Positions 1-64,000 of a stretch of 64,000 nt of DNA are shown piece by piece. The position numbers were made by a program, and so were the translations under genes. The stretch spans positions 736,001 to 800,000 of the forward strand of contig CAWGYD010000006.1 in NCBI GenBank assembly GCA_963826785.1. Reading direction: 5' to 3'. The notes below the pieces were generated by a model. It saw only the letters and a list, made by a program, of their open reading frames with translations. It searched no databases and was not told the origin of the DNA. Source of the stretch: an uncultured delta proteobacterium (lineage in GTDB: Bacteria; Desulfobacterota; Desulfobacteria; Desulfobacterales; Desulfosalsimonadaceae). The number at the start of each line of letters is the position of its first letter. The stretch's first letter is position 1.

Positions 1-10
1 GCGTTTCGGG

Positions 11-772
11 TCAGAGTGGTGGGGTGGAAGAACTGCCTTCCTGCCGTTTGAAACTGTCGATCAGGGAATACACCCATGGCCTAAAGGCGATCAACAGGCC
101 GGTGTTTCGGCTCTGGTCCGCGGGGAGGGTCTTGTCAATCTCGGTAAGGTCATTATATTCCTTGAGCAGGTGGTCGATTTTCTTGAGCATGAGCGCATGG
201 GCCTTTCCGGAGAGCTTGCCCGTTTCAAACCGCAGCCGCTCGTCCGCCTGGTCGAAGGCCGTGCTTAAAAATTCGTCCTTGATGCGCGCCTCGTGCATCC
301 GGGTAATGGGCCCGTTTTTCAGCCAGGCGATGTTTTTCTGGGTCAGCAGGCGGACCTTGTTGTCTGGATGCAGTTCGATCAGTTTCATCTTGTCCAATTC
401 CAGCAGAAACTGGAGGGATTCTTCTTCTGATACCCGGTAGTCCCGGACAATGCTGTCGGGCTCCCGGCCGGTGACCAGCAGGTAAAAAAACACCAGGAGC
501 TTGGGGTTTTCGGCGAGGGTGCTTTCCTGGGAAATCGTCAGTTGGCTCGGTCCGGCTTCGGCATTCAGGCTGAGTCTGGCCAGTTCATAGAAATTCACAT
601 CCAGCAGATTGCAGATCTCCTCCAGCCGTTTTACGGAAAATGTCTGTTCGGAAAACAGGCGTTTGACGCTGGCTTCACTCAGGTTCAGTTCCCGGGCCAC
701 ATGGCGGTAGGTCATTCCCTTGGCTTTGAGGCATTTTTTGATGGTATCGATCAGTTGGGCGGTCTGGCTCAT
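11..772 (-). CDS. XRE/Cro-C1 family helix-turn-helix transcriptional regulator
   Basis: N-terminal HTH 'LKAKGMTYRHVARELNLSEASVKRLFS'; divergent from the fab cluster. Confidence 0.85.
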   Translation of the reverse strand: MSQTAQLIDTIKKCLKAKGMTYRHVARELNLSEASVKRLFSEQTFSVKRLEEICNLLDVNFYELARLSLNAEAGPSQLTISQESTLAENPKLLVFFYLLVTGREPDSIVRDYRVSEEESLQFLLELDKMKLIELHPDNKVRLLTQKNIAWLKNGPITRMHEARIKDEFLSTAFDQADERLRFETGKLSGKAHALMLKKIDHLLKEYNDLTEIDKTLPADQSRNTGLLIAFRPWVYSLIDSFKRQEGSSSTPPL

Positions 773-1223
773 GGTAGATGTTCATCCTTTGAACAGGCGA
801 TGTACAATGCATGAGGGTTCACTGCCGCGTGGAAAAGAGACGCCAGAGAACCGCCTGCAAAAATATTGTCTTAATTGATCGGGGTTTACAAATTAAAGTC
901 TCAAACTGGCATGCATATTGTAAAAGAGAACCGGACAAAGGACGATTTTAATACATCGGGTATTATAATGCAATACGTAAAAAATTGGTATTGTGTGGCA
1001 TGCTCTTATATGAGATTTATTCGAACCGAACAGAATCCATCTGGAATCCACAGCGGCTGAACGAAAACCAGGATATCTGGTCAAGAACAAGGAAGGCGAA
1101 AATCTTAACCGAAAAAATATGTAAGGGTATTTTGAGGCGTAAAATTTTGGCCGGATGCAGATATTGAGCAAATAGAGAGTTTTGTTCAGCCACGACATAG
1201 CGCACGAGAAGAAGGGGACAACG

Positions 1224-2162
1224 ATGACCAAGGTAAAAACAGCAGCCGTATTTCCGGGGCAGGGGAGTCAGCGGCCCGGGATGGGCAAGGATTTTTATGA
1301 CAATATCCCGGTCAGCCGGGACACCTATGAAGCGGCCTCCGATGCACTGGGCTGGGATGTGGCGGCCCTTTGCTTCGGAAATGACGAGCGGATCAACCTG
1401 ACCGAATACGCGCAGCCCTGCATCCTGGCCACGGAGATCGCCATGTACCGGGGGCTTCAGGAAATGTACGGTTTCAGTGCGCAATATTTTGGTGGGCACA
1501 GCCTGGGCGAATACACGGCCCTGGTGGCGGCCGGCGCCATGGAGTTTGCGGATGCGCTGAAAACGGTTCAGCTCAGGGGCCGGCTGATGCAGGAAGCTTC
1601 CCCGCCCGGCGCAGGGGCCATGGCCGCAGTGATCACCGAGAACCTGGATGCCCGCATGATCCGAAGGGTGCTCGAAGGCCTCCCCATGGATGTGGCCAAC
1701 ATCAACTCCGCGGACCAGGTGGTGATCAGCGGGCAGGCCGACAGCATCGACATCGCTTCCGACCGGTTGAGAAAAGCAATGGATCCGGAAACACCTATGC
1801 GCATCGTCCCCTTAAATGTGTCCGCACCGTTTCACAGCCGTTTCATGGCCACCATCAGGGAAGCGTTTACCGATATTTTGAATTCAGTTTCTGCACGATT
1901 GGACGCCGACCTGGCCCGGCGCGTGACCTCCAATGTCACCGGCCGGTTCCATTCCGGCAATGTCAAGCAGGTCATCGAGGCGCTGGTCGCCCAGATCAGC
2001 AGCTCCGTCAACTGGCGGGACAACATGCAGGCCCTGTCTTCCAAAGCGGAAAAGATTTATGAAATCGGACCCAACCGGCCGCTCCGCAATTTTTTTACCA
2101 GCATCGGTGTGAACTGCCGGTCCATAACGACCTTATCCGCAGCCATGCGGGAATTCGCATAG
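1224..2162 (+). CDS. fabD: Malonyl-CoA:ACP transacylase
   Basis: FPGQGSQ, GHSLGEY and SAPFHS motifs; ATG at 1224 after AAGGGG. Confidence 0.95.
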   Translation: MTKVKTAAVFPGQGSQRPGMGKDFYDNIPVSRDTYEAASDALGWDVAALCFGNDERINLTEYAQPCILATEIAMYRGLQEMYGFSAQYFGGHSLGEYTALVAAGAMEFADALKTVQLRGRLMQEASPPGAGAMAAVITENLDARMIRRVLEGLPMDVANINSADQVVISGQADSIDIASDRLRKAMDPETPMRIVPLNVSAPFHSRFMATIREAFTDILNSVSARLDADLARRVTSNVTGRFHSGNVKQVIEALVAQISSSVNWRDNMQALSSKAEKIYEIGPNRPLRNFFTSIGVNCRSITTLSAAMREFA

Positions 2163-2172
2163 GGAGGATACC

Positions 2173-3108
2173 ATGAACTTTCATCCCGGTTTCTGGTCCA
2201 TCATCATCGGCGGTTCCGGCGGATTCGGGCTGGCCGCTGCCAGAAAGCTTGCGGCCCACGGAATGAACCTGTGCCTGGTGCACCGGGACCGCCGGGCGGT
2301 CATGGCCAAAATTGCGCCGGAATTTGAGAAGCTGCAGACCTTCGGCGTCAAGATCCGCACCTTCAACCTGGACGGGCTTTCCGCCGACGGAAGAACAAGG
2401 GTGCTCGATGCCATGGCCGAAGCGCTCGGGGACACCGGAAAGGTCCGGATGATCCTGCATGCGGTGGCGTTCGGAAATCTGAAGCTGCTGGCGCCCTATG
2501 AAGATGCCGGTGCGGCCGCCCGCGCCCGGAAAAAACTGGCTGCGGAAACCGGCGTATCCGCCGAAGCCCTGCACGACCTCATCGAAAAATCATTTGATGA
2601 GGGCATGGCCGCCCTGCATACCCTGGCCGACCCGCCGGATTACGGGGGCCGACAGTTCCTGGATGAAGAAGATTTTTCCCGCACCATCCATGCCATGGGC
2701 TCCAATGTCGTGGAATGGGTGCAGGACGTGTTTGCCCGAAATCTGTTTGCACCCGACGCCCGGGTGCTCAGCCTCACCAGCCAGGGCAACCGCACGGCCT
2801 GGCGGGGGTATGCCGCGGTGTCCGCCGCAAAGAGCGTCCTGGAGTCGGTCTCCCGGTCCATGGCCGTGGAGTTTGCCCCCTACGGCATCCGTTCAAATGT
2901 CATCCAGGCGGGGGTCACGGACACCGCCGCCCTGCAGGCCATCCCGGGCAGCCGTCAGATCAAGGCCAGCACGGTCTTGAGAAATCCCTTCGGCCGCCTG
3001 ACGACTCCGGAGGATGTGGCCGATGTGATCTATCTGCTCTGTCTGGATGAAGCCGCCTGGATCAATGGCGCCCTGATCTGCGCCGATGGGGGAGAGAGCA
3101 TCGCGTAA
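2173..3108 (+). CDS. SDR-family enoyl-ACP reductase (FabL/FabI-like)
   Basis: GGSGGFG Rossmann motif, YAAVSAAK (Yx6K) catalytic spacing, NPFGRLTTPEDVA; fab context. Confidence 0.8.
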   Translation: MNFHPGFWSIIIGGSGGFGLAAARKLAAHGMNLCLVHRDRRAVMAKIAPEFEKLQTFGVKIRTFNLDGLSADGRTRVLDAMAEALGDTGKVRMILHAVAFGNLKLLAPYEDAGAAARARKKLAAETGVSAEALHDLIEKSFDEGMAALHTLADPPDYGGRQFLDEEDFSRTIHAMGSNVVEWVQDVFARNLFAPDARVLSLTSQGNRTAWRGYAAVSAAKSVLESVSRSMAVEFAPYGIRSNVIQAGVTDTAALQAIPGSRQIKASTVLRNPFGRLTTPEDVADVIYLLCLDEAAWINGALICADGGESIA

Positions 3109-3140
3109 GAAGATTTGATTGCCTCGCAGCATCCGGAGGA

Positions 3141-3343
3141 ACACCCCCCTGCGCCCCCCTCAAGGGGGGAATAAAAAGGAGTACCCCTCCTTCGTCCCTT
3201 CAAGGGGAGAATCAAAAGGGGCGGGGAATTGCGTCTTCAAAAAAGCATATTTCACCGCATGGGAAATTCGTCCTAACAACATAAAATAACAAACCAATTT
3301 AAGTGAAGACCAATTCCCCCCTCGAGGGGGGCCGGGGGGGTGT
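3141..3343. repeat. Inverted pair of GC-rich REP-like palindromes with a third degenerate copy
   Basis: ACACCCCCCT..CCCCCTCAAGGGGGGAAT at 3141-3172, degenerate copy at 3183-3212, inverted copy at 3313-3343. Confidence 0.85.
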
Positions 3344-3422
3344 TTTTCCAAAAATCGGCAAAAAACCGGATGATCGCTTCCCCAAATCCCTGGAAAAGGA
3401 AAATGAATAAAGGACCGCAATT

Positions 3423-4013
3423 ATGAAGTACGCCCAGTTCCGTCAGCAGAACGCCTTTGATTTCGAGCAGCTGCTGGCGTTTTCATACGGCCGGCTCATC
3501 GAAGACCCGCCAGCCGATTTTGATGCCAAGCTGCCGGCCCCGCCGTTTCTGATGATGGACCGGATTTTGTCCATCGATAAAAAAGGAAGCCGTGGCCGGG
3601 TTGTGGCCGAGCAGGATATCCGCCTGGATGCCTGGTATTTCCAGTGCCATTTTCCGGGGGACCCGGTTCAGCCCGGGTGCCTTTGCGTGGATGCCGTCTG
3701 GCAGCTGCTCGGTTTTTACTGTGTCTGGAGTGGCGGCCTGGGCGCAGGCCGTGCCCTGGGATGCGAGGAGATCGTTTTTAACGGTCAGATCCGGCCCCAT
3801 AATAAGGTCGCCCGGTTTGAGGTCGATATCGTCCGGTTCCAGGACCTGAAGCAGGCAGGGACAAGCATCGGGATCGCCGATGGCGCCGTGTTTATCGACA
3901 ACGAACAGATTATGACCATCAAGCGCGCCCGCACCGGCATCTTCAGGGAGATTACCTATAAAGACTATCCGATGCGCTCGCTAAACTCCGTGGGCGGCAT
4001 CAGCGAGAAATGA
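3423..4013 (+). CDS. fabA: 3-hydroxydecanoyl-ACP dehydratase/isomerase
   Basis: LPAPPFLMMDRI and CHFPGDPVQPGCLCVDAVWQLLGFY (His...Asp dyad typical of FabA). Confidence 0.9.
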   Translation: MKYAQFRQQNAFDFEQLLAFSYGRLIEDPPADFDAKLPAPPFLMMDRILSIDKKGSRGRVVAEQDIRLDAWYFQCHFPGDPVQPGCLCVDAVWQLLGFYCVWSGGLGAGRALGCEEIVFNGQIRPHNKVARFEVDIVRFQDLKQAGTSIGIADGAVFIDNEQIMTIKRARTGIFREITYKDYPMRSLNSVGGISEK

Positions 4014-4031
4014 AAAACAAGCGGCGGCAGA

Positions 4032-4147
4032 ACACCCCCCCTGGCCCCCCTCACAGGTGGGTTTTCCAAATGGAAACAAGCCTGGGGATGGACATCCTAT
4101 CTGACCCTCCCCAACTCATTCCCCCCTCGAGGGGGGCAGGGGGGTGT
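4032..4147. repeat. Inverted pair of REP-like palindromes
   Basis: Degenerate copy at 4032-4061; ATTCCCCCCTCGAGGGGGGCAGGGGGGTGT at 4118-4147. Confidence 0.8.
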
Positions 4148-4197
4148 TTCGTTGCCGCGAGTCGATAAAAATCCAATCCGGTCATGTGAGGTTTTAA

Positions 4198-4938
4198 ATG
4201 AATGCTACAAAAGAAAAACCCGTTGCCATCGTCACCGGCGGCGCCAAGGGGATCGGCGCGGCCTGCTGCCGGGCATTGTCCGAAAAGGGATTTACGGTGG
4301 GCATCCACTTTAACAGCAGCGCAACGCCCGCAGAGAAACTTCTTGCGGCCATCGGCGGCAACGGCTTTCTGCTCCAGGCGGACCTGGCCGATCCGGACCC
4401 GGTGGACCGGATGGTGCGTGAAATCAAGGCGCAGGCCGGCCGGGTGGATGTGCTGATCAACAATGCCGGCATGTGCATCAATGACATGATCCTGACCATG
4501 AAGATCGAGTCGTTCGATGCCCAGCGCACCGTGCTGCGGGGGGCCTGGTACCTGACCAAGAAAATCCTGCGCACCTTCATGCTCCGCCAGTCCCAGGGCC
4601 GGATCATCAACATCTCCAGCGTGGTGGGGCACACCGGCAATGCCGGCCAGATCCCCTATTCCATGGAAAAAGCAGCCATGGACGCCATGACCAAATCATT
4701 GGCCCGGGAACTTGCCGGTCGGAATATCCTGGTGAACTCCGTGGCCCCCGGTTTTATCGACACGGACATGACCGCCGAACTCCCGGAGGATATCCGGGCG
4801 GGAATTCTTCAGAGCATCCCCCTGGGCCGCATGGGCACCCCGGAGGAAGTGGCCGAGGTGGTGGGATTTCTGGCCGAGTGCGGCAGCTACATCAACGGCA
4901 GCGTTCTTCATGTCAACGGGGGAATGTATGGCGGCTGA
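4198..4938 (+). CDS. fabG: 3-oxoacyl-ACP reductase
   Basis: TGGAKGIG, NNAG, SSVVG, YSMEK and APGFIDTDMT motifs. Confidence 0.9.
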   Translation: MNATKEKPVAIVTGGAKGIGAACCRALSEKGFTVGIHFNSSATPAEKLLAAIGGNGFLLQADLADPDPVDRMVREIKAQAGRVDVLINNAGMCINDMILTMKIESFDAQRTVLRGAWYLTKKILRTFMLRQSQGRIINISSVVGHTGNAGQIPYSMEKAAMDAMTKSLARELAGRNILVNSVAPGFIDTDMTAELPEDIRAGILQSIPLGRMGTPEEVAEVVGFLAECGSYINGSVLHVNGGMYGG

Positions 4939-5413
4939 TCAAAATATCGTTCAACAGGTGCTCGGCCTGGTTCCCCAGCAGCCGCCCTTTCGGTTCATTG
5001 ACGAGATTTTTGAAATCGATGAGCAGTCGATCACCGCAGGCTATCGATTCAGAAAAGACGAATCCTTTTATCCGGGCCATTTTCCGGGAAACCCCATCAC
5101 GCCCGGGGTGATCCTGGTCGAAACCATGGCCCAGACCGGCGTGGTCGCCCTGGGAATTTACCTGCTCCTGCGCCAGGGGCTTCCCGTCGAGGAAATCCGG
5201 CGGATTACCATGCTGTTTTCTTTTGCCGATGCCGTGGAGTTTACCGGGATCGTGCTGCCGGGCGAAAGCGTGGTCATTTCCGGAGAAAAACAGTACCTGC
5301 GCAAGGGAAATCTGAAAACAAAATGCAATATCCGGCGGGAGAACGGGGAGGCCGTGTGCAGCGCCACACTGACCGGCACCGGGATTATCAAATCCGCCAA
5401 GGAGTCGACATGA
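4928..5413 (+). CDS. fabZ: 3-hydroxyacyl-ACP dehydratase (FabZ-like)
   Basis: PQQPPFRFID and GHFPGNPITPGVILVE (His...Glu); overlaps fabG stop. Confidence 0.85.
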   Translation: MAADQNIVQQVLGLVPQQPPFRFIDEIFEIDEQSITAGYRFRKDESFYPGHFPGNPITPGVILVETMAQTGVVALGIYLLLRQGLPVEEIRRITMLFSFADAVEFTGIVLPGESVVISGEKQYLRKGNLKTKCNIRRENGEAVCSATLTGTGIIKSAKEST

Positions 5414-6681
5414 ATCAAAAACGAGTGGTTATCACCGGGATGGGGGTGGTCAGCCCCAACGGATGCGGACTGGATCAGTTTGAAAGCGCCCTGCGGGAAG
5501 GCCGGTCCGGCATCACCTTGATCCCGAAGCTGGAAAAACTCAACTTCGCCTGCCGGATCGGCGGAGTGCCCGGGGTGCTCAATGCCGCCGATTACGGCTT
5601 TAACGAGTCATTTCAGGCCTGCATGAACGACAATATCGGGTATGCGTCCGTGGCGGCCATGGAGGCCTGGCGCGACGCTGGCCTGGCCGTTGCCGGAGAG
5701 GACGGCGAAACCGACTGGGATTCGGGAACCATTTTCGGCTGCGGCATCTGCGGCATGGATACCATCGCCCAGATCATTCCCCTGGTCGATTCCGGAAAGG
5801 TCCGCCGCCTGGGATCCCAGGTGGTGGAGCGGGTGATGGGCAGCGGCATCAGCGCGCATATTGCCGGCCTGCTGGGGCTCGGAAACCAGGTGACCACCAA
5901 TTCATCGGCCTGCAGCACCGGAACCGAGGCGATCATCGATGCGGCCTTGCGCATCCGGGCGGGGCTTGCCCGGCGGATGGTGGCCGGCGGCGCAGAAGGG
6001 GCGTCTCCCTACAACTGGGGCGGCTTCGATTCCATGAGGGTGCTTTCCCGCAAGTTCAACGACGCCCCGGAAAAGGGTTCGCGGCCCATGAGCGCATCGG
6101 CCGGCGGCTTTGTGCCGGGTGCCGGGGCCGGCGCCCTGGTCCTGGAAGATCTGGAGACGGCGCAAAAACGCGGCGCCCGGATTTACGCGGAAATCAAGGG
6201 GGCGATGGTCAACTGCGGCGGGCAGCGCGGCGGCGGCTCCATGACCGCCCCGAACCCCGAAGGGGTGCGGCGCTGCATCCGGGGGGCATTGCATGACGCC
6301 GGGATCGGGGCAAAGGACATCGATCTGATCAGCGGGCATCTGACCGCAACCTTTGCGGACCCGCACGAGGTGATCAACTGGTCCGCGGCGCTGGACCGGG
6401 GACCGGACCGGTTTCCCCGTATCAACTCCACCAAATCGATGATTGGCCATTGCCTCGGCGCGGCCGGGGCCATCGAGACCGTGGCCGCCGTACTCGAACT
6501 TCACCGCGGATTTATCCATCCGTCCATCAACTGTGAAGATATCCACCCGGAAATCGAAGCGTTTAGCCATTGCGTCCCGCAAAAGCGCATGGATGCTCCG
6601 GAACTTAAAATCGCGGCCAAGGCCAGTTTCGGCTTCGGCGATGTCAACAGCTGTCTTATTTTAAAGAAGTGGGAAAGGTGA
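5410..6681 (+). CDS. Beta-ketoacyl-ACP synthase I/II (FabB/FabF family)
   Basis: RVVITGMG, SSACSTG, GHLTAT and KSMIGH (Cys-His-His triad), SFGFG. Confidence 0.92.
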   Translation: MNQKRVVITGMGVVSPNGCGLDQFESALREGRSGITLIPKLEKLNFACRIGGVPGVLNAADYGFNESFQACMNDNIGYASVAAMEAWRDAGLAVAGEDGETDWDSGTIFGCGICGMDTIAQIIPLVDSGKVRRLGSQVVERVMGSGISAHIAGLLGLGNQVTTNSSACSTGTEAIIDAALRIRAGLARRMVAGGAEGASPYNWGGFDSMRVLSRKFNDAPEKGSRPMSASAGGFVPGAGAGALVLEDLETAQKRGARIYAEIKGAMVNCGGQRGGGSMTAPNPEGVRRCIRGALHDAGIGAKDIDLISGHLTATFADPHEVINWSAALDRGPDRFPRINSTKSMIGHCLGAAGAIETVAAVLELHRGFIHPSINCEDIHPEIEAFSHCVPQKRMDAPELKIAAKASFGFGDVNSCLILKKWER

Positions 6682-6715
6682 CCGGGCCGGGTTTCATATA
6701 CGTGCCCCTTGGTAA

Positions 6716-6752
6716 AATCCCCCCCGCACCCCCTTTACGAAAGGGGGGAGAA
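6716..6752. repeat. Related REP-like palindrome (single copy)
   Basis: AATCCCCCCCGCACCCCCTTTACGAAAGGGGGGAG. Confidence 0.6.
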
Positions 6753-6816
6753 ATAGCAACACCAAAACGACTGAAGGTATATGGTTAAACAATTCAGAAT
6801 AAAGGAGTAACAACAG

Positions 6817-7074
6817 ATGGATACCAATGAAATCTTTGAAAAAGTAATCGAAATCATCCGGGCCTATGTCAAGGAACCGGAACGGCTGGAGAACGTGACC
6901 ATGGAAACCTCCATTATCAACGATCTTAAAGTCAACTCCGCCCGGCTGGTGGATATCATCATCAATTCCGAAGATGTTTTCGACATCGAGATCGATGACG
7001 ATGATGCCGACCAGATCCGGACCATCGGCGATGCGGTGCGGGTCGTCGAGCGCAAGAAGGTGGCGGCCCGGTAG
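6817..7074 (+). CDS. Acyl carrier protein (atypical NSARLVD motif)
   Basis: Acidic 85 aa; DLKVNSARLVDII..EDVFDIEI; AGGAG RBS. Confidence 0.9.
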   Translation: MDTNEIFEKVIEIIRAYVKEPERLENVTMETSIINDLKVNSARLVDIIINSEDVFDIEIDDDDADQIRTIGDAVRVVERKKVAAR

Positions 7075-7075
7075 C

Positions 7076-7816
7076 ATGGAGACGAAATCCCGCCGTTCCC
7101 TGCGTTTCCAGTATGCCATGGGGCGGGCGGCGGTCTTTATCGCCGCCCCCCTGGTTTTTCTGGCCATGAAAATCGCCGGATACCGGATCCGGGATCTGCG
7201 GCAGGTCCGGCAAAGGGTTCAAAAACTGATGGAGGGGCATCGGGGGCCCTGGCTGATCTGCGCCAATCATCTCACCCTGATCGATTCGGTGATCCTGGCC
7301 TATGCCATGTTCCCGGGATACCGCTACATGTTTCGCTATCAGCTGATGCCGTGGAACCTGCCGGAAAAGATGAACTTCAACCGCAGCAAGGCGGTCCGCA
7401 CGGCCTGCTACCTGAGCAAATGCATCCCGGTGGTGCGCGGCGGAGACCGCGGCGAGGTCAAAGCCACCCTGGAAAAGTGCGCTTTTTTGCTGTCTAAAGG
7501 CGAAAGCCTGATGATCTTTCCGGAAGGCACCCGGTCCAGAAGCGGGCGGGTCAATACCCGTGACTACCCCTACGGGGTGGGCCGCATGATCACCACCACT
7601 CCCGGCTGCCGGGTGATGTGCATTTATCTTCGGGGCGACGGACAGACCACCTACAGCAATTTTCCGAAATACCGGGAGAAATTTGATGTGCAGGTGGCGG
7701 AATGCCGGCCAAAGACCGCCTTCAGGGGGTTAAAAGCCCACCGGGAGTGTACCCGCCAGGTGATTTTGCAGCTTGCCGAAATGGAAAAGAATTATTTTGA
7801 ATCCCATCGGCAATGA
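7076..7816 (+). CDS. Lysophospholipid acyltransferase (PlsC-like)
   Basis: NHLTLID (HX4D) and FPEGTRS motifs. Confidence 0.88.
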   Translation: METKSRRSLRFQYAMGRAAVFIAAPLVFLAMKIAGYRIRDLRQVRQRVQKLMEGHRGPWLICANHLTLIDSVILAYAMFPGYRYMFRYQLMPWNLPEKMNFNRSKAVRTACYLSKCIPVVRGGDRGEVKATLEKCAFLLSKGESLMIFPEGTRSRSGRVNTRDYPYGVGRMITTTPGCRVMCIYLRGDGQTTYSNFPKYREKFDVQVAECRPKTAFRGLKAHRECTRQVILQLAEMEKNYFESHRQ

Positions 7817-8531
7817 CATCGTGGATGTAAAAGCGCCCGGAGCCGCGGGTAAAAGCGGGGATGTTCGCTTCCTGCGCCGGGTCCTTGGCCCTGATGAACA
7901 GCGGGCGGTGGCCGCCTCGGAAAATCCCGACCGGCTCCTGTGGGCATTCTGGGCCGCCAAGGAATCCGCCTACAAGGCCATCAGCAAAACTTTTCCGGGT
8001 ATCATATCCTCCCCCCTGCGCTATCCGGTCAACCTGGGTTTGCCGGATGCCGCAGGCGTCGTAAACGGAACGGTGCAAACCCCATGCGGTCCGGTGGCGG
8101 TGCGGATCCATCTGACTAAAGACCATGTTCACGGGATCGGGATGGTACAAGGATCAAAAAACCTGGATGATGTCGAGTGGGCCCTTGCGCAAATCCCGGC
8201 GGGTGAAATCGGCAGCCGATCAATATCTGAAACGGAATCTCAAATCGTGCGGAGGCTGGCCGGGCTGGGGATTGCAAAGCTCACAGGCCGCCCTTTCGAA
8301 GATATAGACATTATCCGGCAAAAATCACCCCTCGGTCCGGGACCGCCGGTTATCCGCTGCAAGGGCAAACCAATAGACATGGACATCAGTCTCAGCCATG
8401 ACGGTCGGTTCGTGGCCTGGGCGCTTTTATCGGGATTAGCTTCAATTCGGGGAGTACAACGTCATCGCATTAAAATCGGTACGCAGGGACACCCCCTGGC
8501 CCCCCTCGAGGGGGGAATAGTTAAATGCTAA
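7773..8531 (+). CDS. 4'-phosphopantetheinyl transferase
   Basis: IGNDIVD, WAAKESAYKA and ISLSHDG motifs; start uncertain (TTG 7773 or 7797); C-terminus runs into a REP-like repeat. Confidence 0.85.
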   Translation: MPKWKRIILNPIGNDIVDVKAPGAAGKSGDVRFLRRVLGPDEQRAVAASENPDRLLWAFWAAKESAYKAISKTFPGIISSPLRYPVNLGLPDAAGVVNGTVQTPCGPVAVRIHLTKDHVHGIGMVQGSKNLDDVEWALAQIPAGEIGSRSISETESQIVRRLAGLGIAKLTGRPFEDIDIIRQKSPLGPGPPVIRCKGKPIDMDISLSHDGRFVAWALLSGLASIRGVQRHRIKIGTQGHPLAPLEGGIVKC

Positions 8532-8647
8532 TAATGTTAGGAATGGGGGAAGGTCCTCATTCATGCAATCTGTAATTCAATAGCCCAGCCCACCCTCCCC
8601 CCGCAAGCCCCAGCCCAATCCCCCCTTGAGGGGGGCAAGGGGGGTGT
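8489..8647. repeat. Inverted pair of REP-like palindromes
   Basis: Copies at 8489-8518 and 8618-8647 in opposite orientation. Confidence 0.85.
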
Positions 8648-8686
8648 CGGACAGTTGGGCAGCCAATCATATCCAAGGAAGATAAA

Positions 8687-9826
8687 ATGCCTGAAATTTC
8701 AAAACCTGCGGTGGTCATCAGCGGAACGGGACTGTGGACGCCGGAAAATGTGGTCACCAATGACGAACTGGTGGACAGCTACAATGCCTGGGCACAAAAA
8801 TTCAATGCCGATCATGCTGTGGCCATTGCAGCGGGAAAGATGGAGGAAAAGCCGCTGTCCAGTGCGCGGTTTGTGGAAAAGGCCTCCGGGATCAAGTCTC
8901 GTTATGTATATGTGAAAGAGGGGATATTAGACATTGACCGCATGTGCCCCAAGTTCCCCGAGCGCTCGGAATCGGAACTCAGCCAGCAGGCGGAAATCGC
9001 TCTTTGCGCCGCACGCGAAGCCATGGCCGACGCCGGGAAAGTCGCCGAAGACATCGATGCGGTTATTGTGTCGTGCGCCTATACCCAGCGGGCCTATCCG
9101 GCCATTGCCATCGAAGTGCAGGATGCTCTGGGGATCGAGGGGTTCGGCTATGACATGCTGATGGCCTGCTCGGCCGCCACTTTCGGGCTGCACCGGGCCT
9201 GTGACAGCATCATGGCCGGATCGGCACGGTGCGTTCTGGCCATCAACCCGGAACTGGTCACGCCCCAGGTCAATTATTGCGACCGGGATTCTCATTTCAT
9301 TTTCGGGGACGTGGCCACCGCGGTCATCCTGGAGCGGGCGGAGACCGCAGCGCCCGGCAAAAACGGCTGGGAGGTCCTGGGCACCCGCGCCATGACGAAG
9401 TTTTCCAGCAATATCCGGTCGAATTTCGGGCATATTTCCCGGGCCACCGACGCCGATCCCTATGGGTGGGACAAGCTGTTTCACCAGGCCGGCCGCAAGG
9501 TGTTCGAAGAGGTCAGCCCCATTGCCGCAAGCCACATCCGCGACCATCTTTTAAGCCTTGCTATCGATCCGGGCCGGGTCCGGCGGTTCTGGCTCCACCA
9601 GGCCAACCTGAACATGAACCGGATGGTGACCCGGCACCTGCTGGGCGAAGAGGCCGGCGAAGACCTGATCCCCACCATCCTGGACCGATACGCCAACACC
9701 GCCTCGGCCGGGTCGATCATCGCCTTCCACCTGCACCGGGCAGACCTTGCGTCCGGGGATGTCGGGGTAATCTGCTCCTTTGGCGCCGGCTATTCCGTGG
9801 GCAGCCTGGTGGTGCGAAAAATGTAG
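8687..9826 (+). CDS. Beta-ketoacyl-ACP synthase III, Pseudomonas PA3286-like
   Basis: VISGTGLWTP..NDELV, EKASGIKSR, QRAYPAIAIEVQ, MACSAATF, WLHQAN, YANTASAG and SFGAGYS motifs. Confidence 0.9.
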   Translation: MPEISKPAVVISGTGLWTPENVVTNDELVDSYNAWAQKFNADHAVAIAAGKMEEKPLSSARFVEKASGIKSRYVYVKEGILDIDRMCPKFPERSESELSQQAEIALCAAREAMADAGKVAEDIDAVIVSCAYTQRAYPAIAIEVQDALGIEGFGYDMLMACSAATFGLHRACDSIMAGSARCVLAINPELVTPQVNYCDRDSHFIFGDVATAVILERAETAAPGKNGWEVLGTRAMTKFSSNIRSNFGHISRATDADPYGWDKLFHQAGRKVFEEVSPIAASHIRDHLLSLAIDPGRVRRFWLHQANLNMNRMVTRHLLGEEAGEDLIPTILDRYANTASAGSIIAFHLHRADLASGDVGVICSFGAGYSVGSLVVRKM

Positions 9827-9884
9827 AAACGATAGGGAAGCCTTAATGGCTTCCCTATCGTTGAGTATCGAGTCAATATGCAGG

Positions 9885-11126
9885 TCACGGACATGCCACC
9901 GGGTCTGCGCAGTCTTCACATTCTAGGTTGATCCAGTCCCCGCCTTTGCCCGGAACGGCAAAGTGCTGCTTGGTCATCTCCCGGACCCATTCGGCAAAGG
10001 GCATGCCGGCCGAATCCTCGGTGTAGAACTGGGGGCTCATCATGATGGTATGATAATCTCCTGCGGCAATATAATAGCGGTAGTTGGACGTCGCTGCGGC
10101 CGTACCGTAGACCATGTCGATCATCCGGCTGTGCCAGTCACACCAGACCGGGGTGTAGTTATTCCATTCCTCCACCTGCGGCACCCAGCTCAAGGGAGGC
10201 GGATAGGTGCTGTATTTGCCGATGGTCAGCATGACATTGTAGAAAAAAGTCTGGTTCCAGTCCCAGGCAGTGGTGAACTGCGCCAGTCGGCTGTTTTTAT
10301 AATAGTCGGCAAGATCGATGTAGATATCTTCCATGGTGAGGGAAGGATCATATCCATTCTCGAGTCCCGGCACCCACGTCGGCATCTGAATATCCCATTT
10401 GTAGATCGCCTCCGTCTGGAAATAGTTTTCCACCACACCGTTGGCGGCATCTCCCAGCACATGGACACCGGATCGGGGAAAGGCCTCCTTTATGAATGGA
10501 AATGACAGGATGGCGCCGTATCCCCCCGCACTCGAACCGGTGACGAAGATTTTTTCGGGGCCGGAAAAATTATCCTCTATCCATTGGAGCACCACCTGGA
10601 AGTTGACGAACCCCCGGTGCCGGATGGTGACCGGCGCAAACTGGGGACCGTATATGGCCAGGTTGTCCGGGTAGCCATAATCATTGGCGCCCCAGTGAAC
10701 GTCACCCGTGCAGTAGGGGATATAGACGAAATACCAGTCTTTGAACGGGTTGTCGGGATTATCGGTGTCGAAAATTCCCCTTCCCGTCAGGTCGGAAAAT
10801 GCGGACAGATCCGGGACTTCTTCATAATAGGTATGGGCGTACAGGCAGTTTTTGCTGTCCCAGCAGGCACCGCCGCCCTGGAAGTAGACCACCAGGCGGT
10901 TTTGTTTGCCGCCTTTGACGAAAAAGGAAAATTCGGGATCGCAGTCCGGGCAGGCGGCGCATGAAGGCGCAAGCCCGTTGTATTGAAAATCGGGATACAG
11001 GTCTGCCGGAAACAATTCAATAAATTCATCGGGAAGCTTCGGCATGGCGGAGGGCGGTGCGGCATTGACGCCGGATACGGCTGCAATCAGCGAGATGATG
11101 CAAATCAAAAATAAATACCGTTTCAT
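9885..11126 (-). CDS. Secreted pectinacetylesterase/Notum-family hydrolase
   Basis: Signal peptide; YFQGGGACW, YIPYCTGDVHWG and GSSAGGYG motifs. Confidence 0.85.
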   Translation of the reverse strand: MKRYLFLICIISLIAAVSGVNAAPPSAMPKLPDEFIELFPADLYPDFQYNGLAPSCAACPDCDPEFSFFVKGGKQNRLVVYFQGGGACWDSKNCLYAHTYYEEVPDLSAFSDLTGRGIFDTDNPDNPFKDWYFVYIPYCTGDVHWGANDYGYPDNLAIYGPQFAPVTIRHRGFVNFQVVLQWIEDNFSGPEKIFVTGSSAGGYGAILSFPFIKEAFPRSGVHVLGDAANGVVENYFQTEAIYKWDIQMPTWVPGLENGYDPSLTMEDIYIDLADYYKNSRLAQFTTAWDWNQTFFYNVMLTIGKYSTYPPPLSWVPQVEEWNNYTPVWCDWHSRMIDMVYGTAAATSNYRYYIAAGDYHTIMMSPQFYTEDSAGMPFAEWVREMTKQHFAVPGKGGDWINLECEDCADPVACP

Positions 11127-11249
11127 GGTGTTTCTCCTGTCGCTTTGAATGGGGTGGACGTTTCACGAAGGGTGAACATCTTTTCGGGTTTCTGCGGGCA
11201 TCCGCAGAAACCCGAAAATGCCAAATTTCAGTATTTCCTTCATGGCAGC

Positions 11250-12629
11250 TCAGGCGATATAAACCGTTTTGATGTTGGTAAATTCCCGGATGCCGACGGC
11301 CGCCAACTCCCGGCCGTAGCCGGAGATCCCGATGCCGCCGAAGGGGAGCCGGGGGTCGGATTTGACAAAGGAATTGACAAACACGCTGCCGGCATGAATG
11401 TGGTTTCGTGCGGCGTCTTCGCCGGTTTCCGGATTTTGGGTGAATACGGCCCCGCCCAGCCCGTAAGCGGTGTCATTGGCGATGCGGATGGCATCTTTGG
11501 CATCCCTGGCCCGGATGACGGCGGCCACCGGCCCGAACACTTCCTCTTCGTAGGCCGGCATACCCGGGACCACGTCCGCCAGCACGGTGGGCGGGTAGTA
11601 GAATCCATCCTCCTCGGGCATTTCGCCGCCCAGCAGGAGCCTGGCGCCTTTTTCTGTGCTCTTTTTCACCTGTCGATGCAGGTTGTCTCTCAGGTCGGCG
11701 CGGGCCTGGGGACCCAGATCCGGATTCTGGCCCGGATCGCCCATGGTTTTGCTCCCCAGTAGTTCGACCATCCTTCGGGTAAATTCATCGTATATTTCAT
11801 CGACCGCGATAAAGCGTTTTGCGGCGATGCAGCTCTGGCCGCTATTTAGCAGCCTGGAGTTCACGCAGATTTCGACGGTTTTGCCCAAATCCGCATCCTG
11901 AAGGATTACATAGGGGTCGCTCCCGCCCAGTTCCAGCACGGTTTTCTTGAGCACCGCGCCGGCCTGGGCGGCGACCGCTCTTCCCGCTCCCGTGCTCCCG
12001 GTCAGGGTCACCGCCTTGACCGCGGGGTGCTCGATTACTTGCTTCGATTTTTCCCGGGTGATGAGAAGGGTGCGGAACAGCCCTTCGGGAAATCCCGCGT
12101 CTGCAAATATTTTCTCGATTTCCAGCGCGCACCCGGTGACATTTTCCGCATGCTTGAGCACCGCAGCGTTTCCGGCCATGAGGGTGGGCGCGGCAAACCG
12201 GAACACCTGCCAGAAAGGGTAGTTCCAGGGCATGACGGCATAGACGACCCCTATGGGCGCATAATGCACATAGCTTTTGGCCGCATCGGTTTTAATGATT
12301 TCATCTTCAAGAAAGGGCCGGGCATGGCCGGCAAAATAGTCGCACACCCAGGCGCATTTTTCCGCTTCGGCCTTTCCCTGGGACAATGGTTTGCCCATCT
12401 CGTCTGCCATCAGACGGCTGTAAAATTCCGCCCGGTCGTTAAGGATGCGGGCGGCGTTTTTCATTCTTTGCGCGCGGGTCTCAAAATCAAGCCCCATCCA
12501 GTCTTTTCCTGCGGCATCAGCGCGCTGCAGAATGCGATCTATTTCGGCATCGCTGATTTCATCATATTTCCGGATCAGTCTGCCGGTGGCGGGATTGATC
12601 GACTGCAGTTGTGTCCCTTGCCCATTCAT
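11250..12629 (-). CDS. NAD(P)-dependent succinate-semialdehyde dehydrogenase (Sad-like aldehyde dehydrogenase)
   Basis: SINPATG, MPWNYPFWQ, LELGGSD, NSGQSCIAAKRF and EEVFGP motifs. Confidence 0.9.
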   Translation of the reverse strand: MNGQGTQLQSINPATGRLIRKYDEISDAEIDRILQRADAAGKDWMGLDFETRAQRMKNAARILNDRAEFYSRLMADEMGKPLSQGKAEAEKCAWVCDYFAGHARPFLEDEIIKTDAAKSYVHYAPIGVVYAVMPWNYPFWQVFRFAAPTLMAGNAAVLKHAENVTGCALEIEKIFADAGFPEGLFRTLLITREKSKQVIEHPAVKAVTLTGSTGAGRAVAAQAGAVLKKTVLELGGSDPYVILQDADLGKTVEICVNSRLLNSGQSCIAAKRFIAVDEIYDEFTRRMVELLGSKTMGDPGQNPDLGPQARADLRDNLHRQVKKSTEKGARLLLGGEMPEEDGFYYPPTVLADVVPGMPAYEEEVFGPVAAVIRARDAKDAIRIANDTAYGLGGAVFTQNPETGEDAARNHIHAGSVFVNSFVKSDPRLPFGGIGISGYGRELAAVGIREFTNIKTVYIA

Positions 12630-12887
12630 GTTGAATCCTTTCATTGTCGAATATTTGCTGTTCAATAAGACTATGGCTGATTTTTCTGAAAAACAAATTC
12701 TTCCAGCCTGACCCCCGGGGACAACAAAGCACCCGGTTGAGGATCCCCGGTGATCTGCTTTCAGCGGCTTTAGATATGAATAGTTGATAATATTCATATT
12801 TTTGACATATCAAAGGCTCAGGCTTACTCTTTTTTATATGTCCTTTTAAGATTCTCAACCAAACCGCTACAGATGGAGGGCCGATAG

Positions 12888-13262
12888 ATGCTGAAAATGA
12901 TAAAAAACATTTTTATCGCGATATCTGTTTTGCTGCTGGCCGGTGCCTGCGCACCCGTGAAGGTGCCGCCCCAGAAGATCGCGAAAGTGGAAACCGCCAT
13001 CAGCCGGGCAGAGGACAGCACTGCCGTCACGTATGCCCCGCTTCAACTCAGGCTGGCCGAAGACAAGTTTCAGCAGGCGAAAACCATGATGGATAAAGGC
13101 AAAAACCAGGAGGCCAATCGCCTTCTGGATGAAGCCCTGGTGGATGCCCAACTTGCCGAAGCCCGATCCCGCTCCGAAAAGGAAAAAATTGAGGCCTCAA
13201 AAATGAGAGACAGTATCGACGCCCTGCGCCGGGAAATAAAGCGGCAAAATCAAACCCCATAA
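12888..13262 (+). CDS. DUF4398-type lipoprotein
   Basis: Lipobox LAGAC; helical 'YAPLQLRLAEDK..LLDEALVDAQLAEA'; adjacent to OmpA. Confidence 0.8.
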   Translation: MLKMIKNIFIAISVLLLAGACAPVKVPPQKIAKVETAISRAEDSTAVTYAPLQLRLAEDKFQQAKTMMDKGKNQEANRLLDEALVDAQLAEARSRSEKEKIEASKMRDSIDALRREIKRQNQTP

Positions 13263-13290
13263 TTGCTTCACATCAAGGAGGAATCAGGTC

Positions 13291-14340
13291 ATGCGTAACC
13301 TTCATCTTATCGAAAAATTGGCGGTGTGGCTGATTTCGGCCGCATTTATCGCCTCCCTTGGGAGCGGGTGTGCCGGCACCCAGCCGTTTCCGCCGCTGGA
13401 ACAGGCCCAGAATACGTATTCACGGGCAAAGTCCGATCCGGATGTTGAAGCCTATGCGCCTGTCGCGCTTTACGAGGCAAAAGAGGCACTGGATAAAGCC
13501 GAATCCGCCGGCAATAAGACGGCCAAGACGCACCTGAGCTATCTGGCGGAAAAAAAGGCCCAGATCGCCATCGCCGAAGCGGAGCGAAAGAAAGCGGAAA
13601 AGGAAATCAGCAATCTGCAGCAGGAAAAAGAAAATATCATTCTTGAATCGCGCCGCGTGGAAACGGAACAGGCCCGGCAACTGGCGGCCAGAAATGCCAT
13701 GGAAGCCCAGGCGGCCCGTGAAGATGCCATCCGCCTGAAACAGGCGGCGGAGAACCGGTCCCGTGAAGCCGAACAAGCCCGGCAGGAGGCCCTCCGCATG
13801 AAGCAGCAGGCCGAAGCGGCCATGCAGCGAAGCGGCCAGCTGGAAAGCGAACTATCCGAACTCAAAGCCAGAAGAACCGACCGCGGAATCGTGCTCACGC
13901 TGGGTGATGTGCTGTTTGCATTGAACCAGGCGGAACTCACCGCCGGCGCGACCCGCACCATCGACAAGCTCGCCCAGTTCCTGAAGAATCACCCGGACCG
14001 GACGGTGAAAATCGAAGGGCACACGGACAACACCGGCAGCGACCAGTACAACCAGTACCTGTCCGAGCAGCGGGCCCTGGCAGTGAAAACCGCCTTGCTG
14101 CAGCGGGGCATCAGCGCAGATCGGATGACCACCCGGGGATATGGGGAACAAAACCCCATTGCCCCCAATGACACCGCACTCGGCCGCCAGCAGAACCGCA
14201 GGGTGGAGATCATCATTTCCGAGGACAACCAGGCGCCGGCCGCCTCGCCTTCAACCCCGCAGGCACAGCCTCAGCAGCCTTCAATGCAGCAGGCACCTCA
14301 GCAGCAGCCATCTTCACAGCCGTCTGAGCCCCAAGGGTGA
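13291..14340 (+). CDS. OmpA-family lipoprotein (DUF4398, coiled coil, OmpA domain, Q/P-rich tail)
   Basis: GSGC lipobox; LGDVLF, IEGHTD, LSEQRA and NRRVEI motifs. Confidence 0.92.
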   Translation: MRNLHLIEKLAVWLISAAFIASLGSGCAGTQPFPPLEQAQNTYSRAKSDPDVEAYAPVALYEAKEALDKAESAGNKTAKTHLSYLAEKKAQIAIAEAERKKAEKEISNLQQEKENIILESRRVETEQARQLAARNAMEAQAAREDAIRLKQAAENRSREAEQARQEALRMKQQAEAAMQRSGQLESELSELKARRTDRGIVLTLGDVLFALNQAELTAGATRTIDKLAQFLKNHPDRTVKIEGHTDNTGSDQYNQYLSEQRALAVKTALLQRGISADRMTTRGYGEQNPIAPNDTALGRQQNRRVEIIISEDNQAPAASPSTPQAQPQQPSMQQAPQQQPSSQPSEPQG

Positions 14341-14734
14341 TCCGGACCGGAGAAGTATCCGGATTTGCGCTCATCAGTCTTTCCCCGGCAGCGGAATTTC
14401 CCGCTGCCGGGGGTACATGCCTTCCCGATTCCAAAAACCGATCTGGTTTCCTGCCGCTCCCCTTTCCCCGGTTCGATTGCAAATACCTGTAGTTTCCCTA
14501 TGCCGCCTTTTTGGGCCGCGCAATCCGTTTAAACCCATCAGGACAGATGCGGCGGGCACCCGGAGGCATCCGGCGCCACGGATTTGTGCCTTCCTGGGTT
14601 TTCACCACCTTTGCGGGCCGCCCACATTTTATGTTGACATGATAATCCGATTTCAGATAGTGATGTAAACTTTTACACATATGCTTATTAAACAATTGTA
14701 ATGGATCAAGTTTCATTCATAAAGGAACCCGCCC

Positions 14735-16318
14735 ATGAAAGTACTGATCAGCGATGCACTCGGCGAATCCGGCGTCCGGATACTCCAGGCCGAGGAAGGA
14801 ATCGAAGTGGACGTCAAAACCGGCCTGCCGCCGGAGGAATTGAAGAAGATCATCGGCGAATATGACGGCCTGGTGATCCGGAGCGCCACCAAAGTCACCG
14901 CCGACCTGCTGGAAGCCGCCCCCAAACTGAAAGTGGTGGGCCGGGCCGGTATCGGTCTGGACAATGTGGATATTCCGGCGGCCACCAAGAAAGGGGTGGT
15001 GGTCATGAACACCCCGGGCGGCAATGTGGTCACCACCGCGGAGCATGCCATCGCCATGATGATGGCGGCCACCCGGAATATCGCCCTGGGAACGGCCACC
15101 CTGAAGAACGGCAAATGGGAAAAGAAAAAGCTCCAGGGCCGCGAAATCATGGATAAGACCCTGGGGGTCATCGGGTTCGGCAAGATCGGCTCGGTGGTGG
15201 CGGATCGGGCCAGGGGCCTGAAAATGCGGGTGGTGGTATACGACCCGGTGGTCCAGCCCGATGTCATCGAGAAGCAGCGCTTCGAATGCGTTTCCCTGGA
15301 CACCCTCTACAAGGAAGCGGACTACATCACCATTCATGTTCCCAAAAACCAGAATACCCTGGGGATGATCAACGCGGAAGCTTTTGCCAAAATGAAGGAC
15401 GGGGTGATCATCATCAACTGCGCCCGGGGCGGCATCATCGATGAAAGCGCCCTCTATGATGCCCTGACCTCCGGCAAGGTGGCCCACGCGGCCCTGGACG
15501 TGTTTGAAACCGAACCCACGCCGGCGGACCATCCCCTGTTGAAACTGGACAATATCACCCTGACCCCCCACCTGGGCGCCTCCACCCTGGAAGCCCAGAC
15601 CAACGTGGCCGAGGCGGTGACCCGCCAGATCATCCAGTATCTCAAGTACGACAACATCATCAATGCCGTCAATGTACCGGCGGTATCCGGCGATCTGCTC
15701 AAAAAGCTGCAGCCCTTCCTGCTCCTGGCAGACCGGATGGGCTCCATGCAGGGCCAGTTTGCCGATGCGCAGCTCAAGGAAATCCAGATCGAATATCGGG
15801 GTGATTTCGGGGATATGGACATGACCCCCGTCACCACGGCATTCATCAAGGGATTGATGGATTACCTGGTCAAGGAAGGGGTGAATGCGGTCAACGCGCC
15901 CATGCTGGCCAAGGAAATGGGGGTCAAAATATCTGAGTCCAAAAGCACCGAGACCGCCGAGTTTTTGAACCTGATCAGCACCCGGCTGATTACCACCCAG
16001 TGCGAGTGCGTGATCTCCGGCACGGTCTTCTCCAGGACCGACGCCCGGATCGTGCGCATCGATGATTTCCGGATCGAGATCATTCCCCAGGGGCACCTGG
16101 CGCTGATCCACAACCTGGACGAACCCGGGGTCATCGGCAGCATCGGCCGGATCCTGGGAGAGCATCGCCTCAACATCTCCCGGATGCAGGTGGGAAGAGA
16201 GGTCGGCAAGGAAAACAACGTGGTCCTGATCCGCACCGACACACCCATCGGGGAAGCGGCCTTAAAAGACCTGCTGGCATTGCCCAAGATCAAATCGGTA
16301 AAGCTGCTGGAACTCTAA
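14735..16318 (+). CDS. serA: D-3-phosphoglycerate dehydrogenase
   Basis: RAGIGLDNVD, GFGKIG, NCARGG and TPHLGAST motifs; C-terminal ACT domain. Confidence 0.95.
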   Translation: MKVLISDALGESGVRILQAEEGIEVDVKTGLPPEELKKIIGEYDGLVIRSATKVTADLLEAAPKLKVVGRAGIGLDNVDIPAATKKGVVVMNTPGGNVVTTAEHAIAMMMAATRNIALGTATLKNGKWEKKKLQGREIMDKTLGVIGFGKIGSVVADRARGLKMRVVVYDPVVQPDVIEKQRFECVSLDTLYKEADYITIHVPKNQNTLGMINAEAFAKMKDGVIIINCARGGIIDESALYDALTSGKVAHAALDVFETEPTPADHPLLKLDNITLTPHLGASTLEAQTNVAEAVTRQIIQYLKYDNIINAVNVPAVSGDLLKKLQPFLLLADRMGSMQGQFADAQLKEIQIEYRGDFGDMDMTPVTTAFIKGLMDYLVKEGVNAVNAPMLAKEMGVKISESKSTETAEFLNLISTRLITTQCECVISGTVFSRTDARIVRIDDFRIEIIPQGHLALIHNLDEPGVIGSIGRILGEHRLNISRMQVGREVGKENNVVLIRTDTPIGEAALKDLLALPKIKSVKLLEL

Positions 16319-16342
16319 CAGATTACATACCCACGCCTCACA

Positions 16343-16388
16343 TGAATCCCGGCCTGCAAGTCCCTTGCAGGGCGGGATTCATTTTTTT
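16343..16388 (+). terminator. Rho-independent terminator after serA
   Basis: TGAATCCCG.CCTGCAAG / CTTGCAGG.CGGGATTCA hairpin followed by a T tract. Confidence 0.85.
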
Positions 16389-16521
16389 CAAATGTCGTAA
16401 ATCCTGCTTTTTCTCCGTCCCTGCATTAAATCGACACGTTTGTCGATGGGTGCGGCCGATTGTCGAATCCAATACCTGCCTCTTTAGATCAACTCATTGA
16501 AATTCAATATAATTTTTAATT

Positions 16522-16536
16522 TGGCACAGACATTGA
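16522..16536 (+). promoter_or_regulatory. Putative sigma-54 promoter
   Basis: TGGCAC-N5-TTGA upstream of the ORF at 16594. Confidence 0.55.
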
Positions 16537-16593
16537 ATAAACAGATTGTAAATGCCGGCAACTGAATTTTAATGATTCTTAAAAGGAGAATGT

Positions 16594-17133
16594 ATGATGA
16601 TGAAAAAGCAGGTAGGTCTTTTTGTGATGGTTTCTGTTCTGGTGTTTGGACTGGGCACGGGCCTGGGCTGGGCGGCGGCCCCGAATGCAAAAGAAGGCTC
16701 CGGCGGGTTGGTGCTGGCCGGAAACGGCCATGGGCCCGGGGATGGCTCTGGAAATGGGGGAAGCGGACCCGGGGACGGCACCGGCAACGGCTCCGGAGAC
16801 TGCGGCTTGGAGCGGCCGGATGCGGGTGCTGCCGGCTGGCTTTTGGCAATGCGTGGTGAAAATCGCGGAACAAAGTCCGCTCAGAAGGGCAGCCGCGGTC
16901 AGAATAGCCGTCTTTCGACATCCGGTCTTTCGACATCCGGCCCGCAGGTGCAGCAAAATCGTCTGCAGACGCATAAAAGAACCCAGACCCCGACTCAAAC
17001 CCGGCCCTCCGGCGGATATGGACCCGGAGACGGCACCGGCAATGGCGGGGTCGGCCCCCGGGACGGCACCGGAAACGGTCCGGGAGACTGCACACAGACG
17101 CAGCCGGTTTCTGATACCGGATCGACCCGCTGA
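16594..17133 (+). CDS. Secreted glycine-rich repeat protein
   Basis: AGGAG RBS, signal peptide, two blocks of G(H/Y)GPGDG(S/T)GNGGxGPxDGTGNGxGDC. Confidence 0.75.
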   Translation: MMMKKQVGLFVMVSVLVFGLGTGLGWAAAPNAKEGSGGLVLAGNGHGPGDGSGNGGSGPGDGTGNGSGDCGLERPDAGAAGWLLAMRGENRGTKSAQKGSRGQNSRLSTSGLSTSGPQVQQNRLQTHKRTQTPTQTRPSGGYGPGDGTGNGGVGPRDGTGNGPGDCTQTQPVSDTGSTR

Positions 17134-17164
17134 TTATTAATAGAACAACTTCCAGCATTTAAAT

Positions 17165-17202
17165 ACGGCACAGGTGGCTTTTATCAGAGCCACCTGTGCC
17201 GT
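17165..17202. terminator. Hairpin terminator between convergent genes
   Basis: ACGGCACAGGTGGCT / AGCCACCTGTGCCGT perfect inverted repeat. Confidence 0.8.
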
Positions 17203-17303
17203 GATTATTTTGATCAGGCCCGAGAGTCCTCCTATTTTACCTCGCCGACGTTCCTCCGGCCCGCGGTATCGAGCCTGGGCCTGCAAAGCACACCCCGGAG
17301 CGG

Positions 17304-18539
17304 TCAATTTTTAAAAGACGCCTGGAAATGCCCGAGTTCAAGCCTGGACCGGCCGTCCACCAGGGCGTTTCGCTGGTAGGCGCGCAGGCCGAAAAAGGGA
17401 AGCGCCGCCAGGATGTGGTCGAAAATATCGGCTTGTATGGCTTCGTAGCTGACCCATCGGGTATCGCTGGCAAAGCAGTAGATCTCGACCGGCAGCCCCT
17501 TTTCTGCGGCAGGGGCCAAGTGCCGGACCATCAGGGTCTTGTCCTGGCTGACGTGGGGATGGCGCTTCAGGTAAGCCTCCACATACGCCCGGAAGGTCCC
17601 CAGGTTGGTCAGCCGCCGGCCATTTAACGGATTGTCCGGCGATATGCCCTTTTCCCGGTGGCAGCGGCCGATCTCCTCGGTTTTCGCCTCGAGATAGGGC
17701 CTGAGCAGATCGACATCCATCAGCCGCTCGATGGCTTCGGGCTCCAGGTGGGCCACGCTGGTCTGATCGATCAGGACCGCGCGCTTGATCCTGCGGCAGC
17801 CGGTTTCGAACATCCCCCGCCAGTTGCGGAAAGAATTGTCGAGGAATTTGTGTGTGGGGATGGAGACAATCGTGTTGTCGAAGTTCTTGACCTTCACCGT
17901 GTGCAGGGACATGTCGATCACGTTTCCGTCGGCGCTGAAGGCCGGCATTTCGATCCAGTCGTCCTGCCGGATCAGGTCGTAGCTGGCGATCTGGATGCTG
18001 GCCACAAAGGACAGCAGGGTATCCTTGAAGATCAGCAGGATAATGGCCGTCAGGGCGCCGATTCCGCTGACCAGACCCCAGGGGGACCGGTCGATGAGCA
18101 GCGCGACCACGAATATTGCGCCGATAATGGACAAAAAGAGCTTGATCAGCTGGGACCAGCCCTTGATGGGCCATTTCACCGGAAGGGGCAGGGAATTATA
18201 AACCGCCACCAGCGTGTCGATGAGGCCGTTTAAAATGGAGATCACCACCAGGCACAGATAGATGAGGATCAGCCGGGAAAGAAAGGAAAATACATCCGGA
18301 ACGAGGGCAAGGCCGTAGTGGAAGATCAGGGCCGGCAACAGGAGCAGGATCCGGTCCAGCACCTTGTATTGGCCCAGGTAATCGTCCCAGGTGAAGCGGG
18401 TGCGCTTGATGAACCCGTGGAAGACCGGCAGGATCCATTTTTTGGAGCAAAAATATCCCAAAACGGATATCCCGGTCAGCCCGGCAAGCTTTAAAAAGTC
18501 AATGACATATGGATGGCTGAAAATATCCTGAATTTCCAT
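17304..18539 (-). CDS. Mechanosensitive ion channel, MscS family (YbdG-like)
   Basis: TM helices; FKDTLLSFVASIQ, DWIEMP, NWRGM and RRLTNLGTFR motifs. Confidence 0.92.
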   Translation of the reverse strand: MEIQDIFSHPYVIDFLKLAGLTGISVLGYFCSKKWILPVFHGFIKRTRFTWDDYLGQYKVLDRILLLLPALIFHYGLALVPDVFSFLSRLILIYLCLVVISILNGLIDTLVAVYNSLPLPVKWPIKGWSQLIKLFLSIIGAIFVVALLIDRSPWGLVSGIGALTAIILLIFKDTLLSFVASIQIASYDLIRQDDWIEMPAFSADGNVIDMSLHTVKVKNFDNTIVSIPTHKFLDNSFRNWRGMFETGCRRIKRAVLIDQTSVAHLEPEAIERLMDVDLLRPYLEAKTEEIGRCHREKGISPDNPLNGRRLTNLGTFRAYVEAYLKRHPHVSQDKTLMVRHLAPAAEKGLPVEIYCFASDTRWVSYEAIQADIFDHILAALPFFGLRAYQRNALVDGRSRLELGHFQASFKN

Positions 18540-18654
18540 TTTTTCTCCCGGTCATGAATTGGCATCGAATACAATGCCTTCTATAACCCAAAACCCGGGC
18601 GAAGGCCACCCCTGAAACGGAATTTTCCGCAAATGGCGAAAAGTGTTTTGAAAA

Positions 18655-19149
18655 TCAAGACAATGCGATGCGTTGGACCGTCGGGCCGGCGGTGTCCACG
18701 AAGCAGAACCCGGGATCGCCGTCTTTTCCCAGGATTTCCCCCGGATTGAGGAGAAGGGTGGTGCCTGATGTGAGGCTTGCATGCTGGTGGGAATGGCCGA
18801 AGCAGACCAGGTCGTATTTTCCGGTGGCGGCAAGCCCCTCGGCTACGGGCCATTCATGGGTGAAGGCGATTTTAAAGCCACCGGCATCGATTTCGCCGAT
18901 GAGGGGATAAATGGTGATCCGGCCTTTGCTGGCATGCGCCGCCCGGGTCAGCAGGTAGTGATCCCCGTCATTGTTGCCGAACACGCAGTGGACGGGAACG
19001 CCGGCATCCAGCAGCTGCTTGAGTGAAAACGGGGCCACGATGTCCCCGCAGTGGATAATCATTTCCGCTTTTTCATCCCTGATTCGATCCAGTGCTTTCG
19101 ACAGGTTCCAGATGTTGTCATGGGAGTCGCTCATCACCGCAATTTTCAT
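18655..19149 (-). CDS. Metallophosphoesterase (YfcE/MJ0936 family)
   Basis: SDSHDN, HCGD, GNND, GHSH and NPG motifs. Confidence 0.9.
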   Translation of the reverse strand: MKIAVMSDSHDNIWNLSKALDRIRDEKAEMIIHCGDIVAPFSLKQLLDAGVPVHCVFGNNDGDHYLLTRAAHASKGRITIYPLIGEIDAGGFKIAFTHEWPVAEGLAATGKYDLVCFGHSHQHASLTSGTTLLLNPGEILGKDGDPGFCFVDTAGPTVQRIALS

Positions 19150-19175
19150 AGGGTTTCTCCTTTGGGGTTTACGTT

Positions 19176-22100
19176 TTAGTGCAGCAGCACCCGGCGGTTT
19201 TCCAAAAGGTGCCGGATCTGCCGGGAGAGTTCGGATATCTTGAGGGGTTTGATCATGACGCCGTCGATTGTCGCAGATTCGGTGCCGGATGAAGCCAGGC
19301 GGTCACTGAACCCGGTGCACAGGAGTACGGGAATGTCGGGGCGGATGGCTTTGATGCGTCCGGCCAGCTGATCCCCCTTCATTCCCGGCATGGTCAGATC
19401 GGTGATGACCAGGTCGAATCGGCGGGGATTGTCTTCAAACAGGGTCAACGCTTCCACGCTGCTGGTCCTTCCCGTCACCCGGTATCCCAGGTGCTCGAGA
19501 ATGTTCTTCTGCATGTCGACGATGACTTCCTCATCATCGACGACCAGTATGTTTTCATGGCCTTCGAGCGCCGTATCAGGGGGTTGGTCATCCGCGGGAC
19601 GGATAAGGGTCGGCATGCAGGGCAGATCGATCCTTACGGTTGTCCCCATTCCGGGCTCGCTGGTGACCTGGATATCGCCATGGAGGCTCTTGACAATGCC
19701 GTGGACCACCGAAAGGCCCAAACCGGTGCCTTTTGAAGCATCCTTGGTGGTGAAATAGGGATCGAAAATCCGGCCCATGTTCCCGGGCTCGATGCCGGTG
19801 CCCGTATCGGATACGGTCAGCCGTACATGATCGCCGGCCGGGCGGTGCTCGTCTGCGATCGCCTCGGGATCGATAAAGACATTTTCCAGTTTGATGGTCA
19901 GCGTGCCCCCGGCCTCTTCCATGGCATGAAAGGCGTTGGTGATCAGGTTCATCACCACCTGGTGCACCTGGGTGGGGTCTGCCATCACCGCCTTGCAGTC
20001 CCTGCAGATATCCTGCACCACGTGAATGGTCTTGGGCAGGGTGGACCGGATCAGGCTTAAGATCTCCTTGATGATGAACTGGATTTTGAGCGGCTTGCGG
20101 TCCGGCTCGGACTGCCGGCTGAAAAACATGATCTGCTGGATCAGGTCCCTGGCGCGCCGGGTGCCGTTGACGATTTCCCCCACATACTTCTGCGCGCTCG
20201 AATCGGGGGGGAGATTGGCCTGGAGCAGTTCCGCATATCCCATGATCGGCGACAGTATGTTGTTGAAGTCATGTGCGATGCCTCCGGCCAGCAGGCCGAT
20301 GGTCTCCAGTTTCTGGGCCTGCCTCAGCTGGGCTTCGGCATCCTTCTTCTGCTGCTCGGCCGCCTTGATGTCGGTGATGTCCGTTCCGGAGGACAGGGTG
20401 CCCATGGGCCTGCCCTCAGGATCATGCAGCAGGCTGTTGTACCAGCGGACCAGTCTTTTTTTGCCGCCCCGGGTGAGGACAGAATTTTCGACAAACCCGG
20501 AAGGCGCTGTCTGACCGGCCATCATTTTTTCAAATAAGCCCCGGATGCGCTCCCGCTCGTCCTCCGCCAAAAAACCATCGAACCAGTTTCTGCCCAGGAT
20601 CTCGGATTCCTCCACCTCCAGGATGTTGCATCCCTCGCGGTTGATCAGGGTGATCTCTCCTTTGGCATTGATGGCCAGAAAAATGACGCGGGCGATGTCG
20701 AGATAGCGCTGGGCCTTGTCCCGTTCCCGTATCAGCCCGGCTTCCGCGATTTTTCGGCCCGTGATGTCCACGCCGACTACCCAGGAGGTCCAACCCCGGA
20801 TGGGCACCTTATCGGCGATGTTCGTCCACGAGACCGTGCGCCGTGCGCCGTCCTTGCGGGTGATGGTGGTCTCGAAATCCTTGAAATCATTGCCCCGGGT
20901 GCGCCATGTCTCCTCTATGGCCTTAAATTCGCCCGGATCGGGGTGCAGCAGCCGCAGTGCATCGGAGCGGCCGAGAAATTCCCTGGCGGAATACCCGGTG
21001 GTGGCGTAAAATTCGACATTGCAGTAGGTGGGCCGCCGGTCCGGACCAAAGGCGACGATCAGCACGGGCATGTTGTCCACCAGCATCCGGAACCGTTCTT
21101 CGCTTTCCCGCAGCGACTGCTCCCCTGCTTCGCGCGCCGCCACCATCTGGTTGGCAAATTCTCCGATTTCCTTGAACTCCTTGAAATCCAGTTCATCCGT
21201 ATTGATCCGGGCAAATGAATCCGTGCTTTTCTGGAAGAAAGCGGTAAACGTATTGATGCTTTTCTGGATCCGCCGGGAAAAGAGGTACGTGATCAGCAGG
21301 GTCATCAGGGCAAAGGAAATAAACAGCGCCAATATGAAAAAAAGCCTGCTTTTGACCAGATCCCTGAATTCGGCCAGTTTTTCTGCAACACCCGCCTCCA
21401 TTTCATTCAAGGCGACGCCGTTGCTGACGATCCATTTCCATTCCGGAAAGGAATTCACGAAGGCCAGGTTATGGATGGGCTGCTCTTTACCTGGCTGCGG
21501 CCACTGATAGGTGAGATAACCGCCATCGGGTTTCAGCCCCTGGCGCAGCATCGATTCGTACGCGGCCATTTTTTCGGGCTGTGATGCGAACAGCTGATGA
21601 AAGTTCCGGCCGACAAACTCCGGGTTGGTGTGAAAGACGATGTTCCCCTGGTAGTCGAGAATAATAATGTGTCCGTATTGTGAAGAGTCGATGGCGGAGA
21701 TCCGGTCGATGGCTTCCGCCTTGAATTTCTTCGCCACATCATCATAGTATAGCCCGGTGCCGATGAACCAGTTGAATGGCTTGAAATATTTAATAAAGGC
21801 AATTTTCAGGTGGTTGGTTCCCTTCGTGTTCGGCTTGGTCCACCGGTACTCGTAAAATCCCTCCCCCTGTGTCCTTGCGATTTCAATCATGTCCCGGATG
21901 ACGTACCGGCCCTGAAAGTCCTTCATTTTCAGAAGATTCTGCTGTTCCAGCTCCGGGTGATCGGCAAACAGCTGCTCCACCCCGTTTAAATCCGTTGCAA
22001 AATAGTAGTCCTGGCCGTTATTGAACCGCATGGCCCGCAACGTTTCCCGGACCATGTTCTCTATGTCCCTCCGATCCATCTTTTCTTTGTATTGGTCGTA

Positions 22101-22394
22101 CAGGTGGCTGGCGACGGAATAGGCTTCATAAACCCTGTTCTTGGCTTCTTTTCTGATCTGGACATGCGACTGGGCGTTCTTGAACTCCAGGTAGGTAATT
22201 ATATTATGATTTTCGGCATGAATGGCCTTTTTCTGATCTTCGATGTATTCTTTTCGGATGTAGGCGGTTTCGGACAGGGATTTTCGGTATTCCGGATAGA
22301 TCCAGAAAAAGGCGATCAGCAGGCTCAGCGCCAGCAGGATTATCAGTGAAAAGGTGTAATTGATTCGGGCGATGCGCCTGTTTTTAAGCCACAT
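19176..22394 (-). CDS. Hybrid sensor histidine kinase (Cache, PAS, HisKA, HATPase, REC)
   Basis: Two Cache-like periplasmic repeats, two PAS domains, AGGIAHDFNN, DTGTGI, GTGLGL and a receiver domain; start inferred at MWLKN. Confidence 0.92.
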   Translation of the reverse strand: MWLKNRRIARINYTFSLIILLALSLLIAFFWIYPEYRKSLSETAYIRKEYIEDQKKAIHAENHNIITYLEFKNAQSHVQIRKEAKNRVYEAYSVASHLYDQYKEKMDRRDIENMVRETLRAMRFNNGQDYYFATDLNGVEQLFADHPELEQQNLLKMKDFQGRYVIRDMIEIARTQGEGFYEYRWTKPNTKGTNHLKIAFIKYFKPFNWFIGTGLYYDDVAKKFKAEAIDRISAIDSSQYGHIIILDYQGNIVFHTNPEFVGRNFHQLFASQPEKMAAYESMLRQGLKPDGGYLTYQWPQPGKEQPIHNLAFVNSFPEWKWIVSNGVALNEMEAGVAEKLAEFRDLVKSRLFFILALFISFALMTLLITYLFSRRIQKSINTFTAFFQKSTDSFARINTDELDFKEFKEIGEFANQMVAAREAGEQSLRESEERFRMLVDNMPVLIVAFGPDRRPTYCNVEFYATTGYSAREFLGRSDALRLLHPDPGEFKAIEETWRTRGNDFKDFETTITRKDGARRTVSWTNIADKVPIRGWTSWVVGVDITGRKIAEAGLIRERDKAQRYLDIARVIFLAINAKGEITLINREGCNILEVEESEILGRNWFDGFLAEDERERIRGLFEKMMAGQTAPSGFVENSVLTRGGKKRLVRWYNSLLHDPEGRPMGTLSSGTDITDIKAAEQQKKDAEAQLRQAQKLETIGLLAGGIAHDFNNILSPIMGYAELLQANLPPDSSAQKYVGEIVNGTRRARDLIQQIMFFSRQSEPDRKPLKIQFIIKEILSLIRSTLPKTIHVVQDICRDCKAVMADPTQVHQVVMNLITNAFHAMEEAGGTLTIKLENVFIDPEAIADEHRPAGDHVRLTVSDTGTGIEPGNMGRIFDPYFTTKDASKGTGLGLSVVHGIVKSLHGDIQVTSEPGMGTTVRIDLPCMPTLIRPADDQPPDTALEGHENILVVDDEEVIVDMQKNILEHLGYRVTGRTSSVEALTLFEDNPRRFDLVITDLTMPGMKGDQLAGRIKAIRPDIPVLLCTGFSDRLASSGTESATIDGVMIKPLKISELSRQIRHLLENRRVLLH

Positions 22395-22601
22395 GGGGAT
22401 TTGCCTGCCAATATAAAATGAACCGGCAATGTTCGTATATGGATACAGGCTGCCGGAAAAGAACCGTGCGGAAAATATGAAATGGCCGAATGAAATACAG
22501 GCCTTTTTCGGCAAACTGGCCAAACACGACTTTGAACCATATAATAATAAGACCGTGATGCGGTAAAGCAATTTGACCCTATTTACAAGCGATTCGAGAT
22601 T

Positions 22602-23501
22602 ATGGAGCAGGAAGGCGCAAAAACTGGGGGGTATGCAGCTTCGGATCGGGGCCGGCATCTTCTGGGTGCCGCGTGCGTATTCGCATCGGCGTTTTTCTTC
22701 TATTTGGCCACCGCGGTGATCCGGTGGGGGCGGGCCGAAGTCGATATCCACCCCTCATTTTACGCCTTCTTTCGTTTTCTGCTGGGATTTGTCTTCATCT
22801 GCATGGTTTTGAAAGTGCGGGGGCAGAAACTGGCGCCCAGGCGGTACGACCTGCTGGTGGGCCGGGCCGTGTTCAACTGCCTTGCGGTGTTTTGCTTCTA
22901 CCAGGCGGTGGCCCTCACGTCACTGGCGGAAGGCAATATCCTGAACATGACCTACCCGATTTTTCTGACGGTGCTGTCCTGGTTCATCCTCAAGGATCAG
23001 CGGGATTTGATGGCCATTGTCATGGTGGCGGTGGCCATTGCCGGGGTCTGGCTGATCCTGTCGCCCGAGGAGATGCAGCCGGGGCTCAACAACCTGTGGG
23101 GGGTGGCATCGGGCGTAACCGCGGCATTTGCCATCCTGTATCTCAACATCAGCCGGCAGTACCACGACAGTGAAACCATCCTGTTTTTCATGTTCGGGCT
23201 GGGAACCATCCTGATGTATGCCTTTTTCCACCGTTGGATTTTTCTGCCCGATTCGAGGGAACTTTACTACCTGGTCATCTGCGGCCTTTACGGGATCGGG
23301 GGGCAGTACCTGCTCACCATCGGGTTCCGCTATGTCACGGCGGTGGAGGGAGGGGTGATTTCTTCCACCCGTATCCTTCTGGCCGCCGTTCTGGGCCCGG
23401 TCATCGCATCCGACCCGGCCCTGCCGCTCTCCGGCTGGATCGGCGCCCTGCTGATCTTTGCGGCCAACATTTACCTGACCCTGCGGGCGCGCAATAATTG
23501 A
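22602..23501 (+). CDS. DMT/EamA family transporter
   Basis: About 10 hydrophobic segments with a duplicated EamA pattern. Confidence 0.85.
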   Translation: MEQEGAKTGGYAASDRGRHLLGAACVFASAFFFYLATAVIRWGRAEVDIHPSFYAFFRFLLGFVFICMVLKVRGQKLAPRRYDLLVGRAVFNCLAVFCFYQAVALTSLAEGNILNMTYPIFLTVLSWFILKDQRDLMAIVMVAVAIAGVWLILSPEEMQPGLNNLWGVASGVTAAFAILYLNISRQYHDSETILFFMFGLGTILMYAFFHRWIFLPDSRELYYLVICGLYGIGGQYLLTIGFRYVTAVEGGVISSTRILLAAVLGPVIASDPALPLSGWIGALLIFAANIYLTLRARNN

Positions 23502-23530
23502 TGTGGGGGAGTTATGCAATAGAGAACTGA

Positions 23531-23559
23531 ATCCCCCCTTGAGGGGGGCAGGGGGGTGT
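23531..23559. repeat. Single REP-like palindrome
   Basis: ATCCCCCCTTGAGGGGGGCAGGGGGGTGT between convergent genes. Confidence 0.8.
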
Positions 23560-23639
23560 GCCGCCGGTGACTGTTTAAAGTTCCTTACTGCAAAACCACT
23601 GTACGGATGGGTACGATGCTGTCATAGGGGCGATTGAAA

Positions 23640-26078
23640 TTACATGAGAAAAAAGGGATCTACGTCGATCCCCACCTGCACCTGCCGGTCCGCCCGGGTG
23701 ATATTGTGGTCGGACATCAGTTTCCGGACGAAGCGGTGAAGTGTTTCGGTATGGCCGGATTTGAGCAGGATCTGCCAACGGAAGCGGTTGGCGATTTTGG
23801 GCACGGGCGCTTCGATGGGCCCCAGGATGTCGATGCGGGAGTGGGCCTGGGGGTCTTCGGCCTTGATTTTCAGGCACCATTCGCCCATTGCCTGGGCGAA
23901 CCGGCGGGTCGCGCCCGCATCCTTTCCCGAGATCTTGAGCTGGATCATGCGGGAAAACGGGGGATAGGAAAAATCCTTCCGGATGCGGATCTCCTGGCTG
24001 TAGAAGGATTTGTAATCCTGCTTCCGGGCTGCCTGGATGCTGAAGTGGTCCGGATTATAAGTCTGAAGGATCACCCGTCCGGGCGCTTGACCGCGCCCGG
24101 CCCGGCCCGCCACCTGGGCCAGGACCTGGAAGGTGAGTTCACCGGCCCGGAAATCGGGAAAGCTCAGCGACAGGTCCGCGCAGATGATCCCCACCAGGGT
24201 GATGTGGGGAAAGTCGTGCCCCTTGGCCACCATCTGGGTGCCCACCAGAATATCGATTTCCCGGCGGCGCAAGCCTTTTAAGATTTTCACCATGGCGCCT
24301 TTCCGGGTGACGGTGTCCCGGTCCATGCGCGCAATCCGGGCATCGGGGAAAAGTTTTCCGACCGCATCCTCGATTTTTTCAGTTCCCATTCCCAGCTGCT
24401 TGATGGCGCCGGAGCCGCACACGGGGCACTGTCCGGCGGCAGGCAGGCTGAACCCGCACAGGTGACACTTGTAGGCATTGGCCTTCTGGTGCAGGGTCAG
24501 GGTGATCTCGCAGTTTCTGCATTTGATCGGATTTCCGCAGTTCGCGCATACCGGGTAGCTGGCATACCCCCGCCGGTTGAGAAACAGGAGCACCTGTTCG
24601 CCCCGGTCCAGGGTCTCTCTCATGGCGGCCTGGAGGTCGGCGGTGATGAACCGGTGCACTCCCCGGTAATCCTGGTGCAGCCGCAGGTCCACCATCTGGA
24701 TTTCGGGAAGGGTCTGGCTGTGGATGCGCCGGGTGAGGTTCAAGGGGTGAAATTTGCGGCATCCCATGTTGTAGACGGACTGCATCGACGGGGTGGCCGA
24801 TCCCAGCAGGGCCACGGCCCCTTCCTGCCGGGCGCGGATGACGGCCATGTCCCGTGCATTGTAGCGGAAGCGGCTTTCCTGCTTATACGAGGTGTCGTGC
24901 TCTTCATCCACGATGATCAGGCCGATATCGGACAGGGGGGCGAAAATGGCCGATCGGGCGCCGATGGCGATGCGGCACTCCTGGTTGATGATGCGGCGCC
25001 ACTGGTCATAGCGTTCCCCGGCGGAAAGCCCGGAGTGCAGAACGGCGATGCAGTCGCCGAAGCGCGCCCGGAAGCGCCGTTCAATTTCCGATATCAGGGC
25101 GATTTCCGGGACCAGCACCAGGGCGGATCGTCCCCGCTCCAGCGCTGCTGCGGCAAGCCGCATGTAGACTTCCGTCTTTCCGCTGCCGGTCACCCCGGCC
25201 AGCAGAAAGGTTTTAAATTCGCGCCCCAGGGACTGCAGCACCTCGGCAACCGCCCCGGCCTGTTCTTCGGTCAGTTCGGGCGGGGTGTCCGGCTCGATGG
25301 ATTCGCCGAAGGGGTCCCGGTACACCGGTCTTTCGGATAGCAAGACAAAACCCTTTTTCTCCAGGGACCGGATCAGGGAAGCGGCCCGGGGTTCGATGGA
25401 TTTGAGGCTGCTCACCGGCATCTCGCCCGACTCCCGGAGTTCGTCCATGATCCGGCGTTTTTCAGGGGAGAGCCCGTCTTCGGGGACGGCAGCGCCGGAA
25501 AGGGCCGCCCATCGCTCCGTCTTGGTCCGGGTGACCGGCTTTTTGATTTCCCGGCAACGGATCAGCAGGCCTTCTTTTTCCATCCGGCAGATCAGCGTAT
25601 GGGAGACCGGACGGTCGAGATGCCGGGAAAGATCCACCATGCGCAAGGCCTGGTCGGCAATCCGGCACAACACGGATTGGTCCGCCGAGTTTTCAGGGAT
25701 TTTGCAAAGGGCCTGCCTGCCGGCATCCGTGATATGCAGGGTGATGTACTCATCGACATTGATGCCGCCGGGGAGCGCTTCCTTGATGACCTCGCCCAGG
25801 GGGTGGAGGTAGTAATCGGCCATCCAGCGAAACAGCGGAACCATGGCCGCCGGAAAAAGGGGCGCCTCATCGATGATCTCGGCGATGGGCTTGATCCCCG
25901 GGGTATCCGGTTTGTTTACCCCGGCCAGGATGTATCCGGTCACTTTACGGCTGCCCAGGGGCACGAGCACCCGCTTTCCGATCTCCACAAATGGCTGAAG
26001 ATGTTCCGGTACGGAATAGGTGTAGGTATTGTACAGCGGAAGCGGGACGGCCGCTTCGATAAAGGCAAACTCGGTCAT
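23640..26078 (-). CDS. priA: Primosomal protein N' (replication restart helicase)
   Basis: GVTGSGKTEVY, DEEHD, LNRRGY, four CxxC pairs, QVAGRAGR and DVDP motifs. Confidence 0.97.
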   Translation of the reverse strand: MTEFAFIEAAVPLPLYNTYTYSVPEHLQPFVEIGKRVLVPLGSRKVTGYILAGVNKPDTPGIKPIAEIIDEAPLFPAAMVPLFRWMADYYLHPLGEVIKEALPGGINVDEYITLHITDAGRQALCKIPENSADQSVLCRIADQALRMVDLSRHLDRPVSHTLICRMEKEGLLIRCREIKKPVTRTKTERWAALSGAAVPEDGLSPEKRRIMDELRESGEMPVSSLKSIEPRAASLIRSLEKKGFVLLSERPVYRDPFGESIEPDTPPELTEEQAGAVAEVLQSLGREFKTFLLAGVTGSGKTEVYMRLAAAALERGRSALVLVPEIALISEIERRFRARFGDCIAVLHSGLSAGERYDQWRRIINQECRIAIGARSAIFAPLSDIGLIIVDEEHDTSYKQESRFRYNARDMAVIRARQEGAVALLGSATPSMQSVYNMGCRKFHPLNLTRRIHSQTLPEIQMVDLRLHQDYRGVHRFITADLQAAMRETLDRGEQVLLFLNRRGYASYPVCANCGNPIKCRNCEITLTLHQKANAYKCHLCGFSLPAAGQCPVCGSGAIKQLGMGTEKIEDAVGKLFPDARIARMDRDTVTRKGAMVKILKGLRRREIDILVGTQMVAKGHDFPHITLVGIICADLSLSFPDFRAGELTFQVLAQVAGRAGRGQAPGRVILQTYNPDHFSIQAARKQDYKSFYSQEIRIRKDFSYPPFSRMIQLKISGKDAGATRRFAQAMGEWCLKIKAEDPQAHSRIDILGPIEAPVPKIANRFRWQILLKSGHTETLHRFVRKLMSDHNITRADRQVQVGIDVDPFFLM

Positions 26079-26252
26079 ATGGCATCAGTAGATGATCTTT
26101 GAAAAAGATTCAACACAAGATGTTTTGCCTGCCCCGTTGGCGGCCGCATTTGAAAATTGGATGGATTGAGTATTGCAATCTGAATCCGATGATGTAAAAT
26201 AACCTTATTCAGAAAAAGAGTGAACGTTCGCTATTAAAAGGATGTTTTGATA

Positions 26253-27227
26253 ATGACACCCGAAGAAATCTATCCCAACCTGTTTCGCATCCAGATTCCC
26301 CTGCCGGAAAGCCCTTTAAAGTCCCTGAATGCATATCTCATCCGGGGCAATCCCCGCAGCCTGCTGGTGGACACCGGTTTGAACCGGGAGGAATGCAGAA
26401 TTGCCATGATGGAGGGGCTCCAAGCCATCGGCATCGACCTGGAGTCCTTGGATATTTTTATCACCCACCTTCATGCGGACCATTTCGGGCTGGTGGCCAA
26501 ACTTGCCACGGCGGGGACGAAAATTTATTTCAACCGGCCGGATTCGGAGCTGATCGAAAACTGGCAGGGATTTGAACCGATGATCGCCTATGGCGCCAGA
26601 AACGGGTTTCCGGAGCAGATGCTCCGGGATGCGCTCAACCAGCACCCCGGGTTTAAATACGGCTCCAAGTGGGTGCCGTTTCTGAGCATGATCAACGACG
26701 ACGATGTGCTCCAGATCGGTGATTACCGGTTCTCCTGCATCCAGACGCCGGGGCATACCCGGGGTCATACCTGCCTCTATGAGCCCGCCAGGCGGTTTCT
26801 CATCGCCGGCGACCATCTGCTTGACGACATCACCCCCAATATCCAGTGCTGGACCGAGGACGACGACCCCCTCAAAAGCTACATGGAAAGCCTGGACAAG
26901 GTGCGGCCCCTGGCAGTGGACCGGGTCCTGCCGGGGCACCGGCGGCTTTTTAACAATTACCGGGAGCGCATCGATGAGTTAAAATCCCATCATGAGCACC
27001 GGCTGGAGGAGGTAATGGATATCCTGACGGCCGATGCGCCCAAAAGCGCCTTTGAAACCGCCGCCAAAATGACCTGGGACATCAAGGCGGATTCCTGGGA
27101 GGATTTCCCCGTGGCCCAGAAGTGGTTTGCCACGGGCGAGGCCATCTCCCACCTGCGGTACCTGGAAAATCAAAACCGCATCCGCCGTGAAAAAACAGAG
27201 CCGGTGATCGCGTTCGCGCCGGCATGA
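26253..27227 (+). CDS. MBL-fold metallo-hydrolase
   Basis: THLHADH, TPGHTRGH, AGDH and LPGH motifs; upstream TTGCAA-N16-TAAAAT. Confidence 0.9.
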   Translation: MTPEEIYPNLFRIQIPLPESPLKSLNAYLIRGNPRSLLVDTGLNREECRIAMMEGLQAIGIDLESLDIFITHLHADHFGLVAKLATAGTKIYFNRPDSELIENWQGFEPMIAYGARNGFPEQMLRDALNQHPGFKYGSKWVPFLSMINDDDVLQIGDYRFSCIQTPGHTRGHTCLYEPARRFLIAGDHLLDDITPNIQCWTEDDDPLKSYMESLDKVRPLAVDRVLPGHRRLFNNYRERIDELKSHHEHRLEEVMDILTADAPKSAFETAAKMTWDIKADSWEDFPVAQKWFATGEAISHLRYLENQNRIRREKTEPVIAFAPA

Positions 27228-27286
27228 TACGATGCCATCAAGGCGAAATGAAGAAGAATATTAATTGACTTAGATGGATTAATCTT

Positions 27287-27985
27287 ATGCACGATGTCAT
27301 TCAACTGGCGCTGGAACGCGCCTCTTCATCTTTGTCGGAATACGAATCCAAGCGGCTGATCGCCAGTTACGGCATTCCGGTCACGCGTGAACATCTGTCC
27401 AAAAGCGCCGATGAAGCCGTGGCCTTCGCTCGGAAGATCGGCTACCCCGTGGCCGTGAAAGCCTGCGGCCCGGAACTGATGCACAAGAGCGGCACCGGGG
27501 TGATGGCCTTGCACCTGACATCCGACGAGCAGGTGCGGAAGGCCTTTAATCGCGTCCAGGCTGCGGCCCGTGTCGAACTCGACGGGGTGCTGATCCAGGA
27601 AATGGCTGCGGGCAGCCGGGAACTGGTCCTGGGACTGAGCCGTGAGCCCCAGTTCGGCCCCTGCGTCATGCTGGGGCTGGGGGGCGTGATGACCGAAATT
27701 TTAGATGATGCGGTGATCCGGGTGGCGCCATTCGATCGGGCCGAAGCCGAAGACATGCTCGACCAGCTCAGATCCAGTACGCTTTTGCAGACATTTCGGG
27801 GGGAAGCCGCAGCGGACCGGAAGGTCATCTGTGACTGCCTGATGGCACTTGGCACCATCGGGCTGGAAAACCCGGCGGTCCGGGAGATCGACATCAATCC
27901 CCTGATCATCGGCCCGACCGGCAGCGTCCGGGCGGTGGATGCCCTGGTCATCCTGGAAGGAGGCAGACATGCCGGTATCAATTAA
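27287..27985 (+). CDS. Acyl-CoA synthetase (NDP-forming), ATP-grasp subunit
   Basis: LSEYESK, GYPVAVK, HKS, FGPCVMLGLGG and EIDINPL motifs. Confidence 0.9.
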   Translation: MHDVIQLALERASSSLSEYESKRLIASYGIPVTREHLSKSADEAVAFARKIGYPVAVKACGPELMHKSGTGVMALHLTSDEQVRKAFNRVQAAARVELDGVLIQEMAAGSRELVLGLSREPQFGPCVMLGLGGVMTEILDDAVIRVAPFDRAEAEDMLDQLRSSTLLQTFRGEAAADRKVICDCLMALGTIGLENPAVREIDINPLIIGPTGSVRAVDALVILEGGRHAGIN

Positions 27986-29444
27986 ACAAAGTCCGCTGTA
28001 TCTGATCGCCAATCCCGGAAGTGTGACCATCTTCGGAGCGTCCAACCGTTTTACCTCCATGGGGACCAACGTGCTTTCCTCCATCCAGGCGATGGGGTTT
28101 GCGGGGGCGATTTACCCGGTTCATCCTTCTGAAGAGACGGTCAAAGGGCTCAAGGCGTACCCGTCTGCGGCCGATTTGCCGGTCATACCGGATCTGGCCA
28201 TCATCGTTCTGCCCACCGGGGTGGTCCCCGAAGCCCTGGAAGCATGCGGGAAAAAAGGAATCCGCCACGTCATCGTGGTTTCCGGCGGGTTCAAGGAGGT
28301 GGGTGGAGACGGCGTGTCCCTGGAAAAAAAGATACTGGCCATCGCCCGCCATTACGGCATCCGGTTTTTGGGGCCTAACTGCATCGGCGTGGCCAATCCC
28401 CACCACCGGTTCAACGCCACTTTTCTCCCCTGTGAGCAGGGGCCCGGATTCATCGGAATGGCATCCCAGAGCGGGAGCTTCATCACCCAGATGTTCGACT
28501 ACCTGAAACGATTCGGCCTGGGGTTTTCAACCGGGTTTTCCGTGGGCAACGAGGCGGACATCGACCTGGTGGACTGTCTGGAATACCTGGGCGCCTGTCC
28601 CCGGACCCGGGTGATCGGCATGTATATCGAGACCATCCGGCGGGGCCGGGAATTCATCGACATGGCCCGCTCCATCGTACCCCACAAGCCAATTGTCGCC
28701 TATTACGTGGGCGGTTCCGAGGCGGGGCGGAAGGCAACCTATTCCCATACGGGGGCGCTTTCCGGACCGGATCGGCTCTATGACGGCGTTTTCCGCCAGA
28801 GCGGCATCATCCGCGCCTATTCCATCGAGGAGTTGTTCGATTTCTGCTGGTCCCTGGGCGCATGCCCCGTCCCGGCGGGCAACCGGGTGATCGTGCAGAC
28901 CCATTCCGGCGGACCCGGTGCGGTAGCGGCCGACGTATGCAGCCGGGAAGGGCTGAGGCTCAATCCGGTTTCAACCAAAACCCGGAAGCGCCTGGCGCCC
29001 TATGTCCCCCTGACCGGGAGCGTCACCAACCCGGTAGACATTACCTTTTCCAAGAACAGCCTCGATTACTTCATCAAAATTCCTGAAATTCTTCTGGAAG
29101 ACGGGGATACCGATGCCCTGCTGATCTATTTTCTCATGTCCGAGCAGGGGGTGCTCCGGGCCATGGAGGCCTTCGGGCTTTCCGGTGAAAAAGCGGCGGC
29201 GGAATCCGAAAAATTCATCAAGGATCAGGCGGCCGCCATCATCGACATGATCCGGCGGCACAAGAAGCCCTGCATCGGATTTTCATTCTACAACCGGGAA
29301 AATCAATTCATCCGCATGCTTCAGGACAATGGCATCGCGGTGCTCCCTTCCCCGTCCCGGGCCGCCCGGGCCCTGGGGGCCATGGTCCGCTACACCCGGC
29401 TGAGAAACAAGATCACCTCCGGAGATCCCCAGCTGGCGGCCTGA
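27969..29444 (+). CDS. Acyl-CoA synthetase (NDP-forming), CoA-binding subunit
   Basis: GPNCIG, SQSGS, SVGNEAD and SHTGAL (phospho-His) motifs. Confidence 0.9.
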   Translation: MPVSIKQSPLYLIANPGSVTIFGASNRFTSMGTNVLSSIQAMGFAGAIYPVHPSEETVKGLKAYPSAADLPVIPDLAIIVLPTGVVPEALEACGKKGIRHVIVVSGGFKEVGGDGVSLEKKILAIARHYGIRFLGPNCIGVANPHHRFNATFLPCEQGPGFIGMASQSGSFITQMFDYLKRFGLGFSTGFSVGNEADIDLVDCLEYLGACPRTRVIGMYIETIRRGREFIDMARSIVPHKPIVAYYVGGSEAGRKATYSHTGALSGPDRLYDGVFRQSGIIRAYSIEELFDFCWSLGACPVPAGNRVIVQTHSGGPGAVAADVCSREGLRLNPVSTKTRKRLAPYVPLTGSVTNPVDITFSKNSLDYFIKIPEILLEDGDTDALLIYFLMSEQGVLRAMEAFGLSGEKAAAESEKFIKDQAAAIIDMIRRHKKPCIGFSFYNRENQFIRMLQDNGIAVLPSPSRAARALGAMVRYTRLRNKITSGDPQLAA

Positions 29445-29453
29445 CCGCTTTTT

Positions 29454-29497
29454 CGCAAAGCACGCAAAGAGAGATTGGGGGCTTTGCGGCTTTTGCG
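29454..29497. repeat. Short inverted repeat with 9-nt periodicity between convergent genes
   Basis: CGCAAAGCACGCAAAG ... CTTTGCGGCTTTTGCG. Confidence 0.55.
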
Positions 29498-29530
29498 GGT
29501 AACATTCTTTTACCGGGCATGCCGGGGAAA

Positions 29531-30814
29531 TTATTTCCGCTGGTCGATGGGCACGTAGGGCATTTCATTATTCCCCATGTAGATCTGCCGGGGGCGGCAC
29601 AGCTTCTGCTCCGGGTCGTCCAGGTTTTCCTTCCACTGGGCGATCCAGCCGGGCAGGCGGCCGATGGCGAACATGACGGTGAACATATTGGTGGGGATGC
29701 CCATGGCCCGCATGACGATTCCGCTGTAAAAATCGACATTCGGATACAGGTTGTGGTCGATGAAATAAGGGTCGCTCAATGCCACTTCCTCCAGGCGCTT
29801 GGCGATTTCCAGCTTGGGATCATCGACTTTCATCTTGGCCAGCACCTTGTGGCAGACCTCCTTCATGATCTTGGCCCGGGGGTCATAGGTCTTGTAGACC
29901 CGGTGGCCGAACCCCATCAGCCGGAAGGGATCGGCCTTGTCCTTGGCCCGGCGCACCACTTCATCGATGCTCAGCCCTTCCTTTTCGATCCGCGTCAGCA
30001 TTTCGATCACGGCCTGGTTGGCCCCGCCGTGCAGCGGCCCCCACAGGGCGCTGATCCCCGCCGACAGGGAGGCATAGATGTTGGCCAGCCCGCTTCCCAC
30101 GGTTCTCACCGTGGCCGTGGAGCAGTTCTGCTCGTGGTCTGCGTGCAGAATCCAGAAAACATTCAGTGCTTTGACCAGGTCGCTGTCCACCTCATAGGGT
30201 TTGACCGGGCTGTCGAACATCATGTTTAGAAAATTGGCGCAGTAGGTGTACTGGGGCAGGGGGTAGATGACCTTGTGCCCCATTGAGATCTTGTAGGACA
30301 TGGCCGCCATGGTCCGGACCTTGGACAGCAGCCGCAAAAAGGTCCGTTCGAATCCCTCGTCCGTATCGATGAGTTCGGGGTAGAAACTTCTCAGCGCGTT
30401 GACCATGGCAGACAGAATGCCCATGGGGTGGGAGCCCCGGGGAAAGCTCTGATAGAAGATCTGCATGTCTTCATGGACCAGGGAATGATCGTTCAGCATC
30501 ACGCTGGTACGGGTCAGTTCCTCCCGGCTGGGAAGCTTGCCGTTGATGAGAAGGTAGCTTGTTTCCACAAATGAGGAGTGTGCGGCCAGCTGCTCGATGG
30601 GGATGCCCCGGTAGCGCAGAATTCCTTTTTCCCCGTCCATGAAGGTGATGGCGCTCTTGCAGCATCCGGTGTCTGCGTAGCCGGGGTCATAGGTGATATA
30701 CCCGGTGGACGGCCGCAGGGCACGGATGTCGATCGCTTTTTCGCCTTCCGATCCGGTGATGATGGGAAGCTCAAGGGTTTTTCCGTCTACTGTCAGGGTG
30801 GCAAATTCGCTCAT
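29531..30814 (-). CDS. gltA: Citrate synthase
   Basis: HADHEQNCST, GPLHGGANQ, MGFGHRVYK and YPNVDFYSG motifs. Confidence 0.97.
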   Translation of the reverse strand: MSEFATLTVDGKTLELPIITGSEGEKAIDIRALRPSTGYITYDPGYADTGCCKSAITFMDGEKGILRYRGIPIEQLAAHSSFVETSYLLINGKLPSREELTRTSVMLNDHSLVHEDMQIFYQSFPRGSHPMGILSAMVNALRSFYPELIDTDEGFERTFLRLLSKVRTMAAMSYKISMGHKVIYPLPQYTYCANFLNMMFDSPVKPYEVDSDLVKALNVFWILHADHEQNCSTATVRTVGSGLANIYASLSAGISALWGPLHGGANQAVIEMLTRIEKEGLSIDEVVRRAKDKADPFRLMGFGHRVYKTYDPRAKIMKEVCHKVLAKMKVDDPKLEIAKRLEEVALSDPYFIDHNLYPNVDFYSGIVMRAMGIPTNMFTVMFAIGRLPGWIAQWKENLDDPEQKLCRPRQIYMGNNEMPYVPIDQRK

Positions 30815-31019
30815 GATCATGTCCTTTTGACCAAAAAATTTCTGGATGCCAGTATCGCATTGCGCGCCTAAATTTTATTTGTGGATAATTGACGATAGTT
30901 GTTTATCATCAAAGAAAAAAAATGGCCACATTATCCGCAGTCGGCAAACCGGTCAAGAAATAAGTCGGTTTTTGATTTTGGAAGTCTTCGGAAAACAGGG
31001 GCAGGAAAGTCCGCGTAAA

Positions 31020-32748
31020 TCAGTTGGTGCGGGATTTGGCGCCCATGGGCCGGGATGTCTCCAGCATCTCCCGGGCATGCTCCCGGGTGGCCGCGGTGAT
31101 GTCGGCGCCGCCGATCATGCGGGCGGTTTCCTCCAGGCGCCGGCCGCTGTCCAGCAGGAAAATGCGGGTGCAGGTGCGGCCCTGTTCCACCTGTTTTTCA
31201 ATCTTGAAATGGTGATGGGCGAATTTGGCGATCTGGGCCTGGTGGGTGATGCAGATCACCTGTGACCAGGCGGACAACGCGGCCAGTTTGAGGCCCACCA
31301 CCTCGGCGACTTCCCCTCCGATGCCGGCGTCCACTTCATCGAATATGAGAGTGGCGGTGGCGTCCCTGCCCGCCATGATCGACTTGATGGCCAGGACCAC
31401 CCGGGAGAGTTCCCCCCCCGAGGCGATGGCGGACAGCGGCTTGACCGCTTCCCCCACGTTGGGGGCGATCAGGAAACGAACCTGTTCCGCACCGGTTTCG
31501 GAAAGCGGCCGGCCGTCGGCAACCAGGTATTCGGAGGCCTGGCGGATGCGATGGGGTTCAAAAGCCACATCCATTCGGGTATGGGGCATTTTCAGCAACC
31601 CGAGTTCTTCTTCGATCCGCCGGGTCAGGTCTGTTGCGGCCTCACGCCGCTTCTGGCTCAGGTCCTCACACAAACTTCTCAGTTCCTGATGTTTTTGTTC
31701 GAGCCGATGCTTCAGCTCGGCAATCTTGTCGGACAGGTTTTCAAGGGCCTCCAGCTGGCATCGGATGTCGGTCAGGTAGTCGGATACTGCCGCAAGGGAG
31801 CCGCCGTACTTGCGTTGAAGCCGGTTTAAACAATCGATCCGGGCTTCGATTTCTTCAATCCGCAGTTCATCAAACTCGATTCTATCCGCATAGGCGCGCA
31901 GTTTTGAGGACACATCCTCGATCTTAAACGCCGCATCCGCCAGTTCCGCATGGTCACCTGACAGGTCCTGATCGATCCGGGCGGCCTTTTCCAGCTCCTT
32001 GAGGACTTCGCCCAGCCGATCGATAGACCGCTCCTTCTCCGCCGTACAAGGCTTCCACGGCTCCACGGGCGGTCTGGTAGAGCAGCTCGGCATGCTTTAG
32101 CCGGGTCAGTTCCTGCCTGAGATGATCGTCCTCACCCGCGGTGATGCCGGCACTTTCGATTTCAGTTTGCTGAAACTGCAGCAGTTCGACCTGTTCCTGC
32201 TGCTGTTGGACGGATTGCTGCAGATGATCCAGTTCGGAAAGGGCGGGCGTGATCTCCCGGTAGCATCGCTTCACCGCGTTGCGGAGCGGCGCCAGTCCGC
32301 CGAAATCGTCTAAGATGAAGAGATGCCGGTTCTCATCCAGGAGATTTTGATGTTCATGCTGGCCCGAAATGGCGGCAAGCTGCTGGGTGATGCTGCCCAG
32401 CAGTTGTATGGTGGAGAGTCGGTCATTGATATACACCCGGTGCCGGTCGTTTCGGGAAATCACCCGCCGGATCACCAGGCCGTCGGCAGGGTCGATATCG
32501 TGTCCGGCCAGGTGTGCCCGGACGGGGCTTGCTTCCGGCAGGTGAATCAGGGCGGTGATCTCCGCACTGTCGGCGCCGGTGCGGATCATGTCCGCATTGG
32601 CCCGGCTTCCCAGCAGGAGATTGACCGCATGGATGATGATCGACTTGCCCGCCCCGGTTTCCCCGCTTAAAACAGAAAGCCCCTCGGAAAAACGGATGGT
32701 GATGTCATCGATGATGGCAAAATTTCTGATGGCAAGTTCACTGATCAT
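31020..32748 (-). pseudogene. recN: DNA repair protein RecN, split by a +1 frameshift near 32025 (probable sequence error)
   Basis: N-half GETGAGKS; C-half ASGGELSR, FDEVDAG and ITHQAQ; removing one base joins GAV-IDRLGE. Confidence 0.9.
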
Positions 32749-32908
32749 GTCGGCATACGGGTCTTTGTCCGGCGCCCTGCCTGCAGCACCTGAAGTTTAT
32801 TTGTAAAAACCGATTGACGGCCGTAAAGAGGAATAATAGATTTACAGATCGATGAAGTTCCGTCGATTCTGCCCATTATAAATTGAAGCGGATTCTTGTC
32901 AAGCAAAC

Positions 32909-33878
32909 ATGGCGATCGGAAATCAAGCACAAGTGGAAATGAAACCAGCAGAAACCGAAATTATCCGGACCGAGCCCCAGATCATCGGCGGAGTGGCGGT
33001 TAAAGCCTATTTCATTCGGGCTGCAGACGGGACCGATCTGGCGGTCACCCGGATCAAGCCCCGGCATGATCGGCCTGCCGGGCATCCGGTGGTCCTGGTG
33101 CATGGCAGCTATTCCAACCGGCATTTTTTCATATCGCTAAAGGGGATCGGCCTGGGCGTGTTTCTGGCGGAACAGGGATTTGATGTCTGGATTGCCGAAA
33201 CCCGGGGACATGGGCTGTCCCCGAAAGGGAAACGGTTTTCGGGGATGACCGCGGAAGACCAGATCCGCCACGACTTGCCGGCGGTTCAAAACCTGGTGAC
33301 GGACCAGACGGGCTTAAGCGCCTTCTGGATCGGCCATTCCTTCGGGGGCCTGTTCATCATCGCCGAGCCTGTCGGCCGGCTGGCTATCCCAGGACCGGGT
33401 CACCGGCGTGGTGACGTTCGGCAGCCAGATCAGCCTGGGGGAAGAATATCTGAAAATTCCGCCCCTGGTCTGGACATTGAGTATCGTGCTCCGCCTGATC
33501 GGCCATTTCCCGGCACCCCGGTTCGGACTTGGCCCGGAGGCGGAACCGGCCGGGACCATCCTTGAGACCATCCGCTGGAAAAAGCTGGGGGGAAAATGGA
33601 CCAGTACGGCTGGGTTTTCCTACTGGGATGGACTTTCGAAGATCTCCGTGCCGGTGCTTTCCTATGCGGCGGCCGCCGACAGGAATGATCCGCCCGAAGG
33701 GTGCAAGTTGATTTTCGATCGGCTGGGATCCAAAGACAAGATTTTTATCATTTTGGGTAAAAACTACCGGTATTCAAAAGACTATGACCATGTGGGGATG
33801 GTGGTCAGCACCGAAGCCATGGCGGAAGTGTGGCCGGATGTGGCCGGATGGCTCAACGACCGGAGCGAATCGGTTTGA
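32909..33878 (+). pseudogene. Alpha/beta hydrolase, split by a +1 frameshift near 33365 (probable sequence error)
   Basis: LVHGSYSN and GHSFGG in the first frame; DRND and YDHVG in the second frame. Confidence 0.8.
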
Positions 33879-33889
33879 ACTCAGATTTC

Positions 33890-34576
33890 ATGCATCAAAC
33901 GATTCGTGAAAGCAGGGGCGGGCTTTTCATCCGGGCCATGGTGGTTTTGATGGTGCTGGCCCTGGCCGGGCTCGGCGGGGCGGTTTTTTACGGGTCTAAA
34001 ACCGTTCATGACCTTTTTAAAAATAATCAGAAGCTCAAGGCGGCCCTCTCCAACCTGACCCATGAGGATCAGATCGGGTACGCCAAGGTGATCGGCCAGA
34101 CGCAAAAAGAGGGCCGGCTCTATACCTCTTTGAAATTTGTGGAGACCGCCCGGGGAAATCCGCTGCAAAAAATTCTGGAACGGGAATATACCATCGAGGG
34201 GGATGTGGTCTTTTTTGATGCGATGATCGTCACCTTCGATGACCGATGGGTCATGGACGGCACCCGGCGGGCGATTTACCTGTGGCGGCGGGTATACGGA
34301 GAGAACATGCCACCGGCGCAGGGATTTCCCATTGAAATGGAATCGACCGCCCCCAGGCGATATGCGCCGCTCTTTGCCCCACTGGGGAACCAGGAGGATG
34401 ACATGTTCTGGGATGCGGTCTGGCAGCTGGCCGATGATCCAGACGCCCTGGCGGAATACGGGATCAAGGCGGTCTACGGCAATGCGGTGTACAAGAAGCT
34501 GAAGCCCGGCCTGATTTACGTATTTAAAATCAGCAACACCGGGCAGGTCTATCCGGAAGTGGTGCCCGACATATAA
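33890..34576 (+). CDS. Hypothetical protein with N-terminal membrane anchor
   Basis: Single hydrophobic helix followed by a globular region; operon-like spacing. Confidence 0.7.
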   Translation: MHQTIRESRGGLFIRAMVVLMVLALAGLGGAVFYGSKTVHDLFKNNQKLKAALSNLTHEDQIGYAKVIGQTQKEGRLYTSLKFVETARGNPLQKILEREYTIEGDVVFFDAMIVTFDDRWVMDGTRRAIYLWRRVYGENMPPAQGFPIEMESTAPRRYAPLFAPLGNQEDDMFWDAVWQLADDPDALAEYGIKAVYGNAVYKKLKPGLIYVFKISNTGQVYPEVVPDI

Positions 34577-34590
34577 TGAAAAATTAAAAA

Positions 34591-35052
34591 ATGGCCGAAT
34601 CGTTTCAATCGAAAATCACCCGGTGGGCATACAATTTTCATCCGGTCTACCGGCGGACCGGGGCCAAGATCATCTACATCGACGATTCCTGGCGGGAACT
34701 TCGCATTGCCATTCCGCTGAAGTTCCGGACCCGCAATTATTACGGAACCATCTCCGGGATCTGCATGTTCGGCGGAGTGGATCCGATTTACATGGTGATG
34801 CTCATCAAGTTGCTGGGGCCGGGATATGTGGTCTGGGACAAGCGGGCGGCCATTGATTTCAAGAGACCGGGAAAAAGGACCCTGACCGCCCGGTTTGTGG
34901 TCGATGAGAGCGAGCTGGCCCATATCCGCAAGCAGCCTGAAAGCGCAGCCGAACCTTGAGCGGATCTATCCATCGACCTGGTGGACCCGGAGGGCACCGT
35001 CTGCGCCACGGTGGAGAAAGTGATCCATATCCGAAAACGAAGATCGCCTTGA
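34591..35052 (+). pseudogene. DUF4442/PaaI-like hotdog-fold protein with compensating indels giving an internal stop at 34957
   Basis: NYYGTISGI..DPIY and VWDKRAAIDFKRPG motifs; frame continues as IDLVDPEGTVCATVEKVIHIRK. Confidence 0.75.
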
Positions 35053-35060
35053 ACTGAGGC

Positions 35061-35247
35061 GACATGGCTGTGGGTTTCTCCCGCTCGCTGTTCATTATTT
35101 TGATGCTTCTAAGATTCGCGGCGCTGCATCCTGGAAACTCGCCTGTCGGCTCAAACACTCCAGGATGCGGCCGCGCCGCTTCATCTAAGAAGCATTCGCA
35201 AAATAATGAAGCAATGGTTGTCGCCGGGAGAAACCCACAGCCATGTC
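35061..35247. repeat. 187-bp long-hairpin element, copy 1
   Basis: Perfect 23-bp terminal inverted repeat GACATGGCTGTGGGTTTCTCCCG with nested stems. Confidence 0.85.
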
Positions 35248-35306
35248 TTGTGGCATTGACCCCGTGGAAAATACCGGGTTTAAATATTCGAATCGGAAAA
35301 TAGAAA

Positions 35307-35704
35307 ATGGATTACGAAAACGTATTTACGGAACCAAAGCTGAAGGAAATATTCTCCCCGGACCGGGCGGATGATTTTTTCGAGGCGCTTTACGGCGATG
35401 CCGCCGAGGGTTCCTATGACATCGAACTGGTGTTTGTGAAAGGGGAGGCGGACCGCCTGAATTTTGAATTCCGACTGCACCAGCGGACTGGGAAATGCCT
35501 CCGCTGCAATCTCACCTACGGCTTGCCCAAGGTGTTTTCCCGCCATCCGGTTATCGGCGTGGCGGGGGTAATCGACCGGATCGATCAGGAGCTCTCCAAT
35601 GGCATGAAAACCGCCGGCTGGCGGCTGGGCGACACCCGGGAAGATTTCCCAAAAGACTGCATGTGATCCCGCTGACCATCGATCTGCAAAAAATGCCATC
35701 CTGA
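35307..35704 (+). CDS. Conserved hypothetical protein with CxxC, probable frameshift near 35645
   Basis: FFEALYGDAAEGSYDI and GKCLRCNLTYGLP; plausible C-terminus RLHVIPLTIDL in another frame. Confidence 0.7.
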
Positions 35705-36933
35705 ATTCCAAAATAATTTTCATTGTACTGCTTGTTGTATTCGCCATCGGCCTGGGCGTGGTACTGTATCCAGGAGATGATCAAGAGATTGTCCAAAAAG
35801 ACATTGAAATTCCGCAGCAGACGGTATCCGCTCCGGCTGCCCAAAGTGTAACGAAGCCGTCCGTAAACAGTGAACCGATGTTGCCGGCGGTGGCTTCAGT
35901 GGCCGATGATCCGGCAGTTTCGCAAGATTTGGCATCAGATGATAACCCCTACGTGTTTTATCCCGTATCGCTTGTCAGAGAGCTGGGGATCGACATGGAC
36001 AAGATGATTGCCGAGCGCGACCAATTCAAGAATACGGTGATTCATGTGGAATGGATGGACAGGGTCAACGATGTGCTGAAAAATCTCGACCCGGAAAAGA
36101 AGGCCGCCGTCATTAAAAACCATACCACGCTGCTCTACATTAAAGACCTGCTCAACCAGGCGTATCTTACCGGCGAAATGGACCATGAAACGTTTATCAC
36201 CGCCGTGGCCGAACTGATGAAGTGGCATCAGGACACCTTCGAGTCCATGCTGACCGGGGCGGAATACGAAGCTCTGTTTGAACTCAATCCCGAGGCGGCG
36301 GACCAGATGATCGATGAACTGCTGGAATCGTCTCCCAGATACAGTTTTATTTTGAATCAATCCGTTCCGGTCGAAGAGGTCACCAAACAGGTCCAGGGAT
36401 TCAAGCTTGAAGAAGTGGACGCCCAATTTAAAAAAATGATTTTCGACCGCGAGCAGATCGGTAAAAAAATCAATGCGGGGGAGATGACCCTGGAGCAGGC
36501 AAGAAAAGCCCTGGCCCAGAGCCAGCAGGCGTTTATCGACAAATGCAAGGCACTGCTCACCACAGACGAGATCAACACGATTTTCGGGTCCATGGCAGCC
36601 CTGGAAACCGGCCAGGTGCAGACCGAACCGCCCGCTGTCTTAGGGGATTCCGATGAAGTGGAACTCGGTTTCAGGATTGAAAACCCGGAAACCTCCATTG
36701 AAATGGTCAAGAAAAAGGTGGAACCGCAAAAGCTTGAAGATATCAAGTTTTTCTACCAGCAGCGGGCAGAGGAAAGAGAAGGCCTTGTCACCAGGCTTGA
36801 AGCCGGCGAAATAAAAGAGGAAATTCTTGAAAACATATCAAATGAAATGGATCAGGCCTTTGAGGAAAACTGCAAAAGCATCCTCACCGGCGCAGGGATT
36901 GTCTATTTTTGCGATAAAATCCGCTATAACTGA
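35701..36933 (+). CDS. Membrane-anchored acidic helical protein with three internal repeats
   Basis: Frame is open from 35701 (LNSKIIFIVLLVVFAIGLGVVLY); start codon uncertain. Confidence 0.7.
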   Translation: MNSKIIFIVLLVVFAIGLGVVLYPGDDQEIVQKDIEIPQQTVSAPAAQSVTKPSVNSEPMLPAVASVADDPAVSQDLASDDNPYVFYPVSLVRELGIDMDKMIAERDQFKNTVIHVEWMDRVNDVLKNLDPEKKAAVIKNHTTLLYIKDLLNQAYLTGEMDHETFITAVAELMKWHQDTFESMLTGAEYEALFELNPEAADQMIDELLESSPRYSFILNQSVPVEEVTKQVQGFKLEEVDAQFKKMIFDREQIGKKINAGEMTLEQARKALAQSQQAFIDKCKALLTTDEINTIFGSMAALETGQVQTEPPAVLGDSDEVELGFRIENPETSIEMVKKKVEPQKLEDIKFFYQQRAEEREGLVTRLEAGEIKEEILENISNEMDQAFEENCKSILTGAGIVYFCDKIRYN

Positions 36934-37043
36934 AATGAAATGACAGGCCAAAAAGAATCTCTGCACGTTGAGCCCGGCGTTCGTATTGAGCGCTTAAACG
37001 AAAACCGACAATTTTTCCCGGATGATCACCGAAAATGTTTTCG

Positions 37044-38208
37044 TCATTTTCCCGCCTTGCGGATCCCCAGCTTATCCATGGCAATGATCATCTTGCAGAT
37101 GTTGGCCGAGCCTTCCACCATGGCGTAGGTGGGGGCGTCCCGGTAGAGGCGGGCCACCGGATACTCGGTGGAATATCCGTAGGCGCCCAGAATGCGCATG
37201 GCGGCGGTGGCGCACCGGGTGACGGTCTCTCCGGCAAAATACTTGGCCTGGGCCACGGAGAGCCCGTTGTCCAGATTGCCGGCGTCTTTTTCCCTGGATG
37301 CCTTATAGACGAGCAGACGGGCTGCTTCGATGTCGGTGGCCATCCGGGCGATAAGATCCTGGTTCATCTGGTACTCGCCGATGGGTTTTCCGAACTGCCT
37401 GCGCTGGTTGCAGTATTTGACGGCGGCATCCAGGCAGGCCTGGGCCACGCCCACGGCCCCGGCTGCTGCGGAGACACGGGTCTGATTTAATGACGAAAAC
37501 ACAATGCGGGCGCCGTCGCCGGGGCTGCCCAGGATGTTTTCCCTGGGCACTTTCGCATCGGTGAGGAAAATTTCGCCGGTGGGCGAAGAGTGTGATCCCA
37601 TCTTGTCCAGCCGGGAGGTTTTGATGCCTTCGAAATTTTTCATCTCCAGCACAAAAGCAGAAAGCCCCCTGCCGCGCTGGTTTTTGTCCGTGAAGGCATA
37701 GCAGATGATCACATCGGCGATGTCGGCATTGGAGATCCAGGTTTTAGAGCCGTTTAACAGCCAGTGGTCGCCTTTATCTTCTGCCACCGTTGAGATGGAC
37801 ATGACATCAGATCCCGTATCCGGTTCGGTGATGGCAAACCCGCCCAGGTATTCGCCGCGCACCAGCCGGGGAATATATTTTTTCTTCAGTTCCTCGCTGC
37901 CGTACTTATAGATGGTGTAGGCCGACCCGAGCCCCTGCATGTTCACCTGCACCCTAAGTGAACTCGATGCCCGGGCGATCTCCTCGGTGATGATGGCCGC
38001 CGACAGCCAGTCCATCCCTTCGCCGCCGTATTCCTCCGGGATGCACATGCCGAAAAACCCCAGCTCTCCCATGGGCTTGATCACTTCCTCATAGGGGAAA
38101 TAATGGTCCGCGTCCCACTGGTCCGCATAGGGGGCAATCTTCTTGGCGGCAAATTCCCGCACCGCCTTGTCGCAGCATTTCGTGTTCTTTTGATAGTGTG
38201 AAATCCAT
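37044..38208 (-). CDS. acd: Glutaryl-CoA dehydrogenase (non-decarboxylating); +1 frameshift near 38170 (probable sequence error)
   Basis: MDFTLSKEHEML.. start, HYFPYEEV..PMGELGFFG and YRDAPTYAMVEGSANICKMIIA, resembling Desulfococcus multivorans Acd as recalled. Confidence 0.85.
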
Positions 38209-38241
38209 TGTTTTATTCCTTTTGTTCGATGGTTTGTTTAA

Positions 38242-38493
38242 ACCATGAAGAACACGAAGTTCACGAAGACTCTAATCCGGTAGATCCGTGAAATGATGAT
38301 TTTCAGCCGCAAACTGCCCGGACACCCCCCTTTGCCCCCCTCAAGGGGGGATTTGAAAGGAATTGTCTTTTTTAATTCCCCCCTTCAGGGGGGTTAGGGG
38401 GGTGTTGCTGCCTGTCGTTTGCATGAATCTTCACATTTTAGGGCTATTGTCACTAAAATTTTTCTTCTTCATGCCCTTCATGTACTTCATGGT
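38242..38493. repeat. Nested repeats: outer 9-nt-period CA(C/T)GAAG inverted pair around an inner REP-like pair
   Basis: Outer arms at 38242-38268 and 38467-38493; inner copies at 38322-38352 and 38375-38405. Confidence 0.8.
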
Positions 38494-38503
38494 GAATTCA
38501 TTT

Positions 38504-39268
38504 TTACGCCATGGTCAGCCCGCCGCTGACACTGAGCACCTGGCCGGTGATAAATGACGCCTCGTCGGAGGCGAAAAAGACCACCGCATGGGCGATGTCC
38601 TGGGGGGTGCCCATGCGTTTTAAGGGAATGATCCTGTCCATGCCGGAGAGGATCTTGTCCGCCAGGGCGTCCTCGGCCTTCATGTCGTCCAGCAAAGGCG
38701 TGGGCGTCGGCCCCGGGCAGATCACGTTGACCGTGATCTGGTTTCTCGCCAGTTCCCGGGCCATGGTTTTGGAAAAAGAGATCACCGCCCCCTTGGCCCC
38801 GGCGTAGACCGATTCGCCGGTGCTCCCCACCCGGGCGGCATCCGAGGCGATGTTGATGATCCGCCCCGATCCTCTGGCCATCATCTCCCCGGCCGCTGCA
38901 AAGGTGGTGTTGAGCACCCCTTTGTAGTTGATGTCGATCACCTTGTCCCAGAATTCCGGGGTGGTCTTCACAAACGGCTTCATCCGGTCCCACCCGGCAT
39001 TGTTCACCAGGATGTCGATGGTGCCGAAATCCTGTTTGACTTTTTCCGCCATGGCCTGGACCGAGGCCAGGTCAGTGATGTCGGTGCGCACCGCCACGGC
39101 CCTCCCGCCGGCGGCTTGAATTTCCTCCGCCGTCTTTTGGGCGTCTTCTTCCAGCAGGTCGGCTATGGCGACCCTTGCCCCCTGGACCGCCAGGATTGAT
39201 GATATGGCCTTCCCGATCCCCCGGGCCCCGCCGGTGACGACGGCGACTTTGTCGGTGAGTTTAAACAT
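38504..39268 (-). CDS. SDR, 2-hydroxycyclohexanecarboxyl-CoA dehydrogenase (BadH)-like
   Basis: NNAGWD..PF, IASDAARVGSTGESVY, CPGPTPTPLL and VLSVSGGLTM motifs. Confidence 0.75.
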   Translation of the reverse strand: MFKLTDKVAVVTGGARGIGKAISSILAVQGARVAIADLLEEDAQKTAEEIQAAGGRAVAVRTDITDLASVQAMAEKVKQDFGTIDILVNNAGWDRMKPFVKTTPEFWDKVIDINYKGVLNTTFAAAGEMMARGSGRIINIASDAARVGSTGESVYAGAKGAVISFSKTMARELARNQITVNVICPGPTPTPLLDDMKAEDALADKILSGMDRIIPLKRMGTPQDIAHAVVFFASDEASFITGQVLSVSGGLTMA

Positions 39269-39329
39269 CCGCTTCTCCTTTGTCCGTGAATTGTTATCCC
39301 TTCATCCACAAAACTGACAAATGATTCGA

Positions 39330-39474
39330 GTGCCTGAACGGGAAAGCGCAGATTTCGGTTCAAGACAAGGCCGCAGGAATTTTTTGACCGGAGGCGCAGC
39401 AGTCGCTGCGTTGAGGATCAAAAAATTCTGAGAATGCAGTATTGGGCCGAAAGATGCGCTTTCCATTCAGGCAC
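39330..39474. repeat. 145-bp long-hairpin (MITE-like) element
   Basis: GTGCCTGAAcgGGAAAGCGCA ... TGCGCTTTCCaTTCAGGCAC with internal paired arms. Confidence 0.8.
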
Positions 39475-40651
39475 CACAAAGGTTTTCCCAGAGGATCGAA
39501 TACCCCTGACCCCGCCCCACGCACATGGTGGTGATGCCGTATCTGGCATCGGGATGGTCCTTGAAGTGGCCGGCCATGAACGCGGTCAGCCGGGGGCCGG
39601 AAGCGGCCAGGGGATGACCGTAGGCCAGTGCCCCGCCATAGGGGTTGACCCGCGGGTCATTGATATCCACCCCCAGGCGGTCTAAGGAGTATAGCACCTG
39701 CACGGCAAAAGCCTCGTTGATTTCAATGAAATCGATGTCATCCATGGTCAGGCCGGTCCGCTTGAGCAGTTTCTGGGTGGCCGGCACCGGGGCGATGCCC
39801 ATGATGGTGGGATCCACCCCGGCCACGGCAGACGCCACAAAGCGCATGGCCGGCTTTAATCCCAGTTCATCGGCCATCTCCCGGCTCATCATCAGGGTGG
39901 CGGCGGCCCCGTCGTTCAGGCCCGAAGCGTTTCCCGCGGTCACCCGGCCGTTTTCACGAAAGGCGGGCTTGAGGCCGGCCAGGGCTTCCATGCTGGTATT
40001 GGGCCGGGGTTGCTGGTCCTTATCTGCGGTGATGGGGGTGCCATCGGCCAGGGTCGTCTCAATGGGGATGATCATATCCTTCATCTTGCCGGATTTGATG
40101 GCGGCATCTGCCTTTTTCTGGGAAGCTACCGCATAAGCGTCGGCCGCCTCCTTTGTGAATTCCGGAAACCGGTCGTGGATGTTTTCGGCGGTAAGTCCCA
40201 TGACCAGGGCCGATTCATCCCCCAGGACCTGGGCTGCCCGGGGGTGGTGGTCCCGCATGAACCCCATGGGCACATGGCCCAGATGCTCCACCCCGCCGGC
40301 AATGAGGCAGTCGGCCATCGCCCCGGCGATGGTGGTGGCGGCAAAACCGATGGCGGTCAGGCCCGAAGCGCACATCCGGTCGATGGAGCATCCCGGTATT
40401 TCCCACCCCCAGTCGGCCAGCATGGTGACCATCCGCCCCAGGGTGGAGGCCTGCTCCTTTACCTGGTTGGTCACCCCCCAGATGCTGTCTTCGACCATAT
40501 TCGGGGAGACGGCCGGATTGCGGCGGATCAGGGCTTTGAGCAGGGCCACGGCCAGATCCTCGGCCCGGGTGTTATAGAATATCCCTTTTTCGCCGGCCCG
40601 GCCGAAGGCGGTGCGCACGGCATCGATGAGAACGACTTCTTTGATTTCCAT
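39467..40651 (-). CDS. Acetyl-CoA C-acyltransferase (thiolase)
   Basis: DRMCASGL, NEAFA, GHPLAASG and MCVGRGQG motifs. Confidence 0.95.
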   Translation of the reverse strand: MEIKEVVLIDAVRTAFGRAGEKGIFYNTRAEDLAVALLKALIRRNPAVSPNMVEDSIWGVTNQVKEQASTLGRMVTMLADWGWEIPGCSIDRMCASGLTAIGFAATTIAGAMADCLIAGGVEHLGHVPMGFMRDHHPRAAQVLGDESALVMGLTAENIHDRFPEFTKEAADAYAVASQKKADAAIKSGKMKDMIIPIETTLADGTPITADKDQQPRPNTSMEALAGLKPAFRENGRVTAGNASGLNDGAAATLMMSREMADELGLKPAMRFVASAVAGVDPTIMGIAPVPATQKLLKRTGLTMDDIDFIEINEAFAVQVLYSLDRLGVDINDPRVNPYGGALAYGHPLAASGPRLTAFMAGHFKDHPDARYGITTMCVGRGQGYSILWENLCGA

Positions 40652-40670
40652 GGGTATTCCTTCCTTTCGT

Positions 40671-42452
40671 TTAAAACGCGCCTGCGGGCATGTCGACGAT
40701 CTCCCGGCCAGGCAGGGTCAGGGTCTGAATGCGGGCCCGGGTCTGGGGTAGCGTCACATCGGCAAACCAGGCAGCCTGGAGGCTTTTGCCGGTGTAAAAA
40801 TCGCTTGTTTTGCCTTGTGCCGCTTTATGGGCGATGATCCCCAGATCGAGCAGCCGCCAGGCCATGATGATGTCGCCGAAGCACTGCAGGGCCGGGTAGG
40901 TGACCGAGGCCCATTGCAGGGGATCGGTCTTCCGGCGGGCGGTCAGTTCGGCTGAAGCGAGATACAGGAGCTCTGCCGTATCTTCAAGGTTTCTGATGTT
41001 TCCGGAAAAAACCGGATGGTCCCGGTGGGATCGGCAGAACCCGGAAAACTCCTGCTTGAATGCGGTAAAGGGGGCACCGCCGTTAATTTCCATTTTCCGC
41101 CCCATCAGGTCGATGGCCTGGATCCCGTTGGTCCCTTCGTAGAGCGACAGAATTTTGACATCCCGCAGGTACTGCTCCAGGGGAAAATCCCTGCAATAGC
41201 CGTATCCGCCCAGGCACTGGATGGCCGTTTCGCAGACCCGAAATCCCGTTTCCGAGCAGTAGGCCTTTACAATCGGCGTCATGAAATCGATCAAATGCTG
41301 ATAATGAGATTTTTCTTCCCCGTCGTCCAGTTCGTGGGCCAGGTCCGACCAGTAGGCGGCGGTGTAGCACATGGAGCGCATGCCATCCACGGCCGCTTTC
41401 ATCGACAGCAGCATCCGCCGGATATCCGGGTGGTCGATGATGGGAACGCTGCCCTGCTTGCGGCCGGCCAGGTCTCTTCCCTGCAGCCGTTCTTTGGCGT
41501 ACGCCAGGGCATTTAAATAGGCGGTGGAAGCCATGGCCATGCCGGAAACTCCCGTGTTGATGCGGGCGGAGTTCATCATCTGAAACATGTGGGAAAGCCC
41601 CTGGTTTTCCCTGCCGCACAGGTACCCGATGCAGCCGTCTTTGGCGCCGAACTCCAGCTGGCAGGTGGGCGAAGCGTGCAAGCCCAGCTTGTGTTCGATT
41701 CCCCGGCAGACCACGTCGTTTAATTCACCCGCGGACCCGTCCGGGTTGACCCTGTACTTGGGGACAATAAACAGCGATATGCCCCTGACCCCTTCGGGCG
41801 CTCCTTCGATACGGGCCAGCAGCAGGTGCACGATGTTATCGGTCAGGTCGTGGTCCCCCCAGGAGATGAAGGTTTTAATGCCCTTGATCTTGAAGCCCTC
41901 CCCGTCTCTGAATGCGGTGGTTTTGATGTCGGCCAGGTTGGACCCTGCTTCGGGTTCGGTGAGACACATGGTGCCGGTCCAGTCGCCGCCGTAGCATCTG
42001 GGCACAAACCGTTTTTTGAGAGTTTCTTCGGCAAAGGTTTCGATCAGGTGGGCCGCACCGTGGGTGAGGCTCGGGGCCATGTTGAACGACTGGCAGGCCC
42101 CGTACATGATGTCATTTACCACGATGCGCATCATGTTGGGGAATCCCTGGCCGCCGTAAGTGGTGTCCCGGGCGATGGCCACCCAGCCGTCTTCGCCGAC
42201 CCGGCGGTAGGCGCGCCTGAATTCCTCGGGGCAGGATACCTTTCCGTTTTCAAAGGTGACCCCGGCGGCTTCCCCGATTTCCTGCAGCGGGTCCACCACT
42301 CCCCGGGCAAAGGTGACAGCTTCGGTAACCAGCAGGTCCAGGGCTTTTTCCGAAAGATCCGCATAACGGGGCAGGCTGCACAGCGAGCCGTAGTGGAGCT
42401 GGTCCTTTAAGATAAAAAACAGGTCCTTGGGATTAATCTTAAAATTTGTCAT
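40671..42452 (-). CDS. Acyl-CoA dehydrogenase (about 600-aa class)
   Basis: GTMCLTEPEAGS, EHKLGLHASPT and YEGTNGIQA motifs. Confidence 0.92.
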   Translation of the reverse strand: MTNFKINPKDLFFILKDQLHYGSLCSLPRYADLSEKALDLLVTEAVTFARGVVDPLQEIGEAAGVTFENGKVSCPEEFRRAYRRVGEDGWVAIARDTTYGGQGFPNMMRIVVNDIMYGACQSFNMAPSLTHGAAHLIETFAEETLKKRFVPRCYGGDWTGTMCLTEPEAGSNLADIKTTAFRDGEGFKIKGIKTFISWGDHDLTDNIVHLLLARIEGAPEGVRGISLFIVPKYRVNPDGSAGELNDVVCRGIEHKLGLHASPTCQLEFGAKDGCIGYLCGRENQGLSHMFQMMNSARINTGVSGMAMASTAYLNALAYAKERLQGRDLAGRKQGSVPIIDHPDIRRMLLSMKAAVDGMRSMCYTAAYWSDLAHELDDGEEKSHYQHLIDFMTPIVKAYCSETGFRVCETAIQCLGGYGYCRDFPLEQYLRDVKILSLYEGTNGIQAIDLMGRKMEINGGAPFTAFKQEFSGFCRSHRDHPVFSGNIRNLEDTAELLYLASAELTARRKTDPLQWASVTYPALQCFGDIIMAWRLLDLGIIAHKAAQGKTSDFYTGKSLQAAWFADVTLPQTRARIQTLTLPGREIVDMPAGAF

Positions 42453-42521
42453 GTGTTCGCCTTTTTTCATTCACAATTGCCAATGGTGAATCGCCAATCG
42501 TTTGAAAAGCAGTCGTTGGAA

Positions 42522-43391
42522 TCATTTTTTCTTTTCTTCCAGGGTGTAATCATACCATCCCCTGCCGGTTTTTTTCCCCAGGTGGCCGGCCTTGACCTTC
42601 CGCCGCAGCAGAAGCGGCGGGTACCATCGAGGATCGCCGGTTTCGTGGAACATGGCCATCAGCGCCCCATAGGTGACATCGAGGCCCACCATGTCCCCTG
42701 TTTCAAAAATTCCCATGCGCCGTCCCGAAGCGAGTTTGAGCCCCTTGTCGATATCCTCGATGGTGGCCACCCCTTCTTCCACCAGACGCATGGCCTCCAT
42801 GGTGGAAGGCATGTTGATCCGGTTGATCACAAATCCGGCCACGTCCCGGTTGACCATGATCGGCTCTTTGCCCAGTTTCAGGACGAATTCCCGCCCCGTC
42901 TGCTGTGTTTCCCTGGAAGTGAGCATCCCCTTGATCACCTCCACTGCCATCATCATGGGCACCGGGGAGAAGAAATGAAGCCCCAGCACGTTCTCCGGGC
43001 GCCTCGTGACCGCGGCCAACTCGGTGATGGGAATGGCCGAGGTGTTGCTGGCCAGGATCGCTTCCGGGGAGCAGACCTCATCGAGCTGCTTGAAAATCCT
43101 GGTTTTGAGCTCAAGATTCTCGTTGACCGCCTCGATCACCAGGTCGGCCGAGGAGGCATCATTTAGGTCCGTCATGGCCGATATCCGGTTCATGATGGTC
43201 TCTTTGCCCTCCAGCAGCTTTCCTTTTTCCACCAGCTTGCCCACCGACCAGCCGATATTCTTCATGGCGTTGTCGTGGACTTCGGTGGAGACATCGTGCA
43301 GAAATACGGAAAATCCGGCCTGGGCGCACACCTGGGCGATGCCGCTCCCCATCAGCCCGGCGCCGACGACAAATACGGTGTTGATTTTCAT
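42522..43391 (-). CDS. 3-hydroxyacyl-CoA dehydrogenase
   Basis: GAGLMGSGIA, ASNTS, GLHFFSP and GKKTGRG motifs. Confidence 0.93.
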   Translation of the reverse strand: MKINTVFVVGAGLMGSGIAQVCAQAGFSVFLHDVSTEVHDNAMKNIGWSVGKLVEKGKLLEGKETIMNRISAMTDLNDASSADLVIEAVNENLELKTRIFKQLDEVCSPEAILASNTSAIPITELAAVTRRPENVLGLHFFSPVPMMMAVEVIKGMLTSRETQQTGREFVLKLGKEPIMVNRDVAGFVINRINMPSTMEAMRLVEEGVATIEDIDKGLKLASGRRMGIFETGDMVGLDVTYGALMAMFHETGDPRWYPPLLLRRKVKAGHLGKKTGRGWYDYTLEEKKK

Positions 43392-43452
43392 GATATCCTC
43401 CTATGAATGGTTTATCTACAAAGCAGGTTCTTCAATATCCGGGATTACGGCG

Positions 43453-43723
43453 GACGAGCCCGCGGGGAGAAATCTGTTCGCTCAGCGATCTTTTTGCCGG
43501 CCAGGCAGCCGGTCAGTTGACATGATCAAGAAAATTGATCAACGAATCCCGGTCTCTGCATTTTAGGCAAAAATCTCGAATTCGCTCCCAGACTCCTCCC
43601 CACGGGCTCGTCAGGGTGCGCCTGTAAATGCCCGCAAGCTGTATTTTCGAAACTGCTAATCTTTTACATTCCGATTAATTCAGGCGCATTGCGTTCTGGA
43701 CCCCAGCCTTCGCGGGGGTGACG
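43453..43723. repeat. Stack of hairpins ending in a CGTCA-type REP-like palindrome
   Basis: Arms at 43453-43469 and 43596-43612; arms at 43617-43624 and 43681-43688; CTGGACCCCAGCCTTCGCGGGGGTGACG at 43696-43723. Confidence 0.65.
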
Positions 43724-43782
43724 GTCAAATCAAGCGACACTGGGATTGCCCGAATAAACAATATTAGAATTGCATGGCCCGA

Positions 43783-43965
43783 GACCTGTCTGTGGGTTTC
43801 TCCCGGCGAACATTGCTTCATTATTTTGCGAATGCTTCATGGCGAAACGGAGCGGCCGCATCCTGGACTGTCTGAGCCGGCAGGCGAGTTTCCAGGATGC
43901 AGCGAAGTGAGCCATAGAAGCATCAAAATAATGAACAGTGAGCGGGAGATACCCGCAGGCTGGTC
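43783..43965. repeat. Long-hairpin element, copy 2 (reverse orientation to 35061-35247)
   Basis: Shares CTGTGGGTTTCTCCCG, TTCATTATTTTG, GCATCCTGGA and the central AACTCGCCTG.CGGCTCA.ACA. Confidence 0.85.
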
Positions 43966-44089
43966 GCCTCGATTCCACAAAATCCCATGTCCTCGCTCCC
44001 CCATAAACTTCATGGTTTTTTTCATGCCGGTACTCGTGAAATATGACATCAAGATCCTGCTGACAAACATCGTGAAGCAAAAGCAAATG

Positions 44090-44884
44090 CTATTTGCGAA
44101 ATTTATTGAAATCCGGCTTGCGCTTTTCCATGAAGGCATTTTTGCCTTCCAGGGACTCTTCGGTGTTGTAGTACATGGAAAGTCCCCCCACCCCCAGGTG
44201 GGTGATGCCCACCACGCCGTCGGTTTCCGCGTGAAAGGCGTATTTGAGCATCTTTAATGCCGTGGGACTTTTGGCCAGGAGTTCTTCGCACCACTTGTCC
44301 ACCTCCGCATCCAGCTGGTCGGGCGGCACCACCGCGTTGACCAGGCCCATGTCATAGGCCTGCTGCGCGGTGTATTGCCGGCACAAGAACCAGATCTCCT
44401 TGGCCCGCTTCAGCCCCACGGCCCGGGCCAGGTCGCCGGTGCCGAAACCCGGGTCGAAGCTTCCCACCCTGGGGCCGGCCTGGCCGAATTTAGCCGTCTC
44501 GGAGGCGATGGAAAAATCACACACCACATGAAAGACATGCCCCCCGCCGATGGCATATCCGTTGACTCGGGCGATCACCGGCTTGGGGATGGTGCGGATC
44601 AGGGTGCTCACTTGCTGCCAACCCACCTCCAGGGGAAGCGCCGCCACGGTTCCCGCGTATCCGCCTGCCGCCCGGATGGACTGGTCCCCGCCGGTGCAGA
44701 AGGCTTTTTCCCCGGCTCCCGTCAGGACGACCACGCCTGTGCCGGCATCCACCCAGGCATCGGTCAGGGCCTGGGTGAGTTCATAGATGGTGGTGCTGGT
44801 GCAGGCATTGTACTTTTCGGGCCGGTTGATGGTGATCTTCGCCACCCCGTCTTTTTTTTCGTACAGGATCTCGGTAAATTCCAT
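44090..44884 (-). CDS. Crotonase-fold ring hydrolase, BadI/MenB family (2-ketocyclohexanecarboxyl-CoA hydrolase-like)
   Basis: AFCTGGDQS, GYAIGGG and GPRVGSFDPGFGT motifs; beta-oxidation context with no men genes nearby. Confidence 0.75.
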   Translation of the reverse strand: MEFTEILYEKKDGVAKITINRPEKYNACTSTTIYELTQALTDAWVDAGTGVVVLTGAGEKAFCTGGDQSIRAAGGYAGTVAALPLEVGWQQVSTLIRTIPKPVIARVNGYAIGGGHVFHVVCDFSIASETAKFGQAGPRVGSFDPGFGTGDLARAVGLKRAKEIWFLCRQYTAQQAYDMGLVNAVVPPDQLDAEVDKWCEELLAKSPTALKMLKYAFHAETDGVVGITHLGVGGLSMYYNTEESLEGKNAFMEKRKPDFNKFRK

Positions 44885-44955
44885 GATGATGCCTCCCTGT
44901 ATAGAATAAGTTTACATCTTAATAACTTCTCGCTTTTCATCGATTCCGACTTCTC

Positions 44956-44981
44956 CGTGCACGTGCACGTTCACGTTCACG
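44956..44981. repeat. Hexamer tandem repeat (CGTGCA/CGTTCA) x4
   Basis: cgtgcacgtgcacgttcacgttcacg in an intergenic gap. Confidence 0.6.
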
Positions 44982-45008
44982 AAAAAAGTGGAATTTCTGG
45001 AAAGCGAT

Positions 45009-46151
45009 TCATAGATTCATACTGCGTGCGATCAGCTCCTTCATCAGCTCGTTGGCGCCGCCGTAGATGCGCTGCACCCGGGCATCCACGAAGTATCTGG
45101 AGATGGGATATTCGGTCATGTAGCCGTAGCCGCCGAAAAACTGGAGGCATTTGTCTGCAGTCTCAAACTGAAGATCGGTCATCCAGTACTTGGCCATGGA
45201 AACCTCTTTGACCAGGTGTTCGCCCGCCATGTGCCGGGGAATGAGATCGTCTAAAAATGATCGGGCCAGCTGGATTTGAGTGGCCAGTTCCGCCAGGGTG
45301 AACCGGGTGTTCTGGAAATCGCTTATGGATTTTCCAAAGATTTTGCGGTTCTTGACGTAATCGATGGTGATGTCCAGTGCGCCGGCGGCCGCCGCGCAGG
45401 CGCCGATGGCCAGCACCAGGCGTTCCTGCTGGAGATTGTGCATCAGGTATTTGAACCCTTCGCCCTCCTTTCCCAGCAGATTTTCCGCGGGCACCCGGCA
45501 GTCGTCAAAGAAGATCTCCGAGGTGTCCTGGGCGTGCATGCCGATCTTTTCCAGGTTGGTGCCCCGGCGATACCCCCTGGAATCCGCCTCGATCACCAGC
45601 AGGCTGATGCCGTCGTGGGGCCTATGGGTGTCCGCGGTCCGCACGGCAGTCACGCACAGGTCCGCCAGCTGGCCGTTTGAGATGAAAATCTTGGACCCGT
45701 TCACCACGTAATGGTCCCCGTCTTTTACTGCGGTGGTGGAAAGGCGGGCCAGGTCGGACCCGGCATCGGGTTCGGTCATGGCCACCGCCAGGATGGACTG
45801 GCCGGAAACGCATCCGGGAATCCACTTTTTTTTCTGCGCTTCACTGGCATAGAGTTCGATGTAGGGAAACACGATGTCGTTGTGCAGCGGCCAGAACAGG
45901 CTGGAGACCCCGTGGTAGTACATTTCCTCGGTGATCACCGTGGAGTAGAGGAAATCACCCCCCGGCCCGCCGAAGCGCTCTTCCGCGGTGGGGCACAGCC
46001 ACCCGTTTTTTCCCGCCTCGATCCAGATCTCCCGGGGGGTGATGCCCGCCTTTTCCCACTCGCCGTACGCGGGGATGACTTTTGACTTCAGGTACTGCCG
46101 AAAGGATTTCCGGAACATGTCATGTTCCTTTTCAAATATCCGCCTTTTCAT
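45009..46151 (-). CDS. Acyl-CoA dehydrogenase (LCAD-like)
   Basis: AMTEPDAGSDL, KIGMHAQDTSE, QERL and QRIYGGANE motifs. Confidence 0.93.
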   Translation of the reverse strand: MKRRIFEKEHDMFRKSFRQYLKSKVIPAYGEWEKAGITPREIWIEAGKNGWLCPTAEERFGGPGGDFLYSTVITEEMYYHGVSSLFWPLHNDIVFPYIELYASEAQKKKWIPGCVSGQSILAVAMTEPDAGSDLARLSTTAVKDGDHYVVNGSKIFISNGQLADLCVTAVRTADTHRPHDGISLLVIEADSRGYRRGTNLEKIGMHAQDTSEIFFDDCRVPAENLLGKEGEGFKYLMHNLQQERLVLAIGACAAAAGALDITIDYVKNRKIFGKSISDFQNTRFTLAELATQIQLARSFLDDLIPRHMAGEHLVKEVSMAKYWMTDLQFETADKCLQFFGGYGYMTEYPISRYFVDARVQRIYGGANELMKELIARSMNL

Positions 46152-46178
46152 TGAGCCTCCTGGTAGGGTTATTCAGAT

Positions 46179-46793
46179 TCATGGAACCTGGCAAAGCAGG
46201 TGCTGCTCGACGAACCGCTCCAGTTCCCGGGTGTGGTTCTGGATGATTTCAGTGAATATATCCGGCGCCAGAAGCCGCTTCATGGTGGGTAGAGAGATCA
46301 CCAGATACCGGTGTGCGCCCAGCAGCTGAAGGATAAACACTTCCGGGTGAAACGGCTTGAAAATTGATTTCTGCTGACCGGAGCGGACGATGCCGGTGAG
46401 TTCTGTGAAATAATCGCCGAAAAACCATTTTCGGGCTTTTTCGATCCGGCGGGGGTTGTCCAGCAGTTCCCTGAGCAGGATCTGATCCCGGTTGGGTTTA
46501 TCTATGGAACTCTGGGCGAGAAGATGCAGAAACTGTTTCAGCTGCACTTTTTCATCCGGATAGCGCGCACGGATGGACTGCACTTCCCGGGTCATTTCAT
46601 CGGCAAGTCTTTTCAGCACCGCGCCATAAAGCTTTTCCTTAGAAGGATAATGATGCAGCAGGGTTGATTTGGCCACCGGCAGGCGCTCGGCCACCAGCCG
46701 GATGCTGGCGCCGTAAAATCCTTTTTCCGCAAATACCGATTCGGCGATTTCAAGCAGCCGCTGCGCGGTATCCGATTCATGCCCTTTATTCAT
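46179..46793 (-). CDS. TetR/AcrR family transcriptional regulator
   Basis: N-terminal HTH 'FAEKGFYGASIRLVAE..VAKSTLLHHYPSKEKLY'. Confidence 0.92.
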   Translation of the reverse strand: MNKGHESDTAQRLLEIAESVFAEKGFYGASIRLVAERLPVAKSTLLHHYPSKEKLYGAVLKRLADEMTREVQSIRARYPDEKVQLKQFLHLLAQSSIDKPNRDQILLRELLDNPRRIEKARKWFFGDYFTELTGIVRSGQQKSIFKPFHPEVFILQLLGAHRYLVISLPTMKRLLAPDIFTEIIQNHTRELERFVEQHLLCQVP

Positions 46794-46830
46794 ACAAGGA
46801 TTTCCTTTTTACGGGTGCTTGCCTGAAAAC

Positions 46831-46859
46831 AAACTACCGACCGATCGGTAGAGAGTCAA
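46831..46859 (-). promoter_or_regulatory. Sigma-70 promoter with overlapping palindromic operator
   Basis: TTGACT-N17-TAGTTT on the minus strand; inverted repeat CTACCGA-N4-TCGGTAG at 46834-46851. Confidence 0.75.
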
Positions 46860-46973
46860 GGCAAAAAGCAGATTAAAAATCGAATCGTCTGATAATATAT
46901 CGATCTATAAGAACTTTTTTTCTGTTTTTTCTTAAATTTATTTTTGAAAATTTCAGGCGGGATCTATGTTGAT

Positions 46974-48353
46974 TTAAATTCCGAGAAAGAGGCGAATGGT
47001 ATAAAAAAAGATCAGCAATCCGGTAATATCCACGATGGTGGTCAGGGCGGGGCTGGCAATGACGGCAGGATCTTGTTTGAACCCGGACACGATCAGGGGA
47101 AGGAATGCACCGATGATGGTGGCGGAGATCACCTGAAGCGCCAGGGCCGCAGAGACAGACAGGGCAATGGTAATCATGGAAAACCCCTGGGGAAGAACCG
47201 TCTGGCCGTTGAACAGCCAGACGCGTCCAAAGGCAAGGATCCCCAACACCAGGGCGAGGGGAACGGCCACCTGAAATTCCTTGGCCAGCACCCGCAGAAT
47301 ATCCCTGGCGGAAATTTCCTTCAAGGCCAGCGCCCGGATGACCAGGGTGGCGGATTGGCTGCCGGTGTTGCCGCCGGTATCGGCCAGCATGGGGATGAAA
47401 CTGGCCAGGAGAGTGAACTGGAGGATGAGCCCTTCGAAGTTCTGGACGATAAACCCCGATATCAGCCCGAAACCGGCCAGGACAATGATCCACCCGCACC
47501 GCCGTTTGAAATGCTCCAGGGGAGATGTCCGCAGGTAGTCCCCCGCCTCATGGGGGCCGGCAATGGCCATGAGTTTTTCGAGGTCTTCGGTCTGTTCCTG
47601 GGTGATGATATCGATGGCATCATCATAGGTGATGATGCCCACCAGCTGATCCTGGGAATTGACCACCGGAAGCGCAATCAAATCATACTTCTGGAGTTTG
47701 CGGGCCGCGTCTTCCTGGTCATCGGATACCTGTGCCAGGATGACATGGGTGTTCATGATCTGGCCGATCAATTCGGACGGGCCGGCCAGGATCAGGTCCT
47801 TCAAGGATACCAGCCCCACCAGCTTTTTCTCGTGATCGGTCACGTAGGCATAATAAATCGTTTCCTTGTCCGGGGCCACCCGGTGCAAGTGTTCGATGGC
47901 GCTCCTGACGGTAAATTCCGGCGACAGAGCGACATAATCCGATGTCATGGCCGATCCGGCCGTCCCTTCCCGGTAGGCGGCCAGACGCAGGATATCCTCG
48001 CGCTCGGCTTTGGCCAGGGCCGGGATCAGCACTTCCTGGATATGTTCGGGAAGTGCCTTGAACAGGTCGGCCCGGTCATCGGCGGGAAGATCCGTGAACA
48101 GGGTGGAGAGTTCCTGCCGTTTCAGGGAATTGGCGATATTGAGCTGGGTTTCTTCCCGCAGGTGGGAAAAGGTGTCCGCACGGTCTTCCGGAGGCAGGTA
48201 GGTCAGCAGTTCCCAGGCATCCTTGGGGGGAAAGCCGGACAGAATCTCTGCAAGGTCCCGTGCGTGAATGGATGCGCATACGTCCCTAATGGACCGGGCA
48301 TCTTTTCTGGAATAAAGATCTTGAATCTGTGAAGAAACGGGGTTTGCTTCCAT
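46974..48353 (-). CDS. mgtE: Magnesium transporter MgtE
   Basis: DDRADL, CBS pair, DTGGNTGSQS and DPAVIASPALTTIVD motifs. Confidence 0.96.
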   Translation of the reverse strand: MEANPVSSQIQDLYSRKDARSIRDVCASIHARDLAEILSGFPPKDAWELLTYLPPEDRADTFSHLREETQLNIANSLKRQELSTLFTDLPADDRADLFKALPEHIQEVLIPALAKAEREDILRLAAYREGTAGSAMTSDYVALSPEFTVRSAIEHLHRVAPDKETIYYAYVTDHEKKLVGLVSLKDLILAGPSELIGQIMNTHVILAQVSDDQEDAARKLQKYDLIALPVVNSQDQLVGIITYDDAIDIITQEQTEDLEKLMAIAGPHEAGDYLRTSPLEHFKRRCGWIIVLAGFGLISGFIVQNFEGLILQFTLLASFIPMLADTGGNTGSQSATLVIRALALKEISARDILRVLAKEFQVAVPLALVLGILAFGRVWLFNGQTVLPQGFSMITIALSVSAALALQVISATIIGAFLPLIVSGFKQDPAVIASPALTTIVDITGLLIFFYTIRLFLGI

Positions 48354-48410
48354 TGCTCACCTCTACCGCTGCTGTGTCGAACCCGGGCGGAGGCTTGCAA
48401 AGACGGTAAA

Positions 48411-48491
48411 TCAGTCGATGGGCGTCCCCGACCGGCGGGTTGCGGGTATTTTAAAAAATTTGTGCGGACTGTAAGGGTCTGCCTCGTTCAT
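48411..48491 (-). CDS. Candidate mgtE leader peptide (26 aa)
   Basis: GAGG RBS, then MNEADPYSPHKFFKIPATRRSGTPID*, ending 57 nt before the mgtE ATG. Confidence 0.55.
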   Translation of the reverse strand: MNEADPYSPHKFFKIPATRRSGTPID

Positions 48492-48581
48492 TCAGTCGCC
48501 TCAAAAACGATTTTTGGTTTACAGATTGCGTTCAAATGGCCTTCTTGTAAGCTGTTTAAAACAATTTGTCAATTGCGACTT

Positions 48582-49439
48582 CTAGTAGATCTTGCGTCTG
48601 CCGAAGGTCGATCCCAGGACATTAAAGGTATTCTCCACGATAAACAGGGCGTTGGCGTCTATGGTAAATACCGCTTCCTCCATCCGCTTGAGCATGATGT
48701 TGTTGGTGATGGCCATCAGAATTTCCCGGTCCTGGTTCTTGTATGCGCCCCGGGCCTTGATGTAGGTCGCCCCCTGTTTCAAATTTTCAAGTATGATCCT
48801 GGCAATCTCCTCATTCTTGTCGCTGATGATCATGACGATTTTCCGCTGACTGAACATGGCCAGCATATAGTCGATGGAAACCGAAGAGATAAAAACAACG
48901 ATTAAAGATGCGATCACCAGATCGATTTCAAAGCGGATCAGAAAGAAAACGAACAGGATCGAATTGAAGATCAGATAGAACCGGCCGATTCCAAAATTGA
49001 ATCGTTGATTCAAAATGACGGCGATCACATCCAGACCGCCGCCGGAGCCAAGGGAGCGCAGGATCAGTCCGCTGCCCGCCCCGCACAGGAACCCGCCGGC
49101 AATGGCGGCGTAAAGTTGATCATGGATTTTAAGATTATAACTGATCAGATATGAGGAAATAGTGATCAGAAGAGCGGCATACAGGCTGTAAAAGAAAAAA
49201 CGCCGGCTGATCAAAAACCAGCTGATCACAAACAGGGGAATATTGAGCAGCATAAACCAGAACTCCGGGGAAAAGGCCGGATGGGAGTAATGGATCAGCA
49301 GGCCGATGCCATAGAGTCCGCTGGTGATAAAGTTCTGCTGAATCACCACGGCCTTGGCGCCGAAGGAAAACAGTACAGCGCCGGCCGTGATCAGCATAAG
49401 GTTGTAGAGGGGTCGGTATCTGAATTCGGTCGAATCCAT
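48582..49439 (-). CDS. YitT family membrane protein
   Basis: NIPLF, GSGGGLDVIA, GATYIKARGAY and IDANALF motifs. Confidence 0.9.
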   Translation of the reverse strand: MDSTEFRYRPLYNLMLITAGAVLFSFGAKAVVIQQNFITSGLYGIGLLIHYSHPAFSPEFWFMLLNIPLFVISWFLISRRFFFYSLYAALLITISSYLISYNLKIHDQLYAAIAGGFLCGAGSGLILRSLGSGGGLDVIAVILNQRFNFGIGRFYLIFNSILFVFFLIRFEIDLVIASLIVVFISSVSIDYMLAMFSQRKIVMIISDKNEEIARIILENLKQGATYIKARGAYKNQDREILMAITNNIMLKRMEEAVFTIDANALFIVENTFNVLGSTFGRRKIY

Positions 49440-49873
49440 TCTGATCCTGTGCGAATATGTTGTAAGTGTTCTAAAATGAATACAAAAAGAATTTGCCATA
49501 AAGACCGGGCACTGCGGTTTCATCCCCGCCTTATCGCTTCTGAATTATTTTTTCAAGCATATTGCATAAGGATAGAAAGGAAACGCGTGAAGGCAGAAAG
49601 CGGGAAAAGAGGGGCCGCCTGTTTATCCTCATGGATAAAAATCGACTCAAGATTTTAATTCCTAAAGCGATGGTTCCAAATACTGTCCAGACTGCCCGCA
49701 AGTACAGGATGTACCCCATATATTTCATTTCAGATCTTCTTTAAGGTAGCAGGCATCTCTTCAATGCCAGGGCGCAGCCGTGGCCCGTGATCCTTAAGTC
49801 ATAAACATCTGTCAAAAAAAATTGTGATAACTTCATTTATTCGCTTTTATTGACGATTGTGAAAGGATGCCCG

Positions 49874-50623
49874 ATGGACGTTCAGATGCGTTCAGGTTCG
49901 GAATTCGGCGGGCAGATGCCCGCCCCTATGGTCATGCGGTTTTCCCAATCCGGTCTGCGCCGCAGGGGAACATATCATCATGACCCCGGTAGAATCATTG
50001 GTATCAACCAGGAAACGCCGACCGCCTGCCAGGAGGCAGCGGATCATTTTGTCCGTCAGGCACATGATGCGATTCGCTTAAACGGCCGTTTTAATGTAGC
50101 CCTTTGCGGCGGCGGTATGGCGGAGAAAATGTGTGACCTGCTTTCCCGGCCGCCGCTTGCCAATCAAGTCGAATGGGGAAAAACCCATCTTTACCTGGTA
50201 AATGAATTGGGCGTGCCATCCGATGATCGCCGATCGCATTTCCAAATGCTGAAGACCGGACTGCTGGCGCAAGTTCCGGTGCCCCTGGCGCAGATTCATC
50301 CGATACCGAGTCAGCTGCCCGCTTCTTTAGCCGCTGTTTACTATAATCATCTGATGCAGGCCCTGTTCGACAGCAGCGGATTGGACATGGTCTTTCTGCA
50401 GTGGGGGGAATACGGGCACAATCATTTTTTCGCAAATCAGACACCGGTAGTGCAAAAAACACATGCATGGGTTGCCGAACTTTATTTCCCAAAGCGCAAT
50501 CTGTACGCAATCACACTGACCATGCGTGCCGTGTACCGGGCTCGGAAAGCCGTGTTCCTGATACATCAGAATGCCAAAGAATATCATTTGAAAAATCTTT
50601 CATTGATCAATAAATCATCTTAA
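49874..50623 (+). CDS. 6-phosphogluconolactonase-like protein (degenerate motifs)
   Basis: FNVALCGG, VEWGKTHLY, VPSDDRRS, QIHPI and ITLT recognisable; upstream of a ROK kinase. Confidence 0.7.
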   Translation: MDVQMRSGSEFGGQMPAPMVMRFSQSGLRRRGTYHHDPGRIIGINQETPTACQEAADHFVRQAHDAIRLNGRFNVALCGGGMAEKMCDLLSRPPLANQVEWGKTHLYLVNELGVPSDDRRSHFQMLKTGLLAQVPVPLAQIHPIPSQLPASLAAVYYNHLMQALFDSSGLDMVFLQWGEYGHNHFFANQTPVVQKTHAWVAELYFPKRNLYAITLTMRAVYRARKAVFLIHQNAKEYHLKNLSLINKSS

Positions 50624-50642
50624 AAGACATACGGAAGCCGGA

Positions 50643-51626
50643 ATGACGGAATCGACCTTTGCCATCGGCGTGGATCTCGGCGGCACCAAAATCGCCTACG
50701 CGCTGGTAGACCGGAACGGACAGATTCAGGAGGAGCTTCGTCAGCCCACCGATGCCGCCGTCCGGTGGGAGACGGTGGTCTCCCAGATCATCGAGGGGGT
50801 CAAAGCGATAACTGCCAAAACGGGGATTACGCCCGCAGGTATCGGGGTGGGTGTGGCCGGACAGGTAGACCGAAAAACCGGGGCCGTGCGGTTTGCCCCC
50901 AATCTGCGCTGGCACGAAAAGCCGCTTCGGGCGGTTCTTGAAGATGCCCTGCAGGTGCAGGTGAGAGTGGATAATGATGTGCGCACGGCGACCTGGGGGG
51001 AATGGCTTTATGGGGCCGGAAAAGACTGCGACGATCTGATCTGCGTATTCGTGGGTACGGGCATCGGCGGCGGGATCGTCTCCGGGGGCCAAATGCTGCA
51101 CGGCTGCTCCAATACGGCAGGGGAGATCGGGCATATTACCGTTGATCTTCACGGCCCCCTGTGCACCTGCGGAAATCAGGGCTGCATGGAAGCCCTGGCC
51201 GGCGGCTGGGCCATTGCCAAGCGGGCGCGAAATATCGTGATCAGCCATCCTGAACTGGGAGCCGGAATTTCCATGCTGACAAATGACCGGATCGAAGATA
51301 TCACCGCAGTCGAGGTGCTCAGGGCCTATCGAGCGCATGATCCATTGGCAAAAGTGCTGATCCGGGAAGTCGTCGAAGCGCTGGTGGCCGGAGTGGCCAG
51401 CCTGGTCAGCATGGTCAATCCCTGCAGAATCATTCTGGGAGGCGGGATTGTCGGCGGCCTGCCCGAATTGGTGGAACGGGTGGACCGGGGAGTTCGATAC
51501 CGGACGCTGTCAGCTGCCTCGGAACCCCTGCGAGTGTTTGCGGCCCAGTTGGGCGATCAGGCGGGCGTGGTCGGAGCAGCGGCCATGGCCATGCAATCTG
51601 TGAAAAAGGGGCAGAGCGGGCACTAA
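50643..51626 (+). CDS. ROK family sugar kinase (glucokinase-like)
   Basis: GVDLGGTK, DNDV, GTGIGGG, GEIGH and CTCGNQGCME motifs. Confidence 0.92.
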   Translation: MTESTFAIGVDLGGTKIAYALVDRNGQIQEELRQPTDAAVRWETVVSQIIEGVKAITAKTGITPAGIGVGVAGQVDRKTGAVRFAPNLRWHEKPLRAVLEDALQVQVRVDNDVRTATWGEWLYGAGKDCDDLICVFVGTGIGGGIVSGGQMLHGCSNTAGEIGHITVDLHGPLCTCGNQGCMEALAGGWAIAKRARNIVISHPELGAGISMLTNDRIEDITAVEVLRAYRAHDPLAKVLIREVVEALVAGVASLVSMVNPCRIILGGGIVGGLPELVERVDRGVRYRTLSAASEPLRVFAAQLGDQAGVVGAAAMAMQSVKKGQSGH

Positions 51627-52459
51627 TTGGCTCGATGCCCGGGGTATTGTCTATTGCCGTCAGGAAACAGCTGATTGAACCGCAGGGGAAGATAGCTGGC
51701 CCGGAGGTATATCTGGGGAAATTCGTCGGAAAGATCTGAATATCGGTAAATCGCGTTCAGTATCTGGTGGATGTGCCGGTCTCCGGACCAGATGGTTTTG
51801 GATTCCCGTTCAATTCCGGATTTGGTGCAGCAGTTGGCCACAAAACAGATGTCCGTCTCGCTGGGCGGGTCAAACATTTCGAATTCAAAGTAGTCTTTGC
51901 AGAAGTCCACAATGGACCCATGGAGCGGATGTGATTTCAAGTCGAATACCTGTCCGTTTTTTCTCAATGTTTCCAGAAACATATCAATATGTTCCAGGAA
52001 AAGCTTCTGATGCTTCCAGATGTCTTCGATCCAGCTGTCCCGGTGGCAGCTCCGGTTGTGGTACGCTCTGAAAAACTGACGCACGCCATTGTTCAACTCC
52101 GCATGGATGTCGGTGGTAATACAAATGGACGGTGCATAGATGACTTCTTCAATGACCCGGATAAAGCGTTTCAGTTCGTAGAAGAGCATGGGCAGATAGC
52201 CGGCCAGTTCACGGTCGTTCACCCGTTTGATAAATCCGATATAGTTGAAAATCTGGTTGATCTGGGCGGATTTGACATAACCGGGATAGCGGGGCGTCCC
52301 TTTTTCTATGGCCTGGGTTTTCCGGGGATCATCGATTCTGGGGATAGGGAAGTTATACGGGATGTAAGCGGTTAAAATATTGGAATCGACAATATTTTCA
52401 AACCGGTTATTCTCCAGTTCACATTTCAGCAGATGCGCATAATTTTCAAATTCTTGCAC
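51623..52459 (-). CDS. Hypothetical protein, possible PIN-like domain
   Basis: IVDSNIL, HAE, SETD and WSGDRH motifs; GTG start inferred after AGGGG. Confidence 0.6.
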   Translation of the reverse strand: MQEFENYAHLLKCELENNRFENIVDSNILTAYIPYNFPIPRIDDPRKTQAIEKGTPRYPGYVKSAQINQIFNYIGFIKRVNDRELAGYLPMLFYELKRFIRVIEEVIYAPSICITTDIHAELNNGVRQFFRAYHNRSCHRDSWIEDIWKHQKLFLEHIDMFLETLRKNGQVFDLKSHPLHGSIVDFCKDYFEFEMFDPPSETDICFVANCCTKSGIERESKTIWSGDRHIHQILNAIYRYSDLSDEFPQIYLRASYLPLRFNQLFPDGNRQYPGHRAN

Positions 52460-52844
52460 AAAAAACCCCTGCCGACAAGCCCGTTCACACAAAAACGCAT
52501 TACCCGTGTATGCCCAACCTGATGGACCCATATTCCATCGAAGTAAAATGCGTGGCAGTAACATTTATGAGTCGATTGGCTTGGGCGCACTGATCCGTCA
52601 ATACGCCGCAGATGTTCAAGCGGCTTTTAAAAAAAACCAAGGTAAGGTCAAAGAGCAGTAGAAAACTGTTACATTACAGGAAAAGAAAAATGAGTACAAA
52701 ATTTTTGCAATTTAAATTCTATATGTCAAGCAAATTACGAATTGCTCAATTATCCTTTCACTTCCAGGTTGTTTTTGATTAAAAGGAACTTAATTTAAAA
52801 ATTTTGATCAAATGACCCAAGTGTTTCCGGAGGTGAAAAATCGA

Positions 52845-53657
52845 ATGGTGCGTATCAATGGTCCCATGGACATCTTTAAACTGTTGAATCAAAACAACTG
52901 CAGGGAGTGCAACGAGAAAACCTGTCTGGCGTTTGCCGTGGCCGTATTCAAGAACAGACGGCAGCTCAGTGAATGTCCGCATCTCGAAGACGATGTCATC
53001 GAGCGGTTTGGGGGCGAAACCGAAAAGCCCAATACCGTCGATGAATTCATGGACGAAGCGGTCGCGCAGCTGAAAAAAAGAATCAGTGAAATCGATCTGG
53101 CCGCGGCCGCCGACCGGCTGCACGCCCGGTATGAAAATCAGAAACTTACGGTAAAGGTGCTGGGCAAGGATTTCAGCGTGGATGCACAGGGCCGCATTTC
53201 AACCGACATCCATGTCAATCCCTGGATTGCCGTTCCCGTCTTAAATTATATCTTAAATGGGAAGGGGCGGCCGGTTTCCGGCAACTGGGTGACCTTCAGG
53301 GATCTTGAAAACGGCCGATCCCGGTACGCGCTTTTTCATCAGCGCAGTGAAATTCCATTAAAGAAGGTGGCCGACACCTATCCGGATCTGTTTGCGGACA
53401 TGCTCGATATTTTCGACGGCAAACGCATAGAGGGGCACGTGGACTCGGATATATCGATCGTCCTGCATCCGCTGCCGTTAATGCCCATACTGGTCTGCTA
53501 CTGGGAGCCCGAAGACGGCCTTGAATCCAGCCTTCACCTGTTTTTGGACCAGACTGCGGAAGAAAATCTGGATGTCGATTCCATATATACCCTCTGCGCG
53601 GGGATGGTGAAGATGCTTGAAAAGCTTTCTTTGCGGCACCGCTATGATCAATCCTGA
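52845..53657 (+). CDS. Fe-S cluster protein with DUF3786-like domain
   Basis: NCRECNEKTCLAFA...CPHL N-terminal Fe-S motif; GGAGG RBS. Confidence 0.82.
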   Translation: MVRINGPMDIFKLLNQNNCRECNEKTCLAFAVAVFKNRRQLSECPHLEDDVIERFGGETEKPNTVDEFMDEAVAQLKKRISEIDLAAAADRLHARYENQKLTVKVLGKDFSVDAQGRISTDIHVNPWIAVPVLNYILNGKGRPVSGNWVTFRDLENGRSRYALFHQRSEIPLKKVADTYPDLFADMLDIFDGKRIEGHVDSDISIVLHPLPLMPILVCYWEPEDGLESSLHLFLDQTAEENLDVDSIYTLCAGMVKMLEKLSLRHRYDQS

Positions 53658-53877
53658 GACTTAGAAACTTTCTTCATTTTCCGGGCGAATTGCTCTAAAA
53701 CATTAAAATACGGCTTTTGAGCAAAAGCGCGCGATTTCAAGGAATACGGGCGACGATCAATCGTGAACCCTGATAATTATGGGTTTGCTGATGTGCATCC
53801 GGGGGAAGGCATGGTTATGATTTTCATTAAAGGCAGTCAAGCCGATTTTGAAAATGGAAGCAGAAAGGAGGCAATCC

Positions 53878-54039
53878 ATGCCGAAAGAAATGAAGGACAC
53901 GGAAAAAGGCGGAAAGGATCGGATCCGGGAACTTAAGAAAGAACAGCAGGAAGAAATGGAAGAATCTGAAGTCAAGGAAGTGGGGAAATACCCGAAAGCC
54001 AAAGGGGATACGCAGCAGGACGTCCCTCCCGGCACCTGA
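53878..54039 (+). CDS. Small highly charged hypothetical protein (53 aa)
   Basis: AGGAGG RBS 7 nt before ATG; K/E-rich. Confidence 0.55.
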   Translation: MPKEMKDTEKGGKDRIRELKKEQQEEMEESEVKEVGKYPKAKGDTQQDVPPGT

Positions 54040-54097
54040 TATCTAAAACATCATCGGTATCCCGGAACAAGCATCCGAATGCCGGATAACTTGAAAA

Positions 54098-54796
54098 TCA
54101 CAGCCCGCGGTGAATTATGCCCGCGGGCTGTTTGGCTTCTGGCCGGCAAAATAAACAGAAAAGAACGGATGCCATCCCGCCGAGGGTGCCGCCGAGATGG
54201 CAGACGGCCAGCGGCGTGCCGCACAAACCGAATTGAAGAAACGAAAACAGCACCGTTCCGCTGGCGGCTTCATAGACTGATTTGCACAATACCACCGCCA
54301 GGCAGATCACACCGGTGGTAAATTCGGATTTTTTCTGCATCATCTCCAGGGCGGAAACCGCCATCAGGCCGTGTGCGGTCCCTGAGAGTCCGCACAGCCC
54401 CAGGGTCCGGATCTGCGGATCAAACCCCCAGGCCGCCGCCAGTCCGGCGGCGCCGCAAATTCCCGCATGGAAAAGCCGCCGGCCCATGCGCTCTTCCGAA
54501 AGGCCGCCATAGAGCAGCAAAAAGGCCCCCGCATCCAGCAGGAAATGATACCAGGTCAAATGTACGAATGGATGCGTCACGATCCGGTACCAGTCCCCGG
54601 CAAGCCATTTATCCGGAAAGAACACCAGAGCGCGGCAGGAGTAGCCCAGCAACAGGTGCGCATTGAGCAGCAGGATGATGCCGGCAAATATCATCGTATC
54701 CGGCCGGATGCCGATGCTGGCTGAAAGGGTCGCCCATCTACCCAGGGTATGCAAAAGCGGTGGGCGCGCATCGGCCCGATTGGCATAAATGGCCAT
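54098..54796 (-). CDS. Rhombosortase (rhomboid-family intramembrane protease)
   Basis: WYRIVTHPFVHLTWYH, GLSGTAHGL and HLGG motifs; directly follows a C-terminally tagged target; start uncertain. Confidence 0.85.
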   Translation of the reverse strand: MAIYANRADARPPLLHTLGRWATLSASIGIRPDTMIFAGIILLLNAHLLLGYSCRALVFFPDKWLAGDWYRIVTHPFVHLTWYHFLLDAGAFLLLYGGLSEERMGRRLFHAGICGAAGLAAAWGFDPQIRTLGLCGLSGTAHGLMAVSALEMMQKKSEFTTGVICLAVVLCKSVYEAASGTVLFSFLQFGLCGTPLAVCHLGGTLGGMASVLFCLFCRPEAKQPAGIIHRGL

Positions 54797-54892
54797 TTCT
54801 ATCCTTTCGGTTGAGCCGGGACGAAGCGTCCCGGCCGTGTGGATTTTCATTGGCGTTTGAGTTGATACCCGACGCAAATGCAGAATGATGGA

Positions 54893-56968
54893 TTAATGCG
54901 GGTGTCGATTCTTTCGGCGCCGCAGCCACAGGGCGAGCCCGGCAAACAGCGGCCCCACCGGCCCGGCACCCAGGCTGAAATCGCGGCTCTGCGACCTGGC
55001 GGGGGCGGGAGAGCTGGGCTGCTGTGCTGCGGGCGCCTGGGCCAGCTTCGGCGCATCTGATGCAGGGGCTGCCGGATCCTGGGGCCCGATGCCGGCCACG
55101 GCCTTGGACTTTATTTTTTCCAGCTGTGCCTGACGTTCGGTCTGGGCTTTCCGGTCCCGCTCCAGGCGAAGGCTGTTTTTCCGCTCGATCTTCCATCGCT
55201 GGTACTCGGCATCATTTTCCAGCACCAGAAAAGAGGTGTATTCAGTGACGATGGAAAAAGCTTCTCCCAGCCGGATGATCTCACCCGTGACTGCTAAGCG
55301 CGATCCGGTCCGATCCGCGGCCTTGAGCAGCTGATCCACTCGCTTTAACGCCCACATCCGTTCGATCTCCGGGTTTTGGAGATCCTGATCCGGGAATGCA
55401 AGATCCATGGATTGGGTGATCGCCACGCCGGCCACATTGCCGGTCAGGGTCACCCTGCCGGTTCCGCTGGAGCTGTAGCGCCCGTAGATTCGCAAGGGGG
55501 AGCCGTAATAGAGATTGGGAAGTGCGGCGGGTTCCACATCAGAAACGCTGATTCCGGAGATTTCCATCCTCAGGTCCGAGGCTGCCGGCCGCATCAGTTT
55601 GCGCCTGAAGGCCTTGGCGGCCCGCTGGAAATTGTCGCCATTGGAGATGAATGCCGCAAGGCCACCCGAGTCCTCGGCCATCTGGGAAAGCATGGGCCGG
55701 TTGACCTCGTTTCCGATGCCGATGCAGAAAACGCGGGCATTGGCCGGTCGGGAGGCGATCATCTGCAGCAGCACCTGCCGCTCCTTCTGCTCGGTCATGC
55801 CGTCGCTCATGATGACGACATTCAAGGGCCGGTCGGAATCGCCGTATTTATAGGCGATGGTCAGGGCGGGGGAAAGTTCGGTGCCGCCCCGGGCCTGCTG
55901 GCCGGCCATGAACTGCATTGCCTGCTGTCGGAAATCCACCGTGCCCGCCTTCAGGCTGCCGAACAGAACCTGGGGGGCGACATTGAAGGTCATCACCTCA
56001 AACCGGTCGGTTTCGCCCAATTCGCTGATAAATGCGTCCAGTGCGTTTTTGGAGACCACCAGCTTGCCGTCATTGGCCATGGAGCCGGACACGTCCAGCA
56101 CGAACACGTAATCCATGCCCGTATCGAGTTTTTCCAGTTCCTTTCCGGTGGCCACAGTCATGCAAAAAAATCCGTCTTCCCCTTTTTGACGGGAAGTGAT
56201 CAGGTCGATGCCGGTCCTGGGGCGGGAAATGTCATAGTTGATGACCACATCAGATGCCAGACTGCCGCCGGCGGCCTCCAGGGATGCCTGGCAGTATGTA
56301 TCGGCATGCCTGGCCACCACGAATACATCGGGATGGCTGGGGCTTTTGATGTCAACAATGGGAATGGCCGATTTGACGTCCAGGTTGATGGCGAAACGGC
56401 CGGTGGTTCCGGCGTTGATGTCCCTGCGCGTAACCGTCGCCAGGGGGTAGACATAGGTGGCCTGGTCATGATCGACATTGAGTTCCTGGTAATAGGTGAT
56501 GCGCACCTTCTGTTCCGCCCCGGCGTTGATGGGGAAGATGCGCATCTCGAATGTTTTGTAATCCACCTGCTCCAGCAGGCCCGGGTCTCGGCGCTTCTGT
56601 TTGTAGCTGTTGTAGATTTGCCGGGCCCGTTCCTTTTCCACCACCTCACCGGTCATTTCCTTTCCATTGATCCACATGGAGAAATTGGCCACCGAGGCGC
56701 CATTGGGGACCGGAAAGGTGTACAGGGCCTCCACCTGGCGCTGTTCGGTGTTGATAAATACCTGGGTGACATCGGTAACCGCCACGCCGTTGTTGATGGA
56801 GACATTGACCGCATGTTCCTTGATTTGAAGCACCCCTCCGAAGCCGCCGTCGGCAATAAGCAGCCCGGCGGCTTCCGAAGAAGCGGGCAGGAGCACAAAC
56901 AGCATCACCAGCAGCGCAGCCGCCAAAGAAAAAGTGAGAGACCTGATCCGGTTGAACCCGTTTTTCAT
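54893..56968 (-). CDS. Secreted VIT plus vWA domain protein with GlyGly-CTERM-like tail
   Basis: Signal peptide, VIT (EALYTFPVP, RDPGLLE), MIDAS DVSGSM and SDG; tail GAGPVGPLFAGLALWLRRRK. Confidence 0.9.
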   Translation of the reverse strand: MKNGFNRIRSLTFSLAAALLVMLFVLLPASSEAAGLLIADGGFGGVLQIKEHAVNVSINNGVAVTDVTQVFINTEQRQVEALYTFPVPNGASVANFSMWINGKEMTGEVVEKERARQIYNSYKQKRRDPGLLEQVDYKTFEMRIFPINAGAEQKVRITYYQELNVDHDQATYVYPLATVTRRDINAGTTGRFAINLDVKSAIPIVDIKSPSHPDVFVVARHADTYCQASLEAAGGSLASDVVINYDISRPRTGIDLITSRQKGEDGFFCMTVATGKELEKLDTGMDYVFVLDVSGSMANDGKLVVSKNALDAFISELGETDRFEVMTFNVAPQVLFGSLKAGTVDFRQQAMQFMAGQQARGGTELSPALTIAYKYGDSDRPLNVVIMSDGMTEQKERQVLLQMIASRPANARVFCIGIGNEVNRPMLSQMAEDSGGLAAFISNGDNFQRAAKAFRRKLMRPAASDLRMEISGISVSDVEPAALPNLYYGSPLRIYGRYSSSGTGRVTLTGNVAGVAITQSMDLAFPDQDLQNPEIERMWALKRVDQLLKAADRTGSRLAVTGEIIRLGEAFSIVTEYTSFLVLENDAEYQRWKIERKNSLRLERDRKAQTERQAQLEKIKSKAVAGIGPQDPAAPASDAPKLAQAPAAQQPSSPAPARSQSRDFSLGAGPVGPLFAGLALWLRRRKNRHPH

Positions 56969-57031
56969 GATATCCTCCTTGAGTTGGACGGTTTTGAGTT
57001 TTACAGACAAACGGATTTGAGGTTCAACAGA

Positions 57032-57046
57032 TCAATAAGCGTGCCA
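57032..57046 (-). promoter_or_regulatory. Putative sigma-54 promoter of the VIT-vWA/rhombosortase pair
   Basis: TGGCAC-GCTTA-TTGA on the minus strand. Confidence 0.6.
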
Positions 57047-57302
57047 TAACCGAAAATGATGCGGTATGCAGCTGTAATAATATTGTATTCTAATTCAGGC
57101 GGGGCGGCCGGGAATCTTTACCGGTATGCATGGCATGTGCGGGAAATGTACATCAGGTGCCGGATAAAGTCTTGCAAAACAATGGTTTATATTGACAACC
57201 CTGTTTTAGTTACAAAACAATGTTTCATTGGCGGCCATGCGCCGGCGACGCATGGCCGCCCAAGCGACGGCAACTTTCAGGCAGGTTTTTTGGAAGAGGG
57301 GG

Positions 57303-59582
57303 CTACTGAGAATCGATCCGGGCGTATGATCCGGACAGCATCGCATCGAATGAGAAGGATTCGTTGAATATTTCCAAAAGCTTGATGTTCTGCTTGGTCA
57401 TCATCAGGCAGTTGCCCACGATGGCATAATAGAGGATGCTCAATCGGGTATTGGAAAGGTCCTTCCGGATCCGGTCGATCTGGTTGCGGTTGAACTGGTC
57501 GGCCAGGGTCCGCATGTGCCGGTATAAATCCACGATATTGGCGTAATCGACGATCTGCTTGTTCTGAAAAGAGATCTCGACTTTGAGCAGGATGTCTAAA
57601 ATGCAGATCTTGATCTGCTTGAGTTCATCCACCTGGCTCTCCAGAAGACCCCGGTGCATGTTGTTGACATGCATGTAGGAACGCAGCGTGGTGTCCCGGT
57701 GGCCGTCGGAGAGCTTCTGCAGACGCCGGATGATCTGGGCATATTTAAAGGATACCTGGGCATCCTTCTTCTGCAGCAGCCGAAGGACCTTGAATACATT
57801 TGCCATGATGATGTTGGCCCAGAGCTGGATTTCCCTGACCCGCCGCCGCTGCCGGCCGAGTTCGACGGCATCTTGTGCGAACAGCGCGTCGAAGGTGATA
57901 TCCATGGACTCGCGGATTTCCCTGAGCAGAAATGCCAGGTGCTCAAAAGTGTCGGAAACGGCCTGCCGGGGGTCTGTGACATTGCGCAGGGTGATGACCC
58001 GTATGTTTTTTTTCTGCTCCACATGGATCTTGTGCTTCAGGTGATTCTTCCGGATCAGGTAGAGGGCGGCGATGATGAGGGCGGCCACTCCCGGGGTATG
58101 AAAATAGTAGATGATGTTGGCAAACACGTAGGCGACGCTGAAAGCGATCAGCGCCGTCATGAACCATCCGCCGATGACCACCAGTACGCCGGTGATTCTG
58201 AATACGGCGGTCTCCCTTCCCCAGGCCCGGTCGGAAAATGAAGATCCCATGGCCACCATGAAGGTGACATAGGTGGTGGAAAGCGGAAGCTTCAAAGAGG
58301 TGGCAAAGGAGACCACCGCACTGGCCACCATCAGGTTGACCGAGGCACGGACCAGGTCAAAAGGTGCTTTTTTCTCCCCTTTATCCGCCGGTATCTGCAC
58401 CCGGGGATCGATGCGGCGGTCGACGAATTCCCGGAAATTTTTAGGGATCACCTTCAATACGGCCGAATTGATCGAGTCTGCCATCTGGATGATGGTCCGG
58501 GACAGCCAGATGGATTCAAACCGTTCCGTTCCTTCCTCCTGCTTGCCCAGGCTGATTTCGGTTTCCGTGACGGACCGGGCCTTGCGTGAAAGCCACAGGG
58601 TCAGCACCATGATCATCCCCGCCAGCAGCAGCAGTCCGGTCTGGGATTGCATTTTATGGCTCAAGGCCCCCATGGTCGCATCCAGGGGGGCATCCGTGGC
58701 CATGGCCGTTCGGTAGGCGTAAAGACCCGCCAGGGGCACGCCGATGAAGTTCACCAGATCGTTGGCGGCAAAAGCCATGGCCAGGGCAAAGGTTCCCACC
58801 AGCACGATGGGTTTTAAAATATTGACGTTAAAAAAACTGATGAGGATTTGAAACATTGCGGCGCTGAACAGGAATATGGCGAAAAGGAGCGTGGCCGAAT
58901 GGGTATTGATCCATTCCACCGTTTCAGGCGTCATGAAGGACGCCCCGCCGGCCCCCTTGACCAGGATGAAAAAAGTGATGACCGACATGGCCATGCCCCC
59001 CCACAGGGCGCCGTATCGCTTGAGCCGGACATGGTAATCAAAAGTGAAGATCAGCCGGGTGATGAACTGGACCACCGCGCCGAAGAAGAACGCCACCACG
59101 ATGGACAGCAGGATGCCGAAGATGATGATCATGGCTTTGGCGGTATTGATGTATTCGCCCAGGGTCAGCGCATCTGCGTGCGCATGCAGGATCTTTGCCG
59201 CTGAAATGGCCACCGCAGCGCCCAGGAGTTCAAAAACAATGGAAACGGTGGTGGAAGTGGGCAGGCCATAGGTGTTGAACAGGTCCAGCAGGAGGATGTC
59301 GGTGAGCATCACCCCCAGAAAGATCATCATGAGTTCGGGCATGGTAAAAAACTGGGGATGAAAAATGCCTTTGCGGGCGACCTCCATCATGCCGCTGGAG
59401 AAGGTCACCCCGGCCAGGATGCCGAGGCTGGCCACGGTCATGATGATGTAATAGGGCGCCACCCGGGAGCCGATGGAGGAGTTTAAAAAATTGACCGCAT
59501 CGTTGGCAACGCCCACCACCAGGTCCGAAACGGCGGCCAGCATCAGAAGGATCACCGCAATAAAGAAAATTTCAGTGCCCAT
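57303..59582 (-). CDS. Inorganic phosphate transporter (PiT family) with C-terminal helical PhoU-like region
   Basis: GVANDAVNF, PTSTT, AANDLVNF and PLSTT motifs. Confidence 0.9.
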   Translation of the reverse strand: MGTEIFFIAVILLMLAAVSDLVVGVANDAVNFLNSSIGSRVAPYYIIMTVASLGILAGVTFSSGMMEVARKGIFHPQFFTMPELMMIFLGVMLTDILLLDLFNTYGLPTSTTVSIVFELLGAAVAISAAKILHAHADALTLGEYINTAKAMIIIFGILLSIVVAFFFGAVVQFITRLIFTFDYHVRLKRYGALWGGMAMSVITFFILVKGAGGASFMTPETVEWINTHSATLLFAIFLFSAAMFQILISFFNVNILKPIVLVGTFALAMAFAANDLVNFIGVPLAGLYAYRTAMATDAPLDATMGALSHKMQSQTGLLLLAGMIMVLTLWLSRKARSVTETEISLGKQEEGTERFESIWLSRTIIQMADSINSAVLKVIPKNFREFVDRRIDPRVQIPADKGEKKAPFDLVRASVNLMVASAVVSFATSLKLPLSTTYVTFMVAMGSSFSDRAWGRETAVFRITGVLVVIGGWFMTALIAFSVAYVFANIIYYFHTPGVAALIIAALYLIRKNHLKHKIHVEQKKNIRVITLRNVTDPRQAVSDTFEHLAFLLREIRESMDITFDALFAQDAVELGRQRRRVREIQLWANIIMANVFKVLRLLQKKDAQVSFKYAQIIRRLQKLSDGHRDTTLRSYMHVNNMHRGLLESQVDELKQIKICILDILLKVEISFQNKQIVDYANIVDLYRHMRTLADQFNRNQIDRIRKDLSNTRLSILYYAIVGNCLMMTKQNIKLLEIFNESFSFDAMLSGSYARIDSQ

Positions 59583-59849
59583 GTATTTCTCCCGGTCCAA
59601 AAAATATACACATCAGGTGAGGCGCCTCAAGCAGAGAAAGGTCTATTTATTGGAAAAGGCGGGGTAAAAACAAGAAAATTCTGCATTCGCAGTACAGATG
59701 CGGCCTGGCTTTATGCGCAGAATTTCAAAGGCGGGATGGAAGCACAGACCCATCGGTGATGAGCGGAAGAAATCCTTCTCATCGCTTTGCTGAAAGAGGG
59801 GAGATGCGGCCCTGCCCGGGACAGCGCTCATCGGGGCAGGGCCTTTGGA

Positions 59850-60290
59850 TCAAAAGGGAATATCATCATCGATGGCCGAGGCCGGAGCGGACCCTGCATT
59901 TGCCGGTTCATAGGTGTCTTCGGAGCGGGAGGGGGCATTGTAGGCGCCGCCGGCGGTCTTTGGATCCAGCATCTGCATGTCGCTGGCCACGATCTCCGTG
60001 GTATAGCGGGTGACTCCGTCCTGTTCCCATGAGCGGGTCTGCAGCCGTCCTTCAATATAGACCTGGCGCCCCTTGGAAAGAAACTGGCCGCAGATTTCGC
60101 CCAGCTTGCCGAATGCCACCACCTTGTGCCATTCGGTCTTTTCCTTTTTTTCCCCGGAACTCTTGTCGGTCCAGTCTTCACTTGTGGCAACCGTAAAATT
60201 GGCGATCGCCGTACCCCCCTGGGAGTACCGGATTTCCGGGTCACGGCCAAGCCTTCCGATCAGCATTGCCTTGTTCAATCCTCTTGCCAT
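59850..60290 (-). CDS. ssb: Single-stranded DNA-binding protein
   Basis: [18 protein letters not shown] and C-terminal DDDIPF. Confidence 0.97.
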
Positions 60291-60363
60291 GATCACCCCT
60301 CTTTTCTGGTCAGTTTGGGTTTATATTGGACTGGATCGCCGGTTCCGGCGATCCAGATCGAGC

Positions 60364-60534
60364 CTACTCTTCGATATTTTTCGGTTGATCCGGAGAATGC
60401 CGGACGGGTTTGTTTTTGCCGGTCAACTGACAGGCATCTTTCATTCATGTGGATACTCCCATTTTAGGTAGAATCCACGCCTGGAGGGCGTACCAGATGC
60501 CGATAAAAAGTCCGATGAATATAATGGTTTTCAT
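60364..60534 (-). CDS. Candidate small membrane selenoprotein (56 aa, UxxxxC)
   Basis: MKTIIFIGLFIGIWYALQAWILPKMGVST(UGA)MKDACQLTGKNKPVRHSPDQPKNIEE*; SECIS-like hairpin immediately 3' of the UGA. Confidence 0.65.
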
Positions 60535-60735
60535 ATCTTAAAAATTCCCGCATCTTTAGGGTGGTTGTGTTTTTACCGGTGAAATAGAAGAGAGCGTCTG
60601 AAAAATTGAGAAGCAGTCCGGTTAAAATTTTTTTCAATGTAAATTAAAAGCAGAAAAATGTCAAAATAGAAAAAGACAGCCGGGGTGTGGCCGCGACCGG
60701 CAAATCCGAAAGAAGCCATCAAGACCGCCATTTGT

Positions 60736-60765
60736 TTGACAAAATGGGTAATAATTCAATATAAT
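60736..60765 (+). promoter_or_regulatory. Sigma-70 consensus promoter
   Basis: TTGACA-N18-TATAAT. Confidence 0.7.
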
Positions 60766-60790
60766 TAATTAATTGAGATCAGGGGGAGAG

Positions 60791-61021
60791 ATGGAAAACG
60801 ATACGGCTCGCAGTGTCGAAATTCAACGGCTGGTGTATCTTTCCGCGGAGCGCACCCTTTTGTCATGGATCCGAACGGCACTGGGTTTGATGGCGCTTGG
60901 GTTTGAGAAATTAAAAGATACCGATCCCGGCCCGGGGCTGTTTCCGGCCATCGCGTTTTCGCTCCTGATGGCCGCCGCAGGAGTTGCCGTTGCCGGTTTT
61001 CTGATGGCCGTGAAGTACTGA
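60791..61021 (+). CDS. DUF202/YidH-like small membrane protein (shortened)
   Basis: LSAERTLLSWIRTALGLMALGF motif. Confidence 0.7.
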   Translation: MENDTARSVEIQRLVYLSAERTLLSWIRTALGLMALGFEKLKDTDPGPGLFPAIAFSLLMAAAGVAVAGFLMAVKY

Positions 61022-61079
61022 CGAAAAATTCGGTTACCATCGTTTGGCAAATTTTAAACCAGTTGAAAAGGGGGATGTG

Positions 61080-61505
61080 ATGGAAGAACTCAAGCCAGGC
61101 CTGATCCATGAATTTATTTTTACGGTTCCGGAATCCAAGACGGTTCCCCATTTATTTCCGGAAGCGGCCGAGTTTCAGGTTATGCCCCATGTGCTGGCAA
61201 CCGGCTACCTGGTGGGCCTGATCGAGTGGGCCTGCATTCAGGCGATCCGCCCTCACATCAACTGGCCGCTGGAGCAGTCGGTGGGCATTCGGGTGGATAT
61301 CTCGCATATGGCCGCCACTCCGCCGGGAATGTCGGTAACCGTTCGGGTGGAGCTGATTGAAAAGACGGGCCGGAAGCTGAAATTCGAAGTGCAGGCCGAC
61401 GATGATGCCGAGACCATCTGCCGGGGCACCCATGAGCGCTTCATCATCGACTCGGAAAAATTCATCGACAAGATCACGGTCAAGCAGAAACAGGCCGGAT
61501 TTTGA
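61080..61505 (+). CDS. FlK-like hotdog thioesterase
   Basis: VLATGYLVGLIE, SVG, HMAATPPG and GTHERF motifs. Confidence 0.88.
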   Translation: MEELKPGLIHEFIFTVPESKTVPHLFPEAAEFQVMPHVLATGYLVGLIEWACIQAIRPHINWPLEQSVGIRVDISHMAATPPGMSVTVRVELIEKTGRKLKFEVQADDDAETICRGTHERFIIDSEKFIDKITVKQKQAGF

Positions 61506-61934
61506 TTTAGGGGTGAAGGCGGCCGCCCGGATTCTATCGGGTCCAAATCAGCCTTTTGGCCACGCCATGGTATTTATTATCGGCAGATATTGACATGCCT
61601 GAAAACGGATTTATATTTAGAACAAAATTATACCTGTTGAATTGTAAGTATCTGAATTTCATTTTTTTCAAATCACTGTCGCCATGAATGAAACTGATTT
61701 GAAGAAACCGGTGCAGCAATTACAGCGGTGCAGCATCGCCAGGCTGTTCCGGCCTCACCTGTCGATTTCACTTTTGATGTTTATCTTTTGGAAACCGGCC
61801 GGGGACATCCTGTCCCCATCCTGATTCCTTGTGGCCGGAATTATTATAATTTTTTTCCTGATCCGTTGGCATGAGTGATTCATGCGGGCGGTTTGGATAT
61901 TTAATTCATAACCTTTTAATTTGTGGGGATTTGC

Positions 61935-62225
61935 ATGATGAAAATCAAACCGTTGAATGACCGAATTCTGGTAAAGCGGGAAGAGGGCGAAAAAAAGACC
62001 AAGGGCGGGCTTATCATTCCGGATACCGCCAAGGAAAAGCCGCAGAAGGGGACAGTGGTGGCCGTGGGGCCCGGAAAGATGGGCGAGGACGGCAAGCGGA
62101 TTTCCATGGATGTCAAGGCCGGCGACAAAATTCTTTTTTCCAAGTACGCAGGGACGGAGATCAAAATCGATGATGTCGAGCATTCCTTCATGCGGGAAGA
62201 CGATATACTTGGGATTATCAGCTAA
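61935..62225 (+). CDS. groES: Co-chaperonin GroES
   Basis: [23 protein letters not shown] and KYAGTE motifs. Confidence 0.97.
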
Positions 62226-62229
62226 ATAA

Positions 62230-63879
<1,650 letters not shown>

Positions 63880-63939
63880 TGCGGCTGAAAAGCCGTTGCG
63901 GCCATATGCCGCAGCTGTCGCGGATATGAACTGAAATAG

Positions 63940-63982
63940 AAGGGGCGCCGTTTTGATTTGACCAAACGGCGCCCCTTTTTTT
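63940..63982 (+). terminator. Rho-independent terminator after groEL
   Basis: AAGGGGCGCCGTTT / AAACGGCGCCCCTT followed by a T tract. Confidence 0.9.
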
Positions 63983-64000
63983 ATGGTCTTTGCGTAAAAC

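Follow-up and report, generated by a model that had tools for sequence, protein, structure and literature searches.

The minus-strand open reading frame (ORF) at 60364-60534 of the window (the whole stretch of 64,000 nucleotides that was analyzed) appears to be a real gene whose in-frame UGA is very probably read as selenocysteine (Sec), which would give a 56-residue membrane-anchored protein. The selenoprotein reading, put forward as a candidate in the preliminary description of this DNA, is upheld because the TGA is conserved, homologs carry Cys in its place, a SECIS hairpin downstream of it covaries, and the family co-occurs with selB. Judged from sequence, this is a widespread selenoprotein family that combines a known decoding mechanism with a domain-less membrane architecture new to the catalogs we checked. 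Annotation truncates its members to 29 residues or skips them. Unlike most selenoproteins they have no enzyme fold, and they may therefore show what a bare membrane selenol is good for.

Layout of the gene and its hairpin

Translated from its ATG to its TAG, the frame at 60534-60364 (minus strand) specifies 56 residues, with the in-frame TGA at 60447-60445 as residue 30 (U30) and a Cys at residue 35 (codon at 60430-60432). Translation thus reproduces what had been described from the letters alone, namely a hydrophobic helix, a TGA at 60445-60447, an open frame beyond it and Cys35; the ORF is indeed missing from the table-11 ORF list (at least 50 aa). The protein consists of one hydrophobic helix, the motif LPxxG[IV]xT, U30, Cys35 and a variable tail. 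On the basis of an AF2 model and charge bias, the helix (residues 4-22, 60469-60525) is predicted to be a single transmembrane segment in N-out/C-in orientation. The model, built from a 43-sequence alignment, shows a helix over residues 2-24 (mean pLDDT 91-93 over residues 1-20) followed by a low-confidence, disordered tail, and it contains no folded catalytic domain. The juxtamembrane motif (residues 22-29, 60448-60471) was recognized by conservation: L22, P23 and T29 are invariant and G26 is present in at least 90% of sequences in alignments A1 and A2. Of 165 members, 99% carry more K/R after the helix than before it, and the flank on the N-terminal side has a net acidic charge. By the positive-inside rule, this charge pattern would place the Sec next to the membrane on the cytoplasmic side. 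A 51-aa frame-shifted ORF (60293-60448), which would start at an ATGA overlapping the TGA, was set aside; the A-TGA context is missing in most homologs.

Immediately 3' of the UGA lies a bSECIS-type hairpin (60417-60436, minus strand), whose upper stem uses the conserved Cys35 codon as its 5' strand. RNAfold places it at +12 to +31 (U of UGA as +1), with the loop AGUU at 60428-60425, 16 nt between UGA and loop, and an energy of -9.1 kcal/mol; this is exactly the hairpin of the preliminary description, plus one extra base pair. The Figure 2 legend of PMC13188914 gives the bSECIS criteria as a loop of 3-9 nt, a G in the first two loop positions, a spacing of 16-37 nt and an MFE of at most -7.5 kcal/mol, and the hairpin agrees with them in loop, spacing and energy, so that the earlier assignment of bacterial SECIS geometry stands. 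In a 43-nt window its stability is exceptional (z -2.9, 0 of 200 shuffles as stable); longer windows are less so (z -2.2 and -1.9, with 8 and 10 of 200 shuffles as stable). An approximate, loose bSECIS test, run with our own script and not with bSECISearch, was passed by 128 of 156 TGA members but by 29% of synonymous shuffles; among Cys-form loci, 4 of 9 still satisfy it. The median folding z is -2.0 for TGA forms versus -0.9 for Cys forms.

For covariation, the order-level set of 30 loci was reduced to 29 by removal of a near-duplicate. There, 90% of the cells are paired and 15 cells have changed on both sides, with 0 of 500 shuffles as high and all slid controls lower as well; the two-sided changes are C-G/U-A exchanges at +15/+28 and +18/+25. 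The counts of changed pairs and of pair types did not exceed those in shuffles in this test. All of the 17 divergent members keep both the TGA and a downstream hairpin (-5.6 to -26.5 kcal/mol). SelB-tRNA(Sec) would very probably bind the hairpin 3' of the UGA and insert Sec at position 30. A strict genome-wide scan of the source genome for the hairpin shape of this family recovered no known selenoprotein gene; the other selenoprotein genes of that genome use differently shaped SECIS elements.

The single-stranded DNA-binding protein gene ssb (59850-60296, minus strand; PF00436, E 1e-37) lies downstream and is probably co-transcribed with the selenoprotein gene. The 67-nt gap between the selenoprotein stop and ssb contains a strong hairpin (60329-60359, minus strand; -22.7 kcal/mol, z -4.2) with a near-perfect 13-bp GC stem and no U tract. 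It was not called as a terminator and has no Rfam match at gathering score; a weak PtaRNA1 score (27 bits, cut-off 47) probably reflects that GC stem. About 100 nt upstream of the ATG, a sigma70-like promoter (60636-60664, minus strand) is proposed from a consensus match (10/12, 17-nt spacer), 0.8 such sites being expected by chance within the region. Back to back with it is a plus-strand sigma70 site (60736-60765) that matches the consensus at 12/12 positions, and behind this site lies a divergently oriented DUF202 gene of 82 aa (60773-61021, plus strand). The Shine-Dalgarno sequence of the selenoprotein gene is poor; an SD-like 4-mer precedes 85% of 165 family members. Elsewhere in the window we observed a VIT/VWA surface protein with a Gly-rich, sorting-like C-terminal tail (54098-57010, minus strand), directly followed by a rhombosortase gene (TIGR03902 above cut-off), and a gene pair at 61923-63879 (plus strand) that we take from the translations to be groES-groEL.

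Family range, codon choice and relation to known families

Among 61 related genomes, 45 gave a match at E<=1.2e-4; 44 of these matches contain a single internal TGA, and the remaining one runs into a contig edge. By comparison, TGA makes up 48% of the ordinary stops of the source genome. All 30 of the order-level loci that were fetched have TGA in the same column, followed by x-x-x-[AS]-C, a variable tail and any of the stops. By profile, the family was found in 87 of 201 genomes of its own phylum, in 43 of 151 Acidobacteriota genomes (the phylum of a Pyrinomonadaceae genome) and in 19 of 201 Planctomycetota genomes (the phylum of a Thermoguttaceae genome). At roughly 43%, 28% and 9% of genomes, respectively, it would count among the frequent selenoproteins of bacteria. 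Scanning GTDB with a sequence pattern returned at least 120 stretches, with 119 members after L109 was dropped as a chance match; 114 of them have TGA and 5 have Cys codons, in a pattern that fixed several residues and allowed only TGA, TGC or TGT and that consequently shows range and not codon choice. Desulfobacterota, Acidobacteriota, Planctomycetota, Chloroflexota, KSB1, Gemmatimonadetes, Eisenbacteria and others are represented among the matches listed, where the closest named sequences belong to Desulfobacterales, which would point to this order for the window. The median length is 55 aa, and the cultured hosts include Geomobilimonas, Pelotalea, Geobacter, Thermodesulfatator and Tautonia.

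In every locus read, the codon aligned with the UGA is either TGA or a Cys codon, and the genome searches found no read-through codon other than Cys. Searches allowing any stop found no TAA or TAG at this codon in sets of 30, 18 and 17 loci, the last being the weakest matches and the second having contained one extra duplicate; for the remaining matches in the source phylum and Acidobacteriota, TGA was taken from an automatic 'TGA inside' flag. The terminal stops reached by read-through are mixed (TGA 75, TAA 43, TAG 38), and the next gene often begins at or close to this stop, which also speaks for decoding of the UGA. Conservation continues past the UGA, and Cys (TGY) codons occupy the UGA column in 9 distinct genomic loci. 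Similar small proteins with Cys at this position were mentioned in the preliminary description, and the database search bears this out: the UGA column holds Cys in 128 of the 144 proteins that were fetched, Trp in 13, Gly in one and Arg in one, and one further protein (P0014) ends there. The Trp, Gly and Arg forms are probably gene calls made over TGA with an alternative code. In 126 of the 128 Cys-form proteins there is a second Cys four residues on. The U-x4-C pair noticed at the outset is thus the main form, but it is not invariant: among the 17 divergent members it occurs just once, while CxxU occurs in four and the rest show a more distant Cys or none nearby. Since the pair is not universal, a resolving Cys cannot be obligatory, and the invariant feature is the putative Sec itself and not the U-x4-C pair. 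The naturally occurring Sec, Cys, CxxU and Cys-less variants provide a ready series for asking why selenium is preferred to sulfur. A CxxU variant with a very short basic tail was observed in L192, L193, L198 and L199, and in three genomes (G073, G107, G165) the CxxU variant is a second copy beside the usual form.

A word-indexed protein search with the single sequence gave no match. An alignment-based search found 674 proteins, the names shown being 'hypothetical protein' throughout, and the ESM Atlas contributed one unnamed cluster of 123 'hypothetical protein' entries and no named cluster. The query and 27 relatives have no meaningful match in Pfam or NCBIfam 20.0 (the best, from one member, has E 0.0045), a PDB sequence search gave 0 matches at E<=10, and Rfam has nothing at gathering score. 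Table 1 of PMC13188914 lists 119 prokaryotic selenoprotein families; compared by description, no family in that table has U-x4-C beside a single membrane helix, and the comparison by models covered those families that have Pfam or NCBIfam entries, as opposed to CDD or PANTHER entries alone. The search behind BSepDB used only previously reported families (PMC13326102). Our literature searches turned up no description of the present family; Haft and Tolstoy 2025 and Deng et al. 2026 could list it as a candidate.

The family shares with bSECIS selenoproteins (UxxC thioredoxin-fold, CxxU SelW-like and TsoB UxxxxU proteins, as presented in PMC13188914) the in-frame UGA, the bSECIS downstream of it, whose small apical loop contains a G and lies 16 nt from the UGA, the existence of Cys homologs and the tie to selB; it differs from them in matching no model and in having one helix and a disordered tail but no folded catalytic domain. 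TsoB has the same spacing (UxxxxU) but is listed in PMC13188914 as a rhodanese/DsbD fusion-like protein. KCU-star (DUF466), UXX-star, dual-CXXC (OS_HP3), selenobacteriocin and the deep-Sep families DG, DW and DF are likewise small, easily missed and of unknown function, but these have NCBIfam/TIGR accessions, and no member of alignment A1 matches them in NCBIfam 20.0. The deep-Sep DF model (NF049942, 96 positions) was rejected as a match; it hits elsewhere in the source genome, below cut-off. SELENOK and SELENOS have a single-pass anchor and a cytosolic disordered region carrying Sec near the C-terminus, with a SECIS in the 3'-UTR. The membrane anchor and the cytosolic disordered Sec region are common to both, by analogy only: here the Sec follows the helix by 7 residues, the bSECIS lies within the gene, and there is no Pfam match to those proteins. 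The YgaP-like domain (DUF2892, PF11127), which recurs among the neighbors of the family (L159, L164, L172, and L084 by eye), resembles it in small size, membrane location and a conserved Cys close to the membrane, but has two helices and a different Cys motif. Homology to DUF2892 was rejected (profile comparison gave 14% probability over 13 columns, and family HMM scores are at noise level).

Gene neighborhoods and proposed function

The order of genes near family members is not fixed. The preliminary description placed the gene upstream of ssb, which is correct for its own locus; of the 107 downstream ORFs scanned across the family, however, only 12 are ssb, and all of these belong to close relatives (among L004-L033). 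None of the neighbors at the source locus (ssb, a PiT-family transporter and DUF202) is a redox gene. Over the family, among the matches listed, 28 of 119 loci adjoin genes of sulfur/thiol-redox type (24 of 54 outside the deltaproteobacteria and 4 of 65 within them), by a grouping of neighbor families and taxa that is our own and with counts inflated by kinship. We included in this set rhodanese, YgaP-like, YeeE/YedE, TauE, DUF302, ArsR, CsoR-type, OsmC, thioredoxin/TlpA, DsbD-type and pyridine-nucleotide oxidoreductase genes. Of the 99 immediately upstream ORFs that were scanned, 9, in two phyla, encode a rhodanese domain; the background is 4-13 rhodanese matches per genome (five genomes). 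Genes of the sulfur/thiol-redox set named above are known to form persulfide-response operons. In one record (P0037, on a single contig) the Cys form is fused to a WCGPC thioredoxin, which could be a read-through of two genes; a second fusion record, in which the partner is a zinc anti-sigma domain, seems to be two genes run together.

Because 24 of the 54 loci outside the deltaproteobacteria adjoin sulfur/redox-type genes, we infer thiol or sulfane-sulfur chemistry. On balance, the protein is probably a selenol tethered to the membrane, which would be loaded with sulfane sulfur or oxidizing equivalents and then regenerated by a partner of thioredoxin type. The helix would serve as the anchor with its C-side in the cytoplasm, the LPxxG[IV]xT turn would hold the selenol at the surface of the membrane, and what remains of the tail would be an unconstrained linker. 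Sec30 would act as the nucleophile and take up a sulfane sulfur or an oxidizing equivalent; Cys35, where present, would resolve it as a selenenylsulfide, which a partner of the thioredoxin/TlpA type would re-reduce. The protein would then be a minimal membrane-tethered carrier or relay within modules of thiol and persulfide homeostasis, and organisms without Sec machinery would use the same protein with Cys.

A less probable role, though one to be taken seriously, is that Sec30 and Cys35 are ligands for a soft metal or metalloid (Cu, Hg, As, Zn) in a selenoprotein that is an accessory of membrane transporters. RND/HlyD efflux genes are neighbors in L082 and L089, AcrB-type genes lie within 3 kb in 5 loci, and P-type ATPases (4 loci), ArsP-HMA, ZnuA and ArsR and CsoR-type regulators are encoded nearby. 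However, ArsR/CsoR-type regulators and RND pumps occur in persulfide-response operons as well, and the rhodanese, YgaP, TauE, YeeE and thioredoxin-type neighbors outnumber the metal transporters. Extra tail cysteines in 23 of 127 Cys-form proteins would suit metal binding, as would the many metals among the predicted Sec-ligand interactions in section 7 of PMC13188914, but some members manage with one Sec and no second ligand. The gene context thus seems to favor thiol/sulfur redox chemistry over metal binding.

An ECF sigma or zinc anti-sigma gene adjoins 15 loci. A zinc anti-sigma gene stands before the family gene in four Planctomycetota loci, and 11 deltaproteobacterial loci precede an ECF sigma gene (L016, L019, L022, L031, L033, L064, L065, L072, L087, L105 and L108). 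In all 11, an in-frame ATG for the sigma factor falls inside the selenoprotein tail, at +35 to +44 from the UGA and 5-14 nt past the SECIS hairpin, and in at least 3 loci a small zinc anti-sigma gene follows the ECF sigma gene. Selenium-dependent translational coupling to the ECF sigma gene is possible.

These overlapping starts could also be taken to mean that the element is primarily cis-regulatory, with read-through of the UGA and SelB at the SECIS tuning the next gene as a selenium-sensing leader, and many other downstream genes are coupled to the read-through stop (7 of 46 overlap it as ATGA/TAATG, and 8 more start within 10 nt, by eye). We consider this quite unlikely for the family. The helix and LPxxG[IV]xT are conserved as protein across phyla, selB-less genomes, which could not sense selenium in this way, still have Cys forms, the ECF loci all come from a single group of related deltaproteobacteria, and at the source locus the 67-nt gap with its hairpin separates the stop from ssb. 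Returning to the relay function, a broader picture, which we offer tentatively and think rather improbable, would make the family one of the commonest and smallest of bacterial selenoproteins, a domain-less plug-in sulfur/redox relay, with the SECIS in one deltaproteobacterial clade overlapping the start region of an ECF sigma gene and so coupling selenium supply to a stress regulon.

Selenocysteine machinery

In the two phyla sampled outside the source phylum, the TGA form occurs in 57 of 241 selB-bearing genomes versus 0 of 111 selB-less ones. In Planctomycetota, the 14 TGA forms all come from the 124 genomes with selB, and 4 of the 5 Cys forms come from genomes that lack it (nominal Fisher p 0.0013; significance is overstated here because related genomes are not independent). 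In Acidobacteriota, the 117 selB genomes account for all 43 TGA forms and the 34 selB-less genomes for none; the genomes G587, G501 and G481 enter only the Acidobacteriota totals (117 selB genomes; 151). In the source phylum, selB is present in 84 of the 87 family genomes, the exceptions being the source genome itself (G000), G199 and G216, and in 189 of the other 200 genomes overall; that G199, G216 and also G261 carry the TGA form counts against the selenoprotein reading.

In the source genome, tRNA-Sec (selC) is present and selA is split into two frames (G000:C3:45278-46644, locus L001), the frameshift lying near C3:45850. Neither selB nor selD turned up in the assembly, which is 87.8% complete. 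Taken at face value, the split selA and the missing selB and selD would suit a true selenoprotein family in which Sec decoding has decayed in this organism, so that only a 29-mer is made. We think this very unlikely. At least 10 other genes with typical Sec motifs have long open frames on both sides of an in-frame TGA. By motif, we take these to be two formate dehydrogenase alpha genes, three HdrA genes, an MvhD-type gene, two UGH Fe-S oxidoreductases, a GrdB-type gene and a rhodanese, the last identified by domain search as well. Given the incomplete assembly, these ten Sec-motif TGA genes, and apparent frameshifts in 2 of 36 other tested genes, which are in line with indel errors, assembly gaps and indel errors are the likelier explanation for the missing and split Sec genes; the presence of tRNA-Sec and the prevalence of selB in the rest of the phylum also speak against decay.

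The translated product itself could be different if the hydrophobic N-terminus were a cleaved signal or leader (that of a lipoprotein with Sec/Cys at +1, or of a peptide precursor) instead of an anchor. At first sight, a conserved Cys-equivalent behind a hydrophobic stretch looks like a lipoprotein signal, but the acidic N-flank and the basic residues after the helix are the opposite of what signal peptides have, the Thr before U, 7 residues past the helix, is unlike the lipobox consensus, and no modifying or export genes recur nearby, all of which make cleavage highly improbable. Least credible is that the TGA is an ordinary stop of a 29-residue membrane peptide with a hairpin unrelated to decoding: TGA is the commonest ordinary stop of the source genome (886 of 1864, 48%), its selB was not found, and P0014 ends at this codon, as gene callers would produce, but no TAA or TAG replaces it in the loci read, the Cys homologs stay in frame with the same second Cys, and the TGA form depends on selB in two phyla.

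We also observed, on the minus strand of contig C6 of the source genome near 272934, a TGA in a Gln-TGA-Gly context with coding-like flanks of 126 and 64 codons, and it is possible that this gene encodes another selenoprotein.
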